64,000 nt of DNA from Ruminococcus sp. (GTDB taxonomy: Bacteria; Bacillota; Clostridia; Oscillospirales; Ruminococcaceae), in contig NZ_JAILMR010000007.1 of NCBI RefSeq assembly GCF_024692365.1, positions 121 to 64,120 on the forward strand, given 5' to 3'. Within the stretch, counting starts at the first letter, position 1, and every line of letters starts with the position of its first letter. The notes beneath the pieces are model-generated. The model was not told the origin of the DNA. It made no database searches and was given only the letters and a program-made list of their open reading frames with translations. The position numbers and the translations under genes were made by a program. This document shows positions 1-64,000 of this stretch, in pieces.

Positions 1-420
1 GATTGTAGGCAGATCGTTGCCAGCAGGAGCAGAGATAACTACCTTCTTAGCGCCAGCGTCGATGTGAGCCTGGCTCTTAGCCTTTGAGCAGTAGAAACCT
101 GTGCACTCCAGAACAACGTCAACGCCCAGCTCGCCCCAAGGCAGCTCAGCAGCGTTAGCCTTTGCATAGATCTGAAGAGTCTTGCCATCAACTGTGATGG
201 TGTTTGCCTCATCATCAGCGGAAACAGTGTGAGTGTTCTCACCAATTCTACCGCAGTAACCACCCTGTGCAGTATCGAACTTCAGCAGGTTAGCCAGCAT
301 GGAGGGCTTAGTCAGGTCGTTGATTGCAACGACTTCATAACCCTCTGCACCGAACATCTGTCTGAAAGCCAGACGGCCGATACGACCAAAACCATTAATT
401 GCAACTTTTACATTTGCCAT
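1..420 (-). CDS. gap: Glyceraldehyde-3-phosphate dehydrogenase, N-terminal 140 codons (gene continues beyond the left window edge)
   Basis: Own translation of the minus strand from ATG 420-418 gives [37 protein letters not shown]...VLECTGFY, with the GFGRIGR Rossmann motif of the GAPDH N-domain. AGGAGG lies upstream. It is missing from the ORF track only because the window edge truncates it. Confidence 0.93.
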
Positions 421-454
421 TGTATTGTACCTCCTAGAAAAAATTTCTGAATCT

Positions 455-483
455 ATTATACTACATATCGGAAAATATTTCAA
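455..483 (-). promoter_or_regulatory. Sigma-A type promoter for gap (TTGAAA-17-TATAAT)
   Basis: The minus strand reads TTGAAA (483-478), a 17-nt spacer, then TATAAT (460-455), about 30 nt upstream of the gap start codon. Confidence 0.6.
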
Positions 484-733
484 GTCTTTTTCAGAAAAAA
501 CTTATTATTTTTTACATCTTTTCCCGATTTTTTCCCATTCCTTGGCTTTTTTCGGTACAGCATACCAAATTTGCATAGTGCATATGGCTTTTTATATCTA
601 AGACATTTGTTTTTTCATATGATAGATTTCTGTTTTTGGAGTTTTAGGGGTGGTATTCAATTCTATTAGTTTGGATAAAATTTTATGTTTTAGATGACGT
701 ACTGTGGTAGACAGGTCGCCCCTTACGGGTCGA

Positions 734-990
734 GAAATCGGATTCGCTTCGCTGTCCGATTTCGTGCGCGGGCAATATTCATGCACGAAGTTTTGTGCGT
801 ATGGCATACTTATGCTCACGCTCGGAATTTTTGAGATTGCCCGCGCATTTTTGGGATCAGAAGATAGCCTGCTATTTTTGAGATTGTTGCCACGTCGCTT
901 TTGTGCCTTGACCGAGAGGCTCTGCCCCTCGTGCTCCCCGCAAGCCTTTCGCGAAAGGCTTGACCCAAAGCTCTTCTCCTTGGCATTCTA
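734..990. repeat. Cluster of GC-rich palindromic units in a ~550-bp non-coding gap between gap and the carboxyltransferase operon
   Basis: Stems read directly: GAAATCGGA/TCCGATTTC (734-742/755-763); GCGCGGGCAAT/ATTGCCCGCGC (766-776/836-846); a perfect 22-bp palindrome CAAGCCTTTCGCGAAAGGCTTG (941-962); the unit CCAAAGCTCTTCTCCTTGGCATTCTAT (964-990). TTTTTGAGATTG is duplicated at 827-838 and 875-886. Related units occur at 33525-33555 and 44288-44346. Confidence 0.6.
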
Positions 991-995
991 TACAC

Positions 996-1025
996 AAAAA
1001 GCGGATAGCACAACGTACTATCCGC
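996..1025 (-). terminator. Rho-independent terminator of the carboxyltransferase operon
   Basis: The minus strand reads GCGGATAG-loop-CTATCCGC followed by TTTTT, about 40 nt downstream of the stop at 1066. Confidence 0.75.
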
Positions 1026-1027
1026 TC

Positions 1028-1069
1028 ATGTCAACAATTATGAATTATGAATTGTGAATTATGAATTAA
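1028..1069 (-). repeat. 42-nt TTCATAAT-rich element, copy 1 (overlaps the stop codon of the 5S-like gene)
   Basis: The minus strand reads TTAATTCATAATTCACAATTCATAATTCATAATTGTTGACAT. It matches 61206-61247 (plus strand) at 37 of 42 positions without gaps. Confidence 0.7.
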
Positions 1070-2463
1070 ACAGGGTGTACCTTGTTAGCGGCATCGGAAT
1101 GAGCGCCGTCAACGCCGTACTTCTTGTCGCGTCTGTCCTTGAAGAACTTAGGTGCTACCTTCGGGAACATAGCGTAGGTCAGGATATCCTCCTCCTGCTC
1201 TGTCCATTCAGCGCATTCCTTCTTCATTGTCTCAAACTCAGGCTTGAGCAGGTCAGCAGGACGGCAGTCGATAGGCTCTTCGCCCTTGAGTATCATCTTA
1301 CGGAATTCGGCATCGATAGCCACGGGAGTCTTACCGTACTCGCCCTTGACAAGACCCTTGAACTCCTTGGTAACGGTCTTGTATCTCTCGCCCATAATAA
1401 CATTGAACACAGCCTGTGTACCAACGATCTGGGAAGTAGGTGTAACGAGGGGCGGGAAGCCGGAATCCTTACGTACCTTAGGAACTTCCTTCAGAACGTC
1501 CTCAAGCTGATCTGCCTTGCCTGCCTGCTTCAGCTGGCTCAGCAGGTTGGAGAGCATTCCGCCGGGGACCTGATACAGAAGTGCGTTTGTATTTGTAGCC
1601 AGCATGGAAGGATCCAGCAGACCATTGTCGATGTACTTCTTTCTAAGACCCATGAAATAATCTCTTACTTCGTTCAGCTTGACAAGGTCAAGACCTGTGT
1701 CGTACTCTGTGCCCTGGAATGTAGCCACGATAGACTCGGTAGGAGCGTGGGAAGTACCCAGTGCGAGAGGAGACATAGCAGTATCAACTGCGTCAACTCC
1801 GGCCTCAACAGCCTTCATGATACACATGGAAGCCAGACCTGAGGTGTAGTGAGTATGCAGCTGTACGGGGATATCAACAACAGACTTGATATCTCTAACC
1901 AGTGTTTCAGCCTCATAAGGAGTGAGCAGTGCAGCCATATCCTTGATACAGATGGAATCAGCGCCTGCTTCCTGAATACGCTTAGCGTAATCCATATAGT
2001 ACTGGTGAGTGAATACTTCACCCAGAGTATAGGAGATAGCGACCTGAGCGTGACCCTTCTCCTTATTGGCAGCCTTGATAGCTGTCTGGAGGTTTCTGAT
2101 ATCGTTCAGTGCGTCGAATATTCTAATGATATCGATACCGTTAGCGATAGACTTCTGAACAAAGTACTCTACCAGGTCATCGGCATAGTGACGGTAACCC
2201 AGCATATTCTGTCCTCTGAACAGCATCTGGAGCTTGGTATTGGGCATTTCCTTTCTGAGTGTCCTCAGTCTCTCCCAAGGATCCTCATTCAGAAAACGTA
2301 TGCAGGAATCAAATGTAGCACCGCCCCAGCATTCAGCGGAATAGAAACCGATCTTGTCCATTGTGGAGAGGATAGGCTTCATATCGTCCATAGACATTCT
2401 CGTTGCCAGCAGAGACTGATGAGCGTCACGGAGAACTGTCTCGGTAATTTTAAGCTTAGCCAT
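1066..2463 (-). CDS. Carboxyltransferase subunit, 5S-type (oxaloacetate decarboxylase alpha / pyruvate carboxylase subunit B-like, lacking its own biotinyl domain)
   Basis: 465 aa. MAKLKITETVLRDAHQSLLATRMSMDDM...GGATFD is the HMGL-like pyruvate carboxyltransferase domain. The protein ends without a biotin-attachment domain, which the adjacent gene encodes. Confidence 0.9.
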   Translation of the reverse strand: MAKLKITETVLRDAHQSLLATRMSMDDMKPILSTMDKIGFYSAECWGGATFDSCIRFLNEDPWERLRTLRKEMPNTKLQMLFRGQNMLGYRHYADDLVEYFVQKSIANGIDIIRIFDALNDIRNLQTAIKAANKEKGHAQVAISYTLGEVFTHQYYMDYAKRIQEAGADSICIKDMAALLTPYEAETLVRDIKSVVDIPVQLHTHYTSGLASMCIMKAVEAGVDAVDTAMSPLALGTSHAPTESIVATFQGTEYDTGLDLVKLNEVRDYFMGLRKKYIDNGLLDPSMLATNTNALLYQVPGGMLSNLLSQLKQAGKADQLEDVLKEVPKVRKDSGFPPLVTPTSQIVGTQAVFNVIMGERYKTVTKEFKGLVKGEYGKTPVAIDAEFRKMILKGEEPIDCRPADLLKPEFETMKKECAEWTEQEEDILTYAMFPKVAPKFFKDRRDKKYGVDGAHSDAANKVHPV

Positions 2464-2495
2464 TATATATCGTTCCTTTCAGTGATAAGATGTCA

Positions 2496-2867
2496 TCAGC
2501 CGATAACAGCCAGAACTGCGCCTGTATCAACCTGTGAGCCCTTTGTAGCATTGATGCTCAGGACCTTGCCTGCAACAGGAGCGTTGATGTCGTTCTCCAT
2601 CTTCATAGCTTCGAGAACTACGATAGCCTGACCTGCGGTAACAGTATCGCCAACAGCTACCTTTATATCAAGTACGTTGCCGGGCATAGGAGCAGTTACC
2701 TTTGTACCCTCAACATTAGCTGCGGGTGCAGCAGCGGGTGCAGGTGCAGCAGCGGGCTTTGCAGCAGGTGCGGGAGCAGCAGCTACAGGAGCAGCAGCGT
2801 CAGCGCCTACTTCCTCAACAGCTACATCGTAAGCCTTACCGTTAACAGTGATATTATATCTTTTCAT
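2496..2867 (-). CDS. Biotin carboxyl carrier protein (1.3S-type biotinyl subunit)
   Basis: 123 aa with an Ala/Pro-rich linker and the EAMKMEN biotinyl-lysine motif. Confidence 0.9.
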   Translation of the reverse strand: MKRYNITVNGKAYDVAVEEVGADAAAPVAAAPAPAAKPAAAPAPAAAPAANVEGTKVTAPMPGNVLDIKVAVGDTVTAGQAIVVLEAMKMENDINAPVAGKVLSINATKGSQVDTGAVLAVIG

Positions 2868-2898
2868 AACTATACCGTCCTTTACAATTAATTACTTA

Positions 2899-4269
2899 TT
2901 AAAGCTGGATATTGCTGTGCTTCTTGGGCAGTCTGGATATCCTCTTGCCGCTCATCATAGCCAGAGCGTCAACAACAGCGTTTCTCAGCTGAGAAGCATC
3001 AACGATGCCGTCAACCAGACCGTTTACAGCAGCATTTGCAGCGCTTGCCTGTGTCTTAGCGAACTCATCAGCCAGTGCCTGTCTTGCAGCAGCAAGATCA
3101 GTTGCGCCTGCAAGCTTGTCATGCTCCATGAACTCAACAGCGGTAACGGGGTCGAGTGCGGAGATAACAGCGGTGGGCAGAGCGTAAGCAACATCGGCAT
3201 TTGCGCCCTTTCCTGCCAGTGCTATGTAAGCTGCGCCGTAAGCCTTGCCTGTAACTACGCTGATCTTAGCGGTAGTAGCCTCAGCGTAAGCGTGAGCCAG
3301 CTTGCTCATGCTCTTTACAGCGCCTGCAGCTTCAGTTTCATCATTGCCCGCAAAGCCTTCGGTATCAACGAAAGTAACTACGGGAACAGCGAAAGCATCG
3401 CAGGTACGAACGAATCTTGCCAGCTTAGCACAGTCGTTCTCTGTCAGCTTGTCGCTTGTCTTGTTTGTAGCTGCAACGCCTACGGTCTCACCGTTGACAG
3501 TTGCAAGAGCGGTGTAAGCAGCACCGCCGAAGCCCTCGCTGAGTTCGATAACGCTGTCAGCGTCGAAAACAGCCTTAGTCAGGCTCTCTATATCGCTGCC
3601 AGCAGCAGCTGTGGGCTCTTCATACTCATAAACAGGTACAGGAGAAAGGTTGTTTGCAGGAAGCTTCAGCAGGATAGCTCTTGCCTTCTCAACAGCAGCC
3701 TTGTCGTCCTCGCAAACAGCGCATACAGTGCCGTTTGCAGCAGCATTTTCAGCAGAACCGTTGCTCTTTGCATTGGGAGCAGCATACAGGCTTGCATCCT
3801 TAGCCATAACAACGAGATCGGCAGCCTCAGCCAGCAGTGCGGCAGTGCCTGAGCATACGCCTGCAACAACAGCTATCTGGGGAACAACGCCCGAAAGATT
3901 AGCGGTCCAGAGCATCAGCTCGCCGTAAGCTCTCAGTGCAGCAGCGCTGTCATTTACATCAGCGCCGTAGGAATCATAGATACCAACAACAGGAGTACCT
4001 GTCTTGGCAGCCAGATCATAGATCTTAGCTATCTTTCTTGCGCCAGCCTCGGTCATAGCACCGCTTTTAACGGTAACGTCCTGAGAGAACGCATAGACCG
4101 GCTCGCCGTCAGCATAGCCGTAGGCGGTTATAACGCCAGCAGCTTCGCCCGCGAAAGCGTCAAGCTCGGTAAATTTTCCTTCATCAAACAGATATGTCAG
4201 CCTTGTTCTCGCAGCGCTGTCAGCGATAAGAGCCTGGAGCTCTGCCAGAGACTTTTTTGTTTCAGACAT
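2899..4269 (-). CDS. Acyl-CoA carboxyltransferase subunit (12S / methylmalonyl-CoA carboxyltransferase or decarboxylase alpha-like)
   Basis: 456 aa with carboxyl-transferase domain character throughout (for example GGARKIAKIYDLAAKTGTPVVGIYDS... and VTFVDTEGF). It is the first gene of a three-gene operon. Confidence 0.85.
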   Translation of the reverse strand: MSETKKSLAELQALIADSAARTRLTYLFDEGKFTELDAFAGEAAGVITAYGYADGEPVYAFSQDVTVKSGAMTEAGARKIAKIYDLAAKTGTPVVGIYDSYGADVNDSAAALRAYGELMLWTANLSGVVPQIAVVAGVCSGTAALLAEAADLVVMAKDASLYAAPNAKSNGSAENAAANGTVCAVCEDDKAAVEKARAILLKLPANNLSPVPVYEYEEPTAAAGSDIESLTKAVFDADSVIELSEGFGGAAYTALATVNGETVGVAATNKTSDKLTENDCAKLARFVRTCDAFAVPVVTFVDTEGFAGNDETEAAGAVKSMSKLAHAYAEATTAKISVVTGKAYGAAYIALAGKGANADVAYALPTAVISALDPVTAVEFMEHDKLAGATDLAAARQALADEFAKTQASAANAAVNGLVDGIVDASQLRNAVVDALAMMSGKRISRLPKKHSNIQL

Positions 4270-4358
4270 ACAGTTTCCTCCAATCGATTTAATTTGCGGG
4301 ATAAAAAACTAAGATCAATCAGATCACACATAGTTTTTATCATAATTACACGGATACC

Positions 4359-4387
4359 ATTATACCATTTATCTTCCAACATTTCAA
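4359..4387 (-). promoter_or_regulatory. Promoter of the carboxyltransferase operon (TTGAAA-17-TGgTATAAT)
   Basis: The minus strand reads TTGAAA (4387-4382), a 17-nt spacer, then TATAAT (4364-4359) with an extended -10 TG. Confidence 0.6.
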
Positions 4388-4565
4388 GCCCGAATCCGCC
4401 AAAAAACCTCTTTTTACTTTTTGTTAACATTTTGATAAATATTGATACAAATTCAAAGACGTTATTCAGCATTTTCGTGGTGTAGATGTACACGCCGTTC
4501 CCCGTACCGTAGTTCCGGTTCGCGGCTGCCTGCCATCCTGCACACTTTGAAGAATTTGAAAAGGG

Positions 4566-4660
4566 CTTTCTACTATCAGCGAATTCAGGCGAAAAGTTGT
4601 ACGTTTTTGTACAACTCTTACAGAAATATGTCCGAGTTAAAATTAAAATCATTTTGGTGC
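4566..4660 (-). repeat. ~95-nt intergenic repeat, copy A (inverted relative to copy B at 33604-33697)
   Basis: The reverse complement aligns with 33604-33697. A core of about 55 nt (TTTTAACTCGGACATATTTCTGTAA[G/A]AGTTGTACAAAAACGTACAACTTTTCGCC) carries a single mismatch. It contains an 8-bp hairpin AGTTGTAC/GTACAACT followed by TTTT. Confidence 0.85.
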
Positions 4661-4764
4661 ATAATGTCATAGGTATGAATTTGGGCAGGCTGACAAAAAA
4701 TCATGAGTAATGATAAAGCTGTTTTCCTTGACAGATACTTTAAAATTTGCGTCATTATTTTTTA

Positions 4765-4793
4765 TTGACAACCGCAGAAATTAGTGCTATACT
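4765..4793 (+). promoter_or_regulatory. Promoter for the DUF445-like gene (TTGACA-17-TGcTATACT)
   Basis: TTGACA at 4765-4770, a 17-nt spacer, then TATACT at 4788-4793 with an upstream TG. Confidence 0.55.
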
Positions 4794-4863
4794 ATTCCTC
4801 AATAAAGAAATATATCTAGACAAAAGAACAGCAAAACAGACAACAAACGAGGAGTGCAAACTT

Positions 4864-5754
4864 ATGGAAATACTGAAAATGCTGGCTGCACCGCTGATAG
4901 GTGCGGTCATTGGTTATTTTACGAACTTTATTGCGGTAAAGATGCTTTTCTTTCCGCATCATGAGGTTTATTTTCTGGGACACCGAGTCCCATTTACCCC
5001 GGGCGCGATACCAAAGGGCAAGCCACGTCTTGCTAAAGCAGTGGGCAGGGTCGTGGGAACGGAACTTGTCACCAAAGAGGATATCAAGGCGAAACTTCTC
5101 GGTGGTGAGATAGAAGCCCGCATAACAGGTGCTATAACGCAGGAACTTTCAAACAATATCCGCGATGAGATATGCAAGCTGACAAAATGTTCCGAGGAGA
5201 CCTACGCCGAGGGTAGTTCAAAGCTCAGCGAAATGCTCAGCCGTCAGATAGTTGATGAACTTTCGGCTTCTCAGCTGCCCGAGATAGTTGTGAGCAAATG
5301 CAATGATTCCATCGAGGAAAAGCTGAGCAATACCATGTTCGCAAAGCTTATCCCCGAAGAAAAGATACAGTCATTCACCGCCCCGCTGGTCGGCAAGATA
5401 CGCTCTATGATCGACCGTGATGGCATGGATTGCGTGAAGCCTGTCATTGAGAGCAAGATCTCTGATCTCAGCGAAAAAAGTGGTCTTGAACTGCTTGAGA
5501 TGATAAAGGTCGATGAAGCACGCCTTGCGGAAATGTCTGGAAAAGTCTACCGTAGTGCCGTAAACAACTACATCGACAAGCTTTTTGAAAAGCTGGATTT
5601 TGCGAAAATGGTCGAAGACAAGATCAACGATATGTCCGTTGAAAAAATGGAAGATCTGGTGCAGACCGTCATGAAAAAGGAGCTGAGCACCATAGTTAAT
5701 CTCGGTGCGCTGATAGGCTTTGTTCTCGGACTTTTCAACCTTATACTGAAATGA
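4864..5754 (+). CDS. DUF445-family membrane-associated protein (YheB/UPF0754-like)
   Basis: Start moved to ATG 4864, preceded by GAGGAG. MEILKMLAAPLIGAVIGYFTNFIAVKMLFFP is the typical DUF445 N-terminus, and there is a C-terminal hydrophobic helix. Confidence 0.75.
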   Translation: MEILKMLAAPLIGAVIGYFTNFIAVKMLFFPHHEVYFLGHRVPFTPGAIPKGKPRLAKAVGRVVGTELVTKEDIKAKLLGGEIEARITGAITQELSNNIRDEICKLTKCSEETYAEGSSKLSEMLSRQIVDELSASQLPEIVVSKCNDSIEEKLSNTMFAKLIPEEKIQSFTAPLVGKIRSMIDRDGMDCVKPVIESKISDLSEKSGLELLEMIKVDEARLAEMSGKVYRSAVNNYIDKLFEKLDFAKMVEDKINDMSVEKMEDLVQTVMKKELSTIVNLGALIGFVLGLFNLILK

Positions 5755-5759
5755 TATAA

Positions 5760-5792
5760 ACGGGGTGGCTGCACGGTCATCCCGTTTTTTTA
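5760..5792 (+). terminator. Rho-independent terminator
   Basis: AACGGG-loop-CCCGTT followed by a T run. Confidence 0.7.
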
Positions 5793-5875
5793 TCCGACAA
5801 TCCCCCTATTGACATCCCCCACATCTCATGATAGAATATAATAGCAATTTTACACTACTGAAACGAGGCATACCA

Positions 5876-6232
5876 ATGAATATCACATATATCCACGAAC
5901 CCACCGACTTACAGTGCGGTCAGGCAGTACTTGCGATGGTGCTGGGGCTTTCCGCCGAACAGGTGGTCATTGACCTGAACAACGAGCGCGAAACTACCCT
6001 TAAAGAAATGAAAGAATATCTGCGTTCTCACGGGGCTTGGGTATCCGATGAGCGCATACCTGTCACCGAAAAATCAGAGCTGCCGCCCCTGTGTATGCTC
6101 AGCCTTGAAACTCCCCGATGCTGGCACTGGTCGCTGTACTGCGAGGGCACTTTCTATGACCCCGAACATGGCGTGATGTCGAATTTTCCCGCTTCAAACC
6201 GCCGCTATTACTGGCAGATAAAGCTCCGATAA
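5876..6232 (+). CDS. Small stand-alone papain-like (peptidase C39-like) domain protein
   Basis: 118 aa from ATG 5876. The LQCGQAVLAMVLG motif resembles the Gln/Cys nucleophile region of C39 peptidases. Candidate His (CWHWSLY) and Asp (FYDPEHG) residues follow. No signal peptide is evident. Confidence 0.45.
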   Translation: MNITYIHEPTDLQCGQAVLAMVLGLSAEQVVIDLNNERETTLKEMKEYLRSHGAWVSDERIPVTEKSELPPLCMLSLETPRCWHWSLYCEGTFYDPEHGVMSNFPASNRRYYWQIKLR

Positions 6233-6250
6233 AATCACATATATAAAAGT

Positions 6251-6281
6251 AAAAGCGGAAGACAGCTGTCCTCCGCTTTTT
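6251..6281. terminator. Bidirectional terminator between convergent genes
   Basis: AAAAGCGGA-loop-TCCGCTTTTT. Confidence 0.7.
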
Positions 6282-6289
6282 GATTTATA

Positions 6290-8125
6290 TCAAGTTTTAT
6301 TGCCAGCGAACTGTGTACGGTAAAGATCGTAGTAACAGCCTTTCTTAGCGATAAGCTCGTCATGTCTGCCTTTTTCGGCGACCTTTCCGCCGTCTATTAC
6401 AACTATCATATCAGCATCGCGGATAGTTGAAAGGCGGTGGGCGATTATCAGCGATGTACGGTTCTTCATCAGCGCCACCATCGCGGACTGTATATGCATC
6501 TCCGTTCTGGTATCAACACTGGAAGTCGCTTCATCGAGAATAAGTATCTTGGGGTCGGCAAGTATCGCCCTTGCTATGGCGAGAAGCTGTCTTTGTCCCT
6601 GAGAGAGGTTTGAACCGCCCTCGGCAAGCTGAGTTTTATAGCCATCGGGCAGATGCTTTATGAAAGCGTCCGCATTTGCATGAGCCGCCGCACGGCGCAC
6701 GTCTTCATCGGGAGCGTCCTCTTTGCCGTAGCGGATATTCTCCTCGATACTGCCTTTGAAAAGCACTGTATCCTGCAAAACTATGCCAACTGATTTTCGC
6801 AGTTCGTCCATGCGCATATCCCTGATATCAACGCCGTCCACGGTTATACTGCCGCTGTCCGCATCGTAGAATCTTGTAAGCAGATTTACAACAGTAGTCT
6901 TGCCCGAACCTGTCGCACCGACTATGGCTATCTTCTGACCCTGCTTTATATCGAGGTCAAGCCCTTTGAGTACGGGCTTTTCGGGGTCGTAGCAGAAATG
7001 TATGTCCTCGAACTTTATTTCGCCGCGAATGTCTTCCGCAGTGATCTCGCTTGTGCCCTCATCAGTTTCGGGTGCAGTTTCCATTACCTCAAAAATACGT
7101 TCAGCACCTGCGATGGCAGTCTGGATATTAGCATACTGGTTGACTATCTCGTTTATAGGTCTTGAAAACTGCTTGGAGTAGAGTATGAAAGCCTGTATCG
7201 TGCCGACAGTTATCCAGCCCTTATAGCTGAACCAGCCGCCGAATGCGGCTATCATAACAAAGCCGAAGTTGCCTATGCAGTTCATCAGCGGACCCATAAC
7301 ACCCGCGCATATCTGCGCACGGATGCCTGTTCTGCGCAGTTCATCGCTCATCACATTGAAATCTTCCACCGCTGCCTGTTCCTTGGAATAGGAAACAACA
7401 GTGCGGTGTCCCGTGACCATCTCCTCAACATGACCATTCAGCTTGCCCAGTATTATCTGCTGTTTCAGAAAATATCTGCGCATATACTTGGTCATTTTCG
7501 TTGAAACGAAAACAGTCAGAACAACGGTGGAAAGGGATATCAGCGTCAGCAAAGGCGAGTAGGTCAGCATTATTATGATAGAACCTACGACCGTCAGCAC
7601 GCCCGATATCAGCGAACCTATGGACTGGGATACCGTGTTGGAGATATTCTCAACATCGTTGGTCATACGGCTCATTATATCGCCGTGGCGGTGGCTATCG
7701 AAATATTTTATCGGAAGCTTGACAAGGTCGCCGAAGAGGTCGCGCCTCATGGTGGATACCGTCTTCTGTGAAAGCCTTGCGGAGAATATGCCCTGCAAAT
7801 AAGAGAATACCGAGTTCATCAGATAGACCACGCCCAGTATTATCAGTATCTTCACAAGCCTTTCGGTGTCAACGCTAAGCTTTTTATCATCGAGGGTTAT
7901 GCAGTCAATGGCTATCTGCTGGATGTAAGGCGCTGCCAGACCAAGCAGTGTTATCATCAGCATAATTGCCATAAGCCCGAAGAACAGGTATTTGCTCCTG
8001 CCGATGTACCTCAGCAGTTTGCCCAGAGTTTCACGTGCGTTTTTGGGCTTTTCTGCATTTATCAGGGCAGCCTGTCTTCCGCCGGGCTGCTGCTTATTGT
8101 TGGGATTAGGTGGCATAGGGGGCAT
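6290..8125 (-). CDS. ABC exporter, fused permease/ATPase (heterodimeric multidrug-type, subunit 2)
   Basis: 611 aa with six predicted TM helices followed by Walker A GATGSGKTT, signature LSQGQRQ and Walker B ILILDEATS. Confidence 0.9.
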   Translation of the reverse strand: MPPMPPNPNNKQQPGGRQAALINAEKPKNARETLGKLLRYIGRSKYLFFGLMAIMLMITLLGLAAPYIQQIAIDCITLDDKKLSVDTERLVKILIILGVVYLMNSVFSYLQGIFSARLSQKTVSTMRRDLFGDLVKLPIKYFDSHRHGDIMSRMTNDVENISNTVSQSIGSLISGVLTVVGSIIIMLTYSPLLTLISLSTVVLTVFVSTKMTKYMRRYFLKQQIILGKLNGHVEEMVTGHRTVVSYSKEQAAVEDFNVMSDELRRTGIRAQICAGVMGPLMNCIGNFGFVMIAAFGGWFSYKGWITVGTIQAFILYSKQFSRPINEIVNQYANIQTAIAGAERIFEVMETAPETDEGTSEITAEDIRGEIKFEDIHFCYDPEKPVLKGLDLDIKQGQKIAIVGATGSGKTTVVNLLTRFYDADSGSITVDGVDIRDMRMDELRKSVGIVLQDTVLFKGSIEENIRYGKEDAPDEDVRRAAAHANADAFIKHLPDGYKTQLAEGGSNLSQGQRQLLAIARAILADPKILILDEATSSVDTRTEMHIQSAMVALMKNRTSLIIAHRLSTIRDADMIVVIDGGKVAEKGRHDELIAKKGCYYDLYRTQFAGNKT

Positions 8126-9852
8126 TATGCTTCATCTCCTTGAGTCTTTATCTGGGAATCATAGATATCCTTGTAGACCTCGCAGTTTTTCAGCAGTGCA
8201 TCATGATTGTCACAGCCGACTATCCTGCCGCGGTCAAGCACCACTATCCTGTCACAGCTTTTTACGCTGGCGATACGCTGTGCGATGGTTATTACCGTTG
8301 TACCTTTGAGTTCTTCTCTGAGCTTAGCCCTGAGTTTTGCCTCGGTACCAAGGTCCAGTGCCGAGGTGGAATCATCGAATATAAGTATCTCGGGCTTTTT
8401 GAGAATTGCTCTCGCTATGGACATACGCTGTTTCTGTCCGCCCGAGAGGGACGCGCCCTTTTCGGCTATCATGCTGTCGTAGCCATCGGGCATACGGCTT
8501 ATGAATTCGTCTGCCTGCGCAATTTTCGCCGCTGCGATGACTTCTTCATCGGTGGCATCATCTTTGCCCCAGCGGATATTTTCGGCTACTGTTGCGGAGA
8601 AAAGCTCGCTCTTCTGCAAAACTATGCCCACTCTTCGTCTGAGGTCTTCAAGCCCCAGTTCACGGACATTTACGCCGTCAACCAGAACTTCACCCTTGTC
8701 GGCATCGTAAAAGCGGGGTATCATATTGACCAGTGAGGATTTTCCCGAACCCGTCGCGCCGAGGATAGCTATGTTCTCCCCTGCGCGGACATCAAGGTCG
8801 ATATCCGTAAGTACGGGTTCACCGCTGGATTCGGGGTATGCAAAGGTAACTCCCCTGAAAGTAACTGTACCTTTTTTAGTACCGATATCTCCGCCGTTGC
8901 CGTCCCTGATAACAGGCTCGGTGTCAAGCACCTCATTGATACGCTTTGCTGATGCGCTCGCCCTTGCCATGGTCTGGAACATCATTGAGATCATCATTAT
9001 GCCGTGAAGCACCTGTGTGAGGTAGGTTATCGCCGCCATTACCTCACCGACTTTCATCTCCTTAGCCTGCACCTGCCAGCCGCCGATATAAATTACCGCC
9101 ATCACCGAGAAATTCATTATCACCATAAGTACAGGCGAAAGCAGTGCCATGAGCTCCTGAACTTTCAGGTTAGCTTCCGTCAAGCCCATATTCGCGCCCT
9201 CAAAACGCTCCTGCTCGTGCTTTTCACGGACATACGCCTTTACAACTCTGGCACCCGTGACATTCTCCTGCATGACCGAATTCACGCTGTCCAATCGACT
9301 TGCAACTATGGCATATAGCGGGTTGGCTTTGCGCATTATAAGTATAACGATAAGGGCTTCAACAGGCAATGCCACCGCTATTATCGTACCAAAACTCCTT
9401 GCAAGAGTCAGCATCATTATTACTCCGCCAATGAACATTATTATGTTTCGTACAAATCCTCGTATCAGAAAATCCACCATCTGTTGTATCGCAGTAACAT
9501 CGGCGGTTATCCTTGTCACAAGGGAACCTGTGGTGAATTTGTCCGTCTGCTGGAATGACAGCCCCATCACACGTTTGAAGAGGTCATTCCTCACATCTCT
9601 GGAAAAACCCTGTGAGGCACAGCCTGCGAAAAACGCCGATGCAGAACCGCACAAAGCTCCGAAAATGACGGTACACAGCATTAATATGCCCGTCCTTATT
9701 ATCAGCCCGTAATCACTGCCCAGAACACCATCGTCCACTATTTTGGACATAAGCTTAGGCTGTAAAAGATCCATGGATACTTCTCCCACCATACTGAGGG
9801 GTGCCAGCAGTACAAAGGGCAGATAAGGTTTTATGTATTTTGCAAGCTTCAC
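8125..9852 (-). CDS. ABC exporter, fused permease/ATPase (subunit 1)
   Basis: 575 aa with [17 protein letters not shown] and ILIFDDSTS. There is a 1-nt stop/start overlap (TAATG) with the next gene. Confidence 0.9.
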   Translation of the reverse strand: MKLAKYIKPYLPFVLLAPLSMVGEVSMDLLQPKLMSKIVDDGVLGSDYGLIIRTGILMLCTVIFGALCGSASAFFAGCASQGFSRDVRNDLFKRVMGLSFQQTDKFTTGSLVTRITADVTAIQQMVDFLIRGFVRNIIMFIGGVIMMLTLARSFGTIIAVALPVEALIVILIMRKANPLYAIVASRLDSVNSVMQENVTGARVVKAYVREKHEQERFEGANMGLTEANLKVQELMALLSPVLMVIMNFSVMAVIYIGGWQVQAKEMKVGEVMAAITYLTQVLHGIMMISMMFQTMARASASAKRINEVLDTEPVIRDGNGGDIGTKKGTVTFRGVTFAYPESSGEPVLTDIDLDVRAGENIAILGATGSGKSSLVNMIPRFYDADKGEVLVDGVNVRELGLEDLRRRVGIVLQKSELFSATVAENIRWGKDDATDEEVIAAAKIAQADEFISRMPDGYDSMIAEKGASLSGGQKQRMSIARAILKKPEILIFDDSTSALDLGTEAKLRAKLREELKGTTVITIAQRIASVKSCDRIVVLDRGRIVGCDNHDALLKNCEVYKDIYDSQIKTQGDEA

Positions 9853-10328
9853 TTATCTTCCTCCTCCAGCAGATTTTTCAGTATCTTACGCATAGTAGCC
9901 ATCATCGCATCAAGCTCCTCCTGCGAGATACCCTTTATCATATCAGCGTCAGCCCCGCGGAATATGCTCCGCACGCTATCGACCTTTTCGCGCCCCTTGT
10001 CCGTAAGGTACACCTTCACCTGACGCATATCCTCGGTATCGGCTTCACGCCTGACCAGCCCTTCGCTCTCCATCTTGCCCAGCGCCACCGAAACTGTCGG
10101 CGCAGTCAGATGAGTGCGCTGAACCAGTTGAAGCTGGGTTGAACCCTCATTCTGAAAAAGCTCCATCAGAAGCTTGTGATGCCCGTGGGATATGCCGCTG
10201 CGCTCACACTCGCGCCTTACGCGGTGCATAAACAGCCGCGAGATGTCGTTGATGAACATCGACGGCTTTGCATCGGGTCTTTCAAGCAGCATACGCGGCA
10301 TTTTGGTATGATCGTTTTTATGACCCAC
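9849..10328 (-). CDS. MarR-family transcriptional regulator
   Basis: 159 aa with a winged-helix region (LQLVQRTHLTAPTVSVALGKMESEGLVRR). GTG start with an AGGAGG RBS. There is a 4-nt overlap with the ABC gene. Confidence 0.85.
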   Translation of the reverse strand: MGHKNDHTKMPRMLLERPDAKPSMFINDISRLFMHRVRRECERSGISHGHHKLLMELFQNEGSTQLQLVQRTHLTAPTVSVALGKMESEGLVRREADTEDMRQVKVYLTDKGREKVDSVRSIFRGADADMIKGISQEELDAMMATMRKILKNLLEEEDK

Positions 10329-10340
10329 GCTCTTTCCTCC

Positions 10341-10366
10341 TTATTAGTTAGTTTTCTAACTAATAA
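10341..10366. promoter_or_regulatory. Perfect inverted repeat, probable MarR operator
   Basis: TTATTAGTTAG-TTTT-CTAACTAATAA (11-bp arms). It lies between the RBS and the -10 of the marR promoter and overlaps the -10. Confidence 0.55.
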
Positions 10367-10391
10367 TAACACTTCCCGACCGGATTGTCAA
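10363..10391 (-). promoter_or_regulatory. Promoter of the marR-ABC operon (TTGACA-17-TGtTATTAT)
   Basis: The minus strand reads TTGACA (10391-10386), a 17-nt spacer, then TATTAT (10368-10363). Confidence 0.55.
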
Positions 10392-10438
10392 CCATTTCTC
10401 AAAAAATTCTTCCCGCCCGAAAAATTTCTACAAACCCC

Positions 10439-10467
10439 TTGATTTTTCTGAAATTATGTGCTATAAT
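10439..10467 (+). promoter_or_regulatory. Promoter of tRNA-Ser (TTGATT-17-TGcTATAAT)
   Basis: TTGATT at 10439-10444 and TATAAT at 10462-10467. Confidence 0.6.
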
Positions 10468-10490
10468 AAATAAGCTGTTTTGAACAGTAC

Positions 10491-10579
10491 GCAGATGTAC
10501 CCAAGTGGCTGAAGGGTCCGCACTCGAAATGCGGTAGGGCGGTAATACCGTCGCGAGAGTTCAAATCTCTCCATCTGCG
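10491..10579 (+). tRNA. tRNA-Ser (anticodon CGA), long variable arm
   Basis: Hand-folded. The acceptor GCAGATG pairs with CATCTGC. The anticodon stem is CCGCA/TGCGG with loop CTCGAAA. There is a long extra arm and a T-arm GAGAGTTCAAATCTCTC. No CCA is encoded. Confidence 0.85.
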
Positions 10580-10585
10580 CTTTAT

Positions 10586-10620
10586 AAAGCTCCCTCAACT
10601 TTAATATTGAGGGAGCTTTT
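10586..10620 (+). terminator. Terminator after tRNA-Ser
   Basis: AAAGCTCCCTCAA-loop-TTGAGGGAGCTTTT. Confidence 0.8.
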
Positions 10621-10684
10621 CGTTTGTATAGCGGTTTAACTATAAAAAATTCAGACAATCACGGAAAATTGAACATAAAAAGGA

Positions 10685-10713
10685 TTGATTATCCGTTTCA
10701 ACTGTGATATAAT
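10685..10713 (+). promoter_or_regulatory. Promoter of purC (TTGATT-17-TGaTATAAT)
   Basis: TTGATT at 10685-10690 and TATAAT at 10708-10713 with an extended -10. Confidence 0.6.
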
Positions 10714-10816
10714 AGAAAAGTATCATCATGAGCAGCGATGATGGCTATGTCATATCAGCTGCATCAGAACATTTGGATATACTTATCTAAAACAGAAAGG
10801 TTCGAGGTGTTTCATT

Positions 10817-11680
10817 ATGAAGAAGATCATTTCAGGCAAGGTAAGAGAGGTATACGAAACAGACGGCGGAGAGCTTATCATGGTAACTACCGACAGAATT
10901 TCCGCATTCGATGTTATTCTTGATTCCACCATACCCAACAAGGGCAAGGCGCTCAATCAGATAGCACTTTACTGGTTCGACCTTACAAAGGATATCGTTC
11001 CCAACCACATCATCACAGACGATATCTCCAAGATGCCTGCTGAAATATCACAGGACAAGGCGCAGTATGAGGGCAGAACTATCATGTCCAAGAAGCTGAA
11101 GATGCTCCCCTACGAGTTCATCGTAAGAGGCTATATGTTCGGCAGTATGTGGGGTGAATATCAGAAGACCAAGACATTCTGCGGTCAGCCCGTTGAAGGC
11201 GACTATCAGCTTGCTGAAAAGCTTGCTCAGCCTATGGTAACACCTTCTGTAAAGAACAGCGAAGGTCACGACGAGAATATCACTATGGACAGACTCAGAG
11301 CTGAGATCGGCACTGAAGAAGCTGACAGAATTGCTGATATCTGCGTTAAGATCTACAACAAGTGCTATGAAGACGCTCAGAAGAAGGGTCTGATAATCGC
11401 TGACACCAAGTTTGAATTCGGTTATGACGAGAACGGCGTTCTCACCCTCGGTGATGAGGTAATGACTCCTGACTCCAGCCGTTTCTGGGCAGCTGAGGAT
11501 TACAAGACAGGCGTTTCTCCCAGATCTTACGACAAGCAGTTCGTTCGTGACTGGCTCATCGAGAACAAGCTCAACGGTGTTACACCCGCTCCCAAGCTCC
11601 CCGAAGAGATCGCAGAGAAGACTGCTGCTCTCTACAAGGAATGCTACACCAAGATCACAGGAAGAGATTCCTACAAGTAA
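10817..11680 (+). CDS. purC: Phosphoribosylaminoimidazole-succinocarboxamide (SAICAR) synthase
   Basis: 287 aa. MKKIISGKVREVYETDGGELIMVTTDRISAFDVIL is a typical PurC N-terminus. Confidence 0.93.
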   Translation: MKKIISGKVREVYETDGGELIMVTTDRISAFDVILDSTIPNKGKALNQIALYWFDLTKDIVPNHIITDDISKMPAEISQDKAQYEGRTIMSKKLKMLPYEFIVRGYMFGSMWGEYQKTKTFCGQPVEGDYQLAEKLAQPMVTPSVKNSEGHDENITMDRLRAEIGTEEADRIADICVKIYNKCYEDAQKKGLIIADTKFEFGYDENGVLTLGDEVMTPDSSRFWAAEDYKTGVSPRSYDKQFVRDWLIENKLNGVTPAPKLPEEIAEKTAALYKECYTKITGRDSYK

Positions 11681-11690
11681 TACAAGATAC

Positions 11691-11729
11691 AAAATGTCCC
11701 GCAGTCAGGAATGGCTGCGGGACATTTTG
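11691..11729 (+). terminator. Terminator of purC
   Basis: AAAATGTCCCGCAG-loop-CTGCGGGACATTTT. Confidence 0.8.
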
Positions 11730-11797
11730 TATTATTGCTATCATTTTAGCGCACCATAATAAATTACAGTGATATAACGTTGGCTATCCGGCGTAAT

Positions 11798-11832
11798 GTT
11801 TTCTTCCCCCGCCGCAGGCGGGGGAAGAAAAC
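11798..11832. repeat. Isolated 16-bp GC-rich hairpin
   Basis: GTTTTCTTCCCCCGCC-GCA-GGCGGGGGAAGAAAAC. No flanking U run on either strand. Confidence 0.6.
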
Positions 11833-11873
11833 TGTCATGCCATTGTTAACATCTTCAAAATACTTATTCAGGC

Positions 11874-11907
11874 AAAACAAAAACCGATACCCACAAAGGA
11901 TATCGGT
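11874..11907 (-). terminator. Terminator after tRNA-Thr
   Basis: The minus strand reads ACCGATATCC-TTTGT-GGGTATCGGT followed by TTTTTGTTTT. Confidence 0.7.
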
Positions 11908-11915
11908 CATTCAAG

Positions 11916-11988
11916 AGCTGCTACCCAGATTCGAACTGGGGACCTCATCCTTACCAAGGATGTGCTCTACCACCTGAGCCATAGCAGC
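11916..11988 (-). tRNA. tRNA-Thr (anticodon GGT)
   Basis: Hand-folded on the minus strand. The acceptor is GCTGCTA/TAGCAGC, the D-arm is GCTCAGGTGGTAGAGC, the anticodon loop is TTGGTAA and the T-arm is CCCAGTTCGAATCTGGG. Confidence 0.85.
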
Positions 11989-12031
11989 TAACAGTCGGTC
12001 GTTTTGATCACTCTCGTCAACCGACTTATAT

Positions 12032-12060
12032 ATTATACACCATAGAACTTGATTTGTCAA
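12032..12060 (-). promoter_or_regulatory. Promoter of tRNA-Thr (TTGACA-17-TATAAT)
   Basis: Consensus hexamers on the minus strand (12060-12055 and 12037-12032). Confidence 0.6.
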
Positions 12061-12078
12061 GCCTTTTTTCAAAATTTT

Positions 12079-13041
12079 TTATGTTAAATTTCTTTTACCT
12101 TTTATCGCAGCCGCGATCATAGTAATATCTGTAACATTCACCTTGTTATCATGCGAACAGTCCGCTACTTTGAACTGATAATCATCACTGAATTTTCTTA
12201 AACCCTTTATATAACTTGCGATAACGACAATATCCGTAACGTTAATCTTACCATCGCCGTTGACGTCGCCGTTAGCTCTGAGCTCAACATCTTTGAGTTC
12301 GGAAGGCAGACGCTTTCCTGCGGGAACATTTTTAATCGTCCTTGTAACATAGCCACTCTTGCTTATGGTTACATCGTAGTAGCCGCGCTCAACATTTGCA
12401 GAAAACTCACTTCCACTGACATTGCAATTCACTGCGCTGCCATCGGAGCACTTGTTCAGCTTAACGCTGCAGCCTGTAAGCGCCAGAGGTTTTGTAGACT
12501 TCTTATTTGCTACAACATTTCCGCCGATTTTTCTTGTGCCGCCGCTGTAACCCTCAGTGCTGAATGTGAATGTAACTTCAACCTTTTCATTAACTGTCAC
12601 AGAGGAAGCATTAAAGGGCGGATTATTCGCAGTCTCACCGAAGCTGTTGAAAAGCTCGATGCGGAAATCGTAGTTATCTGCACCGTCATCTGCACCGTAT
12701 ACGACGGCATTAGCGTTAAAGTTCAGCTGCTTGCCGTCAACAAGTACGCGGTCAACCTTGACAGTGCCTATATCAAAATAGCAGTCCTCAAGGTCAATAG
12801 CCAGAAGACCTATGCCATTGATGCTTGTATAGTTTCCCTTGCTGTCCTTGGGCGGGATAAATGTAAGAGTGTTCTGACCCTCGGATATGGTCGTTCTGCC
12901 CCATGACTGCACACTAAGATCAGAATTCGCGAGCACTGCACGTGCAGAATACTCCTTCTTCTTTTCAGCTGATACGCATACAACGGTATTAGCGCACATA
13001 ACCATTGCTGTCAGGAATGATGCTATGTTTTTCTTTTTCAT
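12079..13041 (-). CDS. Secreted dockerin-containing protein (cellulosome/amylosome-type component of unknown catalytic function)
   Basis: 320 aa with a signal peptide (MKKKNIASFLTAMVMCANTVVCVSA). The C-terminus carries a duplicated dockerin calcium-binding repeat (GDVNGDGKINVTDIVVIASYIKG ... DCSHDNKVNVTDITMIAAAIKG). Confidence 0.8.
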   Translation of the reverse strand: MKKKNIASFLTAMVMCANTVVCVSAEKKKEYSARAVLANSDLSVQSWGRTTISEGQNTLTFIPPKDSKGNYTSINGIGLLAIDLEDCYFDIGTVKVDRVLVDGKQLNFNANAVVYGADDGADNYDFRIELFNSFGETANNPPFNASSVTVNEKVEVTFTFSTEGYSGGTRKIGGNVVANKKSTKPLALTGCSVKLNKCSDGSAVNCNVSGSEFSANVERGYYDVTISKSGYVTRTIKNVPAGKRLPSELKDVELRANGDVNGDGKINVTDIVVIASYIKGLRKFSDDYQFKVADCSHDNKVNVTDITMIAAAIKGKRNLT

Positions 13042-13222
13042 GATATTCCTCCGTTTTTACACTTGTTTTCTCTTTTTGATAGAGAGGTCTCGTTTTTGTC
13101 GTTCCTATACATTTTACAACATTAACGCTGCTTTGTCAACCTTATTCATAAAATTGGCGAAAATTGCATAATTGACGCTTAACGTCATTATATATAGAAT
13201 AATAGAAAAACGCTCGGTGAGA

Positions 13223-13882
13223 TCAATTCTCATCGGGCGTTTTTGCATTTATTGATCCTTCACGTTCGCGCTTTGAAAAAACACAGCCGCAGTAATCCTG
13301 TCGGTAAAGACCGTATATCTCTGAAAGCTCAACAGAGCGCTTGTAGCCGTTCTTTTTCTTGAAGTCAGCAGGCAGTACCGCCGTAGGATATATCTGCGCA
13401 AGTTCCTCGGATATCTCGTTCAGCTTAGCCGCATTTTTATAGGGCGAGATGGAAAGAGTTGTGGTGAAATAATCCGCACCAAGCTCCTCAGCCAGCTGAG
13501 CAGTACGTTCAAGGCGCAGACGATAGCAGGCAAAGCACCGCTCACCGCCCTCGGGGATATTTTCAAGACCTTTCACCGCATCATAGAATTCTTTCGGGTC
13601 ATAGCCGCGTTCAACGAGAGTCACAGGATTCTTCACAGGAAGTTCCGATATCAGGCGTTCAAGTTCTTTCACCCTGTGGTCGTACTCCTCAGGCGGGTAG
13701 ATATTCGGGTTATAATAAAACACCGTGATGCTGAAATACTGCGACAGGTATTCAAGCACATAGGAGGAACATGGCGCACAGCAGCTGTGCAGCAGCAGCT
13801 TCGGTGGCGGAGATGCAGGGTCAAGCCCGCGGATAATATCATCCAGTTTTCGCTGATAGTTTATTTTTACTTTCTGTTCCAT
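13223..13882 (-). CDS. queH: Epoxyqueuosine reductase QueH (DUF208)
   Basis: 219 aa with LLLHSCCAPCSSYVLEYL...FYYNPNIYP and a C-terminal CGC motif typical of QueH. Confidence 0.85.
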   Translation of the reverse strand: MEQKVKINYQRKLDDIIRGLDPASPPPKLLLHSCCAPCSSYVLEYLSQYFSITVFYYNPNIYPPEEYDHRVKELERLISELPVKNPVTLVERGYDPKEFYDAVKGLENIPEGGERCFACYRLRLERTAQLAEELGADYFTTTLSISPYKNAAKLNEISEELAQIYPTAVLPADFKKKNGYKRSVELSEIYGLYRQDYCGCVFSKREREGSINAKTPDEN

Positions 13883-13915
13883 GTACTTACCTCGCTGACA
13901 GTAGATTCTTTAATG

Positions 13916-13944
13916 ATTATATCACCCCTGCACCGCCCTGTCAA
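13916..13944 (-). promoter_or_regulatory. Promoter of queH (TTGACA-17-TATAAT)
   Basis: Consensus hexamers on the minus strand (13944-13939 and 13921-13916). Confidence 0.6.
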
Positions 13945-14144
13945 GCAGTGAGCAAAGCATATAAAAAGCAGGCGGCAGCCTTCGCTGTCACCTGATAAGA
14001 TCAAAAGAAATAAACATCGACATATCTTTCAACAAGCACACAACCGCGCAGGACTTAGGGTCGCGGGCATTCATACGTACATATCACGTATGAACGCTCC
14101 ACACCCTGAGCCAATTACCTTTCAATTGCGCAGCCGTCCTCATA

Positions 14145-14618
14145 TCAGAGTACCTCCAGCAGCTTTTTCTCCAGCTTCTCGGGGGTGGTGGCAGAAGCAA
14201 AACGCTCCACGACTTCACCCTCACGGTTAACGAGGAACTTGGTGAAATTCCACTTGATGTTATTGCCCAGCACTCCGCCGCGTTTGGATTTCAGCGCGGT
14301 ATACAGCGGTGATTCATTCTCGCCGTTTACGTCTATCTTAGCGAACTGCCTGAATGTTACGCCGAAATGTGCCGAGCAGAAAGCAACTATCTCGTCCTCG
14401 GATTCGGGTGCTTCATTCGCAAACTGGTTGCATGGGAAATCAAGGATCTCAAACCCCTTATCCTTGTGCTTTTCATACAGCTTTTCCAGTCCCTCATACT
14501 GGGGAGTGAACCCGCAGCGTGTCGCGGTGTTGACTACCAGAAGCACCTTACCCTTGTACTCTGACATTGAAACATTGTTACCCTTTGCGTCCTTTACTGT
14601 AATATCATATATGCCCAT
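14145..14618 (-). CDS. gpx: Glutathione peroxidase (Cys-type)
   Basis: Start moved to the ATG at 14618 behind GGAGG. VVNTATRCGFTPQYEGLEKLY and FPCNQF are GPx motifs. The active site is Cys, not Sec. Confidence 0.9.
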   Translation of the reverse strand: MGIYDITVKDAKGNNVSMSEYKGKVLLVVNTATRCGFTPQYEGLEKLYEKHKDKGFEILDFPCNQFANEAPESEDEIVAFCSAHFGVTFRQFAKIDVNGENESPLYTALKSKRGGVLGNNIKWNFTKFLVNREGEVVERFASATTPEKLEKKLLEVL

Positions 14619-14665
14619 AACAAAACCTCCGTTTCGCGAGTAATTGTTATACATCTTATGCTATA

Positions 14666-14694
14666 ATTATATCTGACAACAGCGAAACTTTCAA
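14666..14694 (-). promoter_or_regulatory. Promoter of gpx (TTGAAA-17-TATAAT)
   Basis: Hexamers on the minus strand at 14694-14689 and 14671-14666. Confidence 0.55.
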
Positions 14695-14972
14695 GTAACT
14701 ATTGATACTCAATTGTGAATTTTCTCTAAATAATACCGTGATTAACTTAGTAGTAAAGTCAAAATGCTCTAAGTAAACGTTACCATTTGTTCAATGTTGA
14801 TAAAAGTGCGTATCTAGGCGCATTTTTCGCTCATTAGGCGATATGTTAAATATTTTGCGCAAAATTTCATTAAGAAAAAGGTTAAAATTTTAATATATAT
14901 CACTGCATAATTCAGTCATATTTGCCCTTTCATTTACAAATTTTGCCCCTTTTTCAATTAGCCATTCTGACG

Positions 14973-15000
14973 AAAAAAGCAGCCACATTACTGTGACTGC
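14973..15000 (-). terminator. Terminator of the amino-acid ABC operon
   Basis: The minus strand reads GCAGTCAC-loop-GTGGCTGC followed by TTTTTT. Confidence 0.65.
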
Positions 15001-15026
15001 TTTCAATATCATATTGCCCAAAAATG

Positions 15027-15755
15027 TCAGACAAGTACCTTGGAAAGAAATTCCTTTAGTCTTGGATTCTGGGGATTTTCAAAGAATTCCTGAGGTGTAT
15101 TCTGCTCCATTACATAGCCGTCAGCCATGAACAGAACTCTCGATGCAACTTCCTTAGCGAAGCCCATCTCGTGAGTTACAACGACCATCGTCATGCCTGC
15201 GTCAGCAAGCTGTTTCATCAGTTCAAGCACCTCGCCTACCATCTCGGGGTCAAGTGCCGATGTAGGTTCATCGAAGAGTATAACTTCGGGATTCATAGCC
15301 AGCGCTCTTGCTATGGCGATACGCTGTTTCTGTCCGCCTGAAAGTCTGGTGGGATATTCATCAGCCTTATCGGGAAGACCGACCCTTTTCAGAAGTTCCT
15401 CAGCCTTGGCATTAGCTTCGTCTTTTGTCATAAGACCCAGTTTTACGGGAGCAAAAGTGATATTCTTTCTGATGCTCATATGCGGAAACAGATTGAAATG
15501 CTGGAACACCATGCCCATACGCTGTCTGACATGGTCTATCTCCTTTTCTTTAAGCTTTGTGATATCCTTTCCCTCGAAAAGTATCTCGCCTGCCGTAGGC
15601 TTTTCCATAAAGTTAAGGCAACGCAGAAACGTCGATTTACCGGAACCCGAAGGTCCGATGATAACCACTTTCTCGCCCTTTTCAATGTGTTCGTCGATAC
15701 CCTTGAGGACTTCTATCTCACCAAAACTTTTTTTAAGACCTTTAACGTCTATCAT
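15027..15755 (-). CDS. Polar amino-acid ABC transporter, ATP-binding protein (GlnQ-like)
   Basis: Start at [11 protein letters not shown]. Walker [10 protein letters not shown], signature LSGGQKQR and Walker [12 protein letters not shown]. Confidence 0.9.
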
Positions 15756-16443
15756 TTGCAGACAGCCTCCTCTCAAGTTTGCCGACAAGGAATGTCAGGA
15801 ACATTACCATCACCAGATATACCACCGCCACCGCGATCAGGGGCAGGAACGGTGAATATGTCTGTGCACGGATCTCATCGCCGCCTTTTGTAAGGTCATA
15901 GATACCTATATAACCTGCAACAGATGTTTCTTTCAGCAGTACTATGCACTCGTTGGCAAGTGCGGGAAGAACCGTCTTTAGTGCCTGGGGCATGATGATA
16001 CTGGTCATAGTCTGCCTGTAATTCAGACCAAGGCTTCTGCCTGCTTCCATCTGACCATTGTCGATGCTCATTATACCGCCGCGGACTATCTCAGCCACAT
16101 AGGCACCCGAGTTTATACCGAATGCGATTATCGCCACCAGCGTTTTTGAAATGTTCACGCTGGCAAATACAACAAAGTATATTATTAGCAGCTGAACCAT
16201 CATAGGCGTACCGCGTATTACCGTGAGATATAATCTGCATAAGGCATCCGCGATCTTCATCTTGCCTGTTTTAAGATATGTACACCTTATTATAGCTACG
16301 ATAAATCCGAGCAGCAGACCCAGCAGCACGGCTGCGCCTGTTATCTCCAGTGTGACCACCAGACCGTCAGTAAGATACTTCCAGCGATCACCTTCTATAA
16401 AGTTCTGCCTGAAGCTTTGTACAAAGTCCATTTTTTCCTCCAA
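15742..16443 (-). CDS. Polar amino-acid ABC transporter, permease
   Basis: 233 aa integral membrane protein with HisM/GlnP-like content. It overlaps the ATPase gene start. Confidence 0.85.
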
Positions 16444-16496
16444 ATTTCAAGGGCTGTCCCCGATCGACGGGACAGCCCGCTGTATTTATCTACGGA

Positions 16497-17282
16497 TCAC
16501 TTTCTTACCATAACTACAAGATGAGTAGTTGTGTAAGAGTCGCTGAACAGAACGTTCTGCTGTCTGTCCTCGGTAACTGTCATACCTGCAACGCCAACAT
16601 CTGCCTTGCCCGACTTGACTGCGGGTATAATAGAATTGAAAAGCATATTTTCTATCTCAAGCTCATATCCCATTTTCTGACAGACAGCGGTCATCATATC
16701 AACGTCAAAACCAACGATATCCGAGCCTTCCTTATACTCATAAGGCGGGAACTCGGCATTAGTTGCCATTATCAGTTTGCCCTTGCTTGTATCGGCATTC
16801 GCATCGGGAGTGAATTTATTCTCTCCTGCGGATTCGCCGTCGTAATAATTCTTGATAGCATCAAGCGTGCCATCTTTTTTAAGTTCATCGAGAGCGGTAT
16901 TTATCTCAGCCTGAAGAGCGGTATTATCCAGATTCATCGCAATAGCGTAATCCTCATCGGCAAAGCCCTCGTCAAGGATCTGTACATCATCATTCTGGCG
17001 TAAGAATGCATTGGCTGTATCGCTGTCGATTATGACCGCATCCACCTTGCCCTGCTTCAGTGCCTGTACAGCATCTGCGTACTTGTTATATTTTTCGACC
17101 TTTTCTTTACCGTACTCATCGCTTGCGAGAGTATCACCTGTTGTACCCTGCTGCACACCTATCGTCTTGCCATTAAGATCATCGATGGAATGAACTGTAT
17201 TCTCGGGAACTTTACCGCCGCAGGCTGTCATCACAGCTGCTGAAATAACTACTGCTGCCATTGTCGCAAATGCTTTTTTCAT
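16497..17282 (-). CDS. Amino-acid ABC transporter substrate-binding lipoprotein
   Basis: Start at MKKAFATMAAVVISAAVMTACGG (lipobox). Family 3 solute-binding content. Confidence 0.85.
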   Translation of the reverse strand: MKKAFATMAAVVISAAVMTACGGKVPENTVHSIDDLNGKTIGVQQGTTGDTLASDEYGKEKVEKYNKYADAVQALKQGKVDAVIIDSDTANAFLRQNDDVQILDEGFADEDYAIAMNLDNTALQAEINTALDELKKDGTLDAIKNYYDGESAGENKFTPDANADTSKGKLIMATNAEFPPYEYKEGSDIVGFDVDMMTAVCQKMGYELEIENMLFNSIIPAVKSGKADVGVAGMTVTEDRQQNVLFSDSYTTTHLVVMVRK

Positions 17283-17347
17283 AAGAACATATCCTTTCAT
17301 TATTTCTTTACTTATTCTTACATTTAGAATAATTTACCCTCGTGGAT

Positions 17348-17376
17348 ATTATAGCATATATACAAGTGATATTCAA
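17348..17376 (-). promoter_or_regulatory. Promoter of the amino-acid ABC operon (TTGAAT-17-TGcTATAAT)
   Basis: Hexamers on the minus strand at 17376-17371 and 17353-17348. Confidence 0.55.
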
Positions 17377-17441
17377 CCATTTAGAAGAAGTTTAATAATT
17401 TTGAAATTATTTTTTGCTTTTTGTCAAATATTTGCATATAT

Positions 17442-17924
17442 TCATAAGCTATGAAAGCCCGAGGGTGTAATAGCTGCGACGGCTATTCCGATAACAGAAT
17501 TCCTGTGCAGATACCCTACCATGTGCGAACGGCTGTCAACGGAATCGGCTCTGTTATCGCCCATAACGAAGATACAGCCCTTCGGCACAGTCAGCGACAG
17601 CGGAACATCGGGTGTGAGTTTTCCGCAAAGATAGGGTTCATCGAGTTTCACACCGTTCAGCCGAACTTCACCTGTGTTTTCAATGCGGATATCATCGCCC
17701 TGCATGGCTATTATACGCTTGACCATAACGACATCTCCGCGGCGGATAAGGGCTATTTTCCGTTTTTCAGGACGTTTGCACCTTACGCACACCACCAGGT
17801 CGCCATGATGCAAAGTCGGTGTCATACTGTTTCCCGCGACCCTGTACACTTTCAGCACAGCCGTTGCGGCGGATGCAAGTGTCACGACAACGCCCGCCGA
17901 CAGCAGTGCCTTATTCTTCCACAT
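17442..17924 (-). CDS. lepB: Signal peptidase I (S26 family)
   Basis: 160 aa with an N-terminal TM helix, the GNSMTPTL serine motif, the KRIIA lysine motif and GDNRADSVDSR. The start codon lies 14 nt inside the 3' end of the upstream giant gene. Confidence 0.88.
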   Translation of the reverse strand: MWKNKALLSAGVVVTLASAATAVLKVYRVAGNSMTPTLHHGDLVVCVRCKRPEKRKIALIRRGDVVMVKRIIAMQGDDIRIENTGEVRLNGVKLDEPYLCGKLTPDVPLSLTVPKGCIFVMGDNRADSVDSRSHMVGYLHRNSVIGIAVAAITPSGFHSL

Positions 17925-20900
17925 ATGTCACCTTTCCGTCCTCAGCGAAAGCTACCCTGCCACGCTGTTTTGCCGCCCTTATACCAAGGGATACAGCGAC
18001 TTCAAGTGCAGGAGTCACCCTGGTGAAACCGAACAGATGCGCCGTTTCGCGCATGAGGTCTTCACGCTGCATAGCTATCTGCCTTGAAAGTATCAGTATC
18101 AGACCGTTTCCAAGTTCCTCTGGCGGGATATCCTTGATATCACGGCGGAGTTCGGGGGCACATTTTGCACGGCACAACGCATAGCTTTCAGGGGACTGAT
18201 CATCGCGCCAGATGAATTCCGTCTCGCCCGACTTAACAGACTTGCCGCGGGATTTCTCCAACGCTATATCAAATGTGCCTTTCACAAGATTGCTCTGTCT
18301 TGCTACGCTCCAGGCAGTCATGACCCTCTTTTGCAGAACTTCCCTGCTGATGGGTGCTTCAGCATCGAGGATAGTGTTTATGCAATCAGCTATTTTATTT
18401 GTAGCCAGCTCGTTGAATTCCTCGGACTTGCCCTGAACAGGCGGTATGAAAGGCACATACTCCTCGCACTCATCAGCCAGTGCCGATTGTTCCTCACGTT
18501 CAAAAACCAGAGGTTCAGCCTTTTTAGGCGGTTCCTCCTCAACAAGTGCAGGAGTGTTCTTGGCTTCTATTGCCTCATTTATCGCAGTTATCACCGAGGC
18601 TATGCACTTGTTCTTGTCGGTGAGCCAGTCGAGGATATAAACGTTCATGACGTTCCAGCCAAGACCTTTCAGCACCGCAGGCTGAGAAACTGTGCGGTCA
18701 TAGGCTGTGCCATTCTCGTAGTATTTTCTGCCGCAGCAGTTTATTCCGAGGATATAGGTGTTCTCGTCATCGGGGGCGGCAACTGCCACATCTACCTTGT
18801 AATCCGAACAGCCCACACTGCACTTGACCTTGAAGCCACGCTGTTCAAGTTCGGCAGCCACAAGCTTTTCAAAGCCCGTGCCAAGACTTCCACTGCCCGC
18901 ACGTACAGGAAGTGCAGACCTGCCCTTTGCGGCAAACTCAAGGAAGCCTTTCAGACCGTCAACACCCTCGGAACGTGTACGTGAAAGATCGATCATCTCG
19001 GAGCGAATAACAGAATATACCACCATTTTCTCCCTTGCACGGGATATTGCAACGTTCAGTCTGCGCCAGCCGCCGTCTCGGTTCAGAGGACCGAAGTTCA
19101 TGCTGACCTTGCCCTCCTTATCAGGGCCGTAGCCGATGGAAAACAGTATTACATCACGCTCATCGCCCTGAACATTTTCAAGGTTCTTGATGAGTATAGG
19201 CTCATACATCATGTTTGCGATCTCTTCAAGCTGAGGTTCTGCGCGGAAAGCATCCGCCAGGACATCTTCCACCAGATTCTGCTGCGGCAAACTGAATGTT
19301 ACCACGCCAATGGAATGTTTTACCAGCTGGGGATTACGCAAACGGCGGCATATCTCGGCAACCACCGCTTCCGCTTCGGCACGGTTTGTCTTGGTGCTTC
19401 CCTTGTCGTAGAAGCCCTCGACATTCACCCAGCTGACCTCGCTGACCTGATCATCGGGCGAGGGGAAAGTATACAGCTTGTTTTCATAGTATTTTGAATT
19501 GCTGTACGCAATAAGGCTCTCGTGGCGTGAACGGTAGTGCCACAGCAGATGTTTCTGAGGCATGGAGAGTGCAAGACAGTCATCCAGCACGCTTTCAAGG
19601 TCTTCCTTATCATAATTTTCCTCGTCCACCTGATTGGAGGAGAAGAAGCTTGTAGGCGGCATCTGCTTGGGGTCACCCACGACTATCACATTCTCGCCGC
19701 GTGCGATAGCACCAACCGCCTCGCAGGTGGGCAGCTGAGAAGCCTCATCGAATATGACAAGGTCGAACTTAGGATAAGACGGGTCGATATACTGTGCCAC
19801 AGATATTGGCGACATCAGCATTACAGGGCATATCCTGCGCAGAAGATTAGGTATGCTGTCAAAGAGTTTGCGTATGCTCATCATGCGCCCGCCGCTCTTG
19901 ATAGCACGCTGGAGTATACCAAGTTCACTGCTTTTAGCACCTTCGCCGGGCGCAGGAACTTTCGCTGAAAGCTCTGCCGCCAACTGCTGTATAGTCAGCT
20001 TTTTGAAACTCTCATGGGCATCATTAAGGCGGCGCACAGTGTCCTCAAAGAGCGTGCCGGTAAATCCCGACAGAGCCTTGCTGTTTCTGACAGTAAGGCT
20101 AACTTCAGCTTTTGCTACTGCGCAGTCAAAAGCGGGAACAAGCTCACTGCTGTCCACTTTTCCACCCAGATATGCTTCGGCTATATTTGCGGCCCCTGCC
20201 TTATCCAGCTTTTCACAGAAACTCATGAGCACCGACCAGTCTTTCAGGCGGGGCATTTCTGTCGTAAGCGCAGAGATACGTCCGCGGGCATCGTTTACTG
20301 TGCCCTGTGTCAGAAGATTTGTGTCTGTCTTGTAAGTGCTTTCAAGCTCGTTCAGCACTTTTGACAGATTTTCACCATTATATTCAGGCATACTGCTATC
20401 GCCCAGTTTAGCGGCAACAGATGTTTTCTGTGCGGCATCGAGGGGAGCGGCACTAAGCTTTTCGCGTAAAGCTACGGATTTTTTGAGAGAATCTGCCAGT
20501 GTACCATACTGCGAGCCCTCGCCCTGCCAGAGTGCGCCGAAAATCTCCTGCGCCGCTGACTGAGAGTTATCAAGCTCGGTTTTCAGCTGTGAAGCCCTCA
20601 CAAGCCTGGTGTAGTGTTCTGTTATATTTTCCTTGGTGACAGCACCCGTATTCTTAGCGTGGGAGGCAAGTTCCTTTACCAGCTTTTTACTGCCAAAATG
20701 CTTGGGTATAAACCACTTTGCCTGAACGGTCTTCCATTCGGTCTGGGCTTTTGCCGCATCGTAGCCGAATACGGTGTCTTCAAAATCCTTAGCTATATCG
20801 GCTTTACAGCTTTGCAGTTCTTTCAGCGAAGCCATGGTCTTATCTATCGTGGGTGCCAGCATATCCCAGCGGTTACCTGTCAGCACCATTGGAAGCACGA

Positions 20901-23652
20901 AGCCTTTCACGCTTTTCGCGGCAGAACATATATCTGCAAGGCTCATCAGCTGTGCCAAAGTCGGCTCGTCTATGCCCGCAATGGCTGAAACACCGCTCTG
21001 TTCGAGCTTTGCAAGCTCATCGCTAAGTTCATCGAGCTTTGCGCGGTACTCATCGCCTGTAGTAAGTCCGCACTCGGTCAGGCGGCAGAATTTCAGAGGA
21101 GTATCCCCTATCGTGCCAAACTGTCTGCCGAGATTGGCAAGACTTTCTGCCAGTTCTTTCCATACGGTATAGGTATCGGGTGTCATGGCATTTATCTGTT
21201 CATCACTGAAAGCAAGCTTGCCGTCAAAAGCACGGTTCTGCTCATATCTTACAGCCGCATCGTACATGGATATGCCGAAGTTGCGCGGCTTGTGTATCTC
21301 GTCCATAACGCCGTTCAATTCAGCACGCAGGGCTTTCAGCTTATCCGCCTGTGCCTGATAGTCGGCGGGCTTTTTTATCTTACCCACATTGAGCGTCTCG
21401 TTCAGCTGGTCGAGAACGGCACGCTTCTGCGCTTTGTTTGAATGAAGCTCGATACAGAATGGTCCCAGACCTATCTTTGCAAGACGCTTCTCAACTACCG
21501 ACAGAGCCGCCATCTTTTCTGCGACGAAAAGCACTGAACGTCCGTGATACAGGGCGTTGGCTATCATATTGGTTATGGTCTGGGATTTGCCCGTTCCGGG
21601 AGGTCCGTGAAGCACAAAACTCTCGCCCTGACCAGAAGCCACCACTGCCGCAAGCTGAGAAAAATCCGCCGCCACAGGCACAGCAAGGTCTGCGGGTGCG
21701 ATATCGTCCAGATCATTAGGCGACACCGTGATATCGCTGCCCTCCCACTCTGTCTTGCCAGAGATAAGGCTTGCAACGACCTTATTCTGCGCCAGTTCGT
21801 CAGCACGGTTGCGGATATCGTTCCACATTATGAACCTGTTGAAGCTGAACTGTCCGATGAATGCATATTCGTCGATATCCCACCTGTTGCGGGACATAAC
21901 ACCCTTGCGAACAGTGCTTAGGATCAGCGGTACGTCAACACCATGCTCGTCCTCGGGAACAGGATCGAGCCCCTTGATATCTATACCAAAGGACTGCCTG
22001 AGCATTTCAAGCAGGGTGATATTAACCTGTGTGTCCTCATCACGAACACGTATCGAAAAGCTCTTGTCCTGTACCTTTTTAATAATATCGATGGGCACCA
22101 GCACCAGAGGGGCATAACGCGGGCGTTCGCTCTTGTCAGTTTCGTACCAACGCAGGAATCCCAGCGCCAGATAAACGGTATTTACGCCGTTTTCCTCCAT
22201 GCTGACCTTCGCCATGCGGTGTATCTTCTTCATGGTCTTTTCAAGTTCGGCTTCGGTAAGGAAAGTGCGCAGACGCTTTGAGCGGAATTCTCCCGCTGCT
22301 ATCTCGGATATCTTCTCGCGCTGAGTTTCCGTCTCATATATCTTGCTTTCCGCCATCTCCATTTTAAAATCAGCGGGCACGGGCATTATCTTGAAAGTCT
22401 CATCAGCGGCTATCTCGTCCTCAAGTGAAGCTATGCTGTCCACCATAAGCTGAACATTTGATGAAGTCGGGCGGAAATTAAGCAGACTGTTTCTCAGGCT
22501 GAGGTCGAGAAGCTTCCTCTCCCAGACCATCTGCTTTGTGACCTCCCTCGGCTGTCCGTTAGCCGCCGTGTCAAAAGCTATTTCTCCCGCCGAACCGTGA
22601 ACTCTTTCAGGCAGACCATAGTCTTCTGCCTTGAAAGTGCCGTTTTCATCAAATACACGGGACGGCAAAGGCTTTATGCCGGCGGCACGGGTTCGTTCGA
22701 TATCGACAGCAAAGCAGAAATCTGCCGCCTTAACCAGAGTATCAGCCGCGTGTACAGCCGAAGCTTCAGCATCGTTACCTGTACAAATATCGGCACACTC
22801 GATGAGCGATATCTCGTCCACACCGCTCGCCATGCGCTTTGTAAGCGCGGTGATATCGTATTGAAGGCTATCGGGGAAAGTATCTTCTTCCAGCCAACAG
22901 CCCGCCATAGCGTGAGTTGAAGTCATCACAAGCAGGCTGTTCAGACCTGCGGCTTCAAGGCACGAACAGAACAGCACCGCAAGGTCAAGGCAACTGCCAC
23001 TCTTCTGCGCAAGCACGTTTTCGGGCAGTACGACCTTATTCGACTTATCAAATCCCGCCGCCGCAGTGCAGGTGATATTCTCCTGTGCCAGCGCGGTATA
23101 TATAGCATTTATCTGCTGTTTTACGATATGGGGATTGCAGCTCTGATATCCGGTAAAACCGCTTTCTCCGCAGTTCTGCGTAAGGATAGTCTCCGCCTTT
23201 GAGAGAACCTCACGTACAGCAGGGTGATTCGGTGTTATGAACGCAGCTGCCATTTCGGGCATGAAGTTCACACCTGTCCAGGTATCGTATGCAAGAAGTT
23301 CCAGCTGCTTCACCTCTCTGCCGAGTATCTCCTCGCCATCATCGGTGCGGGTAACGGCTTCAATGCGGACATATCCCTCGGTATTCTCGTTGAGTGCCAG
23401 AAAAAACTCGGGACGCACAACTGCATCTATCGGGGATATCTCAGCAGGAACATTGGGTTCAAGATCTATCGCAGTGGATTCATAATCCTCTGCAAAATCG
23501 GGGTCAAACGCAAGTCTCAGAAATACGTTTTTAAGCGTTCTGTCCGAGGTATTAGTCATAACTATACTGCGTATAACAGGCACAGAACTACGCTGCATCG
23601 CATAATTTATATGCGCAGTCATAGCCGCGCTGAAAGTAACTAGCTTTTCCAT
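17911..23652 (-). CDS. Giant multidomain SF1 (Upf1/Mov10-like) helicase: transglutaminase-like N-domain + DUF4011-like region + AAA_11/AAA_12 helicase + Vsr/DUF559-like endonuclease fold + DUF3320-like C-terminus
   Basis: About 1913 codons from ATG 23652 (RBS AAAGGAGAG). Motifs read in the translation: SGSCLDLAVLF...THAMAGCWLEED; LLDLSLRNSLLNFR; GPPGTGKSQT; VIFDEASQL; VGDPKQMPPT; WHYRSRHESL; VQGDERD; NVAISRAREK; DYKVDVAV...LGINCCG...LGWNVMNVYILDW; and a C-terminal tail of DUF3320 character. Confidence 0.85.
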   Translation of the reverse strand: MEKLVTFSAAMTAHINYAMQRSSVPVIRSIVMTNTSDRTLKNVFLRLAFDPDFAEDYESTAIDLEPNVPAEISPIDAVVRPEFFLALNENTEGYVRIEAVTRTDDGEEILGREVKQLELLAYDTWTGVNFMPEMAAAFITPNHPAVREVLSKAETILTQNCGESGFTGYQSCNPHIVKQQINAIYTALAQENITCTAAAGFDKSNKVVLPENVLAQKSGSCLDLAVLFCSCLEAAGLNSLLVMTSTHAMAGCWLEEDTFPDSLQYDITALTKRMASGVDEISLIECADICTGNDAEASAVHAADTLVKAADFCFAVDIERTRAAGIKPLPSRVFDENGTFKAEDYGLPERVHGSAGEIAFDTAANGQPREVTKQMVWERKLLDLSLRNSLLNFRPTSSNVQLMVDSIASLEDEIAADETFKIMPVPADFKMEMAESKIYETETQREKISEIAAGEFRSKRLRTFLTEAELEKTMKKIHRMAKVSMEENGVNTVYLALGFLRWYETDKSERPRYAPLVLVPIDIIKKVQDKSFSIRVRDEDTQVNITLLEMLRQSFGIDIKGLDPVPEDEHGVDVPLILSTVRKGVMSRNRWDIDEYAFIGQFSFNRFIMWNDIRNRADELAQNKVVASLISGKTEWEGSDITVSPNDLDDIAPADLAVPVAADFSQLAAVVASGQGESFVLHGPPGTGKSQTITNMIANALYHGRSVLFVAEKMAALSVVEKRLAKIGLGPFCIELHSNKAQKRAVLDQLNETLNVGKIKKPADYQAQADKLKALRAELNGVMDEIHKPRNFGISMYDAAVRYEQNRAFDGKLAFSDEQINAMTPDTYTVWKELAESLANLGRQFGTIGDTPLKFCRLTECGLTTGDEYRAKLDELSDELAKLEQSGVSAIAGIDEPTLAQLMSLADICSAAKSVKGFVLPMVLTGNRWDMLAPTIDKTMASLKELQSCKADIAKDFEDTVFGYDAAKAQTEWKTVQAKWFIPKHFGSKKLVKELASHAKNTGAVTKENITEHYTRLVRASQLKTELDNSQSAAQEIFGALWQGEGSQYGTLADSLKKSVALREKLSAAPLDAAQKTSVAAKLGDSSMPEYNGENLSKVLNELESTYKTDTNLLTQGTVNDARGRISALTTEMPRLKDWSVLMSFCEKLDKAGAANIAEAYLGGKVDSSELVPAFDCAVAKAEVSLTVRNSKALSGFTGTLFEDTVRRLNDAHESFKKLTIQQLAAELSAKVPAPGEGAKSSELGILQRAIKSGGRMMSIRKLFDSIPNLLRRICPVMLMSPISVAQYIDPSYPKFDLVIFDEASQLPTCEAVGAIARGENVIVVGDPKQMPPTSFFSSNQVDEENYDKEDLESVLDDCLALSMPQKHLLWHYRSRHESLIAYSNSKYYENKLYTFPSPDDQVSEVSWVNVEGFYDKGSTKTNRAEAEAVVAEICRRLRNPQLVKHSIGVVTFSLPQQNLVEDVLADAFRAEPQLEEIANMMYEPILIKNLENVQGDERDVILFSIGYGPDKEGKVSMNFGPLNRDGGWRRLNVAISRAREKMVVYSVIRSEMIDLSRTRSEGVDGLKGFLEFAAKGRSALPVRAGSGSLGTGFEKLVAAELEQRGFKVKCSVGCSDYKVDVAVAAPDDENTYILGINCCGRKYYENGTAYDRTVSQPAVLKGLGWNVMNVYILDWLTDKNKCIASVITAINEAIEAKNTPALVEEEPPKKAEPLVFEREEQSALADECEEYVPFIPPVQGKSEEFNELATNKIADCINTILDAEAPISREVLQKRVMTAWSVARQSNLVKGTFDIALEKSRGKSVKSGETEFIWRDDQSPESYALCRAKCAPELRRDIKDIPPEELGNGLILILSRQIAMQREDLMRETAHLFGFTRVTPALEVAVSLGIRAAKQRGRVAFAEDGKVTYVEE

Positions 23653-23665
23653 AAAGCTCTCCTTT

Positions 23666-23720
23666 CGGTCGGTCAAAAATTTCCACAACTCAGAATATTA
23701 GTAAAAAATGGAACCGACCG
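23666..23720 (-). promoter_or_regulatory. 5'-UTR stem-loop next to the RBS of the giant helicase gene
   Basis: An 8-bp stem ACGGTCGGT.../...ACCGACCG (23720-23713 pairs with 23673-23666). The proximal arm ends 2 nt from the AAGGAG RBS. Confidence 0.4.
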
Positions 23721-23743
23721 TAAAATGTTTATACTTAGTTAAT

Positions 23744-23772
23744 ATTATACCACTGCTTTTGTGAAATGTCAA
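23744..23772 (-). promoter_or_regulatory. Consensus promoter of the giant helicase gene (TTGACA-17-TGgTATAAT)
   Basis: The minus strand reads TTGACA (23772-23767), a 17-nt spacer, then TATAAT (23749-23744) with an extended -10 TG. Confidence 0.65.
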
Positions 23773-23805
23773 CGATTTACATACAATAAAATACGTACAA
23801 TAAAA

Positions 23806-23843
23806 CAAAAAGACACTTCTGCCTTTTCACTGACAAAAGTGCC
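23806..23843 (-). terminator. Terminator of the binding-protein/diguanylate cyclase pair
   Basis: The minus strand reads GGCACTT...AAGTGTC followed by TTTTTGTTTT. Confidence 0.6.
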
Positions 23844-23852
23844 TCTAAATAT

Positions 23853-25361
23853 TTATTTTTCTGATTTGCTTATCTTGCCATCATACCAACCATAGCCGTC
23901 TCTTCCGCGCTCTTTAACCTTGTAAAGCGCTCTGTCAGCACAAGCTTTGAGTTTCACAAAATCCCTTGCATCATGGGGACAAAACGCACCGCCGCAGCTA
24001 CAGCTGACGCTGTAATCGTCGCCCTCCTTGCGGGTGATTGGCTTGATGTCATGTACCCTGCGTTTCAGGTCGCTGACTTTTGATTCTATCTTCAATCTGT
24101 CCGCACTCTTTATAAATACGAGGAATTCATCACCGCCGTAACGGGAGATAAGCCCCATATCACCGAAAAGTTCTTTCAGCAGTGCCGCAAACTCAATAAG
24201 CACCTTATCGCCTGCGTCATGACCATAGCGGTCGTTCACCTGCTTGAAGTAATCCACATCGATGAACAGTACCGTACATTCGGCTTTCAGCGCATTCTGG
24301 AAATAATTGTGTGCCGCAACGTCCAGTGCCCTTCTGTTCATAACATGGGTGAGAGGGTCGTGAATCGAGAGATTTTTGAGTATTTCCCTGTCGGCAACAT
24401 CGCGCCTGTGTGTCAGCAGGAACATCACAGCCGTCGCGCACAGCAAAGTCAGGATATAAAGAATAACTATGCCCCTGAACTTCTCCATCGCCGAAGACAT
24501 TGCGCTGTTGGGTATCCTTACAACCACGTTCCAGCCGTGCATGAAATCGATGTTCGCATACACCTGTGAATAGCTGATATCGCCTATCCTGTATACAACG
24601 CCCGCCGAACGCTCTCCGTTGACCATGGACTTCATCCACTCGCTGTACTTGCCGATATCCCTGTTATCGATATTCCTCTCGAATATCAGCGTAGCGTTCG
24701 CCCAGCTGCCGCTGCCGTGCTTATCACCGCCCGAACACTGTATAACATTGTTCGATTCCGTATCCATCAGCCAAATCTCTGTTTCGTCTGCAAGAGTTTC
24801 GGTAGATGCCATGTTCTGTATCTCTTTAAGCGGATAGGTAAGGAACAGCCAGCCTTTTCTGCCCGAGTCGTATTCCATCACAGTAAAAAGTGTGATAACA
24901 GGCTCTCCTGTAAGTCCCGAACGGTAAGGCGTAGATATGGAAACAGGGTTAGCCTGACGGGCTGTATCCAGAAGTTCCCATTTTTTGAACTCAGCAAGCT
25001 GAAGCTCCGAAGCATAGACCTTTCCGTTACCGTCGATAAGTCCCATACTTACATAGCCGTCCCCCTCAAGATCTGCAAACTCGTCATAAAGCGCCTGAAG
25101 ATCGCTGTGCTGCTGTGCTGTGAGCATAGCAGACATATTCTGGGCGGAGGTCGTCATATATTTAATTGAATTGTTCATCTTTTCTGCGACAAGATCGCAG
25201 ATCTGACCCGTGAGCTTTTTATCGTGCTCCTTCATCAGTCCGTTGATCGATACTATCATCACTGCCATGCCTATCAGACAGACAACGAAATACACGATCA
25301 TCATCCTGATAAACGAACCGCTTCGTTTTAGCTCACCTGTCTCGGTGATCGTATTGTTCAT
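23853..25361 (-). CDS. Membrane-bound diguanylate cyclase (GGDEF) with an extracytoplasmic sensor domain
   Basis: 502 aa. Two TM segments flank a ~270-aa extracellular region. The C-terminus has DPLTHVMNRRA...RYGGDEF. Confidence 0.85.
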   Translation of the reverse strand: MNNTITETGELKRSGSFIRMMIVYFVVCLIGMAVMIVSINGLMKEHDKKLTGQICDLVAEKMNNSIKYMTTSAQNMSAMLTAQQHSDLQALYDEFADLEGDGYVSMGLIDGNGKVYASELQLAEFKKWELLDTARQANPVSISTPYRSGLTGEPVITLFTVMEYDSGRKGWLFLTYPLKEIQNMASTETLADETEIWLMDTESNNVIQCSGGDKHGSGSWANATLIFERNIDNRDIGKYSEWMKSMVNGERSAGVVYRIGDISYSQVYANIDFMHGWNVVVRIPNSAMSSAMEKFRGIVILYILTLLCATAVMFLLTHRRDVADREILKNLSIHDPLTHVMNRRALDVAAHNYFQNALKAECTVLFIDVDYFKQVNDRYGHDAGDKVLIEFAALLKELFGDMGLISRYGGDEFLVFIKSADRLKIESKVSDLKRRVHDIKPITRKEGDDYSVSCSCGGAFCPHDARDFVKLKACADRALYKVKERGRDGYGWYDGKISKSEK

Positions 25362-25362
25362 A

Positions 25363-26409
25363 TTATCCTCTGTTATGATCCAGCGTTTCCCTGACCTCTG
25401 GATCGTTAAGATTTTTGGAATTTACAACTATTATTCCCGTATCAACGAATTTCTGCTCCACTTCTTTGCCGTCTATCAGTTCAAGCGCTGCCCTGACACC
25501 TTCGTAAGACATATCGAACTGCTTTTGCAGAACCGATGAAGCTGTATAATCCTCAGAATATATCAGCTCGGATATCTCAGGCGAATGATCGAAGCCTACA
25601 ACAACGATATCCGTCCGCTCTTTTTCCTTTATCGTAGCCGCAAGTGAAGTCGTAGAAACGTTATCACTGCCGAACACACCTTTGATATCGGGATAATTGT
25701 TCAGCAGATCTCTTGTACATTCACAGCCCCTGTCCACATCGCCCTCGTTGAACTTTATGTCGGATATGACCGTCCAGTTATCGGGCGCATGGTTTGACCA
25801 GTACTGCAAAAATCCTGCCAGACGTTCATTTATCGTCTGGGTCGCAGTAGCGCACACCTGAACGCCTACCTGCACAGTCTCATTATCGGTGTACCCTTTT
25901 TCGTGAAGCTGATCCAGCATCTCTGCAGAAGCAAGCTGCCCTGCCATCAGGTTATCCGTCATAAAACATACATCGTAGCTGTCAGTGATGGCGATGGTAT
26001 CCACCAGCACCAGCTTTATACCCTTTGAGTAGACCTTTTCAATATCAGCCGAAAGCTTGACAGAATCATTGGGCGACAGCAGTACAGCATCAGCACCCGC
26101 TTCAGCAGCCTCTTCCATAAGTCTGCTTTGCGATTCCCAGTCGCTCTCGTTATTGCATCCACTGTAATACACATTACAGTCGAAATCTTCGCCGCCTGCC
26201 TTAGCGCCATCGACAACCACATCCCAGTAATCGCTGTTAAGGTTCTTTATAATAAGGTATATATTTTTCCTGCCCTCTTTTATCTCAGTCAGGGGAGAAA
26301 ATTCAGGTGCAGGTTCAAATTCGGTAACAGTTTCAGACTTCTTCTGTTCACAACCCGCCAAACAGAACAGCATCGCTGTACATATCACTGCTGATATGAA
26401 TTTTTTCAA
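25363..26409 (-). CDS. Sugar-binding periplasmic-binding-protein-fold lipoprotein (RbsB/LacI-type PBP)
   Basis: 348 aa with lipobox LAGCEQ and type I PBP fold content. Its stop is 1 nt from the diguanylate cyclase start. Confidence 0.75.
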   Translation of the reverse strand: MKKFISAVICTAMLFCLAGCEQKKSETVTEFEPAPEFSPLTEIKEGRKNIYLIIKNLNSDYWDVVVDGAKAGGEDFDCNVYYSGCNNESDWESQSRLMEEAAEAGADAVLLSPNDSVKLSADIEKVYSKGIKLVLVDTIAITDSYDVCFMTDNLMAGQLASAEMLDQLHEKGYTDNETVQVGVQVCATATQTINERLAGFLQYWSNHAPDNWTVISDIKFNEGDVDRGCECTRDLLNNYPDIKGVFGSDNVSTTSLAATIKEKERTDIVVVGFDHSPEISELIYSEDYTASSVLQKQFDMSYEGVRAALELIDGKEVEQKFVDTGIIVVNSKNLNDPEVRETLDHNRG

Positions 26410-26731
26410 AGTCTGTCACCTCCCGCCATTCAAATGACCTAAGAAAATCATTAATTACCAATTAACATTATATCACACTTTTTTCTGATATACAATAGTC
26501 GTTTCAACCAAATTAATATATTTTCTTTTTTAGTTTAAAATTTTCATCAAAAACAATCGTTTTCGTTGCCATTCCACCCAGATATTTCCAGTGGCAAAAG
26601 AATAGTATTGTTAATTGATTATTCATTTTATGTAATATTTTATACACAAAAATATGATAGACTATATTAGCTATGTAGTCAATGACATATCATGTAACCT
26701 GCTTATCTGGTTTTAAAAAGGGATAGATCAA

Positions 26732-28129
26732 ATGATGAAATTAAAACTGAATGAACACGAACACGTTCATCTGCCCCATATATTTGAACATGGTTTTCTG
26801 CGCAAGCTGTCATTCACACAGTCGCTGATGTTCGGCTATTCTGTTGTGATACTTGTAGGTGCGCTACTCCTGTGTCTGCCGATAAGCACTACGGAGAGGA
26901 TACGTACCCCGCTGAACCACTGCATTTTCACAACGACCTCAGCACTCAGCGGAACAGGCCTGACACTTCACGATACCTATACGTACTGGTCGCTTTTCGG
27001 ACAGATAGTCATACTTATAATAATTCAGATCGGCGGTATCGGCTTCATGAGCATCGGACTTTTTGCCCTGAGCTTCATGGGCAAGAAGATCGGACTGAAA
27101 CAGCGTGCGACTATGAGAGAATCCATAGGCAGTGTATCTTCGGGCGGTGTTGTCAAGATGACCCGCTTTATACTCAAGGGTACTGCCCTGTTTGAATCTC
27201 TGGGTACGGCTGCGCTGTGTTTCTGGTTCGTACCTCGGCTGGGCTGGGCAAAGGGAATTTATTTCTCCCTCTTCCACTCCATATCCGCATTCTGCACCGC
27301 GGGACTCGACCTTATGGGCTACTTTGAACCGGGCAGTTCGCTGATAACCGCTAACGACAGCGTTATACTGAATATCCCCATAATCATACTGCTTGTTGTG
27401 GGCGGTATAGGCTTTTTCACATGGTCTGATATCGTCACCCACAAGCACCACATAAAAAAATACTCTGCACAGACCAAGATAATCCTTGTTGTCACCGTGC
27501 TGTTCTACCTTTTCGGTATGCTGGATATGGCTCTGCTTGAATGGCATAACGACGCAACTATTGGCGATCTCGGCTACGGCGGAAAGGTCATCGCTTCTTC
27601 TATGCTGGTAACTTCGGGACGTGACGCAGGATTTGCGTCTGTTACCGTGGCAAATCTCAGACAGACTTCCATCATGCTGCTTATATGCTTCATGTTCGTC
27701 GGCGGTTCTCCCGGATCTACCGCCTGCGGTATCAAGGTAACTACTTTCGCAGTCATGATGATGACTATATCCACCGTATTCAGAAAGAAAAAGAGCGTTG
27801 AGTTCTTCGGCAGACGTGTTGACGACACCACCGTGCGAAACGCAAGCTGTATCACCACACTTTATCTGGTGCTGGTAGCAGTTTCGGCGATGATAATCAC
27901 AGGCGTGGACGGACTTGAACTGACACCAGTTGTATTTGAACTTGTAAGTGCGATAAGCTCCACGGGGCTTTCAATGGGCATAACCACTTCCCTTTCAGAT
28001 TTGAGCATATTCATCGTAATAATGATAATGTTCTTCGGACGTATCGGCGGCATAACCTTTATAGTATCGCTGCATAACAACTATGCATCGAACAAGAGCC
28101 AGCTGCCCGAGGAGAAGATAATGCTTTGA
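26732..28129 (+). CDS. trkH: Trk/Ktr-type potassium uptake protein, membrane subunit
   Basis: 465 aa polytopic protein with repeated selectivity-filter-like SGTGL / TAGLD / GGSPGSTACGIK / STGLS motifs. Confidence 0.88.
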   Translation: MMKLKLNEHEHVHLPHIFEHGFLRKLSFTQSLMFGYSVVILVGALLLCLPISTTERIRTPLNHCIFTTTSALSGTGLTLHDTYTYWSLFGQIVILIIIQIGGIGFMSIGLFALSFMGKKIGLKQRATMRESIGSVSSGGVVKMTRFILKGTALFESLGTAALCFWFVPRLGWAKGIYFSLFHSISAFCTAGLDLMGYFEPGSSLITANDSVILNIPIIILLVVGGIGFFTWSDIVTHKHHIKKYSAQTKIILVVTVLFYLFGMLDMALLEWHNDATIGDLGYGGKVIASSMLVTSGRDAGFASVTVANLRQTSIMLLICFMFVGGSPGSTACGIKVTTFAVMMMTISTVFRKKKSVEFFGRRVDDTTVRNASCITTLYLVLVAVSAMIITGVDGLELTPVVFELVSAISSTGLSMGITTSLSDLSIFIVIMIMFFGRIGGITFIVSLHNNYASNKSQLPEEKIML

Positions 28130-28212
28130 TATCAGCAGTAATCTTTCATTGATAAGTCCATTAATACGGACAGTTTTTTTGACAAGTAAAGATATGAAAA
28201 AGGAGTAAAAAT

Positions 28213-28857
28213 ATGGCAAGATCGTTTCTTATAGTAGGTATGGGGCGTTTCGGAAAGCACATGGCGAAGTCGCTGACAGCTATGGACAACGAAGTGCTGG
28301 CAATCGATATAAACGAGGACAGAGTGAACTCTGCCCTTAAATACGTCACCGATGCCCGCATAGGCGATGCTACTGACGCTCAGTTCCTTAAAGAGCTTGG
28401 CGTAAATAACTTTGATGTGTGCATATGTGCAATTGGCGATAATTTCCAGGCTTCACTTGAAACTACCTGCCTTATGCACGAACTTGGTGCGAACTATGTT
28501 TTCGCCAGAGCAAACAGGGATATCCACAAGAAGTTCCTGCTTCGCAACGGCGCTGACGAAGTGATCTACGCCGAGAAAGAAACTGCCGAAAGATTCGCAG
28601 TTCGTTTCGGCTCCGAGGGCGTGTTCGACTACTTCAACCTCAACGACAAGTACGCTATCTACGAGATAAGCGTTCCCGAAAGCTGGATAGGCAAGAACCT
28701 GCTGGAGAGCAACGTCCGCCAGAAGCACCACATCAACGTGCTCGCAGTAAAGCAGGACAACGACTTCAAGATGGCGTCCATCGATCACCGCTTCACTGCG
28801 GACGAAAGACTTCTTGTCATGGGTACCATGGAGAATATCCGCAAGATGAGAAAGTAA
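28213..28857 (+). CDS. trkA: Trk/Ktr-type potassium uptake protein, NAD-binding regulatory subunit
   Basis: 214 aa with an RCK N-domain (IVGMGRFGKHMAKSL) plus a TrkA-C domain. Confidence 0.88.
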   Translation: MARSFLIVGMGRFGKHMAKSLTAMDNEVLAIDINEDRVNSALKYVTDARIGDATDAQFLKELGVNNFDVCICAIGDNFQASLETTCLMHELGANYVFARANRDIHKKFLLRNGADEVIYAEKETAERFAVRFGSEGVFDYFNLNDKYAIYEISVPESWIGKNLLESNVRQKHHINVLAVKQDNDFKMASIDHRFTADERLLVMGTMENIRKMRK

Positions 28858-28872
28858 TATATCGCTTACATT

Positions 28873-28901
28873 GACGGGAGTTTTTCAGCTCCCGTCTTTT
28901 T
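28873..28901 (+). terminator. Terminator of trkHA
   Basis: GACGGGAG-loop-CTCCCGTC followed by TTTTT. Confidence 0.8.
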
Positions 28902-28908
28902 GTTATGC

Positions 28909-28939
28909 AAAAAGCCCGCGGACAGGTCGTCCACGGGCT
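28909..28939 (-). terminator. Terminator of ilvB
   Basis: The minus strand reads AGCCCG-loop-CGGGCT followed by TTTTT. Confidence 0.7.
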
Positions 28940-28952
28940 GTAATAATTTAAT

Positions 28953-30650
28953 TTAGCTTTCCAGATCGATTTCCATGATAGGCTGGCTTACATCTGCGCC
29001 TGCGGGTACCATGGGGAGTACGTTAACGTCCTTATTGATAAATACATCAACGAGAACAGGTCTGCCTGCTGCTGCGTATTCAAGGGCTTTTTTCAGCTGA
29101 GGAACTATCTCGTCCTTCTTTGTTATGCGAACGCCCTCAATGCCGAAAGCATCTGCAAGCTTCATGAAATCAGTTCCGCGCTCGATATTCGTCTGGCTGA
29201 AACGCTTGCCGTAGAACAGTCTCTGCCACTGACGCACCATACCGAGAACGTCGTTCTCGAATACCAGTTCTATCAGAGGGATCTTGTGCTTTGCAAGGCT
29301 GGAAAGTTCGTTGCAGTTCATGAAGAAGCTGCCGTCACCTGCTATATTTACAACTGTTCTGTCGGGATTGCCTATCTTACAGCCGATAGCCGCGCCAAGA
29401 CCGTAGCCCATAGTACCAAGTCCGCCGCTTGAAGCAAAACTTCTTGCACACTTGAAATCGTAGTACTGTGCAGCCCACATCTGGTGCTGACCAACTTCGG
29501 TGGAGATGATAGCTTTGCCATCTGTCAGGTCATCCAGTGCGGAGATAACCTGATCGGGAAGAACTTCGTCTTCGCTCTCGATAGGAACCATATGCAGAGC
29601 ATACTTTTTCTTCCAGCCCATAACTTCATTGAACCACTCGGGGTGGGACATATCGGGCAGAAGTTCGTTCAGCCTTGCGATAGCCTTCTTAACATCGCCT
29701 GTAACGTGGTGATATACCTCGATGTTCTTGCCAATCTCGGCAGGGTCTATCTCAAGGTGGATTATATGTGCATTTTTAGCGAAAGTATTGGGGTTGCAGA
29801 GAACTCGATCGGAGAAACGTGAACCCAGAACGATCATGAGGTCACAGCCGCTGACTGCCTTGGCAGCCGCCTTTGTTCCGTGCATACCCAGCATACCGAT
29901 GTAATTTTCAGAGGTATTGTCATAAGCACACTGACCCATCAGAGACAGAGCAACAGGAGCATTGCACTTTCTTACAAACTCCTTCATCTCATCGACTGCA
30001 TCAGCGGATACTACACCGCCGCCTGCGTAGATAAAGGGTCTTTCGCACTTCTTGATGAGTTCGGCAGCCTCAGCTATCTCAGCCTCGAAAGTATCGGGAT
30101 CCTTATACTCGGACTTCAGAGGTTCTTTCTTCTCATACTCTATCATAGCCGCAGTTATATCCTTGGGGATATCTATAAGTACGGGACCCTTTCTGCCCTC
30201 GTTGGCAATGCGAAAAGCTTCTCTGATGGTATCGGGGAGCTTTTCGGGGTCTTTCACGATGAAGTTATGCTTGGTGATAGGCATTGTGATACCGCAGATA
30301 TCCACTTCCTGGAAAGAGTCAAGACCCAGCAGATTTCTGGTAACATTACCTGTTATAGCTACCATGGGCACTGAATCCATATAGGCAGTAGCGATACCTG
30401 TAACAAGGTTAGTCGCACCGGGACCGGAAGTTGCCAGAACAACACCTGTTTTGCCTGTGGTACGGGAATAGCCGTCAGCTGCATGGCAGGCTGCCTGTTC
30501 GTGGGCTGTTATAACGTGTCTTATCCTGTCGGAATTCTTATAGAGTGCGTCATAGATATTCAGCACTGCACCGCCCGGGTAACCGAAAATAGTGTCAACA
30601 CCCTGTTCTACAAGGCATTCAACGATAACGTCAGAACCGTTAAGCTGCAT
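28953..30650 (-). CDS. ilvB: Acetolactate synthase, large (catalytic, ThDP-dependent) subunit
   Basis: 565 aa. MQLNGSDVIVECLVEQGVDTIFGYPGGAVLNIYDAL... and GDGSFFMN ThDP motif. No small-subunit gene is adjacent. Confidence 0.9.
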   Translation of the reverse strand: MQLNGSDVIVECLVEQGVDTIFGYPGGAVLNIYDALYKNSDRIRHVITAHEQAACHAADGYSRTTGKTGVVLATSGPGATNLVTGIATAYMDSVPMVAITGNVTRNLLGLDSFQEVDICGITMPITKHNFIVKDPEKLPDTIREAFRIANEGRKGPVLIDIPKDITAAMIEYEKKEPLKSEYKDPDTFEAEIAEAAELIKKCERPFIYAGGGVVSADAVDEMKEFVRKCNAPVALSLMGQCAYDNTSENYIGMLGMHGTKAAAKAVSGCDLMIVLGSRFSDRVLCNPNTFAKNAHIIHLEIDPAEIGKNIEVYHHVTGDVKKAIARLNELLPDMSHPEWFNEVMGWKKKYALHMVPIESEDEVLPDQVISALDDLTDGKAIISTEVGQHQMWAAQYYDFKCARSFASSGGLGTMGYGLGAAIGCKIGNPDRTVVNIAGDGSFFMNCNELSSLAKHKIPLIELVFENDVLGMVRQWQRLFYGKRFSQTNIERGTDFMKLADAFGIEGVRITKKDEIVPQLKKALEYAAAGRPVLVDVFINKDVNVLPMVPAGADVSQPIMEIDLES

Positions 30651-30699
30651 GATGGATCTCTCCTTTTATGATCTCAAAAAATATCGTAACTAATTATTT

Positions 30700-30728
30700 A
30701 TTATACTATATTTATACGCTATTGTCAA
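30700..30728 (-). promoter_or_regulatory. Consensus promoter of ilvB (TTGACA-17-TATAAT)
   Basis: Minus-strand hexamers at 30728-30723 and 30705-30700. Confidence 0.65.
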
Positions 30729-30745
30729 GGGGGCGACATTCATAC

Positions 30746-30782
30746 AAAAAGCACTCCCGCTGTCTGTCAGCAGAAGTGCTTT
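30746..30782 (-). terminator. Terminator of the LCP gene
   Basis: The minus strand reads AGCACTTCTGCTG-loop-CAGCGGGAGTGCT followed by TTTTT. Confidence 0.75.
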
Positions 30783-30791
30783 GCATCTTTT

Positions 30792-32399
30792 TTATCCGCC
30801 GTATATCTCTCTTCTGAGAAGTTCGCGGCTGGCATCAATATCAATATCGAGTGTTGACTGGTCGCCGTGCATACCGAAGCTGTAATTTCCCTCGGCAGGT
30901 ATACGCAGGGTCTTCATCTCGTAATTCACCGAGAATATCGCCTTATAAGCCGAAAGCATCATCTCAGCGCGGCTCATATTCGTTGAAAGATTTGAGCATA
31001 CCGACTTTGCAAAGCGGTTTATCGTCAGCGGGTCGGAAGATTTCACCTTAGTGATTATCTTGCTTATGACCTCGCGCTGTCTTTCGGTGCGCTGGAAATC
31101 AGCATTGCCAACATATCTCAGTCTTGCATAAGCAAGGGTCTGGTTGCCGTTCAGCAGAAGTTTTCCGCCGTGGTCGAGGGTATCGGTATCCTCGGGCTGT
31201 TTAAGGTAATGGTTCTGTTCGCCCAGAGGGTCTTCCAGACCGGCGGCTTCTTTATCGGTGATATCTATCTCAAGTCCGCCGATGGAGTCAACTATGTCGA
31301 TAAATGCGAAGAAATCCACATAAACATAGTCGTCCACCGAGATATCGAAATTGTATTCGATGGTATCCATCAGCAGTTCAGCACCACCGTAGACGTAAGC
31401 CGAATTCAGCTTGTCCCAGACGTCGATATCCTCACCGTTTGTCTTTCTGCCGCGTATCTCAACATACATATCACGCATGAAAGATGTCATGGTGATGCTC
31501 TTTTTGTCCTTGTTTACCGACATCAGTATCATACTGTCCGTTCTGCCGTTTTCTTTTTCACTTCGGGTATCGGAACCTATCAGCAGGATATTCGTAACGC
31601 TTTTGCTGTCCATGGAACCGCCTGTGAATGTACGGTCTCCGCGACCCCTGCGGTTCACAAGGGTGATGTAGTAATAAAGCAGGGCATTCAAGCCGATGAA
31701 TATTACAAGCAGGATTATTATAAGCGTCTTGAAAAATTTGCCTACGGGGTTGCTTTTCTCATGGGCGGGAACTTTGCCGCCGTTGCGTGACCCGAAACGA
31801 AGTTCTTCGGTGGGACGTGGCTTTGCACGGTTTTCCGACTTTTTCTTAGTTGGATGACCGCTGTTTCTGTCCCTGCGGGGTGCGGGACGTTCTTCCACTC
31901 TGTCCCTTGAACGCTTAGCGCCTGTTCTTTCGCTTTCTGCACCGCCGCGGACAGGTCTTTTTCTCTGACCTGCGCTGTTTCCGCGTGAGGTACGTCTTTC
32001 CCTCATATCATCTTCGGGATAATTCTGCCGCGGGCTTTCAGCGCCGTACTGCGGCTGTGCCTGACTGCAGGGATACTGTCCGCCGACACTATCATCTCTG
32101 CGCTGACGTGAAGCACCTGCACGTGCGGGCTGTCTGTTCTCATATCCCTGACGCGGTGACTGTGCATACTGTCTGTTACCGTTGATGTTACTGTATCCTT
32201 CGCCGCTAGGCTGACCGCCCATCTGCGGGGTGGTGCCGTATCTCTGATATTCCGAGGCGAACACATCATCAGCACTGCCCATGCTGAGATCTACTTCGCC
32301 GCCCGTATCCCCTGCGATCCTGGATATCTCTTCCAGCTGTCGCTGATACTCTTCCTCATAAGGGTCTGCGGGTCGTCGGAACTTTTCATCTTTGTCCAT
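30792..32399 (-). CDS. LytR-CpsA-Psr (LCP) family cell-envelope phosphotransferase with a long disordered cytoplasmic N-terminus
   Basis: 535 aa. About 210 aa of Q/R/G/P-rich low-complexity sequence, one TM helix, then an LCP domain (ILLIGSDTRSE..GRTDSMILMS). Confidence 0.85.
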   Translation of the reverse strand: MDKDEKFRRPADPYEEEYQRQLEEISRIAGDTGGEVDLSMGSADDVFASEYQRYGTTPQMGGQPSGEGYSNINGNRQYAQSPRQGYENRQPARAGASRQRRDDSVGGQYPCSQAQPQYGAESPRQNYPEDDMRERRTSRGNSAGQRKRPVRGGAESERTGAKRSRDRVEERPAPRRDRNSGHPTKKKSENRAKPRPTEELRFGSRNGGKVPAHEKSNPVGKFFKTLIIILLVIFIGLNALLYYYITLVNRRGRGDRTFTGGSMDSKSVTNILLIGSDTRSEKENGRTDSMILMSVNKDKKSITMTSFMRDMYVEIRGRKTNGEDIDVWDKLNSAYVYGGAELLMDTIEYNFDISVDDYVYVDFFAFIDIVDSIGGLEIDITDKEAAGLEDPLGEQNHYLKQPEDTDTLDHGGKLLLNGNQTLAYARLRYVGNADFQRTERQREVISKIITKVKSSDPLTINRFAKSVCSNLSTNMSRAEMMLSAYKAIFSVNYEMKTLRIPAEGNYSFGMHGDQSTLDIDIDASRELLRREIYGG

Positions 32400-32513
32400 A
32401 ACTACTCTCCTGACCTTTTACACGTAAACGAAAATCTGTTATGCTTTTTCCCGAAGAATAGGGAAACTTACAAACAAACTCCGCTCTATATGACTATTTT
32501 CACGAATATCACT

Positions 32514-32542
32514 ATTATATAGTATAACCCTGCGTTTGTCAA
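32514..32542 (-). promoter_or_regulatory. Consensus promoter of the LCP gene (TTGACA-17-TATAAT)
   Basis: Minus-strand hexamers at 32542-32537 and 32519-32514. Confidence 0.6.
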
Positions 32543-32684
32543 ACCAACCCGGGCTTTTTTCATTACTATTTCACCGAATTTTTACTTTTCTTTCTCACAA
32601 GAAAGCATAAAAACAGCGCTGTCCTGCTTTTTTCGGCAAAACAACGCATGAATTTTTGTGTATTTTGACATCGACAAACAGCCC

Positions 32685-33425
32685 TTACAGCCAGCCGCCG
32701 TCAACACGAAGCACCTGACCCGTTATGTAGGAGGAAGACTCCTCTGCCAGAAACATAACAGCATTCGCGATATCATCGGGAGTGCCCATACGCCCCATTG
32801 GTATCTCATCGGTGACTGCGTTCAGGTCTTCTTCGGAGAGGGTGCTGTTCATCTTAGTATCGATAAGACCACAGCTTACACAGTTCACACGAACTCCGCT
32901 GGGTGCGCACTCCTTGGCAAGCGCCTTTGTGAAGCCGATTAGCCCCGCTTTTGCCGCAGAATAAGCCACCTCGCACGAAGCACCGCTCTCACCCCATACC
33001 GAGGATATATTTATCACACTGCCCGAATGCCTGCGAAGCATCTGCGGAAGAACAGCTTTAGTCAGCCGCATATGCCCGAATAAGTTAGTGTTCATCAGTT
33101 CGGCAAGGCGTTCGTCCGTAAGGTCGGTAAACAGACCGATATCCGCGATACCCGCATTGTTGATAAGCAACTCGCACTCGCCGAAACTTTTTTCAACCTC
33201 ATTCAGGAACTCCGCGGTGCTGACTGCATCTGCTATATCACAATGAAAAGCCTCAGCTGTAAAGCCCTCACCTTTCAGTTCAGCCGCAAGGGATTCAGCT
33301 GCTTCCCTACCTTTATTATATGCTATCACGGTGAGATAGCCCGCCTGCGCCAGCTTTCTGCTGACAGCACTGCCTATCCCGCCCGAACCGCCTGTTACAA
33401 TGGCGGCTTTTTTTATCCTGCCCAT
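32685..33425 (-). CDS. SDR-family oxidoreductase (FabG-like 3-oxoacyl reductase)
   Basis: Start at MGRIKKAAIVTGGSGGIGSAV (TGxxxGIG) behind AAAGGA. It has NNAG and the catalytic YSAAK. Confidence 0.85.
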   Translation of the reverse strand: MGRIKKAAIVTGGSGGIGSAVSRKLAQAGYLTVIAYNKGREAAESLAAELKGEGFTAEAFHCDIADAVSTAEFLNEVEKSFGECELLINNAGIADIGLFTDLTDERLAELMNTNLFGHMRLTKAVLPQMLRRHSGSVINISSVWGESGASCEVAYSAAKAGLIGFTKALAKECAPSGVRVNCVSCGLIDTKMNSTLSEEDLNAVTDEIPMGRMGTPDDIANAVMFLAEESSSYITGQVLRVDGGWL

Positions 33426-33484
33426 GATATCTGTCCTTTCGGTGTGATTATGCACGGATTAGCAAACCGTGTGAATTCTACTGT

Positions 33485-33513
33485 ATTATACCACGGAAAC
33501 AGATTTAATGCAA
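33485..33513 (-). promoter_or_regulatory. Promoter of the SDR gene (TTGCAT-17-TGgTATAAT)
   Basis: Minus-strand hexamers at 33513-33508 and 33490-33485. Confidence 0.55.
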
Positions 33514-33524
33514 GTACGTATAAA

Positions 33525-33555
33525 AGAATGCCAAAGCTCTCTTCCTTGGCACTCT
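33525..33555. repeat. GAATGCCAA/TTGGCA hairpin unit (same family as 964-990 and 44288-44346)
   Basis: AGAATGCCAAAGCTCTCTTCCTTGGCACTCT. The segment CCAAAGCTCTCTTCCTTGGCACTCTAT matches 964-990 at about 25 of 28 positions. Confidence 0.65.
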
Positions 33556-33603
33556 ATCCTCATTTTCTTGTTATTTTACCCAACCTCACACATCAAGTCC
33601 TAT

Positions 33604-33697
33604 GCAAACAAATGATTTATATTTTAACTCGGACATATTTCTGTAAAAGTTGTACAAAAACGTACAACTTTTCGCCAAAAATCACTGATAGTGAAAG
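33604..33697 (+). repeat. ~95-nt intergenic repeat, copy B (inverted partner of 4566-4660)
   Basis: See copy A. It contains the terminator-like hairpin AGTTGTAC-AAAAAC-GTACAACT followed by TTTT. Confidence 0.85.
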
Positions 33698-33725
33698 GAC
33701 TTATCACACCCTCGGGATATCCCAC

Positions 33726-33893
33726 CTATCCCAAAACATCTTCCCCCTCACTAATTTGATCTTCCTCCCCCTGATCTTCAAAGCCGACTTCTCCAAGCTC
33801 CTCCCCCACCGAGAATCTTCTCCCAAGCGGCATATACACCCGCGTACCGTCCACAGGGTCAACAGGCAGAGGTCTTTTCTCCTTATCGTTCAT
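33726..33893 (-). CDS. Hypothetical small acidic protein (55 aa)
   Basis: ATG at 33893 behind AAAGGAGAG. The product is MNDKEKRPLPVDPVDGTRVYMPLGRRFSVGEELGEVGFEDQGEEDQISEGEDVLG. I recognise no family. Confidence 0.4.
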   Translation of the reverse strand: MNDKEKRPLPVDPVDGTRVYMPLGRRFSVGEELGEVGFEDQGEEDQISEGEDVLG

Positions 33894-34008
33894 CGCAAAC
33901 TCTCCTTTCGCTTCTATATATAATAGTATATCCTGATGAACCCCGAATATTCCCAAACTTATCATGTACATTTTTTTGTACTTCAATCAAAAGCTTTCAA
34001 AAAAGCCC

Positions 34009-34037
34009 TTGTATTGAAAAAGCATTTATGCTATAAT
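34009..34037 (+). promoter_or_regulatory. Promoter (TTGTAT-17-TGcTATAAT) of the membrane protein/sbcDC genes
   Basis: TTGTAT at 34009-34014 and TATAAT at 34032-34037. Confidence 0.55.
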
Positions 34038-34093
34038 TAAAAACATAACATTCGTAAAATCAAAACATCACATTCTGGTAAGGAGTGACTTAT

Positions 34094-34639
34094 ATGAAAT
34101 ACAACAGAAAAAACGCCCTTGTTTTCGGACTTTTAAAAGGGCTTCAAGCCGAATTTTTCGGCATATTCGTCATGCTGTTTTTCTGGGCAGTTTCTAAGGC
34201 TATGGGCATTCTCGCGAACCTTATGTTCGGTTTCACAGGGATAATGTGCGTTGTCTGTATTCTTGCGGATTATGGCATGAAAGAAGGCAATAAAGCCGCT
34301 AATGCCGACTCTCTCCACGGTGACAACGTCGGCAGAAATTTCGGGCTTAAAACAGGGCTTATCGCTATGCTTCCCTTTGCGCTGACTGCGGTGATACTTG
34401 CGGTATCGAAGTTCAGCGGCGCATTTGATTTTCTTGCTGTGTTCAAGATAGCAAACGCCTGCCTTTTCCCGATAATGGATATTTTTGCACATTCCGCTGA
34501 TATAAAGGATATGAGCCCCGCAGTTTTCCTGCTGATAGTCCCATATCTCGCTCTATTCCCTATTTCGGCTTATATCGGCTTCAAATGGGGCTACGATAAA
34601 GTTGACCTCAAAGACAAGATCGTATACAAAAACAAGTAG
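34094..34639 (+). CDS. Hypothetical integral membrane protein (about 5 TM helices)
   Basis: ATG at 34094 behind AAGGAG. The profile is hydrophobic and I recognise no family motif. Confidence 0.6.
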   Translation: MKYNRKNALVFGLLKGLQAEFFGIFVMLFFWAVSKAMGILANLMFGFTGIMCVVCILADYGMKEGNKAANADSLHGDNVGRNFGLKTGLIAMLPFALTAVILAVSKFSGAFDFLAVFKIANACLFPIMDIFAHSADIKDMSPAVFLLIVPYLALFPISAYIGFKWGYDKVDLKDKIVYKNK

Positions 34640-34667
34640 TCTGCATTTTCTGCAAAGGAGGATATCA

Positions 34668-35801
34668 ATGAGATTCGCACACGTTTCCGATCTTCATCTG
34701 GGCAAAAGGCTGGGCAGCTATACCCTCATCGAAGATCAGCGCCATATTCTTTCGCAGATAGCAGATATCGCTTCGGCTGAAAACTGCGACGGCATACTCA
34801 TTGCGGGAGATATCTACGACAAAAGCGCACCCTCGGCAGAAGCTGTAAAGCTGTTCGGTGAGTTTCTCACAAAACTCCGCAGGAACAAGCTGTCCGTCTA
34901 TATCATCAGCGGAAATCACGACAGCCCCGAAAGGATAGACTACGGTCGCGAGATAATGGCTGATGTCGATATACACATCTGCGCCTGCTATGAGGGCAGT
35001 GCAAGCGTGCTGACAGTTTCGGACGAGTACGGAGAATTGGACATTTGCTCTGTACCTTTTATAAAGCCCTCCTTTGTACGCGGATATTGTCCAGATAAGG
35101 ATATAAAGACCTATACCGATATGATGAGCGCAGTCATCGAACAAAGCGGCATCGACCGAAGCAGGCGGTGCATAATGATGTGCCACCAGTTCATCACAGG
35201 TGCGATCACCTGCGATTCGGAATATATCTCCGTTGGCACACTGGATAATATCGGCGCTGAAGTCTTTGAAGGCTTCGACTACGTGGCACTCGGGCATATC
35301 CACAGCCCCCAGAACGTGGGCAAAAATATCCGCTACTGCGGAACGCCCCTGAAATATTCAGCATCGGAGATATCCCACAAAAAGTCCGTGACGATAGTTG
35401 ATATCCGCGAAAAAGGCGATACCGAGATAAGCACCATACCTCTCGTGCCCATGCGCGATGTCACCGAACTGAGAAGTCAGTATAACGAACTGATGGAGCG
35501 CAGTTACTATGAAAAGCTGGATACTGACGGCTTTTTCTTCATCACCCTGACCGACGATACCGATATACCCAACGTAATGCAGAAACTCAGAACCGTCTAC
35601 CACAACATTGTTCAGCTGAGTTTCGACAACAAGCGCACCCAGACGATATCGGAGGTAACTGCCGCTGTTCACACCGACAGCAAAACTCCATTTGAGCTTG
35701 TAGCCGAGCTTTTCAAAGAACAGAACGGCGCTGATATGTCAGAAGAACAGTCGGCATACGTCAAGGATATGATTGATAAAATATGGGGGGACAGCTTATG
35801 A
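34668..35801 (+). CDS. sbcD: Exonuclease SbcCD, nuclease subunit D (Mre11-like)
   Basis: Start at MRFAHVSDLHLGK behind AAAGGAGG. Calcineurin-like phosphoesterase motifs are present (GDIYD, GNHD, GHIH). Confidence 0.9.
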   Translation: MRFAHVSDLHLGKRLGSYTLIEDQRHILSQIADIASAENCDGILIAGDIYDKSAPSAEAVKLFGEFLTKLRRNKLSVYIISGNHDSPERIDYGREIMADVDIHICACYEGSASVLTVSDEYGELDICSVPFIKPSFVRGYCPDKDIKTYTDMMSAVIEQSGIDRSRRCIMMCHQFITGAITCDSEYISVGTLDNIGAEVFEGFDYVALGHIHSPQNVGKNIRYCGTPLKYSASEISHKKSVTIVDIREKGDTEISTIPLVPMRDVTELRSQYNELMERSYYEKLDTDGFFFITLTDDTDIPNVMQKLRTVYHNIVQLSFDNKRTQTISEVTAAVHTDSKTPFELVAELFKEQNGADMSEEQSAYVKDMIDKIWGDSL

Positions 35802-38572
35802 GACCGCTTAAACTTACAGTTCAGGCTTTCGGTCCCTATGCGGAAAAGACCGAGATAGATATGGAACAGCTGGGCGGACAGGGTCTTTACCTTATCACGG
35901 GTGATACAGGCGCAGGCAAGACCACTATATTCGACGGCGTTTGCTACGCACTTTTCGGCAAAGCGAGCGGCGACAGCAGAACTGTCAATATGTTCAGGAG
36001 CGAGTACGCCGAACCCGGTGTTATAACCTACGCCGAACTGCTTTTCGATTACGGCGGAACAAAATATCTCGTCCACCGCGAACCTCGTCAGAAGATACCG
36101 AAAAAGCGCGGCGAGGGCGAGACCGACCTCAACACTACAAACGAGATATACCTGTACGGTCAGGAAAAGCCCATAGCTTCGGGCGAAAACGAGGTCAACG
36201 AAAAAATAAAAGCGATACTCGGTCTTGACCACGGACAGTACCGAAATGTGGCGATGATAGCTCAGGGCAGTTTCGCAGAACTGCTGAACACCAAGACCGA
36301 AAGCCGCACGAAGATACTCAGCGCAATATTCTCCACAGGAAAATACAGAGTTCTTCAGGACAGGCTGAAAGAAGAAGCCAACGCCGTGTACCGCAAATAC
36401 AAGGATTCCGAACTCAGGATAGGCTCGCTTCTCGGGAATATCAGGCTCGGTGCCGAAGACCCCTGCCGCGGCGAGATAGCTCTGGCGGCACAAAACCCCG
36501 AATCTGCCGCCGATACTGATATAGAAGAAGTCTGCCAAAAAGCGCTTGACTATGAAAAATCCGAAGCTAAAAAAGCCTCGGACGAATACAAAGCGGCAGA
36601 TAAACAGCACAAGGATTCCACCCTTGCCCTCGACAGCGGCAAAAAGCTTTCGGGACTTTTCGATAAACTTGAACAGTCTGAAAAAGAGATGCAGGGACTT
36701 CTGCCCGAACTGGAAAAAGCAGGCAGTGAAGCTAAAGCTATGCGCGAAAAACTCCCCGAGCTGAATGAGCTGATAGGTCAGATAGCCACCGAAGAAAAGC
36801 AGCTGCGTTTTTACGATGACGCCGAAGCCAAGCTTAAAGAAGCGGATAACCTCACCAAATCGGCTTCTGTCGGACAAAAAAAGCTTGAAGCTTTGAACGC
36901 TCAGCTTTCGGCAGACACCAAAAGGCGTGAAGAGCTGAAAAAGCTCATCACCGATTTGGGCGATATCGGCGTAAAGCTGGCAGAAACCTCAGGCGAAGCC
37001 GAAAAGCGAAACGACGAACTGAAACGCACAAAGGAGATAGGCGCGGAACTTTCTGCGGCGAACAAACTGAAAGAAAAGGAAATCTCTGCCAGAGAAATAT
37101 TTGAAGCCGCAAAGACCGAGCAGGAGCGTCTTGATAAGCGCTATTCCGAACTGTTCACCCTGTATCTGGCAGAACAGGCAGGACTTCTGGCGGAAGAACT
37201 GGAAGAGGGCAAACCATGCCCTGTCTGCGGCTCTGTCCATCACCCCCAAAAGGCAGTGCGTTCCGAAAAAGCCCCCGACAAGCAGACTGTTGACAAAGCA
37301 TCTGCCGAACTGGATAACGCCCGCAATATCGCCCTTAAAGCAGCCTCAGATCACGCGGCGGCGAGATCGGCACACGAAAAAGCCGTTGAAGCTGCAATGG
37401 CTCACGCAGGAAAATACGCTGAAAACTGTACCCCCGATGAAGCCCTTGAAAACGCCCGCAGCGACTACAAGCACATCAGTGATGCGCTGAAAAAACTTAT
37501 CGCGAAACAGAACGAGCTCGCAAAACAGGCTAAGCAGAAAACCGATGCCGAGCAGGAATCTGCCATGCTTGAAAAGCGCACAGCCGATAACAGCAGCGCA
37601 ATCGCAGAATTGCAGAGCAGCCTGCGTGAACTCACCGCCAAGGCAGAGGAAAAAAGGCTCACTGCCAAAAAGCAGCTTGATGATCTGCCCTGCGCCGACA
37701 AAGCCGAAGCGATGAAGCATATCACTACACTGAAAGCAAATCACGATGCGCTAAAAAAGGCTATATCCGATGCCGAGAACAAACTGGCTCTGCTTGAAAA
37801 ACAGCGCACAGAACTTTCGGGACGACTTAACGAACTTAAAGAACAGACCAAGCGCAAAAAGCGCCCCGACTGCGAAGCCCTTGAACTCAGCGTGAAAGAA
37901 TCCGCAAAACTTGCAAAAGCGGCACTCGATAAGCGCGACGAGACTGTAAAGTGTCTGGCTTCCGCTGAGGATACCCTCAAAAATATCAAGTCGGAACTCG
38001 CAAACAACCGCGAACTCAGCAGAGAGTACAGCATCAAAAATGCCCTGAACAGCACCGTTAACGGCAATCTCACAGGCAAACAGCGCGTGACTCTCGAGGT
38101 CTTCGCCCAGCTTGAATATTTCGACAGGATACTCGCCCATGCAAATGTCAGACTTTTGCAGATGACCAACGGACAGTACGAACTTATCCGAAGCGATACC
38201 AGCCGCGGCAACACCAAGATAGGTCTGGATATCGACGTAAACGACCATTTTACGGGCAGTACCCGAAGCATACGCTCCCTTTCGGGCGGCGAGAGCTTTA
38301 TGGCTTCTCTTGCGCTGGCACTGGGCTTTTCCGACGAGATACAGCAGTCCTCGGGCGGCGTGCGTATAGATTCAATGTTCGTCGATGAAGGCTTCGGCAC
38401 CCTTGATGACGAGACCCTCGATCAGGCGATAAAAGCGCTGAACGGTCTGGCTGAAAATTCAAGGCTCGTGGGCATAATCTCCCATGTTCCCGAACTCAAA
38501 GAAAAGATCGACAGGCAGATAGTCGTCACCAAGGACAAGTCCCTCGGCAGTGCCGTGAAGATCATCACCTGA
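35798..38572 (+). CDS. sbcC: Exonuclease SbcCD, ATPase subunit C (Rad50-like)
   Basis: ATG 35798 overlaps the sbcD stop (ATGA). It has Walker A GDTGAGKTT, a long coiled coil with the CPVCGS zinc hook, a C-terminal LSGGE signature and FVDEGFG. Confidence 0.9.
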   Translation: MRPLKLTVQAFGPYAEKTEIDMEQLGGQGLYLITGDTGAGKTTIFDGVCYALFGKASGDSRTVNMFRSEYAEPGVITYAELLFDYGGTKYLVHREPRQKIPKKRGEGETDLNTTNEIYLYGQEKPIASGENEVNEKIKAILGLDHGQYRNVAMIAQGSFAELLNTKTESRTKILSAIFSTGKYRVLQDRLKEEANAVYRKYKDSELRIGSLLGNIRLGAEDPCRGEIALAAQNPESAADTDIEEVCQKALDYEKSEAKKASDEYKAADKQHKDSTLALDSGKKLSGLFDKLEQSEKEMQGLLPELEKAGSEAKAMREKLPELNELIGQIATEEKQLRFYDDAEAKLKEADNLTKSASVGQKKLEALNAQLSADTKRREELKKLITDLGDIGVKLAETSGEAEKRNDELKRTKEIGAELSAANKLKEKEISAREIFEAAKTEQERLDKRYSELFTLYLAEQAGLLAEELEEGKPCPVCGSVHHPQKAVRSEKAPDKQTVDKASAELDNARNIALKAASDHAAARSAHEKAVEAAMAHAGKYAENCTPDEALENARSDYKHISDALKKLIAKQNELAKQAKQKTDAEQESAMLEKRTADNSSAIAELQSSLRELTAKAEEKRLTAKKQLDDLPCADKAEAMKHITTLKANHDALKKAISDAENKLALLEKQRTELSGRLNELKEQTKRKKRPDCEALELSVKESAKLAKAALDKRDETVKCLASAEDTLKNIKSELANNRELSREYSIKNALNSTVNGNLTGKQRVTLEVFAQLEYFDRILAHANVRLLQMTNGQYELIRSDTSRGNTKIGLDIDVNDHFTGSTRSIRSLSGGESFMASLALALGFSDEIQQSSGGVRIDSMFVDEGFGTLDDETLDQAIKALNGLAENSRLVGIISHVPELKEKIDRQIVVTKDKSLGSAVKIIT

Positions 38573-39083
38573 TAAACAGCCTGACCATCAAAGGCGACAA
38601 TATGAACCCTGTTAAATCCGCTGCGGCAGCTGCAATAAAAACGCGGCTGCCCAGCTTTTTTCTCATGGCGGCAGAGTATACTGCGATTGTGTAGAATGTT
38701 GTTTCGGTGGAAGACATCAGCACAGCCGCCGTCTTGCCAGCGAAGCTGTCGGGAGATATCCGCGAGTATAGTTCGTCCAGCGATGCGATCGCCCCGCTCC
38801 CCGATACAGGGCGTATCAGCGCCAGTTCGATACATTCGGGCGGAAACCCCAACCTTTCTGCCAAAGGGGATATCCACTCCGCAAGATGAGCCGATGCCCC
38901 CGAAGCCCCGAACATTCCCACGGCTGTCATGACCAGAACCAGTATCGGTATCAACTCGGCGGCGGTCTTCAATCCCTCTGATGCTCCCGTGGTGAACTCC
39001 CCTGCAACGTCCGTGCGCCTGAACAGACCGAATAACAATATGAACGTGATGATGAGCGGGACGATCATGTTTGCAGCGGTCAT
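38565..39083 (-). CDS. spmB: Spore maturation protein B (nucleoside-recognition domain membrane protein)
   Basis: 172 aa membrane protein immediately downstream of the spmA-like gene. It overlaps the convergent 3' end of sbcC by 8 nt. Confidence 0.75.
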   Translation of the reverse strand: MTAANMIVPLIITFILLFGLFRRTDVAGEFTTGASEGLKTAAELIPILVLVMTAVGMFGASGASAHLAEWISPLAERLGFPPECIELALIRPVSGSGAIASLDELYSRISPDSFAGKTAAVLMSSTETTFYTIAVYSAAMRKKLGSRVFIAAAAADLTGFILSPLMVRLFIR

Positions 39084-39644
39084 TTATTTCTCCTCCGAAA
39101 ACAGTATAGATGCAGTTATCACCCCCACCGCCGCCGAACAAAGCGAGGTCACAAGCACCGCAGGAAGGATCTCCAGCGGTGCCGCCGAACCATGCGCCGA
39201 CCGCATTGCCGCCACCGTGACGGGTATAAGCTGGATAGAAGCCGTGTTGATAACTGTGATAAGGGCGGTGTTCCGTCGGGGGTGCGAACTTTTTTCAAGT
39301 CGTCGGACAGCTTCGATGCCCGTAGGCGTGGCGGCATTTCCCAGTCCCAGCAGATTTGCCGTGAGATTCAAGCTGACAGCTTTCTCCGATGATGCATCAA
39401 GCCTGCCGAAAATAAGCCTTATCAGCGGAGACATAGCCCGCGATACAATGCGTGTCAGCCCCGACCTTTCGGCTACCCGCATAAGTCCGCACCACAGCGC
39501 CATCGAACCCGCAAGGTATATCCCAAGTTCCACAGCTTTAACGCACTGCCCCAGTGCCGCATCGGATATCTCTTCCCATCCGCCCCCTAAAAATCCTGCG
39601 ACTGCGGATAGAACAAGCATCACCGCCAGTATAATACCCAACAT
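39084..39644 (-). CDS. spmA: Spore maturation protein A
   Basis: 186 aa membrane protein with Gate/nucleoside-recognition domain character, adjacent to spmB. Confidence 0.75.
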   Translation of the reverse strand: MLGIILAVMLVLSAVAGFLGGGWEEISDAALGQCVKAVELGIYLAGSMALWCGLMRVAERSGLTRIVSRAMSPLIRLIFGRLDASSEKAVSLNLTANLLGLGNAATPTGIEAVRRLEKSSHPRRNTALITVINTASIQLIPVTVAAMRSAHGSAAPLEILPAVLVTSLCSAAVGVITASILFSEEK

Positions 39645-39842
39645 TTTCGCCCTCCTTTTAGATAAATGTTTTATTTTTATTCATTGATTATTTACTTTTA
39701 CCAATTCGGAAAAATTGACAAATTTTACAAGGAAAATAATACCGTTCAGCACCGCAAATATTCAGTTTAGTAATATTTTGATGTGCAAAATGCCGAAATT
39801 ATTTTCAACGTGACAAGTAATTGACATAACGTTCAAATTTAC

Positions 39843-39871
39843 TTGACAAGCTTTACATAAATTGGTATAAT
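39843..39871 (+). promoter_or_regulatory. Consensus promoter of the AbrB-like gene (TTGACA-17-TGgTATAAT)
   Basis: TTGACA at 39843-39848 and TATAAT at 39866-39871. A 7-bp inverted repeat TTAGTCA-N8-TGACTAA sits in the 5' UTR (39885-39906). Confidence 0.65.
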
Positions 39872-39935
39872 ATATTTATAATATTAGTCAGTCTAAGATG
39901 ACTAAAATACATCAGGGGAAAGGAATTGAGGAATA

Positions 39936-40181
39936 ATGAAATCCATAGGTATCGTAAGAAAGGTCGATGACCTCGGAAGGATCGTTCTTCCCATCGAACT
40001 CAGAAGGACTTTTGACCTCGCCGTTAAGGATTCTATCGAGATCTATACCGAGGACGACAAGATCATTCTTAAAAAGTATCAGAGAAAGTGCATTTTCTGC
40101 GGCGCTACCGAGAACCTTGTTGACTACAAGGACAAGTCCATATGCACAAACTGTGTTTCCGAGATCAAAGGCGCTAAGTAA
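39936..40181 (+). CDS. AbrB/SpoVT-family transition-state regulator with a C-terminal four-Cys segment
   Basis: 81 aa. MKSIGIVRKVDDLGRIVLPIELRRTF is the swapped-hairpin AbrB N-domain. The C-terminal half carries CIFCG...CTNC. Confidence 0.85.
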   Translation: MKSIGIVRKVDDLGRIVLPIELRRTFDLAVKDSIEIYTEDDKIILKKYQRKCIFCGATENLVDYKDKSICTNCVSEIKGAK

Positions 40182-40246
40182 TATCAGGAACGACCGCTGA
40201 TTAATACTATGCGATCATGTACGGCATAAGAACCTGCATAAAAGAT

Positions 40247-40281
40247 CAGACCCATCGGCTTGATGCCGACGGGTCTTTTTT
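40247..40281. terminator. Bidirectional terminator between the abrB-like gene and nagA
   Basis: AGACCCATCGGC-loop-GCCGACGGGTCT followed by TTTTTT. Confidence 0.75.
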
Positions 40282-41413
40282 ATCGCGTATATACGGCTTT
40301 TAACGACATATCTTCCCTGTCAAGCAGCAAGATATGTGCCGCCTTGCCAACGGATATGCTGCCGTAATTTTTATCTTCGCCGATCGAACGGCATGGATTG
40401 ATAGTCGCGGCTTTAAGGGCGCTTTCAAGGGGTATCCCCATTTTCACCGCAGTTCGCAGGCAATCCGAAAGAGGTGTCACGCTTCCCGCCAGAGTTCCAT
40501 CCGAAAGCACAGCGCGGTTTCCCTTTACAGTTACCCGCTGTCCCCCCAGCTGATATTCGCCATCGGGCATCCCCGTCGCTTCCATGCTGTCGCTGATGAG
40601 TATTATCCGTTCATCTCCGAACAGCCTGAAAGCCGCTCTTACCGCCGTTTCGGATACGTGTACGCCATCGCAGATGATCTCCGCGAAAACTCCCGCCCTA
40701 TCGAACGCCGCACCTATCAACGAAGGTGCGCGGTGGTTGAAAGGCGGCATCGCATTGTACATATGGGTGATGTGATCCGCACCTGCCCCAAAGGCTTCAA
40801 CTGCTGTATCGTAGTCACATGAAGTGTGTCCCAGTGAGAACCGCATACCGCCCGCAAGCTGTCCTATGCATTCCAATGCCCCCTCGGACTCGGGTGCTAT
40901 CGTCACCAGCTTGATAAGACCCTCAGCAGCCGACTGCCATGCCCGCAGTTTTTCTGCCGAGGGGGGCTGAATCAGTTCCTTATTCTGTGCGCCGCATTTT
41001 TCGGGAGAAATGAAAGGTCCCTCAAGGTGAACACCTATCAGCTGTGCCCTGCCCTCTCCTGTTTCTCTTTTTCGGTATGCCGCCGCTGTACCTAGTATCC
41101 CGACTATGTCCTCATCGGGCAAAGTCATTGTCGCGGGACATATGGTCGTCACGCCCTGTGAATATTCATACTCCGCTATACAGCCGATGGCTTCCGGTGT
41201 TGCTTCGCAGAAATCATGCCCCGCACAGCCGTGAAAATGAATGTCCGTCAGTCCCGGAACAACATAACACCCCGAAGCGTCAACCACCTCACCGCCGTAT
41301 TTTATCATAGCATCAGCAGGAAGTATCCCCGTGATGACTCCCTCTTCCGTCAGTACCGAAAGCGGCTCAAATCGACATTCTTCGGTAAATACCAGACCAT
41401 TCTTTATCAGCAT
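40280..41413 (-). CDS. nagA: N-acetylglucosamine-6-phosphate deacetylase
   Basis: 377 aa with an amidohydrolase fold: PGLTDIHFHG metal-binding motif, HLEGPF and HMYNAM. Confidence 0.88.
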   Translation of the reverse strand: MLIKNGLVFTEECRFEPLSVLTEEGVITGILPADAMIKYGGEVVDASGCYVVPGLTDIHFHGCAGHDFCEATPEAIGCIAEYEYSQGVTTICPATMTLPDEDIVGILGTAAAYRKRETGEGRAQLIGVHLEGPFISPEKCGAQNKELIQPPSAEKLRAWQSAAEGLIKLVTIAPESEGALECIGQLAGGMRFSLGHTSCDYDTAVEAFGAGADHITHMYNAMPPFNHRAPSLIGAAFDRAGVFAEIICDGVHVSETAVRAAFRLFGDERIILISDSMEATGMPDGEYQLGGQRVTVKGNRAVLSDGTLAGSVTPLSDCLRTAVKMGIPLESALKAATINPCRSIGEDKNYGSISVGKAAHILLLDREDMSLKAVYTR

Positions 41414-41424
41414 ATCACCACCGC

Positions 41425-42441
41425 CTACGGCATAACGATGAAGCCCGCCACTTCGCCCACACGAACATCATGCAGACCGCTTAAAATGGCTTCTGTATCT
41501 ATCTTATCCCCGAAAGCGTGGCTTACCGACAACTGCGGGAAATTCACGCCCACAGCATCAGCCTTGTAACAGCCCCCCGCCATTCTGGTGTTTATCTCCA
41601 TGAATACGTGTTCGCCGTTAAGGGGACGAAGCTGTATATTGTAGGGATATTCTATGATGACTTTTTCAGAGATACGCTTTGCGATATCAATGAACTCCTT
41701 ATCAAAACGCAGAGCGGTTATGTGGCTGTCGATCTTGCACCTTGGCACAGCGATAAGCCCGCTCTCCGTCCTCATGCAGTCTATGCTTATCTCGGGTTCG
41801 CTGAGATATGGCATTACCACCGTGGGATATATCTTACTGCGGTTTTTAAGGTCATTAAGATACGCCTGATAGCTTATATCCTCGGGCATCGACTTAGGCG
41901 CATCATCATCGTAAAGCCGCCTGTAAGTGATACCGCCCTCATCGCGGTCAGCCTTTACGCACACCTTATGTTCCTTGCCGTACTTTTCCTTTACCATTGC
42001 ATACGCCCGAACAAAACCGTCAACAGTGGTAATGCGCTCCATATATGGCGTAGCACAAAGGTCATTCGCCCGCATAAATTCGCATGACTTCATCTTGCTG
42101 TCAAGCATATCGTTCTGTTCGGTGTTGCCGTCAGCAGTAACGCGGGTGCCTATCGCCACGAATTCATCTATGTGACTTATGACCGCCGCTCTCCAGCGTT
42201 TCGGGAAAAATACATCAACCGAATGTTCCTTGCAGAACTCCAGCGCCCATTCAGCATACTGTTCGCCGTTAACGCCGTTGGGTTCAAGGTATCTTTCGTC
42301 CGCCGCAGCCCCGAACACAAAATCTGGCTTTTTGGCTGTCGCTATTATGTAGTTTCGCTCATCACGTTTCAGCAGTTCGATGAAATTATAAGCCTGGCTG
42401 AACCAGTGATTGAACCATATTACTCTCTTGCCGTTTTTCAT
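41425..42441 (-). CDS. ATP-grasp domain protein (unknown carboxylate-amine ligase)
   Basis: 338 aa. The C-terminal FMEINTRMAGG block is typical of ATP-grasp Mg/ATP binding. It lies 11 nt upstream of nagA. Confidence 0.65.
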   Translation of the reverse strand: MKNGKRVIWFNHWFSQAYNFIELLKRDERNYIIATAKKPDFVFGAAADERYLEPNGVNGEQYAEWALEFCKEHSVDVFFPKRWRAAVISHIDEFVAIGTRVTADGNTEQNDMLDSKMKSCEFMRANDLCATPYMERITTVDGFVRAYAMVKEKYGKEHKVCVKADRDEGGITYRRLYDDDAPKSMPEDISYQAYLNDLKNRSKIYPTVVMPYLSEPEISIDCMRTESGLIAVPRCKIDSHITALRFDKEFIDIAKRISEKVIIEYPYNIQLRPLNGEHVFMEINTRMAGGCYKADAVGVNFPQLSVSHAFGDKIDTEAILSGLHDVRVGEVAGFIVMP

Positions 42442-42560
42442 ACTATATCTCCTTAGATGATCGTTTGCTGGTTTTTGATCTCGTTATCCATATTCTGGAA
42501 GAACACACCAAGCTAAATATCGTTTGACCGCTATTTTAACAGTACACTAAAGTACCAGCC

Positions 42561-44195
42561 TTATACTCCGATCTCAACGCTATCACAGAACACAGGTTTG
42601 CCATCACTATCTCTGGCAGTTACAGTGAAACCTGTCACCCTGTCGTCCTTGTATTTTGGCTCGCATTTATAGTCAAGTACCATGCCCTGTTTTGTCAGAC
42701 AGATTATCCTGCTGTCGCATTTTTCCTTGATATCCGCGCATACGGTCGGCATGAATACAGTATTGTCCTCACTCTGTGTACCGCCGAATTCAAAGGGTAT
42801 CAGTGCAACACTTCTGCCATCGGAGGGGTCTGCATTCCTTAATGTCAGCACTTTTTCCATTCTCTCGGAATACGGAGGTATATCCGAAACGCTCGCCAAC
42901 GGAACATACACGGTATCGCCCTGCACAGTCATCGAGAAATCTTCCCTGTCGTCATAATCATACACGCCGCGCAAAGTGTAGGCTGGCTCGCCTTTTTCGC
43001 TGTGATACACCTTCATGTAATACATAAAATAAAAATCAAAAAGCTCCTCATCAGTATCATCGAAAGAACCATAGCAATACTCAGCGTGCCTTAAAACGCT
43101 CTGTCTTACCTTTTCATATTTATCAGCAGAAGGCTCTTTGAAATCCGCCAGACAGCGTTCAAGATCAAGCTGATCCGCACCATTAGTAATATCAACATCG
43201 ACTTCCCAGCCGTACCTTAAACTGGTTTCCACACCGTGTTCCAGTTCCTTATTGGGAACGTAATTATTGTACTCCCTGAAACGCATGTCGAGAACCTCTT
43301 CAAGCTTTGTACGCAAAATCGGAGAATAGGAATTTACATAGTAGTAGCGGCAGTCACCCACAACATCAAAATAATCAAACTGATAGCTTGCACATTGTGA
43401 ATCATACCCAAAGCCAAAACCGTTTCTGCGCATACTGCCCCAGTAATATGTGTTGGTGAAATTATACAATTCCTCACTTATCATATCTTTGCTGAAACAG
43501 TAGTCGGTACACTCAAGCAGACAAACAGGGCTTTCCTTTCCGCTCCTCACCGCTTCGATAACTTCCGCGGGGATAAGGCTGAAAAACTCCTTGCTGACAA
43601 AATCTCTGTCAAGCAGCCACATCAGGTAATACGCCATTGGCATTGAAGCGTATTCGTATATAATATCGTCGTCAGCGTAGGCAACCTCAGGTGAGATATT
43701 GCAGTGGTGATATTCGTCTGATGCGGCATCGAAGTGCCATTCGGCTTTTTCAACATCAAAATTTTCAATAGTAATTTTTGAAGTGAAAGATTCCGCAGGC
43801 GAAAGCTTGTCGGCTTTTCTACCTATCAATATGGCAGATATTCCCAGAACGATACACACCAGCTGAAGCAGCAGCATTTCTTCAAGCGTGACATCGTCCT
43901 CTGTCATCTGAAACATTACTGACAGACCTGTACCCGCGGCAAACAGCCGCATAAAGATATTGCTTGTAAGAACCATTTTTTTGCCGGACGCTTCCCTGAC
44001 CAGACCGCCGATACTTATCAGGCAAAGCAGAGCGAACATGACCGCCCAGGGAACAACAGCTATAAGCGGTTCAAAGGGGGTTTCACCTTTGGCAGGCGAA
44101 ACATTAGCACCTATCCCGGCGACACACATTACAAATTCAAATATACCGAGAATTGAAAACAGAACGTTCTTTATAAAGCTGCCTGCCTTACTCAA
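42561..44195 (-). CDS. Hypothetical membrane-anchored protein (about 4 N-terminal TM helices and a large soluble region)
   Basis: Open frame to 44225. I prefer the TTG at 44195, which sits 8 nt behind AAGGAGG, because the putative -10 at 44240-44235 would leave the 44225 codon almost leaderless. I recognise no family. Confidence 0.6.
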   Translation of the reverse strand: MSKAGSFIKNVLFSILGIFEFVMCVAGIGANVSPAKGETPFEPLIAVVPWAVMFALLCLISIGGLVREASGKKMVLTSNIFMRLFAAGTGLSVMFQMTEDDVTLEEMLLLQLVCIVLGISAILIGRKADKLSPAESFTSKITIENFDVEKAEWHFDAASDEYHHCNISPEVAYADDDIIYEYASMPMAYYLMWLLDRDFVSKEFFSLIPAEVIEAVRSGKESPVCLLECTDYCFSKDMISEELYNFTNTYYWGSMRRNGFGFGYDSQCASYQFDYFDVVGDCRYYYVNSYSPILRTKLEEVLDMRFREYNNYVPNKELEHGVETSLRYGWEVDVDITNGADQLDLERCLADFKEPSADKYEKVRQSVLRHAEYCYGSFDDTDEELFDFYFMYYMKVYHSEKGEPAYTLRGVYDYDDREDFSMTVQGDTVYVPLASVSDIPPYSERMEKVLTLRNADPSDGRSVALIPFEFGGTQSEDNTVFMPTVCADIKEKCDSRIICLTKQGMVLDYKCEPKYKDDRVTGFTVTARDSDGKPVFCDSVEIGV

Positions 44196-44287
44196 TTTCG
44201 TTTCCTCCTTTTGAGCAATTTTCAAACATAGAAATTATAGCATATATTAAAGCAAAAGTAAAGCGATAGCATAGCTGGGATGTTGTA

Positions 44288-44346
44288 AGAATGCCAAGGC
44301 AACAAAGCGCGCGGTCAAGCCTCGCGCTTTATTTCCTTGGCATTCT
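44288..44346. repeat. 12-bp-stem hairpin unit AGAATGCCAAGG...CCTTGGCATTCT with a nested GCGCG hairpin
   Basis: Read directly. The inner part (GGTCAAGCCT) and outer arm (CCTTGGCATTCT) are shared with the 941-990 cluster. It lies just after the stop of the small ORF downstream of rtcB. Confidence 0.7.
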
Positions 44347-44358
44347 ATCCTCGTTTTG

Positions 44359-44526
44359 CTATACATCAAAGTTTGCCTTATGCTTCTGCTTTCTCGTATA
44401 TATCTTCCCGCTCGGCACTTTCTTCGTCACAGGTACTGTTCCGCCCCATGTCCCTCTTCGCATATTGTCTATCTTCCTACGCTCTTTCGCGCTCATCTTT
44501 TCATAAGGTATAAATTTCTCTTCCAT
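44359..44526 (-). CDS. Hypothetical small basic protein (55 aa), translationally coupled to rtcB
   Basis: Not in the ORF track because it is under 60 aa. ATG 44526 lies 8 nt after the rtcB stop, within TAGGAGAGCATATG. The product is MEEKFIPYEKMSAKERRKIDNMRRGTWGGTVPVTKKVPSGKIYTRKQKHKANFDV. Confidence 0.5.
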   Translation of the reverse strand: MEEKFIPYEKMSAKERRKIDNMRRGTWGGTVPVTKKVPSGKIYTRKQKHKANFDV

Positions 44527-44534
44527 ATGCTCTC

Positions 44535-45767
44535 CTATCTCTTTCTCGATCTTCCGTGTTCCTCGGCTTCCCCTGCCTTGAAGTTATATATCGGCTTGAT
44601 GATATCCTCTATCTCACAGGTATCGCCAATATTATTCACGATATCATCTATGCTCTTATACGCCATCGGGCTTTCATCTATGGTCGCGGAGCTTACCGAG
44701 GTGCTGTATATGCCTTTCATCTCCCTCTTGAACTCCGTAAGCGTCAGCTGAGCCTTTGCCGCTGAGCGCGACAGTATCCTGCCTGCGCCGTGGGGTGCGG
44801 AATAATTCCAGTCGGGATTGCCCTTACCTGTGCAGATAAGGCTGCCGTCACGCATATTTATGGGGATAAGCAAAACTTCTCCCGCCTGCGCCGACACCGC
44901 ACCCTTTCGCAGTATCATATTATCCGTATCGATGTAGTTGTGTATGGTCGTGAACTGCTCCTTTACGTGCAGGCTCATGCCGTCGATTATCTCGTCCATC
45001 ATCGCCTGACGGTTCAGCATGGCGAACTGCTGAACTATCTTCATATCATGTATATACTGCTCAAAAAGTTCACCCTCGGTATATGCAAGCTGCTTTGGAA
45101 CATCAGTGCGCTTGGTGTTTTTCAGCTTGGTTATCTCGGTCTGTATCTGCTTTTCCTTTCCCTCTTCTTTCAGCCGAGCTACAAGTTCATCGATATCGGG
45201 CTTTGCACAGCCGTTCAGGCGCTTGTATGCTTCCTCCTGATAGTACTTTGCAACTTCAAGCCCCAGATGACGGGAACCTGAGTGTATAACGATGTACACC
45301 CCGCCATCACTGCCCTTGTCAGCTTCGATGAAATGATTTCCTCCACCGAGAGAACCAAGGCTGTGTATCGCCTTATCGTGATCTATATGATCGTAGCAGT
45401 AAAGTTCGGTCAGGTCTATCTTGTTATTGAAGCGGTGGGGCTTTTTTCTTATATCGAAACCCGAGGGTATCTCGCGGTATATCAGCTTATCCAGCTGCTG
45501 TACTTCGATGTGCTTTTCTTTCAGCTTAACTGTTTCCATACCGCAGCCAATATCCACGCCCACAAGGTTAGGTACAGCCTTGTCGGTGATGGTCATGGTA
45601 GTGCCAACGGTACAGCCCGCACCCGCATGGACATCGGGCATTATGCGCACTCTCTGTCCCTCGGACATGGGCTGGTTCATAAGTTCTATAATTTGTGATA
45701 CGGCTGATTCATCGCATATATCGGTGAAAACCTTTGCAGTTCCGTACTTTCCATTTAGTTCAAACAT
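44535..45767 (-). CDS. rtcB: RNA-splicing ligase RtcB (3'-phosphate/5'-hydroxyl RNA ligase)
   Basis: Start at MFELNGKYGTAKVF behind AAAGGAG. It has MPDVHAGAGCTVG, GGGNHFIE and the catalytic SAPHGAGR. Confidence 0.9.
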   Translation of the reverse strand: MFELNGKYGTAKVFTDICDESAVSQIIELMNQPMSEGQRVRIMPDVHAGAGCTVGTTMTITDKAVPNLVGVDIGCGMETVKLKEKHIEVQQLDKLIYREIPSGFDIRKKPHRFNNKIDLTELYCYDHIDHDKAIHSLGSLGGGNHFIEADKGSDGGVYIVIHSGSRHLGLEVAKYYQEEAYKRLNGCAKPDIDELVARLKEEGKEKQIQTEITKLKNTKRTDVPKQLAYTEGELFEQYIHDMKIVQQFAMLNRQAMMDEIIDGMSLHVKEQFTTIHNYIDTDNMILRKGAVSAQAGEVLLIPINMRDGSLICTGKGNPDWNYSAPHGAGRILSRSAAKAQLTLTEFKREMKGIYSTSVSSATIDESPMAYKSIDDIVNNIGDTCEIEDIIKPIYNFKAGEAEEHGRSRKR

Positions 45768-45812
45768 ATTTATCTCCTTTGTGTCTGTCAATTATGTTAG
45801 CTGCCGGTGCAT

Positions 45813-45845
45813 AAAAAAAGGTGTGCTTCCATATGGAAACACACC
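45813..45845 (-). terminator. Strong intrinsic terminator inside the rtcB leader
   Basis: The minus strand reads GGTGTGTTTCCAT/ATGGAAGCACACC followed by TTTTTTT, ending 45 nt before the rtcB start codon. Confidence 0.8.
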
Positions 45846-45986
45846 ATGTATGCAAAAATTTACAGCTTAACGCTGACTGCACCGGCGAGTCCCCTGTTTT
45901 ATGAAATTGTTTTCAAAACTCTTAGTATATATCTTTTTCATCTGACTCACCGTCCTTTCATAGTTTTTATCTTTGTCCTGCTGACA
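45846..45986 (-). ncRNA. Candidate cis-regulatory leader or small RNA upstream of rtcB (contains a 24-codon ORF at 45867-45941)
   Basis: It is bounded by a consensus promoter and the terminator above. No separate promoter is visible between the terminator and rtcB. Confidence 0.4.
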
Positions 45987-45992
45987 TGGCTT

Positions 45993-46021
45993 ATTATACC
46001 CGAAGAAATAGGATTTGTCAA
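45993..46021 (-). promoter_or_regulatory. Consensus promoter of the rtcB leader (TTGACA-17-TATAAT)
   Basis: Minus-strand hexamers at 46021-46016 and 45998-45993. Confidence 0.65.
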
Positions 46022-46172
46022 TAGTTTACGATATAAATTTTTCTGCGAACCTGTGCTGACATCTGCAAAAGTATGAAATATCTATTCCGCAGGATAACTG
46101 CCAGCTGTCACAAACGCCTATTTTTCAACAAAAAACGCGGGAGCGTCACAGCTTTTTTGTGAGAATAAATAG

Positions 46173-46201
46173 TTGACAATAAAATGACGTTATGGTAATA
46201 T
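46173..46201 (+). promoter_or_regulatory. Promoter of the ABC-2 exporter genes (TTGACA-17-TGgTAATAT)
   Basis: TTGACA at 46173-46178 and TAATAT at 46196-46201. Confidence 0.6.
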
Positions 46202-46248
46202 ATATAAAGATGTTGTGCCGACAGGCATGACCGATCGAGAGGTAAAAT

Positions 46249-47034
46249 ATGTTTAAGGAACAGATAGAAACTTTCAAAAGATACCGATTTTTGCTGAGAG
46301 AATTAGTAAAAAAAGGTATCAAGCTGAAATACCGCCGTTCATATCTCGGCATTTTATGGACTCTGCTCGAACCACTGCTGACCACCTGTGTGCTCACTGT
46401 TGTTTTCGGGACATTCTTCGGTAAGGACGACAAGACCTTTCCGGTATACATACTTTCAGCGAGACTGCTGTACAGCTTTTTCTCAACGGGTACTAAATCC
46501 GCTATGAAGTCAATACGGCAGCACGCGGGCATGATAAAAAAGGTCTATGTGCCAAAATACATCTATCCGCTTTCGAGCGTGCTTTTCAACTTCGTTATAT
46601 TCGCGATATCGCTGATTGTACTTATCGGTGCAATGTTAGTGTTCAGAGTATTCCCGACGATATGGATCTTCACAGCTATAATACCGCTGATGATGCTTTT
46701 CCTGCTGACTCTCGGTGCCGGTATGATACTTTCCACCATGTCGGTATTCTTCCGTGATCTGGAATATCTATGGGACGTTGCGCTGATGCTTATAATGTAC
46801 ACCTGCGCTATATTCTACAAAGTTGAAACCGTTGCAAACAAGGGTCATGGCTGGATATTCAAGCTGAATCCCCTGTATGCGATAATCAAGGATTTCAGAG
46901 CAGCTATTTACGGTCAGAATATGTTCGCTTCTCCTGCATGGGTGATAATGCCCGCGGCAGTAAGTGTGCTTTCGGTACTTGTTGGTGTAGCGTTGTTCAA
47001 GAAACATCAGGATAATTTTATTCTTCATATATAA
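46249..47034 (+). CDS. ABC-2 type polysaccharide/teichoic-acid export permease (TagG-like)
   Basis: 261 aa with six TM helices. The N-terminus RFLLRELVKKGIKLKYRRSYLGILWTLLEP is the ABC-2 signature region. Confidence 0.85.
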   Translation: MFKEQIETFKRYRFLLRELVKKGIKLKYRRSYLGILWTLLEPLLTTCVLTVVFGTFFGKDDKTFPVYILSARLLYSFFSTGTKSAMKSIRQHAGMIKKVYVPKYIYPLSSVLFNFVIFAISLIVLIGAMLVFRVFPTIWIFTAIIPLMMLFLLTLGAGMILSTMSVFFRDLEYLWDVALMLIMYTCAIFYKVETVANKGHGWIFKLNPLYAIIKDFRAAIYGQNMFASPAWVIMPAAVSVLSVLVGVALFKKHQDNFILHI

Positions 47035-47087
47035 AAACATCTGCCCTTCCTGTTGATACAGGGAGGGCTTAATGAAAGGAAAACTAA

Positions 47088-47825
47088 ATGTCTAATTATG
47101 CTATAGAAGTCAAGAACGTCGGCATGAAGTTCAACCTCAGCCAGGAAAAACTTGACAGCCTTAAAGAATACGTGATAAAGATGCTGAAAGGTCAGCTGAA
47201 ATACAACGAATTCTGGGCTCTCAAAAATGTGGATTTCAAAGTTGAAAAGGGTGACCGCGTGGGTATACTGGGTCTGAACGGCGCAGGAAAAAGTACTCTG
47301 CTGAAAGTCATCGCAGGCGTTTTCAAGCCTACCGAGGGCGAAGTTGTAAGGCACGGCAGGATCGTTCCTCTGCTTGAACTTGGTGCGGGTTTCGATTCAC
47401 AGTACACAGGGGCTGAAAACATCTACCTTTACAGCGCGGTGCTGGGCTATTCAAAGGAATTCGTTGACAAGAAGTTTGATGAGATAGTAAAGTTCGCAGA
47501 GCTGGAAAAGTTCATCGATGTACCGATAAAGAACTATTCATCAGGTATGAAAACAAGGCTGGGTTTTGCAATAGCAACCCAGATAGAGCCCGATATACTG
47601 ATACTTGACGAAGTACTTTCAGTCGGCGATGCAAAATTCCGTAAAAAGAGCGAAGCCAAGATAATGAGTATGTTCAAGTCAAACGTGACGGTGCTGTTTG
47701 TATCCCACTCCCTTGATCAGGTAAAGAGGATATGCAACAAAGCCATACTCCTTGAACACGGCGAACTCATCGCGGCAGGCGATATCGACGAAGTCGCTGC
47801 TATCTATCAGGAAAAAACAAAATAA
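47088..47825 (+). CDS. Polysaccharide/teichoic-acid export ATP-binding protein (TagH-like)
   Basis: 245 aa with Walker A GLNGAGKST, signature YSSGMKTRL and Walker B ILILDEVLS. Confidence 0.88.
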   Translation: MSNYAIEVKNVGMKFNLSQEKLDSLKEYVIKMLKGQLKYNEFWALKNVDFKVEKGDRVGILGLNGAGKSTLLKVIAGVFKPTEGEVVRHGRIVPLLELGAGFDSQYTGAENIYLYSAVLGYSKEFVDKKFDEIVKFAELEKFIDVPIKNYSSGMKTRLGFAIATQIEPDILILDEVLSVGDAKFRKKSEAKIMSMFKSNVTVLFVSHSLDQVKRICNKAILLEHGELIAAGDIDEVAAIYQEKTK

Positions 47826-47831
47826 TACAGC

Positions 47832-47863
47832 AAAGGCACTTCCAGCAAAAGGAAGTGCCTTTT
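47832..47863. terminator. Bidirectional terminator
   Basis: AAAGGCACTTCC-loop-GGAAGTGCCTTTT. Confidence 0.8.
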
Positions 47864-47870
47864 ATCATGC

Positions 47871-48431
47871 TCAATATACGCCGTCGTTTCTCAAACAGCT
47901 CCAGATGGTCACGTCTATCAGTTCTCCCCTGCATCTTTCATACTGGCGCAGGGTACCCTCGTTGACGAAACCCAGTTTATCCAGAAGTTTCATGGAAGCC
48001 ACGTTGGGGATCTCAACAAATGCTTCAACACGGTTGATATCCGTCTTTGTGAAAATATATTTCATTATCGCCTCGACCGCCTCGGACATTATACCCATGC
48101 CCCAGCGGTCACGCCTGAGTTCATAGCCTACCTCAGCCTTTTTGTTTGTCTCCGAGATACAGAAAAATCCGCAGGTGCCTATCAGTTTTCCGCTTGATTT
48201 TTCTTCGATACCCCACCTGACCATCTTTCTGTCTGCAAGGCAGTCAATAAACATCTTCGCCAGCTCGTCAGCTTCCTCGCGGCTTTTCAGCGGCAGTCTG
48301 TCGTAGTACTTCATGACCTGTTTGTCCGAGAAAATCTCGTAAAGATCATCCGCATCATCTGCGGTTATGGGTCGGAGCAGAACTCTCTCCAGGTCCATCG
48401 ACAATGGTTCATCAAAAATATCGGTTATCAT
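47871..48431 (-). CDS. GNAT-family N-acetyltransferase (RimJ/RimL-like)
   Basis: Start at MITDIF behind AAGGAG. It has LRPITADDADDLYEIFSD and a GNAT core region (RWGMGIMSEAV). Confidence 0.8.
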   Translation of the reverse strand: MITDIFDEPLSMDLERVLLRPITADDADDLYEIFSDKQVMKYYDRLPLKSREEADELAKMFIDCLADRKMVRWGIEEKSSGKLIGTCGFFCISETNKKAEVGYELRRDRWGMGIMSEAVEAIMKYIFTKTDINRVEAFVEIPNVASMKLLDKLGFVNEGTLRQYERCRGELIDVTIWSCLRNDGVY

Positions 48432-48753
48432 GCTGTCTCCTTTTCTGTCTAATGTTACACTAATACCGAATGTTCTTGTCACGATGCACAGGCGAATGCC
48501 CGCACACGTCTTTTCCGTTTTTTCTTTCTGTTTTGGGTATCGAGTATTCTCTGATACCTATTGCCATTATATATCATGAAAAGTAAATTGTCAATATATG
48601 TAGTTAATTTTGATACGAGAATGTTAAATATGTACAATTTCATACATCAATTCAGGTCATTTCGCCAAAGGATATTCTAATATATAAATATATTTATGTG
48701 AAAGAAAAGCGCCTTACAAAAGTAAGACGCTCAAAACATGAAATTTCGTCATT

Positions 48754-49248
48754 TCAGTAATAGCTGTTTTTTCTGATAATAGTCCAAGCTGTGAAATAAA
48801 CTGCAATGCAGCAGGCGACTATAGCACCAAAGAGCGCACCTGTGGAGTCAATGAGAACATCGCGCATCATTCCCGCACGTCCGGGTACGAATGTCTGATG
48901 ATATTCATCCGTGCAAGCGTATAATGCAGCAGCCGCAACAGAACAGAGAAGTCTCAGAATCCGGTTGTGGATACCGTAAAATGCAGAAAAAGCAAGTCCC
49001 GCCAATAAGGCATATTCCGAAAAATGAGCGCCCTTTCTGACCAGGATCGTCAGCAACGAGTAAACAGCTGCCTGTTCGGATATGGGCTTTTTATCAAAAT
49101 CGGTGAAGAGAAAATGGATGATCTTCATAACGAGAGTTCTGCTTTGATTTGACGAATCGGTTGCAGGTGATGAAGAAAAAACAAATATCACCGTACACAT
49201 CGCTATCAAAATCGCCCATCTGAAGAAGTTGAATAATTTACTGTCCAT
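48754..49248 (-). CDS. VanZ-family membrane protein
   Basis: 164 aa with RKGAHFSEYALL and DEYHQTFVPGRAGMMRDVLIDSTG motifs. Confidence 0.8.
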   Translation of the reverse strand: MDSKLFNFFRWAILIAMCTVIFVFSSSPATDSSNQSRTLVMKIIHFLFTDFDKKPISEQAAVYSLLTILVRKGAHFSEYALLAGLAFSAFYGIHNRILRLLCSVAAAALYACTDEYHQTFVPGRAGMMRDVLIDSTGALFGAIVACCIAVYFTAWTIIRKNSYY

Positions 49249-50576
49249 TAAACTTCCCTCCTTACAAATGCGAGAAGTGCCTCGCGCTCGTTCTCGATCT
49301 CCTCTTCTATCACCGCATCAAGTGCGGCGTTCAATGCTATTTTTATGTCTGCTCCCTTAAATCCCAGGGCTATCAGATCATGACCGTTTATTGCGAGATC
49401 GCCAGTCTTTAAACAGCACATCTCCTCTTTGATCTCAGCACCTAGTTTCGCAAGCTGATCCAATTCAGCCAGCTTTTCCTCGCGCATATAATCCGACTGC
49501 GCCAGAGTATCAGCCCTGCGGACTTTGAGCCAGTCCTCAAAAAAGTCATAGTCATATTTTGCTAAGAAACGCTTGACGGTGCGGCGCTTCGGGAAGATAC
49601 GGTTATCATGTTCAAGCACCAGAGATGTCACTCTTTTGAGGGTCTTGTTGGAACATTTCAGGCGCATCAGAACTTCCTCTGCGATATCTCTGCTGCTAAG
49701 CTGATGAAGCTTGAAATGATCGACACCATTCTCATCAGTGACCTTTTTCTGCGGCTTGCCGATATCGTGAAACAGCATAACAAGGCGCAGATCTTCGTCA
49801 CACTCGATTTTTTCTATACTGCGGCAGATATGCTCATAGACGGTATAACAATGATGGATATTGTGCTGTTCACAGCCGATACAGGGAAGAATTTCGGGAA
49901 GTATCACGCCAATTATGTCAGAATATTCCAACATTATCCTGCAAACCGCTTTGCCGCAGAGAAGCTTTTTAAGTTCGGAAAAGATACGTTCAGCAGAAAT
50001 TGCTTTCAGCAGATAGGATTTTTTGCGCATTGCGGCAGCTGTATTTTCTTCTATTTCAAAGTCCAGAACAGATGCAAATCTCAGCGCGCGCATGATGCGA
50101 AGCGCATCCTCATCGAATCTGTCCTCGGCTATACCTACACATCTGATAACGCGTTCTTCGAGGTCGTTCTTGCCATCGAAGAGATCAACTGTCCCATCAT
50201 TCGGATTGAAACACATTGCGTTAACTGTAAAGTCACGGCGTTTCAGATCTTCGCAAAGCTCAGTTTCAAATTTTACAGAATCCGGTCTTCTGTGATCGGT
50301 ATACTCGCCGTCACTGCGATAAGTTGTAACTTCGACAGGCATATGCTCAGACATCACAGTCAGTGTGCCATGCTTCAGACCTGTTTTTATCGTATGAAAT
50401 CCGCTAAATATCTCGACCATTCTCTCGGGGGTACAGTTTGTGCATACGTCGTAATCATGGGGTTCCTTGCCCATCATGGCGTCCCTTACACAGCCCCCGA
50501 CGATATAGGCTTCATATCCGTTTTTTTCAAGAATATCTATCACCGCAGCTACGTATCGCGGTATTTTTATATCCAT
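49248..50576 (-). CDS. cca: CCA-adding tRNA nucleotidyltransferase (PolyA polymerase-head plus HD domain)
   Basis: 442 aa with GGCVRDAMMGKEPHDYDV, RDFTVNAM and an HD region (LFHDIGKP). Confidence 0.88.
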   Translation of the reverse strand: MDIKIPRYVAAVIDILEKNGYEAYIVGGCVRDAMMGKEPHDYDVCTNCTPERMVEIFSGFHTIKTGLKHGTLTVMSEHMPVEVTTYRSDGEYTDHRRPDSVKFETELCEDLKRRDFTVNAMCFNPNDGTVDLFDGKNDLEERVIRCVGIAEDRFDEDALRIMRALRFASVLDFEIEENTAAAMRKKSYLLKAISAERIFSELKKLLCGKAVCRIMLEYSDIIGVILPEILPCIGCEQHNIHHCYTVYEHICRSIEKIECDEDLRLVMLFHDIGKPQKKVTDENGVDHFKLHQLSSRDIAEEVLMRLKCSNKTLKRVTSLVLEHDNRIFPKRRTVKRFLAKYDYDFFEDWLKVRRADTLAQSDYMREEKLAELDQLAKLGAEIKEEMCCLKTGDLAINGHDLIALGFKGADIKIALNAALDAVIEEEIENEREALLAFVRREV

Positions 50577-50671
50577 AAATCCTCCCTGTTAAATCAACTA
50601 TCCTGTTCTCCACATCAGCAATTTTTGACTATTATCTAATCACAATTTTCGGTGATCTCTAGTCTCGCAAT

Positions 50672-52780
50672 TTATGACTGTTCTTCTATAAGAAACAGAC
50701 GCGCCATATTTGGTCTGCCAAATCTGACAGTAAGTGTCCTGTTATTTGGATTATAAGCATATTTTTCCTCGTTGTACGAGGGATAAATGCAGCTGACTTT
50801 CGCATCATTGAAATCACTTTTTATCGGAATAACGCAGTTTTCCGAACCCTCTCTGTGCCAGATTGCAAGATATATCCGTTTATCGCACCTAAGCCCTAGC
50901 ACAGACCAGTTGTCCGAAAATTCAGACACTCCCAGCGGGTAAAAAGGAATTGCCTTTGCGATATCACCGCGGATTGATTTGTACACCTCGATGCCCTCTT
51001 TTACAAGAGCCTTTCTTTCCGTTTCTAAGCGAGCTAAGTGTCCGCTTTGATGTACACGTAAGAGCATTGCATTCACCATATTGAAAACAACTTCTTCCCT
51101 GTCTCCAGTATCAAGCGGATATGACCATACAGCCGCCTGTTCGGGACACACAGCTGTCGGTGCATTCGCGGCGATAGTGGCGTATCTGCGGTTATCGTCC
51201 TGATCGGAGGTCGATTGGATCGAACATCTTGAAAGCAGAGCGTAGTCCATTCGCAGTCCGCCGCTGGAGCAATTTTCGACTATCAGCTTCGGATGACGTT
51301 CAAAAATGCCGTCAAGCCACGCTAAATAGGCTCTTTCGTGTTCCAGCAGACCATCACCGAAGCTATCAGCATCGGTTTCTGTTCCGATGCCCGGTTCGAT
51401 ATTGTAGTCCATTTTTATGTACCCTACACCATACTCATTTATCAGTCTGTCAACCACTGCATCACAATGCTCCCGCACCGCAGGTACGCGGAAATCAAGC
51501 TGATAACGACTTCTGTCAAACACTCTTTTGCCATGTCTGACGAAGAACCATTCATCGGGAAGTTTATCCGCCATGGGGCATTTTATACCCATGACTTCTA
51601 TCTCCAACCACACGCCCGGGATCATACCTTTTTTGCGGATGTAGTCAGTGACTTCACGTAGTCCGTTTGGAAATCTCTTCCTGCTTTCCTGCCACTCTCC
51701 GACCCAGTCCCACCAGACTCCATCAGCATACCAGCCTGCATCTATACAAAAATATTCGCATCCGACTTCAGCTGCTGCATCGATAAGCGGAAGCTCTTTT
51801 TCGGTTGTCGGGTCAGCCCAAAGGCAGTTCATATAGTCATTGAATATCACGGGAAGTTTCGCATTATCGCGATTTTTGCGTCTTATAAGACGCCTGTACT
51901 TCGTCATTTCAGCAACTGCTTCATCGAATCCGCCGTCAACCGCGCACACTCCGCAATATACAGATCTGAAACTCTCGCCGGGCTTCAACGTCTTCGACCA
52001 GTGTGACTCGATCTCCGATGGTCCCGAAAGCTGTAGGTACAAATGCCCTTCGCGGTCGGAGATCTCCCAGTGCCACGAGCCGTTGTGCTCGATCTGCCAC
52101 ATCAGCGCCGCACCAACCTCAGTGTTCTCGAAATATCCCATCGGGATATACTCCTTGGACGACCAGTTGCCCACGTTCGTCACGCCAAGAACCTTCGATG
52201 AATGCTGCCATTCTGCGGGCTGAGACTGCCCCAGACCAACCTGTTCAAGGCTGTAAAACTGCCATTGCAGCTCTCTTTGCCATGAGTTGTGACATATCCC
52301 TATACGAACTTTTTCGTCCTGCGGCAGCAGACCCTCTTTCTCGATGCCTGTCAGCGAGAATGATGAAACATACTCTAAAGTCCAATTTTCAGTACCACAA
52401 TTATTGACATCTGTCCACACCCTCACAGCGCGTGTGCCTGTGTAGAACTGCATATGCGATACAGTTTCAAGACCTGTTTCTTCATCAAAACAGACTATCT
52501 CCAGCTTGCGTCCCAGAGAGTTGTTAGTATCTTTAAAATCCTTATATTTCAGTCGATACCCCGGTGTCGTTATGATATACTTATTACCATGACGCTCACC
52601 TGGTCTGTCAAGTCCGCTGACCTGCAATTCCACCAAACTGAAGCCTGTATTTCCTGTTCTCGATGTCATTGTGCTTTCATCAAAAGGCAGCGTCGAAAAA
52701 TGCAGGAGCTTAATCATCTTTTCATCAGTTATCTCAAAAACGACGTTTATGCCGTTTTCAAATATTTGTATTCTCTTCAT
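50672..52780 (-). CDS. Alpha-galactosidase, glycoside hydrolase family 36
   Basis: Start at MKRIQIFENG. It has CIDAGWY, the YIKMDYN nucleophile region and CSSGGLRMD, all typical of GH36. Confidence 0.8.
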   Translation of the reverse strand: MKRIQIFENGINVVFEITDEKMIKLLHFSTLPFDESTMTSRTGNTGFSLVELQVSGLDRPGERHGNKYIITTPGYRLKYKDFKDTNNSLGRKLEIVCFDEETGLETVSHMQFYTGTRAVRVWTDVNNCGTENWTLEYVSSFSLTGIEKEGLLPQDEKVRIGICHNSWQRELQWQFYSLEQVGLGQSQPAEWQHSSKVLGVTNVGNWSSKEYIPMGYFENTEVGAALMWQIEHNGSWHWEISDREGHLYLQLSGPSEIESHWSKTLKPGESFRSVYCGVCAVDGGFDEAVAEMTKYRRLIRRKNRDNAKLPVIFNDYMNCLWADPTTEKELPLIDAAAEVGCEYFCIDAGWYADGVWWDWVGEWQESRKRFPNGLREVTDYIRKKGMIPGVWLEIEVMGIKCPMADKLPDEWFFVRHGKRVFDRSRYQLDFRVPAVREHCDAVVDRLINEYGVGYIKMDYNIEPGIGTETDADSFGDGLLEHERAYLAWLDGIFERHPKLIVENCSSGGLRMDYALLSRCSIQSTSDQDDNRRYATIAANAPTAVCPEQAAVWSYPLDTGDREEVVFNMVNAMLLRVHQSGHLARLETERKALVKEGIEVYKSIRGDIAKAIPFYPLGVSEFSDNWSVLGLRCDKRIYLAIWHREGSENCVIPIKSDFNDAKVSCIYPSYNEEKYAYNPNNRTLTVRFGRPNMARLFLIEEQS

Positions 52781-52790
52781 TGTCCTGCCT

Positions 52791-53981
52791 TTACAGATCA
52801 CGAAGCTTGTCAAGTATCTTGTGCGCAGCTTCTTCCTTTGACATCAGTGGCATTTCATCAGCGCCGTCTTTTGTTATCATAGTGATGACATTTGTATCAA
52901 CGCCGAAGCCCGCGCCCTCTGTCCTCAGAGAATTAGCGCATATCATATCGCAATTTTTGCTGTGAAGTTTTTGGGACGAATTTTCAATAACATTCTCCGT
53001 TTCCATGGAGAATCCGCATATCTTCTGACCCTCGCGCTTGTGTTCGCCAAGGTATTTGAGGATATCCTTCGTCCTTTTCAGCTCGATACACATATCATTA
53101 TCGGACTTTTTCAGCTTGTTGTCAGCCGTTGTCGTTGGAGTATAATCCGCCACCGCTGCAGCTTTGATGATAAAGTCCTGTTTATCGGACAGCTGTGTCA
53201 CTGCATTGAACATATCCTCAGCGCTTTCAACAGGCACATAGTTCACGAAAGGTGGCAGCTGCGCCTCGGTATGACCCGCAACGAGAGTTACCTCAGCACC
53301 GCGAAGCATCGCAGCTTTCGCCACGGCTATGCCCATTTTTCCGCTTGAATGGTTTGTGATAAAGCGCACAGGGTCGATGGATTCACGGGTCGCACCCGCC
53401 GTCACAAGCACCCGCTTGCCCGCAAGATCTTTCTCGCAGGCTATCTCACGCAGGATATACTCGTAAAGCACCTCGGGCTCGGGCATTCTGCCGTCACCGC
53501 TGTCACCGTTTGCCAGCATACCGCTGTCGGGCTCGACTATCTTATACCCGAATCTGCGCAGTTTTTCGATATTATCCTGAACAATCGGGTTATGGAACAT
53601 ATTGTGATTCATCGCAGGTGAGACAATTTTTGTACAGGTGCAAGCCATCACGGTGGTAGTAAGCATATCGTTCGCGATACCCGAAGCCACCTTGCCTATG
53701 ACATTAGCCGAAGCGGGCGCTATCAGCACAACATCAGCCTTTTTCGCCAAAGCAACGTGCTCTACCGAATACTGGAAATTCCTGTCAAAAGTTTCCACCA
53801 GACACTTGTGCCCCAGCAGACTTTCAAAAGTTATGGGATTTATAAAATTGCACGCATTCGGGGTCATGAGTATCTCCACATCAGCCCCCTGTTTTTTCAG
53901 CATACGCGCAAGATTTGGTATTTTGTAAGCGGCAATCGAGCCTGTAACGCCGATGACCACGCATTTTCCGTCAAGTAACAT
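52791..53981 (-). CDS. coaBC: Bifunctional phosphopantothenoylcysteine decarboxylase / phosphopantothenate-cysteine ligase
   Basis: Start at MLLDGKCVVIGVTGSIAAYK behind AAAGGAG. A flavoprotein N-domain is followed by a CoaB domain (ITNHSSGKMG). Confidence 0.9.
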   Translation of the reverse strand: MLLDGKCVVIGVTGSIAAYKIPNLARMLKKQGADVEILMTPNACNFINPITFESLLGHKCLVETFDRNFQYSVEHVALAKKADVVLIAPASANVIGKVASGIANDMLTTTVMACTCTKIVSPAMNHNMFHNPIVQDNIEKLRRFGYKIVEPDSGMLANGDSGDGRMPEPEVLYEYILREIACEKDLAGKRVLVTAGATRESIDPVRFITNHSSGKMGIAVAKAAMLRGAEVTLVAGHTEAQLPPFVNYVPVESAEDMFNAVTQLSDKQDFIIKAAAVADYTPTTTADNKLKKSDNDMCIELKRTKDILKYLGEHKREGQKICGFSMETENVIENSSQKLHSKNCDMICANSLRTEGAGFGVDTNVITMITKDGADEMPLMSKEEAAHKILDKLRDL

Positions 53982-54025
53982 GAAAAATCTCCTTTCACTC
54001 CGCTTCACGCCATATATTGTTTATT

Positions 54026-54054
54026 ATTATAACACATTTTTATTTTTTTAGCAA
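54026..54054 (-). promoter_or_regulatory. Promoter of coaBC (TTGCTA-17-TGtTATAAT)
   Basis: Minus-strand hexamers at 54054-54049 and 54031-54026. Confidence 0.55.
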
Positions 54055-54429
54055 TAGAGAACAAACAGACATTTTGTCGGTAGCTTAATTTCTCTATATT
54101 TCTTAATTAACATCATCGGTTAATACAACATTTTCTTTTAATATTTTCGGATTATTGTTCTTATCTTTTCTCTCACCGTAACGTTTTCTCTTATCTACTT
54201 CAACAATATAAATATACAGTTAACATTAAGCGATTTTCCTATCGCTGAAACTCTCCACATTAAACCTGCATCCTGTCATATTACACAAAGTATAACATTT
54301 ACATTTGTATATGTCAATATTATCCTGTTATTTCTCTTATATTTATAAGGTTAATTAACATTTATCAATCAAAATAACCAAATCGCACCACAATTTTGGA
54401 CACCGACTATAATGATTTCCTTACTTTCG

Positions 54430-54459
54430 GCACAAATGTTCCACGTGGAACATTTGTGC
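54430..54459. repeat. Perfect 30-bp palindrome GCACAAATGTTCCAC|GTGGAACATTTGTGC
   Basis: Read directly, with no spacer. It lies in the AT-rich 540-bp gap between coaBC and the cytoplasmic diguanylate cyclase gene. Confidence 0.9.
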
Positions 54460-54479
54460 TAGAAACATTGTCCTAACAT

Positions 54480-54508
54480 AAAACGACCCCCGTTTTTCCG
54501 AGGGTCGT
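54480..54508 (-). terminator. Terminator of the cytoplasmic diguanylate cyclase gene
   Basis: The minus strand reads ACGACCC-loop-GGGTCGT followed by TTT(T). Confidence 0.6.
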
Positions 54509-54523
54509 CATATCATCATTATA

Positions 54524-55939
54524 TCATTTGTTTACGGAAGAACGCTTCTTTTCGGGGTGCATCTCGTAATAGTGCTTTTTGTCGAGATACATATTTTCGT
54601 CAGCCACGCGCAATGCCGTTCTTACTTCAGCCAGAGCTGGCTCATAAGCGTAGCCTACCGCAAAGACCAGATCGCTGTATTTTTTCGCCGTCTCCCTGAG
54701 TTCCTCCGTTTTCCGGTAAAGCTCTTCTTCCGTAACGTCTGTCAGCACAACAACGAATTCATCGCCGCCCGCCCTGAAAATATCATGGGGACTGAATACC
54801 TCCTGCAAAGCCGCCGACGCTTTTTTCAGCAGTTCATCGCCTGCCGTGTGACCCTTGGTGTCATTTATAACTTTCAGACCGTTCAGGTCAGCAAATACAA
54901 CGCCCACCGATTCGCCTTTCTTGCCCTTGATAAGCGCATCCACATAGTTGTTCATCTCGTTGCGGTTCATCACGCCTGTCAGCATATCCTTTGAACTGAG
55001 AACATGAAGCTTATCCATCATCTTATAGCTGTATATTTCTGAAGCCAGTATGAACGTGGTGAGTTCGAGGGTCTCCTTGATGGTGTCGGCAGCCTCAGCA
55101 CTGAAATTTATCGCCCAGATATACCCCAGCAGTTCGTTCTTGAATTCCAGCGGGAACAGAACGATCGTCTTCCCACCCGCTTTTGTTATGGAATCATGCC
55201 ATACAGGATTCCTCTCACGGACAACTTCCATATCGCTTTCATTCTTGACGATAAGGCAGTTGCTTCCCGCAATGGTATCCTTCCAGGATTCTGCTATATC
55301 GTAGAATTTGTCGTCAACATATTTTTCCATAGTGCAAAGCTCGGTATCCTTGGAAAGCGCCTCACACAGCACCGAACATGAGCGCTTTGCATTATCCATC
55401 AGCAGTACACATACGTGCTCAGAATCGCAAAGTTCGCGGATATCCTCGCATATATCATTCATTATCGTACTGAAATCATCGTCGCTTCTCAGCTTGATAC
55501 AGGTCTCCAGTACCGCAGATGCGATATCCGCCGATATGGTAGAAAGCCTCTTTGCATCGGGCTTGAAGTTTACTTCCATTATATACATACAGTAATGCAG
55601 GTTTCCCTCATCGCCTGCCAATGGCAGGAATGACATATTGAACCATACATCAAATCTTGCAGGGTGAGCGTAAGAATGAAGCAGCTTTTTTTCCACCGCC
55701 GCACGATAGCATGAATCCTCAAAGTTCAGGTCACGGGTAAGATATTCCGTATACTCACTGTTGGGTACAAATTTTTTTGTCAGCATCACAACGTTTTCCA
55801 TCGGACGTTCGATAGTATCAAGATAAGCCCGATTACCTGTAACTATCCTGAACTTTCCGCAGCTGCCGTCCTCAAAAGTTTCAACCGATACTACACAGGC
55901 AGCTGTGGATATACTGTCAACCACATTCTGAAAATCCAT
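54524..55939 (-). CDS. Cytoplasmic diguanylate cyclase (GGDEF) with N-terminal PAS/GAF-like sensor regions
   Basis: Start at MDFQNVV behind GGAGGGG. No TM helices are evident. The C-terminus has DMLTGVMNRN...RAGGDEF. Confidence 0.85.
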   Translation of the reverse strand: MDFQNVVDSISTAACVVSVETFEDGSCGKFRIVTGNRAYLDTIERPMENVVMLTKKFVPNSEYTEYLTRDLNFEDSCYRAAVEKKLLHSYAHPARFDVWFNMSFLPLAGDEGNLHYCMYIMEVNFKPDAKRLSTISADIASAVLETCIKLRSDDDFSTIMNDICEDIRELCDSEHVCVLLMDNAKRSCSVLCEALSKDTELCTMEKYVDDKFYDIAESWKDTIAGSNCLIVKNESDMEVVRERNPVWHDSITKAGGKTIVLFPLEFKNELLGYIWAINFSAEAADTIKETLELTTFILASEIYSYKMMDKLHVLSSKDMLTGVMNRNEMNNYVDALIKGKKGESVGVVFADLNGLKVINDTKGHTAGDELLKKASAALQEVFSPHDIFRAGGDEFVVVLTDVTEEELYRKTEELRETAKKYSDLVFAVGYAYEPALAEVRTALRVADENMYLDKKHYYEMHPEKKRSSVNK

Positions 55940-56086
55940 ATGCCCCTCCATTTCCATCGGACATTACTATCATGTCCGACAAATAATTTACGGCAGATCA
56001 GCGATCCTACCGTCGAGTGTTACATATATTATATCACGATGTCACAAAAATTTCAAGTATCATCCGATAATTTAGCTATAATTTTT

Positions 56087-57046
56087 TCACACTTTGTTTT
56101 TAGTATTCGACACATCGTCCACTTTGTAAAGCTTTTTCATGTTCACAGTTGCTATACCCGCACCTATCAGAAGAAGTGCCGCCGCATATCTTATCCCAAG
56201 CTTATCACCAAGCAGTACTGCCGAAAGCATAACTCCCATGACAGGGTTCATAAATCCGTAAACTGATATCTTTGAAACATCGTTGTTTTTGAGAAGTATC
56301 CCCCAGAGAGTGTAAGCCACACTTGATACCAGCGCCAGATAGACAAGGAGTGCCACAGCCTTGAAAGAAACAGGTGAAGACCCGTCACTGCCGCCCGATA
56401 CCATCATTCCGCACTGACCGACTGCCGTCATCACCGCGCCGCCGAATATGAACTGCCAGCCGCTGAAAAGGACAGTATCGTGTTCCGAGGAATATTTCTT
56501 TATCATTGAAGAAGATACACCATAGCACAGCGCCGAAAGCGCCACAAGCCCGTCCCCGGCCGGGCGGAAAACAAATCCCGCAGGCAGGATCTCCACAAGT
56601 ATAACTCCCGCAAGTCCCAGCAGACAGCCTGTCAGTTTTCTGATGGTAAGTTTTTCCATTTTCAGTATAACGCTTGCTATGATTATCGCAAAAAAATTCG
56701 TAAGGGAATCCACCACTACCGAATTTACGCCCGTTGTGTGGGCAACTCCCAGATAGAAAAGAACATACTGACCTATGGTCTGGAAAAGACTCAGGAACAT
56801 TACCTTGCCCCATTCATCTCTCCGAGGTATAAGCAGTTTTTTGCGTGCAGCACCCGCGAAAGCTATCACAAGTATCCCCGCAAGAAAAAATCTTATACCC
56901 GCAAATCGTATTACCTTCCATGTTTCGTTCCCGCCGATATCCCACAGCTTGTAGCCTATCTTTATTGAGGGAACAGCGCTAGCCCACAAAAAGCAGCATA
57001 ACAGCGCCCCCGCGAATACCGCGAGTTCCTTTTTAAAACCTTTCAT
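56087..57046 (-). CDS. EamA/DMT-family transporter
   Basis: Start at MKGFKKELAVFAG. About ten TM helices form a duplicated EamA architecture. Confidence 0.8.
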   Translation of the reverse strand: MKGFKKELAVFAGALLCCFLWASAVPSIKIGYKLWDIGGNETWKVIRFAGIRFFLAGILVIAFAGAARKKLLIPRRDEWGKVMFLSLFQTIGQYVLFYLGVAHTTGVNSVVVDSLTNFFAIIIASVILKMEKLTIRKLTGCLLGLAGVILVEILPAGFVFRPAGDGLVALSALCYGVSSSMIKKYSSEHDTVLFSGWQFIFGGAVMTAVGQCGMMVSGGSDGSSPVSFKAVALLVYLALVSSVAYTLWGILLKNNDVSKISVYGFMNPVMGVMLSAVLLGDKLGIRYAAALLLIGAGIATVNMKKLYKVDDVSNTKNKV

Positions 57047-57242
57047 ACAATCACCAAAAATGATTATACACCATATTTGTGTATAAATCAAGGTTCCTGA
57101 AACGCCCCTCTGACGCTTTTTTTCATTATTCTTTCTTTATCCCCTTGCGTTTTGCGGGAAAATAGTGTATAATATAATAGATAATTTGTGTTTGCAGATA
57201 AGACCTGTGACATAAAGACATTGAAATAAAGGAGAAATGACA

Positions 57243-58637
57243 ATGACTAAGGCACAAAAGTACTTCAATGCAATAAAGGATAAAAGAGTTGCTTTCATAG
57301 GCGTGGGTGTAAGCCATACCGACCTTATAAAGGTATTCCTTTCCAAAGGCATAAACTGTGTTATCTGCGACAAGCGTGAAGAAGACGAGTTCGACCCTAT
57401 GCTGATAGAGGATTTCAGGGCTAAGGGCTGTGAATTCTCACTGGGCGAGAATTACCTTGATGAACTTTTCAACTGTGATATCGTATTCCGTACCCCCGGT
57501 ATGTACTACAACGACCCCACTCTTACTAAGGCAAGAAAGAAAGGCGTTGTTATAACCTCCGAGATGGAGACTTTCTTCGACCTCTGCCCCTGCAAGACCT
57601 ATGCGCTGACAGGTTCCGACGGCAAGACCACCACTACTACTCTCGTAAGCGAATTCCTGAAAGCCGAGGGCAAGCGCGTTCATCTGGGCGGAAATATCGG
57701 TAAGGCACTCCTGCCTCTGGTAGAGACAATCTCCGAGACAGATGTGGCTGTATGCGAGCTTTCAAGCTTCCAGCTGATATCCATGCGTGAAAGCCCCGAT
57801 GTTGCGGGCATAACAAATATCCGACCCAACCATCTGAACGTTCACGGCACTATGGAAGAATACACTCTTGCAAAATGCAATATACTCGACCACCAGAACG
57901 CATATTCAAGATCGGTACTCAGCTTTGATGATGAAGTGACCCATGGTCTTGAAGACCGTGTACGCGGCGACCTTGCTTGGTTCAGCATAAAGGAAAAGCC
58001 CGATAACGGCGCATTTCTCCGCGAGGACGGTATGCTTTGCTACAACGAGCGCGGAAAAGTTACCGAGTATGTACATATGAAGGATATCAAGATACCCGGT
58101 ATGCACAACGTTGAGGACTACCTCACCGCGATAGCTATGACTTATGGCGAAGTACAGCCCGAGACCGTTGCCAAGATAGCCAAAGAATTCGGCGGCGTTG
58201 AGCACCGTATCGAATTTGTAAGAGAACTGGACGGCGTTAAGTATTACAACAACTCCATAGCTTCCAGCCCAACCAGAGTTCTTGCCTGCTTAGCTGCATT
58301 CGACCAGAAGCAGATAATGATACAGGGCGGTTCTGATAAGGGCGTAAGCTTTGAGCCTATGGCTGCACCTATCTGTGAAAAGGTGAAGGTGCTGATACTC
58401 ATGGGTCAGACCAAAGATAAGATACGCGCAGCAGTTGAAGCTGCTCCCAATTTCAAGGACAGCGGTCTGAAGATAATAACCGTTAAGGATATGGCAGAAG
58501 CAGTACGCACCGCCCGCGAATATGCAGAGGAGGGCGATATCGTATCCCTGACACCTGCCTGCGCAAGCTTTGATATGTACCGTATGTTCGAGGACAGAGG
58601 CAGACATTTCAAGCAGCTGGTAAACGAACTCAGCTGA
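57243..58637 (+). CDS. murD: UDP-N-acetylmuramoylalanine--D-glutamate ligase
   Basis: The second ATG (57243) has better spacing to AAGGAG than 57237. It has a Mur ligase P-loop GSDGKTTTT and a C-terminal domain. Confidence 0.9.
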   Translation: MTKAQKYFNAIKDKRVAFIGVGVSHTDLIKVFLSKGINCVICDKREEDEFDPMLIEDFRAKGCEFSLGENYLDELFNCDIVFRTPGMYYNDPTLTKARKKGVVITSEMETFFDLCPCKTYALTGSDGKTTTTTLVSEFLKAEGKRVHLGGNIGKALLPLVETISETDVAVCELSSFQLISMRESPDVAGITNIRPNHLNVHGTMEEYTLAKCNILDHQNAYSRSVLSFDDEVTHGLEDRVRGDLAWFSIKEKPDNGAFLREDGMLCYNERGKVTEYVHMKDIKIPGMHNVEDYLTAIAMTYGEVQPETVAKIAKEFGGVEHRIEFVRELDGVKYYNNSIASSPTRVLACLAAFDQKQIMIQGGSDKGVSFEPMAAPICEKVKVLILMGQTKDKIRAAVEAAPNFKDSGLKIITVKDMAEAVRTAREYAEEGDIVSLTPACASFDMYRMFEDRGRHFKQLVNELS

Positions 58638-58689
58638 GTATAGTATAGGAAAGTAAAAATGATCCTATCCCCCGAACGGAGGACTTATA

Positions 58690-59475
58690 ATGATATATCA
58701 GACAAAAGATATCGACCTTGCGCTGATAAACAGGCTCAGGGACAATAATTACAGCAGGCGAATAAAGTCGCATTTTCTCGCATACGGGACAAAATACGAT
58801 TTTTTGCGGTTCTTCTTTATGGACTACAAGGGCGAAAGACTGGGAATGTTCTCTGAATTCAACAGCGCACTTATGATATCGACTTTTGAGGGCAAAGAAC
58901 TTCCCGAGGAAATGCTGGAAGAGCTTTCGGGCTTTGTGCGTATGCTGAAACCTTTCTCGGTAGAGCTTGAAAGGCAGTACGGCGAAAAGCTTGCTGTGCT
59001 TTTAGATGATGAATACCGAAGTGAAAAGCGTACAGAATTCACATACTCTCCCACAGGAAAACTGCCCCCGCTGGAAGTTGACGAACTTCCCAAGCTGGAC
59101 GATGTGTACAAGATACTTGCACAGTGTTTTCCGAGGCTTGAAGACAGCTACGAGATGTGGTTGACAGATACCTCTCACCGCATAAGACGGGGACTTTCAC
59201 AGTCATTCCTTATGGGAGACTATACCACCGCTACCATACAGTACATAATCGACAAGATAGCACTGGTGGGTCAGGTAGGCACAGTACCCGAGGAACGCGG
59301 AAAAATGCACGCGAGAACTCTGCTTTACTGGATAGGCGAAAGACTATGGCAGCAGGGCATTTCCGTGAAGCTTTTCGCAAGACCCCACAGAGTAAGCTAT
59401 TACGAAGAGATAGGCTTCAAAGCCATGGGCATAGATACAGTTCTTGAAAGACGGGACGAAAAGCCCAGCCATTAA
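58690..59475 (+). CDS. Hypothetical protein, possible GNAT-like fold at the C-terminus
   Basis: 261 aa with a GGAGG RBS. The C-terminal ...YYEEIGFKAMG resembles the end of acetyltransferase folds. The assignment is weak. Confidence 0.55.
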   Translation: MIYQTKDIDLALINRLRDNNYSRRIKSHFLAYGTKYDFLRFFFMDYKGERLGMFSEFNSALMISTFEGKELPEEMLEELSGFVRMLKPFSVELERQYGEKLAVLLDDEYRSEKRTEFTYSPTGKLPPLEVDELPKLDDVYKILAQCFPRLEDSYEMWLTDTSHRIRRGLSQSFLMGDYTTATIQYIIDKIALVGQVGTVPEERGKMHARTLLYWIGERLWQQGISVKLFARPHRVSYYEEIGFKAMGIDTVLERRDEKPSH

Positions 59476-59506
59476 TATAGTTATAGTACAATCGAGGGGT
59501 GGATAT

Positions 59507-59962
59507 ATGGAAAGAAAAAAGCTTCCTGCAGGAGCAAGAAAATTCGCAGTTCTTGCAGTGATATCCGCACTGGCAGCAGTTTGGGCGGGTCTGGCTTCGC
59601 TTAATTTCTATATTTCAAACAAAAGCTGCACAGAACGTGTTACCGCCCATGCAGAACACGTTGAAAGATCTCTCGATTCGAACGGCTACACCTACACAGT
59701 GGATTACACTTATGAATTTGGCGACAGCGAACACAACTGCAAGGCTGTATTTATCACGAAAAGAGCACGTGACATAAATTACTATTATTCCGACAGGGAT
59801 ATACTTATAGACCCCGATGATTCTGAAAAATATTTCATCAGGGGTTCCCGAAAAAACCACGATCCCCGATTCTTTGTTGTGGCGGTAATGCTTACCATTG
59901 TGTGTACGGGGCTTATGCTAAAAAAGATCCAGGATGAAAAAGATCTACATGAGGTGAAATAA
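59507..59962 (+). CDS. Hypothetical two-TM membrane protein (DUF3592-like topology)
   Basis: Start at MERKKLPAGARKF. It has N- and C-terminal TM helices flanking a small extracytoplasmic domain. Confidence 0.55.
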   Translation: MERKKLPAGARKFAVLAVISALAAVWAGLASLNFYISNKSCTERVTAHAEHVERSLDSNGYTYTVDYTYEFGDSEHNCKAVFITKRARDINYYYSDRDILIDPDDSEKYFIRGSRKNHDPRFFVVAVMLTIVCTGLMLKKIQDEKDLHEVK

Positions 59963-61216
59963 TTGACAAACATTTTTGGATTAGATGAAAAAATACTGAC
60001 CCTTGCTGCTGAGGCTGAGGGTGAATGCAAGGAGGTATTCGCGGAAATAGACCGCATCGCTGAGATAAACGGACAGAAAGTTCTGAAAGCATTCATCGAC
60101 AACCGCGTGAGCGAGGGCTGTCTTAAAGGCACTACGGGCTACGGCTACGGCGATATTGGCAGAGATACTGCGGATAAGGTTTACGCTCAGGCGCTGGGGG
60201 GCGAAGATGCCATAGTAAGACATACATTCGTCAACGGCACTCATGCACTTTCCACCGCGCTTTTCGGTATACTCCGTCCCGATGATATGCTGTGTTTTCT
60301 CACAGGTGCCCCCTACGATACCCTTGAGGGCGTAGTTGGCAAAGAGGGCGATAAAGGCTGCGGCTCGCTGAGAGATTTCGGCGTGAAGAGCAGCATTGTC
60401 GAGCTTAAAGAGGACGGCACTCCCGACCTTGAAGCCATCGCAAAGGCAGCAAAGGGCGCGAAAGTCGGCTACATACAGAGGTCGCGCGGATATTCTCTCA
60501 GACCATCTTTCACAGTTGACGTCATGGGCGAAGCTATAAAAGCGGCTAAGGACGCTAATCCCGATATAATTATACTCACCGACAACTGCTACGGCGAATT
60601 CGTTGAGGAAAAGGAACCGCTTGCTGTGGGTGCCGACCTGATAGTCGGTTCACTGATAAAGAACCCCGGCGGCGGAATAGCAAGCACAGGCGGATACATC
60701 TGCGGACGTGCAGACTTAGTTGAAAAATGCGCGGACAGGCTCACCTGCGTGGGCATGGGCAAGGAAGTAGGCTGTTCACTTAACATGAACAGGGAGATAC
60801 TTCTGGGCTTCTTCCTCTGTCCCCAGACAGTGGCAAATGCGCTGAAAACTTCCGTTTTCGCTTGCAGGCTTTTTGAGAAACTGGGTTATAAGACTCTCCC
60901 CGAAAGCAGTGAAAAGAGAACGGATATCATCGCATCTATCCTGCTTGAAAACGAAAAGAACCTGACCGCATTCTGCAAGGGCATACAGAAAGGCAGCCCT
61001 GTTGACAGCTATGTTACTCCCGAGGCATGGGATATGCCCGGATATGAGAGCAAGGTCATCATGGCGGCAGGTGCATTCACAATGGGCGCTTCCATCGAAC
61101 TTTCAGCCGATGCACCGATACGCGAACCATACGCCGTATGGTTACAGGGCGGTATAACCTATCCCAGCGGCAAGATGGGAATAATGCTGGCTGCACAGGA
61201 GCTTATCAATTCATAA
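59963..61216 (+). CDS. Methionine gamma-lyase-family PLP protein (YnbB / aluminium-resistance-protein-like)
   Basis: 417 aa with a TTG start behind GAGGTG. The content is typical of the YnbB family (GYGYGDIGRD, SLIKNPGGG). Confidence 0.8.
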   Translation: MTNIFGLDEKILTLAAEAEGECKEVFAEIDRIAEINGQKVLKAFIDNRVSEGCLKGTTGYGYGDIGRDTADKVYAQALGGEDAIVRHTFVNGTHALSTALFGILRPDDMLCFLTGAPYDTLEGVVGKEGDKGCGSLRDFGVKSSIVELKEDGTPDLEAIAKAAKGAKVGYIQRSRGYSLRPSFTVDVMGEAIKAAKDANPDIIILTDNCYGEFVEEKEPLAVGADLIVGSLIKNPGGGIASTGGYICGRADLVEKCADRLTCVGMGKEVGCSLNMNREILLGFFLCPQTVANALKTSVFACRLFEKLGYKTLPESSEKRTDIIASILLENEKNLTAFCKGIQKGSPVDSYVTPEAWDMPGYESKVIMAAGAFTMGASIELSADAPIREPYAVWLQGGITYPSGKMGIMLAAQELINS

Positions 61217-61247
61217 TTCATAATGCATAATTTATAATTATTGACAT
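61206..61247 (+). repeat. 42-nt TTCATAAT-rich element, copy 2 (overlaps the stop codon of the ynbB-like gene)
   Basis: TCAATTCATAATTCATAATGCATAATTTATAATTATTGACAT matches the minus strand of 1028-1069 at 37 of 42 positions. Confidence 0.7.
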
Positions 61248-61273
61248 AATGGAAAGATGGGAGAGAAAACGAT

Positions 61274-61848
61274 ATGACAGAAATGGATATTATAGAATTA
61301 AGTCTTTACATCGGTTTTATTTCATTATGCATGATTGTTTATTTTTCTCCTTCAATAATTAATTATTTGAAAAAAAGCATCATGAAAAACTTTCTAAGCA
61401 AAATCAAGAAACGTATCAAAAAGAAGTTAAAAGAATCGCTAAAGAATATGAATCTTCACAGTTCTTAGCAGATATTTATTCAGAAATCAAATCAGCATCA
61501 ATTAGTTTTGGATTTAATGATGATATGCCAATAAAATCAGTACGTATTCATCATGATAATTTATGTGTATCTTTTTATAATGAAATAAATGAAAAGTATT
61601 ATAATAAAGAGATCAAATTTAAAGATCTAGGATATAAAGAATTGACAAATTCTAATCCTGCAATCATAGAACTGGGGATAGGAAGAAATCCTGAAGAAGA
61701 TGGTTTTGGAGAAGCCTTGCAGTCAAGACTCGGTGATCAATATTTCTATGTTGCGGATTGGGATGATCATCTTTTACAAGCAAGATATTATATTAAAACA
61801 AAAAGAGAGTTTATTTCGCCTGAAAGTAAACTTAAGCCAACAAGATAA
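61274..61848 (+). pseudogene. AT-rich hypothetical gene apparently split by a frameshift in an A7 run (track ORFs 61274-61468 and 61525-61848)
   Basis: The frame of the second ORF stays open upstream to 61363 without a start codon and encodes protein-like sequence (EKLSKQNQETYQKEVKRIAKEYESSQFLADIYSEIK...). One extra A in the run at 61370-61376 would fuse it to the TM-containing N-terminus of the first ORF. Confidence 0.45.
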
Positions 61849-61872
61849 AACAATAATAAGGAGCTGATAACT

Positions 61873-62832
61873 ATGGCAGAGATATTCAGTGTAACAGTCA
61901 GCGAGATAGTCAAGCAGCTTGGGCTTGAACTGCTCTATGCGCCCGATAATATCGATGAGCTGATAGTCACCGACAACGACTGCAACCGTCCCGGATTGCA
62001 GCTGATGGGATTCTATGAGTACTTCAACGCCGAGCGTATACAGATATGCGGCAATATGGAGTTCGCTTATCTGGCTTCCATCGACGAAGAGATCAGAAGA
62101 CAGAGGCTCGATGCACTTTTTGCAACAAAGATACCCATGTTCATCGTAGCAAGAAGCCATGAGCTTTATCCCGAAATGATAGAGATAGCATCAAAACACG
62201 GCGTGCCGATAGCACGTACTTCTGACAGCACCACTGCGTTCATCGCGGCGCTTATCGGCTACCTCAATGTTGAGCTTGCGCCCCGTATCACCCGTCACGG
62301 CGTGCTTATCGAAGTTTACGGCGAGGGCATACTCATCGTGGGCGAAAGCGGCGTAGGTAAGAGCGAGACCGCTATCGAGCTGGTAAAGAGAGGTCACCGT
62401 CTTGTGGCTGACGACGCTGTTGAGATAAGAAAGACCTCCAGCAGAACTCTGGTAGGTCAGTCACCCGATAATATCAGGCATTTTCTGGAACTCCGCGGCA
62501 TAGGTATTATAAATACCAGAAGACTGTTCGGTATGGGTGCCGTAAAGATATCCGAAAAGATAGACCTGATAGTTCAGCTGGAACCCTGGGACAGCAAGAA
62601 GATTTACGACCGTATGGGTGTGGATAATGAGTATACTTCCATACTCGGCATAAAGATACCCAGCCTTACCATACCGATAAAGCCCGGCCGTAACCTCGCT
62701 GTTATACTGGAAGTTGCCGCTATGAACAACCGTCACAAGAAGATGGGCTACAATGCAGCAGCTGAGCTTTTACAGAATCTGGGTCTTGAAATGGATACCA
62801 AGGAATCCGTTAAGAACTGGGACGTTTTCTGA
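61873..62832 (+). CDS. hprK: HPr kinase/phosphorylase
   Basis: 319 aa with P-loop GESGVGKSE and LVADDAVEI. Confidence 0.92.
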   Translation: MAEIFSVTVSEIVKQLGLELLYAPDNIDELIVTDNDCNRPGLQLMGFYEYFNAERIQICGNMEFAYLASIDEEIRRQRLDALFATKIPMFIVARSHELYPEMIEIASKHGVPIARTSDSTTAFIAALIGYLNVELAPRITRHGVLIEVYGEGILIVGESGVGKSETAIELVKRGHRLVADDAVEIRKTSSRTLVGQSPDNIRHFLELRGIGIINTRRLFGMGAVKISEKIDLIVQLEPWDSKKIYDRMGVDNEYTSILGIKIPSLTIPIKPGRNLAVILEVAAMNNRHKKMGYNAAAELLQNLGLEMDTKESVKNWDVF

Positions 62833-62949
62833 TAACGCTCATCACAGGGCATGATATGTCTTGCTGACACGGGATATCATCATGCCAATTTATGCCAGAA
62901 TGTCCGACAAGATATTTCGGCACCAATAAACAAACAAGGAGAAGAACAA

Positions 62950-63885
62950 GTGAAAGAACTTGATATGAATACACGTTCATTGCTGGAACTGGCGGAAGAA
63001 CTGGAATGCAGAGTATTCCCGAACGAACCGCTTGATAAACACAACACCTTCCGCATAGGCGGGTGCTGTACCGCAATGATAGATATAAATTCACCCGATA
63101 ATCTCTCACATCTGTGGGAAGAAGCAAACCGTCTTGGTATAAGGACTATGGCACTGGGCAACGGCTCGAACGTACTGTTCGATGACCGCGGCTTCAACGG
63201 TGTTATCTTCCTGATAGGCAGTTCGATGGATAAGATATATATGAAAGACGAAAATACCATCGTGGCACAGGCAGGCTGTCCCCTGCTGAAACTTTGCCGC
63301 TTCGCCCTTGAACATTCCCTCAGCGGACTGGAATTCGCATACGGTATCCCTGGAAGCGTGGGCGGCGCTATATTCATGAACGCAGGCGCATACGGCGGAG
63401 AGATAAAGGACGTTATAAAATACGGCAGAGCTGTTGACCGCGCTGGCAGACAGTTTGAATACAAGAACGACCAGATGAGGTTCGGTTACAGGACCAGCAG
63501 GTTCATCGAGAGCGGCGAACTGATAGTCGAGGGTGAATTTGAACTACCGAGCGGAAGCTATGACGAGATACAGGACAAGATGGTCGAACTTATGGGTCGC
63601 CGCCGTGATAAACAGCCGCTGAATATGCCCAGTGCAGGCAGTACCTTCAAAAGACCCACAGGCGAGGGACTTTTTGCAGGTAAGCTGATAGAGGACAGCG
63701 GACTCAGAGGTTTCTCCGTGGGCGGAGCACAGGTCAGCGAAAAGCACTGCGGTTTCGTAGTTAACAAGGGCGGTGCGACCTCTGCCGACGTACTTGAACT
63801 AATAAAACAGGTACAGGAAAAAGTATACAAAGATTCGGGCATACAGCTTGAATGTGAGGTAAGATACATACCTTACGAAGCGTAA
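62950..63885 (+). CDS. murB: UDP-N-acetylenolpyruvoylglucosamine reductase
   Basis: FAD-binding domain content (NTFRIGG, GNGSNVLF, AGSTFKRP). The start is either GTG 62950 (8 nt after AAGGAG) or ATG 62965. The track start at 62851 is unlikely. Confidence 0.88.
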   Translation: MKELDMNTRSLLELAEELECRVFPNEPLDKHNTFRIGGCCTAMIDINSPDNLSHLWEEANRLGIRTMALGNGSNVLFDDRGFNGVIFLIGSSMDKIYMKDENTIVAQAGCPLLKLCRFALEHSLSGLEFAYGIPGSVGGAIFMNAGAYGGEIKDVIKYGRAVDRAGRQFEYKNDQMRFGYRTSRFIESGELIVEGEFELPSGSYDEIQDKMVELMGRRRDKQPLNMPSAGSTFKRPTGEGLFAGKLIEDSGLRGFSVGGAQVSEKHCGFVVNKGGATSADVLELIKQVQEKVYKDSGIQLECEVRYIPYEA

Positions 63886-63915
63886 ATTACTCCCTTAAAT
63901 TAGGGTAAAAAGGGG

Positions 63916-64000
63916 ATGAATGAAGTGCAGTTCGTAGTAGTTACAGGTATTTCGGGGTCGGGTAAATCGACCGCTATCGACGTGTTGGAGGATATAGGAT
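63916..64000 (+). CDS. rapZ: RNase adapter / nucleotide-binding protein RapZ (YvcJ), N-terminal 28 codons, truncated by the window end
   Basis: Own translation gives MNEVQFVVVTGISGSGKSTAIDVLEDIG (P-loop). It sits in the conserved position after hprK-murB. Confidence 0.8.
   Translation, partial: MNEVQFVVVTGISGSGKSTAIDVLEDIG

Follow-up and report, generated by a model that had tools for sequence, protein, structure and literature searches.

A chromosomal ProA-family giant helicase of Ruminococcus with a transglutaminase-like module, a likely guard against phages and mobile DNA

A stretch of 64,000 nucleotides from Ruminococcus sp., hereafter the window, contains one very large gene with helicase motifs, which raises the question of whether a protein of this size and composition serves the cell's own genome or protects it against invaders. 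A preliminary description, made from the sequence alone, favoured the latter and placed the locus at 17911-23772. There is indeed a single gene, but the upper limit of this span takes in the promoter, the coding sequence itself ending at 23652 (Table 1). The ORF of ~1913 codons, the perfect TTGACA-17-TGnTATAAT promoter and the strong ribosome-binding site reported there were recovered by the ORF call and by a promoter scan. Between 17200 and 24100, TTGACA-17-TGgTATAAT is the sole 12/12 match with the TG extension, and the promoter is conserved at four related loci (L001, L009, L012 and L034); the gene has its own strong promoter. A hairpin computed in the 5′ UTR, whose 3′ arm abuts the ribosome-binding site, was ruled out as a regulator in view of its weak fold (z = -1.75) and its lack of conservation among related loci.

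Table 1. Features of the locus, with positions in the window (aa, residues of the encoded protein)
Feature	Position	Strand	Basis or remark
ORF, mechanical call	17911..23688	minus	
ProA-family CDS	17911..23652	minus	1,913 aa + stop; ATG at 23652, AAGGAG ahead of start
Sigma-70 promoter TTGACA-17-TGgTATAAT, extended -10	23744..23772	minus	Read directly from sequence
5′ UTR, ~90 nt, with AAGGAG ribosome-binding site	23653..23743	minus	Sequence
Terminator-like hairpin of upstream GGDEF gene	23846..23809		
N-terminal beta-sandwich, aa 1-125	23278..23652	minus	AlphaFold2 pLDDT 86.7, all-beta over residues 5-119
Transglutaminase/papain-like domain, aa 126-345, triad Cys221-His247-Asp266 + Glu285	22618..23277	minus	Pfam, model, conservation
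DUF4011, aa 380-560, including LLDLSLRNSLLNFR and YLALGFLRW blocks	21973..22515	minus	Pfam 166 bits; many invariant residues
RecA1, N-terminal part, aa 661-750: motif I (Walker A, K689) and motif Ia	21403..21672	minus	Pfam and motif search
RecA1 insertion, ~510 residues, aa 751-1260, poorly conserved	19873..21402	minus	Lowest conservation in protein
Hypervariable segment inside insertion, aa ~811-1200 (~390 residues)	20053..21222	minus	Allele comparison
RecA1, C-terminal part, and RecA2, aa 1261-1550: motifs II, III, V, VI	19003..19872	minus	AAA_11, AAA_12, motif positions
Vsr/DUF559-like REase fold (MTES_1575), aa 1591-1695, motif GINCCGRKYYE	18568..18882	minus	Pfam, Foldseek
First winged helix (DUF3320), aa 1746-1830, variable between alleles	18163..18417	minus	Pfam, model, Foldseek
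Second winged helix, aa 1831-1913	17914..18162	minus	Model topology, Foldseek

The encoded protein is a full-length match to a curated model, the NCBIfam equivalog NF058533 "anti-phage protein ProA" (release 20.0; 1903 positions): residues 16-1878 align with the entire profile (positions 1-1903 of 1903) and score 2087 bits, where 1500 bits is the cut-off. The same cut-off is passed by copies from Klebsiella, Bacteroides and Acinetobacter, by L028 and by L020, a divergent Ruminococcus copy. The domain order of ProA was also found, i.e., a beta-sandwich and a transglutaminase-like domain, DUF4011, a split SF1 helicase, a Vsr-like REase and DUF3320/wHTH, and it is identical in the Klebsiella, Bacteroides and Acinetobacter copies. 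This kind of gene is already known, and the gene in the window is a ProA-family copy; because the match runs over the full length, the initial defence call is sound. A full-text literature search found no publication behind the name ProA.

The proposed stand-alone role in nucleic-acid surveillance or defence is upheld not only by NF058533 but also by the PADLOC search that had been set as a check, which matched PDC-S37 (PADLOC v2, a single-gene candidate) at 1219 bits (1218.7), with residues 377-1902 aligned to model positions 13-1540 of 1550. The two have the entire body of DUF4011, helicase, REase and wHTH domains in common, whereas the N-terminal 375-residue module of the window protein, which precedes the first match at residue 377, is extra. 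Hhe, one of the defence systems listed by Gao et al. 2020, is a DUF4011 helicase joined to a Vsr endonuclease; it resembles the window protein in DUF4011, the SF1 helicase, the MTES_1575-type REase and the single-gene organisation. The window protein reaches 526 bits with the PADLOC Hhe model PDLC02194 and 751.8 bits with NCBIfam NF042953, below the cut-off of 2000 and over profile positions 1100-1714 only; the alignment is confined to the C-terminal helicase core and REase, and the N-terminal half is unaligned. The ProA branch can be described as DUF4011/SF1 helicase/Vsr-REase/wHTH giants, relatives of Hhe, with a transglutaminase-like module.

Giant MTES_1575-type proteins, which join a transglutaminase-like peptidase, an SF-I helicase, a Vsr-family REase and two wHTH domains, were predicted in 2013 to be modification-independent defence proteins that occur without a modification gene (Anantharaman, Makarova, Burroughs, Koonin and Aravind 2013; PMC3710099). 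In that prediction, the wHTH domains recognise invading DNA, and the transglutaminase domain may cleave protein. These giants bear an extra N-terminal HEPN RNase, whereas the window protein begins at the beta-sandwich. In the light of this architecture prediction and of the listing of Hhe among the systems of Gao et al., the earlier statement that no role has been defined by experiment for DUF4011/DUF3320 helicases no longer holds.

The named domains were checked by HMM searches and by structure prediction with Foldseek, and both supported the domain reading, Transglut_core alone being borderline. Foldseek relates the N-terminal beta-sandwich to MG, C2 and FXIII/TG2 N-terminal sandwiches. It is followed by a papain/transglutaminase-like domain with a near-invariant Cys-His-Asp triad, conserved in the 96 diverse family relatives that were counted (C221 and H247 each in 93/96, D266 in 91/96), and the AlphaFold2 model puts Cys221 at the N-terminus of a helix. 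The TGase-like call is tentative: the triad is conserved and Transglut_core matches residues 179-247 above its gathering score, but the margin is only 23.4 bits against 23, and the sequence link to transglutaminases is borderline, at the limit of detection. The region also gives a weak Pfam match to the CEP76 peptidase and weak Foldseek matches to PNGase and transglutaminases (E-values ~1e-3); the best PDB profile matches are transglutaminase-like proteins with non-significant E-values of 0.4-0.6, and a Pfam search of diverse homologues returned Transglut_core in 0/10.

The DUF4011 call, which had been made from the LLDLSLRNSLLNFR / YLALGFLRW block, is confirmed by a Pfam match over residues 380-551 that covers the full profile. 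Each of the SF1 helicase motifs quoted beforehand is present, from residue 683 to residue 1533 (GPPGTGKS 683, FDEASQ 1301, VGDPKQ 1325, WHYRSRH 1371, VQGDERD 1494, NVAISRAR 1533), and the Pfam helicase families match at 61 bits (AAA_11) and 58 bits (AAA_12). The SF1 (Upf1-like) ATPase motifs are intact, K689, D1302/E1303 and Q1330 being kept in 96/96 relatives and R1499 and R1538 in 95/96. The helicase core, whose nearest solved structures are IGHMBP2 and Sen1, has its motifs in common with the Upf1-like SF1B helicases (IGHMBP2, Sen1, Upf1), but the likeness stops there: the accessory domains are entirely different, and the ProA insertion, at ~510 residues, is hypervariable. In Upf1-like helicases, domains 1B and 1C are inserted in RecA1, and the ProA-family insertion lies at the same place. 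Motif Ia (residue 713) and motif II (residue 1301) are separated by ~590 residues, of which ~510 form the poorly conserved insertion, with few invariant residues in the alignment of relatives. The insertion noticed earlier between motifs I and II, and described there as helical, is present but longer than the ~450 residues first estimated.

The Vsr/DUF559-like segment proved right as to fold, with a Pfam MTES_1575 match over residues 1594-1691 (78 bits) and Foldseek matches to I-Bth0305I (3r3p; target-normalised TM 0.68-0.77) and NGO0050 (3hrl), but the canonical acidic and His residues are gone. A competent D ... E-x-D-G ... H nuclease motif was sought in the window protein by alignment and is absent, GINCCGRKYYE standing where the Klebsiella copy has GVECDGATYHS. 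The Vsr-like fold is kept without its canonical Glu, Asp and His, all three of which are lost in the Ruminococcus lineage, and motif reasoning suggests that the nuclease of the Ruminococcus protein is inactive. Across the family, the Asp of xDG is found in 88/96 relatives; only 13/96 keep the Glu and 12/96 the His, so that a competent nuclease motif is probably not a defining family feature. That the Cys-His-Asp triad is nearly invariant while the nuclease motif has decayed suggests which module is the effector.

At the C-terminus, the models place two winged helices, in agreement with the equation of DUF3320 with wHTH and the two wHTH domains per protein described for the MTES_1575-type giants (PMC3710099). 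The DUF3320-like tail recognised at the outset is supported by Pfam (residues 1748-1786, 30.5 bits), by the helix-helix-helix-strand-strand topology of the first winged helix and by Foldseek matches to cullin and ESCRT-II winged helices. Allele comparison shows a hypervariable segment within the helicase insertion. In 90-nt windows, nucleotide identity to R. albus AR67 is 52-83%, mostly 52-73%, within this segment and 80-97% in the remainder of the gene; between R. albus alleles, protein identity over aa 851-1200 is 62-64% versus 97-98% in the core. The dS is raised in the variable segment (1.66 vs ~0.55), and the relationships among its alleles conflict with those of the core. The first winged helix, with 80% identity between alleles versus 97% elsewhere, co-varies with this cassette. 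Such an allele-specific segment suggests where specificity would be located.

Nearby genes encode a GGDEF protein, a periplasmic binding protein, a signal peptidase and an ABC transporter. The gene had been described as lacking a mobile-element context and as the only defence-looking gene in the window, and both statements agree with what was found, i.e., no mobile-element genes within ~10 kb and, among the other ORFs in the window, no convincing PADLOC match for the ten largest. A scan of the genome collection by exact peptide patterns returned 26 loci. Its position is constant within the R. albus clade (eight loci, one of them the window) and within the R. flavefaciens clade (21 loci); in the latter clade, murT follows the gene in place of the signal peptidase. 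The signal peptidase was rejected as a functional partner, since it matches no defence model and its adjacency is limited to the R. albus clade, which is probably just synteny. Recent horizontal transfer was likewise rejected, as the GC excess over the flanks vanishes when genes are compared with genes, and the gene looks vertically inherited in Ruminococcus.

Outside Ruminococcus, the family is scattered on plasmids, in defence islands and over several phyla, while the Ruminococcus gene is chromosomal and syntenic, neither plasmid- nor island-borne. Strict synteny, part of what the preliminary description held to speak against its own reading, was found in both Ruminococcus clades, but the wider family is patchy and mobile. 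Relatives occur in 525 plasmid records, 218 of them on conjugative plasmids. One family copy adjoins McrBC, PDC-S48, NERD and a Mokosh-like helicase; the Acinetobacter plasmid copy lies alongside integrase, WYL and ThiF genes, the Klebsiella plasmid copy is flanked by IS elements and a toxin-antitoxin gene, and copies are also found near a serine recombinase. The Bacteroides copy adjoins a type III-A retron reverse transcriptase; a diversity-generating retroelement was considered there and rejected, as template/variable repeats are absent and the reverse transcriptase is the retron enzyme. A search of E. coli genomes with the Klebsiella ProA DNA gave no match.

Altogether, it seems reasonably probable that the gene is a chromosomal ProA-family member with a transglutaminase-like module, a single polypeptide whose most likely role is to guard against phages and other mobile DNA. 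We infer a mechanism in which the winged helices and the variable insertion would recognise invader nucleic acid, or a protein bound to it, and ATP-driven translocation by the helicase would couple recognition to output. In the Ruminococcus protein, the transglutaminase-like cysteine enzyme, not DNA cutting, would deliver the output by cleaving, cross-linking or deamidating a phage or host protein, and the Vsr-like module may act as a DNA-binding pseudo-nuclease.

The strongest competitor, although unlikely, is a housekeeping helicase for genome maintenance (R-loops, replication-transcription conflicts or repair), comparable to Sen1 and IGHMBP2, its nearest solved structures, in which case the gene would be a core gene and the defence label non-transferable. 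Fixed synteny in two Ruminococcus clades, purifying selection over most of the gene (dN/dS ~0.09 for the whole), a GC content typical of the window, a consensus, constitutive-looking promoter and the loss of the nuclease motif are all in keeping with such a role, and a DUF4011 gene is core in every P. aeruginosa isolate. However, a hypervariable cassette in conflict with core relationships is unexpected for a housekeeping enzyme, it is not obvious what a conserved cysteine-enzyme module would do in repair, the curated equivalog is named for an anti-phage protein, and the family is spread over plasmids, defence islands and several phyla. Core-like behaviour in Ruminococcus, seen in position, selection, GC content and the absence of mobile-element genes nearby, is a counterpoint to the defence reading.

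It is improbable that the protein is instead a factor of competition or exclusion between elements, directed mainly against plasmids or conjugative DNA, the Ruminococcus copy being an old domesticated acquisition. The abundance of relatives on plasmids, many of them conjugative, the integrases, IS elements and serine recombinase that adjoin some copies and the wording of the 2013 prediction, which names "invading DNA" in general (PMC3710099), would fit this possibility, but the NCBI name specifies anti-phage activity and the copies in L028 and Bacteroides adjoin classical anti-phage genes; moreover, exclusion is compatible with the ProA-defence reading. A Mokosh-type system of RNA helicase and nuclease, which the preliminary description had brought in by analogy, is not the nearest relative and is effectively refuted by membership tests: MkoA and MkoC match at ~90 bits and have the Upf1-like SF1 core in common, but they span residues 1295-1546 only and nothing beyond the core, full-length scores with the ProA and PDC-S37 models are 13-23 times higher, and there is neither a PLD-type nuclease domain nor a nearby MkoB partner gene.

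Within the reading as a ProA-family guard, a further proposal is tentative and more doubtful than not, namely that ProA in Ruminococcus is a vertically inherited, near-core immune gene with an exchangeable cassette and a shifted activity. The cassette, i.e., the hypervariable ~390 insertion residues co-varying with the first winged helix, would set target specificity, and strains may retain or swap old allelic cassette lineages. The degenerate Vsr-like nuclease would have ceded the task of killing or blocking to the conserved transglutaminase-like cysteine enzyme. An uncharacterised family thereby gains testable hypotheses on its specificity segment and on the identity of its effector. For annotation, the gene can be labelled a ProA-family anti-phage protein instead of a DUF3320/DUF4011 protein. 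The locus contributes a rumen Firmicute lineage with a giant helicase of defence type at a fixed chromosomal site across many species. Defence genes do not usually behave in this way, and the gene may be domesticated or have a dual role.

A HEPN domain in the helicase insertion was considered and rejected, as no conserved Rx4-6H motif is present there. A longer relative of the protein, P0419, bears DUF4145, a HEPN family.

The window protein (WP_296790483.1, from a Ruminococcus MAG and 96% identical to a protein of R. albus SY3) securely belongs to the ProA family. It scores 2087 bits (cut-off 1500) against the NCBIfam equivalog NF058533, "anti-phage protein ProA", with an alignment spanning profile positions 1-1903 of 1903; five of the five relatives scanned also pass this cut-off. 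The PADLOC single-gene phage-defence candidate PDC-S37 matches residues 377-1902 (1219 bits), taking in the whole protein except its N-terminal module. Matches to the models of Hhe, a DUF4011 helicase with a Vsr domain, extend over no more than the REase and the C-terminal helicase core, scoring 752 bits in NCBIfam (cut-off 2000) and 526 bits in PADLOC, and the Mokosh models reach ~90 bits, confined to the helicase core. Hhe is included in the defence systems of Gao 2020 and counted among the defence helicases in DefenseFinder. Giant proteins combining HEPN, a transglutaminase-like peptidase, an SF-I helicase, a Vsr REase and two wHTH domains, the latter being DUF3320, were described by Anantharaman et al. 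2013, who noted the absence of modification genes and proposed that the wHTH domains recognise invading DNA directly and that, as an additional layer of defence, the transglutaminase domain cleaves proteins (PMC3710099). The window protein is a HEPN-less version of this architecture; some longer relatives are extended at the N-terminus by ~200 residues, and in the related protein P0419 this extension is DUF4145, a HEPN family. A literature search did not find a primary paper for the name ProA. The reading as a defence protein put forward in the preliminary description is supported, but the kind of system encoded by the gene is already known and catalogued.

The domains listed in that description (DUF4011, AAA_11, AAA_12, an MTES_1575-type REase and DUF3320) are upheld by Pfam, as is Transglut_core, though with a borderline score. 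The helicase motifs quoted there are each present, and the insertion between them exists, at ~510 residues somewhat longer than the ~450 proposed: motif Ia and motif II are spaced by ~590 residues, of which ~510 form the poorly conserved insertion. No solved structure of a close ProA relative was found, the nearest being IGHMBP2 and Sen1. In an AlphaFold2 model covering residues 1-380 (pLDDT 86.7, pTM 0.83), residues 1-120 form a beta-sandwich; an alpha/beta domain comes next, with Cys221 at the N-terminus of one of its helices. Foldseek relates this module (E ~1e-3) to the N-terminal sandwiches of factor XIII, TG2 and TG3, to several C2 domains and to mouse PNGase. A profile of the module against the PDB returned two sequences only, both non-significant (E 0.4-0.6), both "transglutaminase-like domain" proteins and both aligned on the Cys-bearing helix. 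Ten diverse homologous fragments, each scanned singly, gave no Transglut_core match. The case for a transglutaminase-like second domain is therefore weak but consistent, based on Foldseek, the PDB profile, the published architecture and a near-invariant Cys221-His247-Asp266 triad. Used as the sole query, the module retrieves 1,688 cluster representatives at E <= 1e-10. At the other end, the structure prediction and Foldseek search suggested by the preliminary description recovered a Vsr/DUF559-type nuclease fold and two winged helices (residues 1550-1913, pLDDT 82), the former resembling I-Bth0305I (3r3p, target-normalised TM 0.68-0.77) and NGO0050 (3hrl), and the latter the winged helices of cullin and ESCRT-II.

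Residue conservation was scored over 96 diverse full-length relatives. The Walker lysine, D1302/E1303 and Q1330 are present in all 96, and R1499 and R1538 in 95. Cys221 and His247 are each kept in 93 relatives, Asp266 and Glu285 each in 91. The Vsr-like motif, canonical in a Klebsiella copy (GVECDGATYHS), retains its Glu in 13/96, its His in 12/96 and the Asp of "DG" in 88/96. The window protein reads GINCCGRKYYE and has therefore lost all three, a loss that runs through the R. albus and R. flavefaciens clades. From these motifs, we infer that the Vsr-like nuclease module of the window protein is probably catalytically dead or at least non-canonical.

Orthologues in the R. albus clade are 71-96% identical and lie in a block of the binding protein, GGDEF and ProA genes, usually followed by a signal peptidase gene, which is kept even with differing outer flanks. 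Full-length copies from the R. flavefaciens clade share 58-61% identity with the window protein, and in 21/21 loci retrieved for this clade, partial loci included, ProA lies directly upstream of murT-gatD; within the clade, ProA identity is 68-88%, against 85-97% for MurT. Because the site is fixed in each clade, the gene appears vertically inherited at each clade's own site. This core-like synteny favours the main rival explanation, a domesticated genome-maintenance helicase, as does the status of a DUF4011 gene as a core gene in P. aeruginosa. Two further loci can be mentioned. In R. flavefaciens GCA_900143025.1 (L027), an IS200-type Y1 transposase (9324-9773), missing from otherwise syntenic loci of the clade, lies immediately 5′ of ProA. 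In an uncultured Ruminococcus (L020, 10001-15703), a divergent, 42%-identical ProA lies outside both conserved contexts and may form a second lineage or have been acquired horizontally.

Outside Ruminococcus, the gene's setting differs. In one genome of 6.6 Mb, a ProA copy with 48% identity is surrounded by a dense defence island (L028, 1-25829) encoding NERD-HRDC, a PDC-S48-like DEDDh exonuclease with BRCT, a Mokosh-like helicase with DUF2726, McrBC, CTD1/MComp1 and an SMC-like ATPase. Another copy, 50% identical, is preceded by a serine recombinase. Relatives occur in 525 plasmid records, with 244 from Klebsiella, 108 from Ralstonia, 41 from Acinetobacter and others from rhizobia. IS110, IS5 and a toxin gene flank the copy in Klebsiella, and the Acinetobacter copy adjoins integrase, WYL and ThiF genes. 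A Bacteroides copy (L032, NZ_OY725931.1, B. finegoldii 'plasmid 29') adjoins a type III-A retron reverse transcriptase gene in convergent orientation. Judging from its rpsA, glutamine synthetase III and trxB genes, this 45.8-kb record appears to be a piece of chromosome in spite of its plasmid label.

Comparison of the window allele (SY3 type) with that of R. albus AR67/KH2T6 bears on the genome-maintenance alternative. Between the alleles, identity is 97-98% in the helicase core and REase, against 62-64% for residues 851-1200 and 80% for the first winged helix; the low-identity stretch is an allele-specific hypervariable segment inside the helicase insertion. In 90-nt windows, nucleotide identity is 52-83% (mostly 52-73%) over residues ~811-1200 and 80-97% elsewhere; dS in the segment is 1.66 versus ~0.55 elsewhere, and dN/dS 0.18 versus 0.01-0.06. 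Among strains, the segment and the core give conflicting relationships: relative to the window protein, the related protein P0003 stands further away in the core (94%) but nearer in the segment (76%). This conflict points to old allelic lineages or recombination. One would expect this pattern where a conflict system determines its specificity, and would not expect it in a housekeeping helicase.

Altogether, the gene most likely encodes a ProA-family single-protein defence enzyme, and a defence role in Ruminococcus itself is probable. Mechanistically, the winged helices and variable insertion would perform recognition, the helicase would then translocate in an ATP-driven manner, and output in the Ruminococcus lineage would proceed through the transglutaminase-like cysteine enzyme, not DNA cleavage. 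The interest that is left lies in the core-like inheritance, the hypervariable segment and the decayed nuclease motif set against a conserved cysteine enzyme.

The ~1913-codon ORF, perfect promoter and ribosome-binding site initially described were confirmed by ORF call, translation and promoter scan.

Features of the ProA gene and protein
Feature	Position	Strand	Basis or remark
Terminator-like hairpin	23846..23809		3′ end of upstream GGDEF gene
Promoter TTGACA-17-TGgTATAAT	23772..23744	minus	upstream of ProA
ProA ORF, mechanical	17911..23688	minus	ORF call
ProA start ATG	23652	minus	preceded by AAGGAG ribosome-binding site; translation of 1,913 residues
Hypervariable segment (residues ~811-1200)	21222..20053	minus	90-nt identity windows
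First winged helix (aa 1746-1830)	18163-18417	minus	co-varies with hypervariable segment
Type I (S26) signal peptidase gene	17924..17442	minus	overlaps ProA stop codon by 14 nt
Transglut_core	residues 179-247		Pfam, borderline because 23.4 bits against gathering score 23
DUF4011	residues 380-551		Pfam, 166 bits
AAA_11, AAA_12, AAA_19			Pfam-supported
REase_MTES_1575	residues 1594-1691		Pfam, 78 bits
DUF3320	residues 1748-1786		Pfam, 30.5 bits

ProA has its own promoter, since a consensus promoter lies upstream and a terminator-like hairpin closes the GGDEF gene. This promoter is the sole 12/12 match with TG extension in 17200..24100 and is kept in the related loci L001, L009, L012 and L034. 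A possible 5′ UTR hairpin (CGGUCGGU / ACCGACCG; 23653-23743, minus strand), whose 3′ arm adjoins the ribosome-binding site, folds only slightly better than shuffled controls do (z = -1.75) and is not conserved in the relatives checked. The GC (51.0%) and GC3 (54.4%) of ProA are inside the range of other window genes. The annotated neighbours are housekeeping genes: a periplasmic binding protein and a dCache-GGDEF gene upstream; S26 signal peptidase, amino-acid ABC transporter, glutathione peroxidase, QueH and a dockerin protein downstream. PADLOC gave no convincing match on the ten largest other window ORFs and none for the S26 signal peptidase. No terminator separates the latter gene from ProA, and their adjacency is repeated in R. 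albus-clade loci L001, L009, L002, L003, L034 and L035, the R. flavefaciens clade having murT there. The binding protein and dCache-GGDEF diguanylate cyclase pair (23853-26409, minus strand) is a conserved unit on Ruminococcus-type contigs, with ProA downstream in L034 and L035 and without it in L036 and L037. The sole Rfam/ARAGORN matches in the window are tRNA-Ser(CGA) (10491-10580) and tRNA-Thr(GGT) (11915-11988).
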